In this document: positions 1 to 16,161 of the stretch, one piece after another
Numbering within the stretch: the stretch's first letter is position 1
Layout of the letters: each line of letters starts with the position of its first letter
IMG/VR virus record: IMGVR_UViG_2737471845_000010
Span: 1-16,161 of that record
DNA: 16,161 nucleotides
Direction: 5' to 3' (one strand)
DNA from: a virus
Taxonomy: Duplodnaviria > Heunggongvirae > Uroviricota > Caudoviricetes
Translations under genes and position numbers: made by a program
Notes under the pieces: generated by a model
What the model was told of the DNA's origin: nothing
Database searches by the model: none
The model's input: only the letters and a program-made list of their open reading frames with translations

Positions 1-655
1 CCGCCACACGTGCAAACAGCACCTGCAGTTTACTGTAATCGGCCTCATTCGGTAACTGCCACTGGCTGGTACCAAACCAGTGCGAAGCCATGTTTTTCTT
101 TCCGGTGGCTTCAGCTATCTGTTTTGACGTTATCCCCAGTGATTCACGCGCATCACGAAAGTAAGCAATCAGCGGGGCCATTACGTGCTGCTTAAGCTCG
201 CGCCCTTTTGCTGCATAACCGTCACTTTTGAGCTGGTATGACCCCTGATAATGTTCAGCAAACAGAATGCGCTCTGTTGCCGGGAAATATGCCCGTAAAC
301 TTTCCTTATTGCACCCGTTCCAGCGTCCGGACGGCTTCGCCCAGATAATGTGGTTCAACACATTAAAACGTTCACGCATCATGAGTTCGGTGTCAGATGC
401 CAGTCGATGACCACAGAACAGGTAAAGACTTCCGGCAGGCTTCAGTACCCGCCAGAACTGCGCCAGACACTGGTCCAGCCATTGCAGGTAATCATCATCG
501 CCCTTCCACTGGTTATCCCAGCCCTCAGGCTTCACTTTAAAGTATGGCGGGTCTGTGACTATCAGATCGACGGAGTTTTCCGGTAAGGTCCGGATAAATT
601 CCAGGCAATCAGCGTTGATTAACTCACAACTGGATATTTTTACAGTATTAGCCAT
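1..655 (-). CDS. DNA methyltransferase with DPPY motif (N6-adenine/N4-cytosine class, phage Dam-like); 3' end lies beyond the window start
   Basis: Reverse-strand reading frame open from ATG at 655 to the window edge with no stops (not in the ORF track because it has no in-window stop). Translation begins MANTVKISSCELINADCLEFIRTLPENSVDLIVTDPPYF, showing the DPPY catalytic motif and an upstream SAM-binding-like segment. Plus-strand ORFs 10..195 and 350..586 are antisense to it. Confidence 0.85.
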   Translation of the reverse strand, partial: MANTVKISSCELINADCLEFIRTLPENSVDLIVTDPPYFKVKPEGWDNQWKGDDDYLQWLDQCLAQFWRVLKPAGSLYLFCGHRLASDTELMMRERFNVLNHIIWAKPSGRWNGCNKESLRAYFPATERILFAEHYQGSYQLKSDGYAAKGRELKQHVMAPLIAYFRDARESLGITSKQIAEATGKKNMASHWFGTSQWQLPNEADYSKLQVLFARVA

Positions 656-805
656 AGATCAGTAAGCACTTCTCTGATAGGCTCATACCGCTTTTGCGCA
701 AAGCAGATGGGCCTGAGGTTTGCTTGTGATCCCAACGCATGAGCAGATGGCTGGCAGGTGCCGCTAACACCCACCAGCCGCCCATTACCACAAATTAAAA
801 AGCCT

Positions 806-1003
806 TCACTGCGGAAGGCGTCTGTAACAACCGAACTGATAATCTGCCAGACCCGCCATAACAAGCTGGGTCAGTATTAACTGGCAGCGTTCGCGTGAAA
901 GGTAAGTATTCTGCGCAATTTCCCCGACGGTCGCCGGTTCGGTGACGCTTAATTCATTAAACACCACTCTGGCGGTTTTGGTCATATCCTGCTGTTTTAG
1001 CAT
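806..1003 (-). CDS. small (65 aa) putative winged-helix DNA-binding protein, possibly FaeA/PapI-like
   Basis: ATG at 1003 preceded by AGGGA about 8 nt upstream; ends at TGA 806..808. The sequence (…ATVGEIAQNTYLSRERCQLILTQLVMAG…) resembles a small wHTH regulator. The longer tracked ORF up to 1225 is read-through of AT-rich non-coding DNA. Confidence 0.45.
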   Translation of the reverse strand: MLKQQDMTKTARVVFNELSVTEPATVGEIAQNTYLSRERCQLILTQLVMAGLADYQFGCYRRLPQ

Positions 1004-1228
1004 GTCTTTTTCCCTATTCCGGTTAACGTGACATACCAATAACTCTTGTCTGAAAAGCCAGCAAGCTGAAAAACCGGTATTCGTAACCACCAGCGCGTTT
1101 AACGTACTGCACCACTTTTCGGGCACAAAAAACCCGCCTAACGGCGAGCTTAAGCTGTGTAGCGAAGTAACCACTCTTAACACACTAAGCGAAAAAATGC
1201 GGACCGCGTTAGTGATTTTTAGCAAGTT

Positions 1229-1259
1229 TTGCTTTATTTTTCCTACGTACAGTAAAAAT
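1229..1259 (+). promoter_or_regulatory. candidate sigma70-type promoter for the 336-aa gene (TTGCTT, ~18 bp spacer, TAAAAA)
   Basis: AT-rich divergent intergenic region 1004..1320; hexamers read by eye only. Confidence 0.25.
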
Positions 1260-1320
1260 AAGAAATCAATTCCAGCCAGGCTGGCTGAGTTAACACAGGT
1301 CTTAGAATGAGGGAACTTCT

Positions 1321-2331
1321 TTGTACGAAATACATTACGACGTTGAGTCTGAACAGCAAGCTTTTGAATTACTTGAACGTTACCTAAACGGACAAGCTTT
1401 ACCCGAAAAAATTAGTTTCAATGGTTGGCCAAGTCTAACCATCAGGTTGACTGGTGAAAAATTCAACAAATCACTCACACCTTCAGTTATGAAAGGATTT
1501 GTTGAAATGCAATCGCAACTCAATAAGTCTTATGCGCTAGCAAAGTTCGGAACTCCTGATGTCCGCAGGCTAACAAAAGAAGAACTTGATGCTTTAGAAA
1601 TTGAAGTTACAGTAGAGCAAGGTTCATCTCTTGTAGAGATTAACATTGATGGCTTCCTAAGCAAGCTTACGCACGAACTGGTAGGGAAAATGAACGCCAC
1701 AGAGATTGTATTTACGGTTCTCGGTGCTGCCGTTATATGGGGCGGTGTAACCGTCTTCAAACGCTATCTGGATAACCGTAAAGATACTCGGTTGGCTGAA
1801 ATTGCTAAAGAAGGCGACAAAGAACACCTACGCGCAATGCAAGTGATGACACAGGAGGAAACAAAACGCCTCCAAATCATCTCAGAAATGGTGGCTAAAA
1901 AACCTCTACTCGACAATATGGATCGAATGTCTTATGACGCTAAAACCACCATGGTTAAATCTTTCGTGCGTTCAGATTCAGCAGAAATTGACGGTGTCAC
2001 AATAGATTCAGAAACGGCAAAAGAGCTAGTAACAAATGCTCGTCGGCGCTCAGTTGAAATGAGAATAGACGGTATATACCGTATCGAAGAAGTGAATAAT
2101 ACCGACCCCGAAAGCTTCAAAGTTAAGGTTCGAAAGGTCGATTCTGATCAACGTTTGACCTGCGTTGTTCAGGATATATTCCTTGATGAATCAGGGAACA
2201 AAGAAGCCTTACAGCGAGCTGAATGGGAAAGAAAGCCTGTGCATTTAAGCATCAATGCCAAACACATTGATGGAGATATCAAGTCCGCCGTAATTTTACA
2301 TGTGAAAGATGTTGAAGATAAGCCCGAGTAA
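1321..2331 (+). CDS. hypothetical 336-aa protein with one central transmembrane segment; AT-rich inserted accessory gene of unknown function
   Basis: Long ORF with TTG start preceded by GAGGGAA; no in-frame ATG further upstream. Central hydrophobic stretch IVFTVLGAAVIWGGVTVF followed by a basic patch KRYLDNRK. The DNA is visibly more AT-rich than the flanking prophage genes. Convergent with Q. No recognisable catalytic motif. Confidence 0.7.
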   Translation: MYEIHYDVESEQQAFELLERYLNGQALPEKISFNGWPSLTIRLTGEKFNKSLTPSVMKGFVEMQSQLNKSYALAKFGTPDVRRLTKEELDALEIEVTVEQGSSLVEINIDGFLSKLTHELVGKMNATEIVFTVLGAAVIWGGVTVFKRYLDNRKDTRLAEIAKEGDKEHLRAMQVMTQEETKRLQIISEMVAKKPLLDNMDRMSYDAKTTMVKSFVRSDSAEIDGVTIDSETAKELVTNARRRSVEMRIDGIYRIEEVNNTDPESFKVKVRKVDSDQRLTCVVQDIFLDESGNKEALQRAEWERKPVHLSINAKHIDGDIKSAVILHVKDVEDKPE

Positions 2332-2350
2332 TCGGGCTGTCTGGTTTCAA
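2321..2350. terminator. hairpin AGCCCGA-gtaa-TCGGGCT overlapping the stop codon of the 336-aa gene, between convergent genes
   Basis: Perfect 7-bp inverted repeat at 2321..2338 followed by a moderately T-containing tract; lies between the 1321..2331 gene and the 3' end of Q. Confidence 0.4.
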
Positions 2351-2727
2351 GATTCCACTTCGGCATCCATTTCTAAACTTACATCCAACATACTCAGGCA
2401 ACCGTCGATAAACCCTTCAGCCATCTGTATCTCTATACGTATCAATTTCTCATCCTTCCAACGCGCCTTTGCAATCTTGCGCTTGGATATCCTGTATAAA
2501 TAATGTGCCACAAGAAGCGAATGCTCATAAGGCCTTTTTTGCTTTAAACAAGCAAGACAACCTTCAATAATTAATGCGTCACTATCTGAACAAGCCAGGC
2601 GTTTCTTACTGGTATAGGGCAGAAGTCCCTTAAACCCGGCAGCTATAGGTGAATAGTCCACACCCGAGCTATCACTAGCCGCCCATGCCCCCCAACGCTC
2701 AAGAACCATCTGAATATCACGCGCCAT
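2347..2727 (-). CDS. late-gene antiterminator Q (phage 21/82/DLP12 QuuD-like family)
   Basis: Translation MARDIQMVLERWGAWAA…IAAGFKGLL… matches my recollection of Q-family proteins of about 127 aa. ATG at 2727 preceded by GGTGG. Sits immediately downstream of rusA, as in the DLP12-type nin region. Confidence 0.8.
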   Translation of the reverse strand: MARDIQMVLERWGAWAASDSSGVDYSPIAAGFKGLLPYTSKKRLACSDSDALIIEGCLACLKQKRPYEHSLLVAHYLYRISKRKIAKARWKDEKLIRIEIQMAEGFIDGCLSMLDVSLEMDAEVES

Positions 2728-3088
2728 CGTTACCACCTGTAATTTCGTAAATCTTCACACCCAGCCGACCACCAGGTACGCGCTGACCGCGCACAATATT
2801 AATTTCATCAAACTGCTCGTCGTCGATAAGCAACCCCGCATGTGTCAGTGCATCCAGTGGTGCTTTCAGAATATTGTCCAGGTCACGACGGCGCTTATCC
2901 GGTGGCTCTGCAGTAATTTTTATTGCCAGCCTTCCGGACAGATTTAATTTCAGCCGCTGCTGGCGAACAATGAGCGCCACATCACGGCGATAACGCTCAC
3001 CGGCTTTTGATACAAAATATGTGCTGCCACGACGTCGCCAGTAGGTGTTTACCGTCGGCGGGTAAGGCAAAACAAACTCTATACGCAT
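2717..3088 (-). CDS. rusA: RusA-family Holliday junction resolvase
   Basis: Translation MRIEFVLPYPPTVNTYWRRRG…DKRRRDLDNILKAPLDALTHAGLLIDDEQ… carries the RusA hallmark segments (PPS/TVN…Y; RRRDLDN; DAL…AG…DD). RBS AGAGG 7 nt upstream of ATG 3088. Confidence 0.9.
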   Translation of the reverse strand: MRIEFVLPYPPTVNTYWRRRGSTYFVSKAGERYRRDVALIVRQQRLKLNLSGRLAIKITAEPPDKRRRDLDNILKAPLDALTHAGLLIDDEQFDEINIVRGQRVPGGRLGVKIYEITGGNDGA

Positions 3089-3100
3089 CAGTAACCTCTT

Positions 3101-4150
3101 TTACCCGAGCACGCCGGTTGCAAAGGCGTGATCAAGAAAACGAAAAATTAAATCAACCTGGGAACCATGCTTTTCTTCGAACGCCAGCGGATCCGCATGA
3201 AGTTCGTTGTGATGTTCCCGGCATAACGGTAGCGTGAAAATATCGTGGGATTTTGTTCCCATTCCGCCCTGACCATGACCAATCAGGTGATGGGGATCGT
3301 CGGCTGGCTTACCACAGCACGCACACGGCTGTGTCTTTACCCAGCGTGTATATTTCTCATTTATCCAACGGCGACGTTTAGGTCGCTTCATGAAAGATTC
3401 CGGAGACTCCGGATCTACGGCAATGCTGACCACCGTCTTTTCCTGTGGTGCGTTCTGTTGCTGGTGGGCGTGAGGTGGTAGCGCAATATTTTTTGTGCGC
3501 TGCTTCAGTATGCTGGTAGCTGTCTGCTCTCCCGGTACGATGTCGCTTTCGCGGTACAGGGAACGGATTTTTTCCACCGGTAATCCCAGCGAACGGCGTA
3601 ATACTGCTTCCGGTAGCGCGTCCGCCACCTGATTGCAGACCGCCCACCAGGATAATTCAGCCAGCGATAACTCCCGCTCCTGCGTGCCATTCATTGCGTG
3701 ACGGATGACGTCAATCATCCAGGCTGTCAGATTTTGATGAGCAAGTTGCTCTAGCGATTCCGAGGTCTGGTCGCGCAGTTGATTGTCACAGTGCCAGCAC
3801 AACACCATCGCGCCGGTACCGTAACGATGTATGACGATTTCACTGTGATGATAGTCACCATGAGGCCACTGGCAGGATTTGACATGACGCAGGAGCCAGT
3901 CAGATAGTGCACCAGCGCCGCCAGCAGCACGAATCACCCGCTCATCGCTGAAAAATGGCAGTAATGATTTATCTTCCGCCAGCGGCTGGCGAACGGCAGG
4001 AACAGCTCCGGACGGCAGACCGCGCATGTTTTTCGGTTCCGGCTCCACCAGCACTCGAGGGCTATGAAATACCTGCATGGATTCACGGCCAGGTTTAAGG
4101 ACCACCAGCCCAAGTTCCGGTACATGAACAGGTCGAAGCAATACCCGCAC
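3101..4150 (-). CDS. nin-region protein with C-terminal HNH-like zinc-binding motif (DUF968-like)
   Basis: 349-codon ORF; GTG start at 4150 preceded by GGAGG and coupled to the upstream gene's stop. C-terminus contains CACCGKPADDPHHLIGHGQGGMGTKSHD…PLCREHHNELH, a Cys/His-rich HNH-type pattern. Confidence 0.75.
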   Translation of the reverse strand: MRVLLRPVHVPELGLVVLKPGRESMQVFHSPRVLVEPEPKNMRGLPSGAVPAVRQPLAEDKSLLPFFSDERVIRAAGGAGALSDWLLRHVKSCQWPHGDYHHSEIVIHRYGTGAMVLCWHCDNQLRDQTSESLEQLAHQNLTAWMIDVIRHAMNGTQERELSLAELSWWAVCNQVADALPEAVLRRSLGLPVEKIRSLYRESDIVPGEQTATSILKQRTKNIALPPHAHQQQNAPQEKTVVSIAVDPESPESFMKRPKRRRWINEKYTRWVKTQPCACCGKPADDPHHLIGHGQGGMGTKSHDIFTLPLCREHHNELHADPLAFEEKHGSQVDLIFRFLDHAFATGVLG

Positions 4151-4151
4151 G

Positions 4152-4424
4152 TTACCTCCAGATGCGTTGCTGGAATGTGCGGGACGGACGCGGTGGGCGT
4201 TCAGAGTAAGGCAGTCTGACTGAGATTATCCAGTGTCGGAAGTCGAGGCTGAGGTCTTTCTGAAACTCGTAACCACGTCTGCGGTAGTTCTGAATTAGCC
4301 ACTCTGCCTGCTCTTCAGTGCATGGATCATGCTGGAACCAGTCGGTTTTAAATGCGCGCGAACGCCGCCCGTATCTGCTGGCAGGGGCGGTATCAGAATT
4401 GTGTAATTTGGTGTGGTGCGCCAT
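4152..4424 (-). CDS. hypothetical nin-region protein (start uncertain; may extend to TTG at 4478)
   Basis: ORF ends one base before the start of the HNH-like gene, suggesting translational coupling. First ATG is at 4424 (MAHHTKLHN…); the tracked ORF starts at TTG 4478. Neither start has a strong RBS. Confidence 0.45.
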   Translation of the reverse strand: MAHHTKLHNSDTAPASRYGRRSRAFKTDWFQHDPCTEEQAEWLIQNYRRRGYEFQKDLSLDFRHWIISVRLPYSERPPRPSRTFQQRIWR

Positions 4425-4605
4425 CTGTTTTCTCTGCTGGCGCAGCAGGTGCCAGTTGTTCAGGCTGGCGTGCGGCAATATTGTCTCTGATTTCTGTTGT
4501 CGTCAACCGCTTCTGTGCTTCCTCTCTTGATGAGTGAAGCGATTAACTTTACTATTTACTTAACAGGTTTTTCCTGTACCACGATTCCCTATACAGGAGG
4601 CCAGC

Positions 4606-4896
4606 ATGAGTGACGACAAAAAAATTGAGTTCAGCACCAGCGATGTGCTGAATGCTTTGTTGCATCGCCAGCAGAACATGCAACACCTGGCAACACAAGA
4701 AAACGTTGATAACCTCCGTCGTGAGATGGATACACGCCTGAACGTTATAGATAAGCGCCTCGACAAAATGGAGCAAGAAACCGAAAGACGGTTCAACAAG
4801 CTGGAAACCAAGTTTGATCGACTCCAGTGGTTTATTGTTGCTGCAGCTCTGGCTCTCATCTTCAAGGATTACATCTTCAGAATTATTGGTGCTTAG
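4606..4896 (+). CDS. small coiled-coil protein with C-terminal membrane anchor (96 aa), opposite in orientation to the surrounding operon
   Basis: Strong RBS AGGAGG 6 nt upstream of ATG. Charged heptad-like N-terminal region followed by the hydrophobic C-terminal stretch WFIVAAALALIF. Immediately followed by a terminator. Confidence 0.7.
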   Translation: MSDDKKIEFSTSDVLNALLHRQQNMQHLATQENVDNLRREMDTRLNVIDKRLDKMEQETERRFNKLETKFDRLQWFIVAAALALIFKDYIFRIIGA

Positions 4897-4901
4897 TAAA
4901 T

Positions 4902-4929
4902 CCGGCCCCGTTTTCGGGGCTGTCTTTTC
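4902..4929 (+). terminator. rho-independent terminator downstream of the 4606..4896 gene
   Basis: GC stem (G)GCCCCG-tttt-CGGGGC(C) followed by a T-rich tract (tgtcttttc). Confidence 0.6.
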
Positions 4930-5089
4930 ACATCTGCATCAGACTTTCCACCAACTTTTTATTGCCAGCTCCTGAAATCTGATCTACCTTATGCGCGTCA
5001 GAACGGCGCAATGCGCTCGCCTGTGATACGTTTACTTGTCATTGGTGGCAACAGATAACGGCAATTGTTGTTTCTGTTTGTTTCCTTCA

Positions 5090-5124
5090 AAAACCCCGGA
5101 CCGTCAATCCGGGGTTTTTGTTTG
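5090..5124. terminator. bidirectional rho-independent terminator (tR-like) ending the minus-strand early block
   Basis: AAAAACCCCGGA-ccgtcaa-TCCGGGGTTTTTG: perfect 7-bp GC-rich stem flanked by an A-run on one side and a T-run on the other, so it reads as an intrinsic terminator on both strands. Confidence 0.65.
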
Positions 5125-5204
5125 TTATCCCCAGCGGCAAATCGAATACACCATCAGCGCCACCGCCATCGCAATTCCTGCCGTTGTGAATGCTTCAGGC
5201 CAGG

Positions 5205-5567
5205 TCATCGTAAAATATCCTCCACGCTTATCAGTCCGTTTCGCTCCAGGTAGTCCATCACCTTATCCGGCAGTTTGCAGTCCGGCTTCGCTTTCCTCAG
5301 TTGCCAGGTTAACTGCTTTACCTGCATGGTTAACTCGTCGACCAGACGCTGATACCCCACTGGTTTGTATTCATAAAATTTACCAACTGGCGCTGCTGCC
5401 AGCGATTGCAGTGCAATTTCCAGAACAGCAATATCCATCTTATATGCGCGAATGAGGTCATGGTCGATTGTACCTGGTATGCACAGTCTCTGTGATTCAA
5501 TAGTCTCCTCTGCGTGGGCTATTAACTGCTCTTTGGTAAACCGTTCTTCTTTGGTCAAAGTCGCCAT
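5205..5567 (-). CDS. hypothetical early protein (120 aa)
   Basis: ATG at 5567 overlaps the stop of the upstream small gene; GGAAGAG upstream. No recognised motif. Confidence 0.65.
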
Positions 5568-5568
5568 T

Positions 5569-5742
5569 TTACTCTTCCACTTCGTCTTTTATTTCGTAAA
5601 TTGAGTAATTGCAGTGATTAAAGAAAACATCAATTGCCTCGTTTTCTATTTCCTCAGGAGTCGCGTCATCATCCACTTCAAATACATCTTCACGCACGCC
5701 ACCAACAATCCTCGTTTCGATAACTATTTTGAATTTTCGCAT
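5569..5742 (-). CDS. small acidic hypothetical protein (57 aa), below the ORF-track size cutoff
   Basis: Hand translation [65 protein letters not shown] upstream of ATG 5742; fills the gap between neighbouring genes. Confidence 0.5.
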
Positions 5743-5832
5743 TGTCTTACCACCATTTCTGGCAGTCTCCTGATGTTCTGAGGGTGCAGAAATCCCTCCG
5801 GTTAAGGATTTTATTTTCGATAATAATATTGG

Positions 5833-6189
5833 TTATTCTGGTCTGGTTTTTGTCGCCCTGCGTATCCGCGCTTTCACATTGCGCTCAATCTGAATTAGCT
5901 TTTCTATATTTTTACGTCTTTCCCGTTCCTCCTGACGCAATTGTTTTACATCATCTGCCAGTCTGGTTTCTCTTTTCGCCACAGAGAGCATCCAGTCAAA
6001 TGGCTCCACAACTGCACCGCAGATTTTACAACGGACATGACGCTCTTTTTCATCAACCCTGACAGAGGCGTGATGGCAATATGGTTTCTCCGATGGCTCA
6101 TAAAGAAAATTAACCTGATTACGTGGGTCATCCTCTTTTACCGGAAATAAAACAATATTACTTAACTCATCTTCTGGTTTTATTTCCAC
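5833..6189 (-). CDS. hypothetical protein with zinc-ribbon-like motif (CHH…C-x2-C)
   Basis: GTG start at 6189 preceded by AAAGGAGA; the longer tracked ORF (to 6264) would overlap the upstream gene. Contains PYCHHASVRVDEKERHVRCKICGAV. Confidence 0.6.
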   Translation of the reverse strand: MEIKPEDELSNIVLFPVKEDDPRNQVNFLYEPSEKPYCHHASVRVDEKERHVRCKICGAVVEPFDWMLSVAKRETRLADDVKQLRQEERERRKNIEKLIQIERNVKARIRRATKTRPE

Positions 6190-6190
6190 G

Positions 6191-6520
6191 TCACTCTCCT
6201 TTGATGCGAATACCTGCAACACGCAGTGCATGCTCCAAATCAGCCAGATAAAGCCAGCGCCCATGCTCTTTGGGCATCATGACATATTGCTCATCGGCAT
6301 TTATCGGATGACCCCTTCGAAGGTCATAGCAAGTCGGTAAATGCACTGCCCTTGCTTCCAGCTCTGCAATGCGTTTATCTCTGGCTTCCAGTTCGTCCAG
6401 TAACGCCAGCACAACCTGCGGTGTGACTTTCATGCGAAACGCCAGCAGTTTCTGAGGTGTGGACACTGTTTTTATTGCCTCTGCCACATCACGCAACGCC
6501 TGGTTGTTAATCTGATTCAC
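6191..6520 (-). CDS. hypothetical early protein with coiled-coil segment (109 aa)
   Basis: GTG start at 6520 with GAGGTG RBS; start overlaps the stop of the upstream gene (GTGA). LLDELEARDKRIAELEA heptad-like segment. Confidence 0.65.
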   Translation of the reverse strand: MNQINNQALRDVAEAIKTVSTPQKLLAFRMKVTPQVVLALLDELEARDKRIAELEARAVHLPTCYDLRRGHPINADEQYVMMPKEHGRWLYLADLEHALRVAGIRIKGE

Positions 6521-6831
6521 TGCGTCACCTCACGATTCCTCAACCAGATACAAACCGGTCCATCCTCGGTGTCATGAATGGAGCCAATAAACCAGCCCTC
6601 ACCCTCTGGTCGTTCAGGTTCCCATGCGGAAATATCGGGACCATCTGCATCCGGGTTAAAATCATCTTCATCCATACTGCGAATAGTCCACTGAAGATTA
6701 TTTGCCTTCATCCAGGCGTTAAATTCTTCCGTCGAAATATACTCCCGGCCATCACAAAATTTTTCATATTCAGGATGCGTCCAGCAGCCATATTCATCAC
6801 GTTCTACCGGCAGTTCTTTGATTTCAATCAT
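6517..6831 (-). CDS. hypothetical acidic early protein (104 aa)
   Basis: Internal ATG at 6831 preceded by GGAG at suitable spacing; the first ATG of the tracked ORF (6858) has no RBS. Confidence 0.6.
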   Translation of the reverse strand: MIEIKELPVERDEYGCWTHPEYEKFCDGREYISTEEFNAWMKANNLQWTIRSMDEDDFNPDADGPDISAWEPERPEGEGWFIGSIHDTEDGPVCIWLRNREVTQ

Positions 6832-6844
6832 AACATTAACTCCA

Positions 6845-7021
6845 TTAAGATAATGCAAAACAAATTAACCACACCACGACAACCGATGCTATTAACACCC
6901 TGATTGCAAACAGCGGGCTGATATGTCGAAAAGGATTTTCCCAGATAATAAAAGCCGCTGCCAGAAATGCACTGATAAGTAAAACAATAACAAACAGCTC
7001 AATTTTGATTATCCAGAACAT
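6845..7021 (-). CDS. small hydrophobic membrane protein (58 aa)
   Basis: Two predicted hydrophobic helices (IIKIELFVIVLLISAFLAAAFII and LFAIRVLIASVVVVWLICFAL); start overlaps the upstream stop. Confidence 0.45.
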   Translation of the reverse strand: MFWIIKIELFVIVLLISAFLAAAFIIWENPFRHISPLFAIRVLIASVVVVWLICFALS

Positions 7022-7023
7022 AT

Positions 7024-7320
7024 TCACTGCATCGCCTTCTGTAAAATAACCGCATGCCCCAGCTTCTCCGCCAGCGCCAGTTCTGCCTTAGCACCCGCCG
7101 ACCGCTGCCAGCCATTCAGCATGTAAATCGCATCCACGCAACGTATCATCGCCATGCAGATATCCATGTACTGCGACTGAGTCAGTCCGTCCGGAAGTAC
7201 TGCCGGGTTTAAGACGGTATGCCCTTCCCGTTTCAGTTCCTCTTCTGCCTTGTGGAACGCCTCACGGTTGAAATTTTTATACCCGGTCATCGGACCGGCG
7301 ATATAAACCCTCACCCTCAC
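7024..7320 (-). CDS. DUF4406-like protein (nucleoside 2-deoxyribosyltransferase-like fold)
   Basis: GTG start with strong AGGAGGTG RBS, overlapping the upstream stop. N-terminal RVYIAGPMTG…FN…AF motif typical of this family. Confidence 0.7.
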   Translation of the reverse strand: MRVRVYIAGPMTGYKNFNREAFHKAEEELKREGHTVLNPAVLPDGLTQSQYMDICMAMIRCVDAIYMLNGWQRSAGAKAELALAEKLGHAVILQKAMQ

Positions 7321-7709
7321 TCAATCACCTCCTGAAAATTACCCCGATAGAACGCCAGTACACGTTGCATTGATTCGCTGTTACGGCATTCCCGGCAAAT
7401 TATGTTCATGTCTCTGTCGTAGCGACGGATTTCACCATCAGGTAACTTCCGGACCAGTGCCGGGTCAGCTTTCTTCGGAGTTTTACACCACGCCTGATAC
7501 GCCTGTTCTGATACAAAAACACCGTGTTTACCGGATATGTACAAATCACCACAAGCAACCACATCCACAAGACAACGTCTGACCGTATGCCAGCCCGCCC
7601 CCGTTGCCCTCTCCAGTTGCGACATCGTCATGCGTTTGTTCCTGTGTATCAGCCCGATAATTCGCGCCTTCAGTTCTTCCCGCTGTTCGGGTGTAAAAAC
7701 GCTTGCCAT
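7317..7709 (-). CDS. hypothetical protein with predicted HTH segment (130 aa)
   Basis: AGGAGG RBS upstream of ATG 7709; segment MTMSQLERATGAGWHTVRRCL resembles a helix-turn-helix. Confidence 0.7.
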   Translation of the reverse strand: MASVFTPEQREELKARIIGLIHRNKRMTMSQLERATGAGWHTVRRCLVDVVACGDLYISGKHGVFVSEQAYQAWCKTPKKADPALVRKLPDGEIRRYDRDMNIICRECRNSESMQRVLAFYRGNFQEVIE

Positions 7710-7723
7710 GAGTCCTCCTGAAA

Positions 7724-8470
7724 TTACTTCACAACCCTTAAATGGCTGACATTTGAACGCCAGCTCTCCCAGTTAAAATTCACCCAGCGACCACCGTTCA
7801 TGGTCATGCGGTCCATCACGCGCTCGCCAAGCAGCGTATTCATTGCCGTATGGTTCAGGTTCGTCAGCATCCCGACGCTGTGCATCGAGGCTGTTCTGCG
7901 ATCGACTATCTGGTTCAGTGTGACCTGTTCGTTACGCGTATCCCGCTGCATACCAATTTCATCCAGGACAAGCAGGTCAACTTCACACAACCCCTGCAAA
8001 AATTTTTCGCCCGAGTTTTTGTTGTCGTAGTTGCCGTGTAACGCCAGCATCACATCCGCCACCGTCACCACAATCACGCTGCGACCTTTCGCCAGAAGAT
8101 GGTTGCCAATGGCTGCTGCCAGATGATTCTTTCCGGTACCCGGCTTACCGCTGAACACGAAATTTGTGCATCCGGTCATCATTTCTTCCGCGATGGATTT
8201 TGCCTGGCTCAGCGCGTGGCGTTGGCCATCGTTCTTCACCTGGTAATTCGCAAACGAACACTTCTGGTGCAACAGTTGGATACCGGAACGCTTCATAATT
8301 TTCTCCACCCGGATCTGGCGATTCTGGCGGTTAATTTCCTCACTACGCTTTCGCCCTTCTGCAAGCTGCCACTCTCGCCACTCGTCCACTGTCCGGTACG
8401 GCGCGGTTACATGCTGCGGGGCCAGCTTACGGATACGCTCAAGAACACCACCTGCCGCAATATTTTTCAT
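7724..8470 (-). CDS. DnaC/IstB-like AAA+ replication protein (helicase loader; Rac YdaV-like)
   Basis: Walker A motif GKPGTGKNHLAAAIG and Walker B-like LLVLDEIG; positioned immediately downstream of the replication initiator gene. Confidence 0.9.
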   Translation of the reverse strand: MKNIAAGGVLERIRKLAPQHVTAPYRTVDEWREWQLAEGRKRSEEINRQNRQIRVEKIMKRSGIQLLHQKCSFANYQVKNDGQRHALSQAKSIAEEMMTGCTNFVFSGKPGTGKNHLAAAIGNHLLAKGRSVIVVTVADVMLALHGNYDNKNSGEKFLQGLCEVDLLVLDEIGMQRDTRNEQVTLNQIVDRRTASMHSVGMLTNLNHTAMNTLLGERVMDRMTMNGGRWVNFNWESWRSNVSHLRVVK

Positions 8471-8476
8471 AACCCG

Positions 8477-9424
8477 TTACCCCCTGAATCCCGGCGGAAT
8501 TTCGGTATCCGGTTCAGAAATGTGATTCACACAACGCTGTACAGGCGAACGCCCCAGGCGGATGACCAGTTCGTCCCATTTTTCACGAAGCTTTGACGGG
8601 CTCATGACGTTTCTTACCCAGAATGGATCCCGTTGTACCCGACTGAACATTTCGCAAATTTGCCTGTGAGTTCTGCCATCCAGCACCCGCATTGTGCGCA
8701 CGTCATTGGCCCATGCTGTCCAGTTGGGTTCTTTCGGTCGCGTAATCTCGCCATCATCGCTGGCAGCCTGTTCGTAAAGACTCACGATTCGCCCCCAGAT
8801 CCACTGCGCACACGTCAAATCTTCCTGGCTGCCCCACTGGCGTTTTTTCGCACTGAACACAACCGCGTCAGGATGTCGGGTTAAAAAATCCTGTTCAGCC
8901 GTCTCCTCGTCCGGTTGCGAAGCTTCCGGACGAAAAGATCTTTTATCTGACGGATCAGGTTTTAATACTGACGGATCGGGGCCAACCATCGCCCCCCTAT
9001 CCGGCTGTTTTTTATCAATGGTTGATCCATCAAAATTTGAGGGGTCAACCGTTGAGGGGGCAATATTTGACGGGTCATTTTTTGCCTGGCTAATTTTTCT
9101 TTTCGGTTTATATGCCTCACGCGCCGCCGCTGCTGCTGCTTCGAGTTTTTCCACATTAAGACGGTAGATATTGCTTTCATTACGCCCACCGACCTTACGT
9201 TCCTCCTTCGTCAGCCAGCCGTTCTTTTCCAGTTCCGCTATCGCCGCTTTAACCGTTGATTCACTCTTTGCCCCAATCTGACGACGAATGGTCTCCACTG
9301 CAGGCCATGACACACCTTCGTCATTGCTGTAATCTGCAAGGCGAGCCATTACTGCCACCCTGGATAAGATCATGCCGGTGAAGGCACACCCTTCCCAGAC
9401 AAGACCATGAAGCTTGCTGCTCAT
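8477..9424 (-). CDS. phage replication initiation protein (lambda O-like functional analogue) with internal iteron origin
   Basis: GGAG RBS upstream of ATG 9424. N-terminal HTH-like segment; central repetitive DPSN/DPSV/DGST protein segment encoded by the iterons; followed by the DnaC-like gene. Confidence 0.85.
   Translation of the reverse strand: MSSKLHGLVWEGCAFTGMILSRVAVMARLADYSNDEGVSWPAVETIRRQIGAKSESTVKAAIAELEKNGWLTKEERKVGGRNESNIYRLNVEKLEAAAAAAREAYKPKRKISQAKNDPSNIAPSTVDPSNFDGSTIDKKQPDRGAMVGPDPSVLKPDPSDKRSFRPEASQPDEETAEQDFLTRHPDAVVFSAKKRQWGSQEDLTCAQWIWGRIVSLYEQAASDDGEITRPKEPNWTAWANDVRTMRVLDGRTHRQICEMFSRVQRDPFWVRNVMSPSKLREKWDELVIRLGRSPVQRCVNHISEPDTEIPPGFRG
8946..9115. repeat. candidate origin of replication: about five iterons (consensus TGA(C/G)GG(A/G)TC) plus adjacent AT-rich tract, inside the initiator gene
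   Basis: Copies at approximately 8948..8956, 8969..8977, 9038..9046, 9052..9060 and 9068..9076 (TGACGGATC, TGACGGATC, TGAGGGGTC, TGAGGGGGC, TGACGGGTC), followed by the AT-rich stretch 9077..9115. Architecture parallels lambda ori within gene O. Confidence 0.6.
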
Positions 9425-9447
9425 AAAAAACTCCGAACACCGTGCTT

Positions 9448-9873
9448 TTAGTGCATCACCACAGCATTTCCTGCCGGGCCACCACGATTCATCTGATTGA
9501 AACCGGCGATTGCCACTGCGACAAAATCATCAGCGTCTCTCACCAGTCGTTCCCGCGTCTCCACCAACTCCCGAAAATAGACTGAACTGTGGCTGCGCAT
9601 CCGGGCCACCAGCAGAGGTGGCATTGCTTTTTCGATAGCCGGTAACAACGCCTGAATTTTTTTAACCGCATCAGGAGTGTCTTTCTCTACCCAGCGGAAA
9701 ATTTTCTGGGTATTGCGAGCCAGGGCTTCCGGATGGCTATCGTCATACAGTTCAGGAAACGTCATACCCAACTCAAAATAAGCCTGGGTTATTCCAGCTG
9801 CTGGAACTTTTTCACCGTCCGGATGCGCCCAGACATTCATCGCCATGCGGATGTGTTCATGCTTGATTTTCAT
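9448..9873 (-). CDS. YdaT-like (CII-position) regulatory protein
   Basis: Begins MKIKHEHI, as I recall for the Rac YdaT family. ATG overlaps the stop of the Cro-like gene (ATGA). Position corresponds to cII in lambdoid layouts. Confidence 0.7.
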   Translation of the reverse strand: MKIKHEHIRMAMNVWAHPDGEKVPAAGITQAYFELGMTFPELYDDSHPEALARNTQKIFRWVEKDTPDAVKKIQALLPAIEKAMPPLLVARMRSHSSVYFRELVETRERLVRDADDFVAVAIAGFNQMNRGGPAGNAVVMH

Positions 9874-10085
9874 GAATCATTCTTTCCTTCGTTCGAGGTG
9901 CTATCCTGCTTCTTGTAAAGTTCTGGGTTGTATTTCAATTCACCGTTAGTAATTTCATCCAGCTCCATTGCTCGAAGTTTGGGAATAACTGCTTTCCACC
10001 GCACAACAGCCACATGTGAAATTCCAAGAGCCTCAGCTACTAGTCGCTTTTTTTTGAAATAGCGCAGAACATCATCTTTGAACAT
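9870..10085 (-). CDS. Cro-like repressor (DicC/YdaS-like small HTH protein)
   Basis: AGGAGAG RBS upstream of ATG 10085. 71 aa with HTH (RLVAEALGISHVAVVRWKA). Divergent from the CI-like repressor gene across an operator-bearing intergenic region. Confidence 0.8.
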   Translation of the reverse strand: MFKDDVLRYFKKKRLVAEALGISHVAVVRWKAVIPKLRAMELDEITNGELKYNPELYKKQDSTSNEGKNDS

Positions 10086-10114
10086 AAAACTCTCCTGTTA
10101 TTTCGAGCAGGAGG

Positions 10115-10176
10115 GTAACAATAGTTACATAGCAATGTCAACCATAGCAACATCACTTGGTAGTAACATTGGTTAC
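10115..10176. promoter_or_regulatory. OR-like operator region: two GTAAC-N4-GTTAC palindromes between the divergent cro-like and repressor genes
   Basis: GTAACaataGTTAC at 10115..10128 and GTAACattgGTTAC at 10163..10176, the latter directly abutting the repressor ATG. A TTGACA hexamer is present on the minus strand in this interval. Confidence 0.6.
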
Positions 10177-10851
10177 ATGAAAAACACTATCAGCGAACGT
10201 ATTCGGAATCGTCGAAAAGACGTTGGATTAACCCAACAGCAGGTTGCGAAAGCAATCGGCATATCTCGTGTATCCGTAACAAAATGGGAAAATGGCTCTT
10301 CAAAACCTGACGGTGAGAATTTACATCTACTGTCAAAATTGCTTTCCAAATCTCCTGAATGGATTCTTTATGGAAAGGACGGTCACGATAAAACCGATGA
10401 TCTGCGTCTGAATCAGTACCTTTACATTAGTGACAACATCGCCCGGTTGCCCGTTTTAACGTGGGAACAGGCTGGTTATTGGGATATGAGTTGCCCAGTA
10501 ACCGAGATTCCTGGTATTAAGAATTGGGTTGATGTCATGACAAAAACCGCTGAAAACTCTTTTTTATTGCATGTTGAGGGAGATGCGATGACAAACTCTA
10601 ACGGCCTCCCAACCATCCCCGACGGATCTACCGTGCTGATCACACCATGCTCAAGTAACATTAGAGAACTGGCGGGGAAAATAATCTTAATCCAATTGGA
10701 AGGAACGCCAAACGTAACACTAAAAAAAGTTGCGATTGACGGACCAAACATCTATCTGTTGTCACTGAATCCGCTTTACAAACCCATCGAACTGAATGGC
10801 GGTTACACCATTAAAGGTAAAGTTTCACAAATACATCAATACTTAGATTGA
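10177..10851 (+). CDS. CI-like prophage repressor (N-terminal XRE-type HTH plus C-terminal S24 LexA-like domain)
   Basis: HTH segment LTQQQVAKAIGISRVSVTKWENG. C-terminal domain aligns by eye with lambda CI (…EGDAMT…; …VTLKKV…). Start chosen at ATG 10177; the tracked ORF begins at TTG 10078 and would overlap the operators and the cro RBS. Confidence 0.85.
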   Translation: MKNTISERIRNRRKDVGLTQQQVAKAIGISRVSVTKWENGSSKPDGENLHLLSKLLSKSPEWILYGKDGHDKTDDLRLNQYLYISDNIARLPVLTWEQAGYWDMSCPVTEIPGIKNWVDVMTKTAENSFLLHVEGDAMTNSNGLPTIPDGSTVLITPCSSNIRELAGKIILIQLEGTPNVTLKKVAIDGPNIYLLSLNPLYKPIELNGGYTIKGKVSQIHQYLD

Positions 10852-10855
10852 GTCA

Positions 10856-10883
10856 GAACCCGCATTCATTGCGGGTTTTTTAT
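10856..10883 (+). terminator. rho-independent terminator after the repressor gene
   Basis: AACCCGCA-ttcatt-GCGGGTT stem-loop followed by TTTTTT. Confidence 0.7.
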
Positions 10884-10912
10884 GCCCTCAAACGTACCTT
10901 TTGCAACATCGT

Positions 10913-10939
10913 ATTGACTCATGTGGTAACTCTTGTTAC
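10913..10939 (+). promoter_or_regulatory. OL/PL-like element: TTGACT hexamer followed by the third operator palindrome GGTAACtcttGTTACC
   Basis: Same GTAAC-N4-GTTAC half-sites as the two OR sites (10925..10938), located at the head of the plus-strand early-left operon. The -10 element is not clear. Confidence 0.5.
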
Positions 10940-11259
10940 CTTAACAACATACCAACCCACTCCGCCCCACAGAATGCAGGGCAATACTTCGAGTTACCAG
11001 GCAGTGGTCAGGGGGTAAGTAGCCAGCCCGAGGCGTAAGAACATGACGGCAGGGTTCAACTTTAACTATGCAGCAGGTTTTTGTTCCGCTACCCCGGCGT
11101 TAAGGGGAAACAGAGGATTTCTCAGTGGGCGAAGTCAAACATCAGAATGGAAGGCATCCTGGGCTCTGCAAAGAAGCAGCAATGGCGCTTTATATTGACA
11201 TCAGCGCCATTGCCGGACAGCTAAGAATTATCAGGGCGGTAACTAAGCGGTATGCGCCT

Positions 11260-11460
11260 TTACTTCAGAAAGTCTCTTGTGAGTGCACCGAAGATATTGT
11301 CAACGATTTCGTCATCGAACTGCGAAGACTCATCTTCAGTTACAAGGTGACCACAATTTTTGCAGATGGCTCCCGCGAAACTGTCAGAGCCCTGCGGCTT
11401 AAAGGATGTGTCAAAGACTTCGCCACCACATTCTGGGCAAGAAAACTTGATTGTATTCAT
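11260..11460 (-). CDS. small zinc-ribbon protein (66 aa), antisense to the early-left operon
   Basis: Two CxxC pairs (CPECGG … CKNCGH) with an acidic C-terminus; GAGAGGAAA RBS about 6 nt upstream of ATG. The overlapping plus-strand ORF 11125..11481 is the alternative reading and contains several rare AGA/AGG codons. Confidence 0.45.
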   Translation of the reverse strand: MNTIKFSCPECGGEVFDTSFKPQGSDSFAGAICKNCGHLVTEDESSQFDDEIVDNIFGALTRDFLK

Positions 11461-11552
11461 AACCAATTTCCTCTCGAGTAACAGACCCCTCAGAGGATAC
11501 CACCTCGCCTGACGTGGTTAAAAGCAGGCAACGCTAACCACAAGGAGCCGAC

Positions 11553-11750
11553 ATGCAGAAACGAGAACCCGTCATCATCGCGCCAGACTATACCGATGAT
11601 GAACTTTATGAGTGGATGCGCCAGAAAATTAATGCAGCGCAGGATTTGAAATGGGCCAATGAAGCTAGGGCTAAGCAGGCTGAAAATCTGTCCGCTCTGG
11701 AGCAGGATATCACCAGGCTGGAAAAAGCAGCGGCATTAAGCATTGCCTGA
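11553..11750 (+). CDS. small hypothetical early-left protein (65 aa)
   Basis: RBS AAGGAG 6 nt upstream of ATG; coiled-coil-like C-terminus. Confidence 0.65.
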   Translation: MQKREPVIIAPDYTDDELYEWMRQKINAAQDLKWANEARAKQAENLSALEQDITRLEKAAALSIA

Positions 11751-11793
11751 ATGATTACATACCCACGTTAATAGCTAACCAACGAGGCTAATA

Positions 11794-12201
11794 ATGGAAT
11801 TTAAAGATTTACCAAAAGAAATCCAGACAATTGCTGCAACGACTCTCGGTGATAGTCTGGTGAAAATTGACCCGGCATACACCAAAAAAGAAACCATCGA
11901 TAATATGGTTCGTAATGTGCGCAATGCTTTTTCTGGGCTATATGGTTCTGATAATCAAAAGCAGGAAAGCGATGTTAATAAACGGGTAATTTCTGTTTGC
12001 GTGAATGGCCATGTTCTTTCATCAATCAAAACAGAAACGGCGACAGTCTTCGATTGCCTTTGCATTGTACAGAGCCTTGTTGATGCCCTGTTTCGTTCAG
12101 TGAATTTAGAAAATGACGCAAATCTGCGAGGGCGCACAATAGCACATCCATATGCACATACTTTAGGCTCTGTGGATATCAAAGATCCCACAAATCTTTA
12201 A
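11794..12201 (+). CDS. hypothetical early-left protein (135 aa)
   Basis: RBS-like ACGAGG upstream of ATG; 3' end overlaps the convergent minus-strand gene by about 23 bp. Confidence 0.6.
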   Translation: MEFKDLPKEIQTIAATTLGDSLVKIDPAYTKKETIDNMVRNVRNAFSGLYGSDNQKQESDVNKRVISVCVNGHVLSSIKTETATVFDCLCIVQSLVDALFRSVNLENDANLRGRTIAHPYAHTLGSVDIKDPTNL

Positions 12202-12412
12202 TGAAATAGTTAACGCGAATTGTACTTGCTCTTTCAGTTGCTTTCAGAATACGCGTTGAAACTGCTGGCGGTAATTTGGTATTCCATTTATTAAAATCAT
12301 GCCCGGGAAAGTACTCTTCGAAAATACTTTTAACTGCAGACTCGCCTATTGAAATGCTGCTTACCATGCGATTTTGATAAAGGCATTTAGCAATAAGAGT
12401 TGATTTTAACAT
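12179..12412 (-). CDS. hypothetical 77-aa protein encoded opposite to the early-left operon
   Basis: Strong RBS AGGAGGG 4 nt upstream of ATG 12412; convergent 3' overlap with the 11794..12201 gene. Confidence 0.55.
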   Translation of the reverse strand: MLKSTLIAKCLYQNRMVSSISIGESAVKSIFEEYFPGHDFNKWNTKLPPAVSTRILKATERASTIRVNYFIKDLWDL

Positions 12413-12747
12413 TCACCCTCCTGAAGGTTGGTAATTAAGGAGTTCTCCACGGGTGGGGTGGAGTGCGTGCGCCGGACACGGGTGAGCATCCGGCACTGAC
12501 AGTTTACTGAAAGGATATTTCTCTGAAAAGTCAGAGCATAACGCGAAAGCGCACGGCGAGGTTGCTGGTTCATAGATAGCCTGTCGTTAAATTTTCGTCG
12601 ACCGTGCGCTTCCGGTTGTGGCACCCCGCGAAATGGCGCGGCGGTAAGTATGGCGGGGTTATCCTTACCCCCACTGGTGGCACCGGGTTGTCAGGTTGAC
12701 CATACGCCTGAGTGACAACCCCGCCACAACATCTCCATGTTGAGGCT

Positions 12748-12802
12748 TGTGTGAGACCTTTGGCGGCATCAGTTTAATTGCTGGCTGATGTCCGCCCTTT
12801 TT
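12748..12802 (+). ncRNA. dicF: DicF-like small RNA (cell-division inhibitor sRNA family) ending in an intrinsic terminator
   Basis: Sequence …CCTTTGGCGGCATCAGTTTAATTGCTGGCTGATGTCCGCCCTTTTT closely resembles my recollection of E. coli DicF (GGCGG…AUCAGUUU…CCGCCCUUUUU). Long imperfect hairpin GGCGGCATCAG / CTGATGTCCGCC plus T-run. Located directly upstream of a dicB homologue, as in Qin. 5' boundary is approximate. Confidence 0.55.
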
Positions 12803-12985
12803 AAAGTGAATTTTGCGATGCGGTGAATGCGGCTAAGCGCACGCGGAACAGTTAAAAAGGCCAGTTGACTTCCGTATTGGTTCTTATGGGTGGGTTCTCT
12901 GTATCCGGCGTTAATTGTTAACTGGTTAACGTCACCTGGAGGCACCAGGCACCGTATCACAAAATTCATTGTTGAGGACGCGATA

Positions 12986-13174
12986 ATGGAAACGTTATTA
13001 CCAAACGTTAATACGTCTGAAGGTTGTTTTGAAATCGGTGTCAGAATCAGTAACCCTGTATTTACTGAAGATGCCATTAATAAGAGAAAACACGAACGGG
13101 AGCTATTAAATCAAATATGCATTGTTTCAATGCTGGCCCGTTTACGCCTGATGCAAAAAGGACGCTGCCAATGA
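12986..13174 (+). CDS. dicB: DicB-like cell division inhibitor (62 aa)
   Basis: Translation METLLPNVNTSEGCFEIGVRISNPVFTEDAINKRKHERELLNQICIVSMLARLRLMQKGRCQ is near-identical to the E. coli DicB sequence as I recall it. GAGGA RBS; the tracked ORF's upstream extension is not needed. Confidence 0.8.
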   Translation: METLLPNVNTSEGCFEIGVRISNPVFTEDAINKRKHERELLNQICIVSMLARLRLMQKGRCQ

Positions 13175-13374
13175 ATACAGCATTTGCACTCGTTCTGACA
13201 GTTTTTCTTAATACAGGCGAACCAGTCGATCTTGTTATTGGTATACATGACTCAATGAAAGAATGCATGGCTGCCGCAGCGGAACAGAAAATTCCCGGCA
13301 ACTGTTATCCGGTTGATAAAGTTATTCGCATGGACAATAACGAAATCCCGGCAGGACTTAAAACAGCACCGTAA
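13171..13374 (+). CDS. ydfD: YdfD-like small membrane/lysis protein (67 aa)
   Basis: ATG overlaps the dicB stop (ATGA). N-terminal hydrophobic helix AFALVLTVFL, then …CMAAAAEQKIPGNCYPVDKVI…, resembling Qin YdfD from memory. Same gene order as Qin dicB-ydfD. Confidence 0.6.
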   Translation: MNTAFALVLTVFLNTGEPVDLVIGIHDSMKECMAAAAEQKIPGNCYPVDKVIRMDNNEIPAGLKTAP

Positions 13375-13454
13375 TTAATATCCGGTTTCATTTTTATATG
13401 CCAGCAATGGCAGGGATTTGTTCACCATTAAATCTGTAATGAGGTTAAAACAAA

Positions 13455-15917
13455 ATGAGTAAAGTTTTTATTTGCGCCGCCATTCCGGACGAACAGGCAA
13501 TAAAGGAAGAAGGTGCAGTTGCTGTAGCCACTGCCATTGAAGCCGGTGACGAACGCCGCGCCCGTGCCAAATTTACCTGGCAATTCCTGGAGCAATATCC
13601 GGCTGCTCAGGACTGCGCTTATAAATTTCTTGTCTGCGAGGATAAACCCGGCATGCCCCGCCCTGCTATCGACTCTTGGGATACCGAATATATGCAGGAA
13701 AACCGCTGGGATGAGGAATCCGCTTCCTTTATTCCGGTCGAACCAGAATCCGATCCGATGAACGTCAATTTTGACAAGCTGTCCCTTGAAGTACAGAACG
13801 CGGTCCTGGTTAAGTTCGGTACATGTGAAAACATCACCGTTGATATGGCGATTGACGCGCAGGAATTACTGCAGGAAGACGTTGCTACCTTTGACGGGCA
13901 TATCGTTGAAGCACTGATGAAAACGCCTGAAATTAACGCTATGTATCCGGAACGCAAACTGTTCGCTATCGGATGGGTTAAACACAAATGTAATCCGGGT
14001 GCCAAATGGCCCGAAATTCAGGCTGAATTACGTAACTGGAAAAAACGGCAGGACGCAGAGCGCAAAGAGACTGGAAAATACACGTCTGTTGTTGATCTCG
14101 CCAGCGCCAGAGTCAATCAACAGAACACTGAAAACTCAGCAGGAAAAATCAACCCAGTCACTGCCGCCATTCGTCGCGAATACAAGCAGACATGGAAAAC
14201 GCTGGATGAAGAACTGGCCTACGCTCTCTGGCCTGGCGATATTAATGCCGGAAACATTGACGGCAGCATCCATCGCTGGGCAAAAAATGAAGTTATCGAC
14301 AAAGATCGCGAAGACTGGAAGCGCATCTCCGCATCAATGCGCAAACAGCCTGATGCGCTTCGCTACAGCCGCCAGACTATTTTTGGCCTTGTCCGTGAAC
14401 GACCGATCGACATTCACAAAGATCCCGTGGCACTGAACAAATACATCACTGAATACCTGACTACAAAGGGCGTGTTTGAAGATGACGAAGGAACAAATCA
14501 GGGCGCAGCTAATACTCTCTCGTCGCCAGTACCAGAAACTGATGCAGTGGAAACGGCAATTCCGGACAACGAAAAAACCGAATGCAAAGTGGAAGTCGAA
14601 CCATCTGTAGAGCGTGAGGGGCCGTTCTACTTCCTCTTCACCGACAAGGATGGCGAAAAATACGGTCGCGCAAACAAACTTTCTGGTCTGGATAAGGCGC
14701 TGGCTGCCGGGGCTACTGAAATCACGAAAGAAGAATATTTCGCCCGCAAAAACAGTACATACTCAGGTTCACAACAAAATACTGGTGCATCTGACACGAC
14801 CGCACAACCAGAGCCGGTAAAAGTTACCGCTGACGAAGTAAACAAAATTATGCAGGCAGCCAATATCAGCCAGCCTGACGCCGATAAGTTGCTTGCTGCC
14901 TCTCGCGGAGAATTTGTTGCAGGGATTAGCGACCCGAATGATCCGAAATGGGTTAAGGGGATCCAGACCCGCGATTCTGTAAACCAGAACCAGCAAGAAA
15001 CGGAACAAAACAGCCAAAATGCGTTACAAAACGAGCCAGAAACGAAACAACCTGAGCCAGTAGCGCAACAGGAACCGAAAAAAGTCTGCACCGCCTGCGG
15101 TCAGAGCGGTGGCGGCAACTGCCCTGATTGTGGCGCGGTGATGGGCGACGCAACATACCAGGAAACATTCGATGAAGAGAATCAGGTTGAAGTTCAGGAA
15201 AATGATCCGGAGGAAATGGAAGGCGCTGAACATCCACACAAGGAGAATGCTGGCAGCGCTCAGGACCACGCCAGCGATAATGAAACTGGCGGGACGGCAG
15301 ATCCCTTAATTGCGGTGAACGGTCATCACGTTATCACATCCACCAGCAGAGTGTGGTACCACCTGATGATCGACCTTGAAACAATGGGAACCAACACCAA
15401 TGCGCCCATCGTGGTTATTGGTGCGGTTTTCTTCGACCCACAAACAGGGGAAATCGGGCCAGTATTTTATATCGTTATCAGTCTGACTGACGCAATGAAT
15501 ACAGGGGCTGTTCCTGACGGTGGAACCATCAAATGGTGGCTGAAGCAGTCCAGTGAAGCCAGAGCTGCCATTTTAACAGGCCAGGTAAAACTGAAGGATT
15601 CCCTTTCGCGGTTTCGGGAGTTCATCAACGAATACTCAGATGAAAAATTCGTTCAGGTATGGGGTAATGGTGCAACTTTCGATAACGCAATTTTGCGCAC
15701 CTCATACGAACGTCTGGACATCCCCTGCCCGTGGCGCTACCACAACGATCGCGATGTACGCACAATCGTTGAGCTGGGAAAAACAATCGACTTTGATGCC
15801 AGAACCGTTATTCCATTCGAAGGCGTGCGCCACAATGCACTGGATGACGCCCGTCACCAGGCAAAATACGTTTCAGCAATCTGGCAAAAACTGATCCCGA
15901 ATCCGGTTGATTTTTAA
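13455..15917 (+). CDS. large early-left protein (820 aa) with C-terminal DEDDh 3'-5' exonuclease domain; resembles prophage proteins annotated as exodeoxyribonuclease VIII
   Basis: C-terminal motifs MIDLETMGT (Exo I, D-x-E), WGNGATFDNAIL (Exo II), HNALDDARHQAKY (Exo III, H-x-D). Central acidic/Q-rich low-complexity linker containing a CxxC…CxxC zinc-ribbon (CTACGQSGGGNCPDCG). Occupies the position of the recombination/exonuclease gene in the early-left operon. Confidence 0.85.
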   Translation: MSKVFICAAIPDEQAIKEEGAVAVATAIEAGDERRARAKFTWQFLEQYPAAQDCAYKFLVCEDKPGMPRPAIDSWDTEYMQENRWDEESASFIPVEPESDPMNVNFDKLSLEVQNAVLVKFGTCENITVDMAIDAQELLQEDVATFDGHIVEALMKTPEINAMYPERKLFAIGWVKHKCNPGAKWPEIQAELRNWKKRQDAERKETGKYTSVVDLASARVNQQNTENSAGKINPVTAAIRREYKQTWKTLDEELAYALWPGDINAGNIDGSIHRWAKNEVIDKDREDWKRISASMRKQPDALRYSRQTIFGLVRERPIDIHKDPVALNKYITEYLTTKGVFEDDEGTNQGAANTLSSPVPETDAVETAIPDNEKTECKVEVEPSVEREGPFYFLFTDKDGEKYGRANKLSGLDKALAAGATEITKEEYFARKNSTYSGSQQNTGASDTTAQPEPVKVTADEVNKIMQAANISQPDADKLLAASRGEFVAGISDPNDPKWVKGIQTRDSVNQNQQETEQNSQNALQNEPETKQPEPVAQQEPKKVCTACGQSGGGNCPDCGAVMGDATYQETFDEENQVEVQENDPEEMEGAEHPHKENAGSAQDHASDNETGGTADPLIAVNGHHVITSTSRVWYHLMIDLETMGTNTNAPIVVIGAVFFDPQTGEIGPVFYIVISLTDAMNTGAVPDGGTIKWWLKQSSEARAAILTGQVKLKDSLSRFREFINEYSDEKFVQVWGNGATFDNAILRTSYERLDIPCPWRYHNDRDVRTIVELGKTIDFDARTVIPFEGVRHNALDDARHQAKYVSAIWQKLIPNPVDF

Positions 15918-15983
15918 TGTTCACCCCTGATCGCCGTCCCCGAATTATATTGGCGGCGGTCATGCTGTAAGGCACGTGACCAC

Positions 15984-16161
15984 ATGTACGAATTAACTCT
16001 ATCGCCAGCAGAGATTCAAGAGATCACGAAATACGAGCGATACACAAAACAGCAACACCAGTTAAGGCTGCACGGTATCCCATTTGTAATCGGTCCTAAA
16101 AACGAACCAATAGTTCTTCGCAGGGATATTCCACACGGACTGACTACGATGCCAAAAGCAC
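15984..16161 (+). CDS. hypothetical protein, 5' portion only (continues beyond window end)
   Basis: ATG at 15984 opens a frame with no stop to the window end (MYELTLSPAEIQEITKYERYTKQQHQ…); weak RBS. Confidence 0.4.
   Translation, partial: MYELTLSPAEIQEITKYERYTKQQHQLRLHGIPFVIGPKNEPIVLRRDIPHGLTTMPKA

Follow-up and report, generated by a model that had tools for sequence, protein, structure and literature searches.

A DEDDh exonuclease domain on a RecE scaffold in a lambdoid prophage of Escherichia coli

The locus and its neighbouring genes

The window analysed here is the whole of a stretch of 16,161 nucleotides from a member of the Caudoviricetes (IMG/VR record IMGVR_UViG_2737471845_000010), and the features discussed are collected in Table 1. 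Among its open reading frames is one for a protein of 820 amino acids, which exceeds by far every chance ORF in the window, begins with ATG and has a GAGG Shine-Dalgarno sequence ∼10 nt upstream. Family phrog_2082 of PHROG matches the whole protein (1-820 of 823, E 0), NCBI holds a 100% identical protein named 'exonuclease / 3'-5' exoribonuclease', and the accessions PF27430 and PF27432 are assigned to it in a precomputed table.

The gene lies in the same early-left operon as dicB and a DUF1482/ydfD-like gene, and is followed by an excisionase-like gene that is cut by the window end; in loci with an identical exonuclease gene the integrase comes next. The order kil/dicB - ydfD-like - exonuclease - xis - int can be compared with that of Rac, kilR - ydaE - racC - recE - recT - ralR - rcbA - xisR - intR, and places the gene in the slot occupied by recE. 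The same downstream order, an xis-like gene and int, is found in phages Evi, Tritos and 689R5 and in four E. coli chromosomes. A sequence-only reading of this DNA had described a gene in the position of recE with no recT-like partner, and both points have held: recT is absent downstream of the exonuclease gene in every locus examined, and in the matching loci the genes beyond position 16161 are the excisionase-like gene and the integrase, with no annealase. Members of the SAP and SSB families were found neither among the window ORFs nor in close relatives, RusA is annotated in close relatives of the phage, and an Rfam search of the window found nothing.

The gene is very common in lambda-like prophages of E. 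coli and has been catalogued before. Of 5426 complete E. coli genomes, 3932 contain DNA of its nuclease cassette and 1736 that of the recE nuclease cassette. Earlier work has already recorded the family, the domains that make it up and where it stands in Rec modules, and the gene does not represent a new kind of system.

Table 1. Features of the exonuclease locus, with positions in the window.
Feature	Position	Strand	Evidence
dicB	12986-13174	+	Annotated in loci with identical DNA; ORF ends agree with ORF list
DUF1482/ydfD-like gene	13171-13374	+	Annotated in loci with identical DNA; ORF ends agree with ORF list
Complete CDS, 820 aa + stop: RecE-scaffold protein with DEDDh exonuclease cassette	13455-15917	+	ORF list, PHROG 2082, identical NCBI protein
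N-terminal module, aa 1-235 ('B-type')	13455-14159	+	hhalign against RecE-type N-termini; AF2
Helical middle domain, aa 245-343	14187-14483	+	BLASTP against RecE and phage 689R5 protein; AF2
Linker island, aa 387-432 (GPFYF...GRANK...EEYFARK)	14613-14750	+	Motif census
Linker island, aa 455-507 (...DKLLAASRGEFVAGISDPNDPKWVKGIQTRD), common to K-12 RecE	14817-14975	+	BLASTP, motif census
Four-cysteine knuckle CTACGQSGGGNCPDC (K-12 RecE version CNACGQTGGDNCPDC)	15087-15131	+	BLASTP, motif census
DNA patch, aa 555-595, 93-100% identical including third codon positions in Evi, Tritos, 689R5 and K-12 recE	15117-15239	+	Sliding comparison
Chi octamer GCTGGTGG, 9 codons upstream of DEDDh motif I, at junction of RecE-like linker and nuclease cassette	15340-15347	-
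DEDDh 3'-5' exonuclease domain, aa 636-810 (PF16473, Rv2179c/DexA family)	15360-15884	+	Pfam, DexA alignment
DUF4224 excisionase-like gene, start only	15984-16161	+	Matching loci

The C-terminal nuclease domain

The C-terminal domain is assigned to PF16473 with E 4.8e-68 and 228.8 bits against a cutoff of 27, and the match spans positions 2-177 of the 177-position model. The active site is complete, with D640, E642, D743, H793 and D798, and none of these five residues varies among the 20 aligned homologues. They are distributed over motif I (D640-L-E642), motif II (N738-G-A-T-F742-D743) and motif III (H793-x4-D798), and align with D7, E9, D119, H186 and D191 of T4-type DexA. This enzyme, itself a PF16473 member (79.9 bits), is the sole solved structure detectable by sequence (phmmer against PDB, 8kel, E 1.8e-7). 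Weak similarity of the domain to oligoribonuclease was also seen, and the structure of Rv2179c was not retrieved from PDB by sequence or profile searches with the 820-aa protein. A Pfam search detected no PD-(D/E)XK domain in the protein; under the same search K-12 RecE, as a control, gave PF12684/DUF3799 from residue 615 (E 4.1e-28). The sequence-only reading had recognized a DnaQ-like DEDDh end in place of the PD-(D/E)XK fold, and the domain searches agree with it. Its D-x-E and H-x3-4-D motifs stand, and its motif II needs correction from N-x2-F-D to N-x3-F-D.

The folded parts of the 820-aa protein are under purifying selection, with dN/dS of 0.09-0.18. For the DEDDh domain the values are 0.16-0.18 in diverged pairs, and further upstream they are 0.10-0.16 for the helical middle domain and 0.04-0.27 for the linker island at aa 455-507.

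A RecE scaffold with an exchanged nuclease

Upstream of the nuclease domain, residues 279-619 align with residues 294-591 of K-12 RecE (BLASTP E 4e-67), with ∼80% identity over the last 155 aa. The homology ends near RecE residue 591, a point that falls within the reported boundaries of the RecE nuclease domain, placed at residue 564 in a review (PMC11611040) and at 615 by PF12684. The N-terminal region of RecE, for which the same review regards no role as established, has its counterpart here in front of a different enzyme.

The N-terminal module consists of an alpha/beta subdomain (aa 1-97, AF2 pLDDT 80-93) and then a helical subdomain. The Pfam search gave no direct PF06630 match to the protein and fold searches with the module gave no significant match, but aa 2-205 match the RecE N-domain family (PF06630 region) with an hhalign probability of 95.2% and E 2.9e-8 against an alignment of RecE-type N-termini. 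This profile comparison makes the module a distant relative of the RecE N-domain. Homologues of the B-type module at 27-28% identity occur in Stenotrophomonas and Pectobacterium phages. The helical middle domain, which is confidently predicted (AF2 pLDDT 82-94), is common to K-12 RecE (∼294-353) and to proteins with the other N-terminal type.

Between this domain and the nuclease, the linker (∼aa 345-630) is acidic and rich in Q, N, S, T, G and P, with conserved islands. The GPFYF island occurs only in proteins with the B-type N-terminal module and is absent from K-12 RecE. Further along, cysteines C545, C548, C556 and C559 form a CxxC-x7-CxxC motif, which is confined to Escherichia-type family members, where it is found with either nuclease cassette. 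It is strictly kept in the 9 such members that have it, RecE included, and is absent from many members of the family. The motif may be a zinc ribbon or knuckle, with metal binding putative; the sole Pfam zinc-ribbon match is to DZR, at an insignificant E of 0.13.

These results change the earlier picture of the protein. The sequence-only reading was right about an acidic, low-complexity linker with CxxC pairs, although it gave their spacing as x10 and called a zinc ribbon outright. Its view that the N-terminal 330 aa are unassigned gives way to the two RecE-related domains described above, and the fusion protein that it described is not one of unrelated parts, given the alignment with RecE through the four-cysteine motif. 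Homology of the linker, the four-cysteine motif and the N-terminus to RecE means that a RecE scaffold has received another nuclease cassette, and that the protein is not a new fusion. The protein keeps the non-catalytic three quarters of RecE, and a DnaQ/DexA-type exonuclease replaces the RecE 5'-3' nuclease.

Relatives of the protein illustrate the range of combinations. A RecE-type N-terminus is joined to PD-(D/E)XK in K-12 RecE and to DEDDh in P0162, P0163, P0171 and the 689R5 protein, while a B-type N-terminus is joined to DEDDh in the window protein and P0159 and to PD-(D/E)XK in P0176. Other C-termini also occur among relatives of the two N-terminal types. Such combinations show that C-terminal cassettes can be exchanged. 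In all eight records listed, recT is annotated alongside the recE nuclease cassette.

Traces of exchange are also visible in the DNA. In the patch encoding aa 555-595, dS is 0-0.05, compared with 0.2-1.1 in the flanks, and the patch is probably a region of homology for cassette exchange. An RNA element was considered for this patch and ruled out, as there was no structure signal (fold z-score +0.60). More generally, dS varies 50-fold between segments of one gene pair, which points to intragenic recombination. The Chi octamer at the junction recurs at this position in all seven DEDDh-type genes that were compared, and K-12 recE lacks it. Over the window as a whole there are 7 Chi sites in 16 kb, compared with 0.48 expected, and six of the seven are on one strand. 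A link between Chi enrichment and DEDDh-type nucleases has been seen in a few phages.

Proposed biological roles

On the strength of these comparisons we think it rather probable that the protein is a metal-dependent 3'-5' DNA exonuclease on a RecE scaffold, used in phage recombination or replication that relies on host RecBCD/RecA, and this is the most likely of the roles considered. The gene, which belongs to a lambdoid (Tritos/PPompW-like) prophage and encodes a modular member of the RecE family, would be transcribed with the early-left operon upon induction. The first ∼620 residues of the protein are the non-catalytic RecE scaffold, in which the divergent N-domain and the common helical domain are followed by an acidic linker that is largely disordered and has islands; targeting or oligomerization functions, the same as in RecE, would deliver the nuclease to its substrate. 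The DexA/Rv2179c-type DEDDh domain, with its complete active site, is predicted to trim nucleotides from DNA 3' ends, and by analogy with DexA it may prefer single-stranded DNA over duplex. The phage, which has rusA, is rich in co-oriented Chi sites and is without an annealase, SSB or anti-RecBCD, probably depends on host RecBCD-RecA recombination. The nuclease may cut back 3' tails or flaps on intermediates of replication and recombination; one outcome could be ends that RecBCD can enter. A helper role with RecBCD is speculative, because the usual effect of 3'-5' DNA exonucleases is to inhibit recombination, not to promote it (PMC12315714).

A role in defence or counter-defence is an unlikely alternative. 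The nuclease would destroy modified DNA of superinfecting T-even phages, as the E. coli DexA homologue EcD ('HREX') is reported to do, or else retron msDNA and other ssDNA products among the nucleic acids of host immunity. There are precedents, since plasmid-expressed EcD and DexA protect against T4 (PMC12153337), and Rac RecE degrades retron msDNA and triggers retron-Sen2 (bioRxiv 10.1101/2020.06.22.160242); the extremely wide distribution of the gene in prophages also fits. However, the residues to which 5hmC recognition is assigned in DexA, W152 and D169, are replaced by H763 and T777 in the window protein (D169 lies in a variable loop, which makes its correspondence less certain). Furthermore, the gene sits in the repressed early-left operon, not in the position of a lysogen-expressed moron, and a PADLOC search for known defence systems yielded only a weak, generic DEDDh match (E 1.5e-4).

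The possibility that the domain is an Rv2179c-like exoribonuclease, which would trim or degrade 3' ends not of DNA but of RNA (sRNAs, tRNAs, or transcripts of the host or the phage), strikes us as quite improbable. PF16473 is named after the Mycobacterium tuberculosis 3'-5' exoribonuclease Rv2179c, which leaves an RNA substrate some chance, and the NCBI name of identical proteins and the weak oligoribonuclease similarities point the same way. Against this, the only structure detectable by sequence is that of DexA, a DNA exonuclease of the same Pfam family; the domain is joined to a RecE scaffold in the recE slot; and standalone relatives sit between SSB and anti-RecBCD genes of Rec modules.

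It is very improbable that the gene is a decaying, non-functional mosaic left by prophage recombination. The 50-fold differences in dS, the copies broken by IS elements and the many defective prophages among its carriers could be read in that way, but nothing interrupts the ORF, the catalytic residues do not vary, selection on the folded parts is purifying, and the gene is also intact in the plaque-forming phages Evi, Tritos, HannyBb and others. Many database records, several of them from phages, name the protein exodeoxyribonuclease VIII, and a partial match to the RecE equivalog model might suggest the same. That it is RecE proper, with 5'-3' exonuclease activity on dsDNA, is refuted at the sequence level and has next to no chance of being correct, as there is neither a PD-(D/E)XK domain nor recT, and NF007259 scores 293 bits against a cutoff of 1269, with the linker alone matching (aa 445-620 to model positions 437-603).

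The proposal of a 3'-5' DNA exonuclease working alongside host RecBCD/RecA can be taken one step further, to an idea that we offer as tentative and doubtful. The RecE N-terminal scaffold might be a general delivery platform for interchangeable DNA-end effectors, namely the 5'-3' PD-(D/E)XK nuclease, its 3'-5' DEDDh counterpart and a third domain, known from ZF40-like phages, that shows a faint Rad52-like signature. These would be swapped at the junction DNA patch and Chi. Phages that lack an annealase and are rich in Chi would then have, in the DEDDh version, a so far unrecognized partner of RecBCD-Chi recombination by the host, not a system of the RecET type.

There are practical consequences for annotation, in which the gene usually has one of two names. 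The name 'exodeoxyribonuclease VIII' is wrong for this protein, because it has no RecE-type nuclease domain, and '3'-5' exoribonuclease' is a putative name. Since the DEDDh cassette is in more genomes than the recE cassette, the commonest "RecE-like" protein of E. coli prophages is of the DEDDh type, an enzyme of predicted opposite polarity and without an annealase. Its function would inform the purpose of the large, dispensable N-terminal part of RecE, and the way in which host recombination is used by lambdoid phages that encode neither an annealase nor an anti-RecBCD protein.

Comparison with known systems

Rv2179c of M. tuberculosis, the founding member of PF16473, has the DEDDh fold in common with the window protein; it is a standalone bacterial protein, reported to be an exoribonuclease, and is tied to the window protein through the Pfam model only. 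T4 DexA (8KEL/8KEN) and its E. coli homologue EcD belong to the same family and share its set of five catalytic residues. DexA degrades DNA in the 3'-5' direction, with a preference for ssDNA (PMC12153337). Both are small standalone proteins with ∼27% identity to the window domain, and DexA has extra loops. Identity with EcD was considered and rejected: the EcD primer sequence (PMC12153337 supplement) matches no fetched locus, indicating that EcD is a different homologue.

Closer relatives are the standalone DnaQ-like nucleases, such as gp34 of epsilon34, the exonuclease of mEpX2 and that of Salmonella phage As1, which are 56-63% identical to aa 636-815. DnaQ-like nucleases have been described as members of Rec modules by Zheng et al. 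2025 (PMC12315714), and these too are early-left-operon genes with a proposed recombination function. They are single-domain proteins of ∼180 aa, flanked by genes for an Erf-type annealase, SSB and anti-RecBCD (in mEpX2 the order is Erf - SSB - exonuclease - anti-RecBCD), whereas the window has it at the end of a 620-aa RecE scaffold and without those partner genes.

Rac RecE (exonuclease VIII) has the same operon position, a homologous middle helical domain, linker islands and four-cysteine motif, a remotely homologous N-domain (hhalign 95%) and a nearly identical 120-bp DNA patch. It ends in a PD-(D/E)XK 5'-3' nuclease (PF12684) and is followed by recT, whereas the window protein ends in DEDDh, is followed by xis and int, and has the GPFYF island that RecE lacks.

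Full-length orthologues, at 84-93% nucleotide identity, are the Tritos nuclease and its relatives in Evi, mEp460_ev081, HannyBb and PPompW prophages (PHROG 2082). The differences are allelic and mosaic variation only, with dS from 0.02 to 1.1 by segment. Zheng et al. 2025 place them, in their survey, in a 'Tritos' class, which has a nuclease but neither SAP nor anti-RecBCD and is rich in Chi sites (PMC12315714). These orthologues have the same architecture and the same neighbours as the window gene, and the active phages Tritos and Evi carry it at the same position.

Nuclease domain of the window protein

The exonuclease gene is an uninterrupted frame of 820 codons with an ATG start, preceded by a GAGG ribosome-binding sequence ∼10 nt 5′. 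A Pfam search assigned the C-terminus of its product, here called the window protein, to PF16473 (‘Rv2179c-like 3′-5′ exoribonuclease’; model positions 2-177 of 177, E 4.8e-68), with a weaker second match to the general RNase_T/DnaQ family. Residues D640, E642, D743, H793 and D798 are invariant in all 20 aligned sequences (the window protein, 18 standalone homologues and one T4-type DexA) and coincide with D7, E9, D119, H186 and D191 of DexA, whose catalytic roles have been described (PMC12153337). DexA, which itself falls in PF16473 by Pfam scan, is the sole solved structure that a sequence search with the window protein recovers (E 1.8e-7). No PD-(D/E)XK domain was detected in the window protein by Pfam; the same search on RecE of E. 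coli K-12 (exonuclease VIII of the Rac prophage) returned PF12684 (E 4.1e-28).

A sequence-only reading had proposed that the C-terminus is DnaQ-like DEDDh and not PD-(D/E)XK, and had named a domain search as a check and non-conserved acidic residues on alignment as a refutation. The search and the alignment place the domain in a nuclease family with conserved acidic residues; observation and interpretation are confirmed in essence, with small corrections. Motif II is present, but as N-x3-F-D rather than N-x2-F-D. The four-cysteine motif of the linker is also present, with an inner spacing of x7 instead of x10 (C545-x2-C548-x7-C556-x2-C559). The possibility of a true RecE was refuted by the domain content, and the label ‘exodeoxyribonuclease VIII’ that database records commonly give this protein is incorrect.

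A scaffold related to RecE

Upstream of the nuclease, BLASTP aligned aa 279-619 to K-12 RecE 294-591 (E 4e-67). The final ∼155 residues of this part are ∼80% identical, including the four-cysteine motif, which in K-12 RecE reads CNACGQTGGDNCPDC; judged by this similarity, the putative zinc motif and the linker belong to RecE itself. The homology stops at about RecE residue 591, within the reported range of N-terminal boundaries of the RecE nuclease, which begins at residue 564 in a review (PMC11611040) and, as PF12684, at residue 615 in Pfam.

The N-terminal 330 aa had been described as unassigned, a view that needs revision. Although aa 1-235 have no match in the local Pfam library, hhalign aligned a profile of ten proteins with this window-type N-terminus to one built from eleven RecE-type N-termini (PF06630 region; probability 95.2%, E 2.9e-8, 194 columns). 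The N-terminus is a divergent RecE N-domain, followed by a helical domain that is common in sequence to RecE and to proteins of the other N-type. In a precomputed table, an identical database protein is assigned PF27430 and PF27432 beside PF16473. Both accessions postdate the local Pfam copy, which suggests that the N-terminal parts were recently curated as Pfam families.

Coordinates of features in the window, its protein and related loci
Feature	Location	Strand	Remark
Exonuclease gene	13455-15917	+	ORF scan of window
DUF4224 excisionase-like ORF	from 15984		window stops within it
Conserved patch, ∼120 bp	15117-15239		aa 555-595
Junction Chi	15340-15347	−	antisense to gene; 9 codons 5′ of DEDDh motif I, at linker/cassette boundary
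Chi octamers	771, 1087, 3460, 4045, 4102, 9606, 15340		6 of 7 on − strand
Further prophage ORFs scanned	3101-4150, 7024-7709, 6191-6520, 5833-6264	−	
Alpha/beta subdomain	aa 1-97		AlphaFold2 (aa 1-350), confident
Helical part	aa 140-210		AlphaFold2 (aa 1-350), lower confidence
Helical domain	aa 245-343		AlphaFold2 (aa 1-350), confident
Acidic spacer	aa 577-630		dN/dS ∼1
DEDDh domain	aa 636-810		PF16473
Phage ZF40 gp07	L005:3974-6136		Pectobacterium phage locus
BUCT708 protein	L006:3974-6103		Stenotrophomonas phage locus
Split exonuclease gene	L012:2332-7510		E. coli PK-F-10122; IS66-family element within DEDDh cassette

Exchangeable parts and their junction

Searching 1.84 billion cluster representatives yielded 11,835 proteins at E ≤ 0.001. 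Most consist of a standalone DEDDh domain and are about 180-200 aa long; a set of long proteins cover differing parts of the window protein. Pfam scans of 20 long proteins, K-12 RecE and the protein of phage vB_EcoS-689R5 (689R5) place a RecE-type N-terminus with a PD-(D/E)XK cassette in K-12 RecE, and with a DEDDh cassette in P0162, P0163, P0171, P0173, P0174, P0179 (representatives from the search) and 689R5. The window-type N-terminus is joined to DEDDh in the window protein and P0159, to PD-(D/E)XK in P0176, and to a Pfam-negative C-terminus in P0168, P0172, P0180, P0186, P0205, P0242, ZF40 gp07 and the BUCT708 protein. P0176 (921 aa, PF12684 at its C-terminus) combines the parts the other way round, so each scaffold type is found with each nuclease type. 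In a motif census, the four-cysteine motif, the GPFYF island of the linker and an RGEFxGIS island were each optional.

The ZF40 and BUCT708 proteins share the N-module and GPFYF island with the window protein, as do P0172, P0180, P0186, P0205 and P0242. These ZF40-type siblings end in a conserved ∼215-aa domain (…TSINxEYMxMRATExFGP…KKSLTDAxKKALSxLGFSADVWLGLYD) with sub-threshold Pfam matches to Rad52_Rad22 (E 0.004 and 0.07) and a weak structure prediction (pLDDT 58); in both phages a Sipho_Gp157 gene follows. The siblings may be annealases fused to a RecE scaffold, and may correspond to the ‘RecE-2’ proteins of PMC12315714.

Within one allele pair, dS ranges from 0.02 to 1.1 across segments, a signature of intragenic recombination. 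The conserved patch is 93-100% identical, including third codon positions, among phages Evi, Tritos and 689R5 and K-12 recE, and is flanked by dS of 0.2-1.1; a fold test gave no RNA-structure signal in it. It is probably a homology patch through which prophages of one host recombine or undergo gene conversion. The junction Chi is kept at its position in all seven DEDDh-type genes examined, even at cassette dS of ∼1, and is absent from K-12 recE; either protein constraint (ITSTSR) or Chi function may retain it. Both elements lie where the shared linker gives way to the variable cassette, and plausibly mark the site of cassette exchange. The family pairs its scaffolds and nuclease cassettes combinatorially; at their junction are a Chi site and the conserved patch of DNA.

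Genomic neighbourhood

In the window and at every related locus inspected, kil or dicB is followed by a ydfD-like gene, the exonuclease gene, xis and int. These loci are two chromosomes in which the gene is identical or nearly so, phages Evi, Tritos and vB_EcoS-689R5, and three further E. coli chromosomes, one with the gene split by an IS66 element. recT was absent from all of them. The Rac counterpart runs kilR, ydaE, racC, recE, recT, ralR, rcbA, xisR, intR. The absence of a recT-like partner from the window had been noted correctly, the next ORF being excisionase-like. Past position 16161, chromosomes with the identical gene carry an integrase, not recT, and then the bacterial attachment flank. 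Neither the remaining ORFs of the window nor the annotated close relatives yielded an annealase, SSB or anti-RecBCD family; RusA is annotated in the relatives. The further prophage ORFs scanned code for proteins of the families DUF968 (with a weak match of HNH type), DUF4406 and DUF977, for an Ead/Ea22-like fragment and for a 142-aa product with a weak TFIIB-type zinc-ribbon match; none is an annealase or SSB.

Chi octamers (GCTGGTGG) occur seven times in the 16.2 kb of the window, where 0.48 would be expected, and none of 200 shuffles attained a count of seven. At this prophage orientation the − strand, which holds six of them, is the top strand by lambda convention, and related phage loci are equally one-sided (6/0, 4/0 and 3/0).

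Prevalence

Across 5426 complete E. coli genomes, the whole gene has a match in 4799, or in 3467 at ≥ 80% coverage, and the DEDDh cassette DNA alone occurs in 3932 (6705 places). The K-12 recE nuclease cassette is present in 1736, with recT annotated alongside in all eight of the matches listed; in E. coli the DEDDh form is therefore commoner than true recE. As a whole, the window has a mosaic make-up, and complete E. coli genomes each cover at most 69% of it; two of them contain the exonuclease gene at 100% identity. NCBI lists an identical protein as ‘exonuclease’ or ‘3′-5′ exoribonuclease’, and PHROG 2082 matches it end to end. It is an ordinary, catalogued member of a very large annotated prophage protein family, its domain content on record. 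We found no paper testing it or any full-length homologue.

Proposed role and comparison with known systems

The best-supported reading is that the window protein joins a RecE scaffold to a DEDDh 3′-5′ exonuclease predicted to be active on 3′ ends of DNA while the phage grows lytically. Given the dependence on host RecBCD-RecA proposed below, it would trim 3′ tails or flaps on intermediates of replication and recombination. More speculatively, it might open ends to RecBCD, although 3′ exonucleases usually act against recombination.

A role in defence or counter-defence has precedents. Kang et al. (NAR 2025, PMC12153337) reported protection against T4 by EcD, a DexA homologue of E. coli, and Rac RecE degrades retron msDNA, which triggers retron-Sen2 (Bobonis et al., bioRxiv 10.1101/2020.06.22.160242), indicating that Rec-module nucleases interact with defence systems. 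We nevertheless consider such a role unlikely, as the gene sits in a repressed early operon, the PADLOC match is weak and generic, and the 5hmC-recognition residues of DexA (as assigned in PMC12153337) are not conserved. RNA as the substrate, to which the name of PF16473 points, seems unlikely; DNA is favoured by the kinship with DexA, by the RecE scaffold and recE slot, and by the closest standalone relatives of the domain (56-63% identity), which lie inside canonical recombination modules. A decaying remnant is contradicted by intact copies in active phages and by selection on the gene (dN/dS 0.09-0.18 in its folded parts).

For the preferred reading, of a DNA 3′-end exonuclease on a RecE scaffold, several systems offer comparison. 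T4 DexA is a 3′-5′ DNA exonuclease of solved structure that prefers ssDNA (PMC12153337). In phage mEpX2, a standalone DEDDh relative is the exonuclease of a module ordered Erf, SSB, exonuclease and anti-RecBCD. A survey of lambdoid recombination modules (Zheng et al., Genome Res 2025, PMC12315714) recognized DnaQ-like 3′-5′ nucleases, which usually inhibit recombination, as one nuclease type. Its ‘Tritos’ class comprises four phages with a nuclease and no annealase, SSB or anti-RecBCD, each with at least four top-strand Chi sites, and the Chi excess and strand bias of the window fit this class. Being Chi-rich and lacking annealase and anti-RecBCD, such phages would depend on host RecBCD-RecA as their recombination route. 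Tritos itself has, at the same position, a homologue that spans the full length of the window gene, with 84% nucleotide identity.
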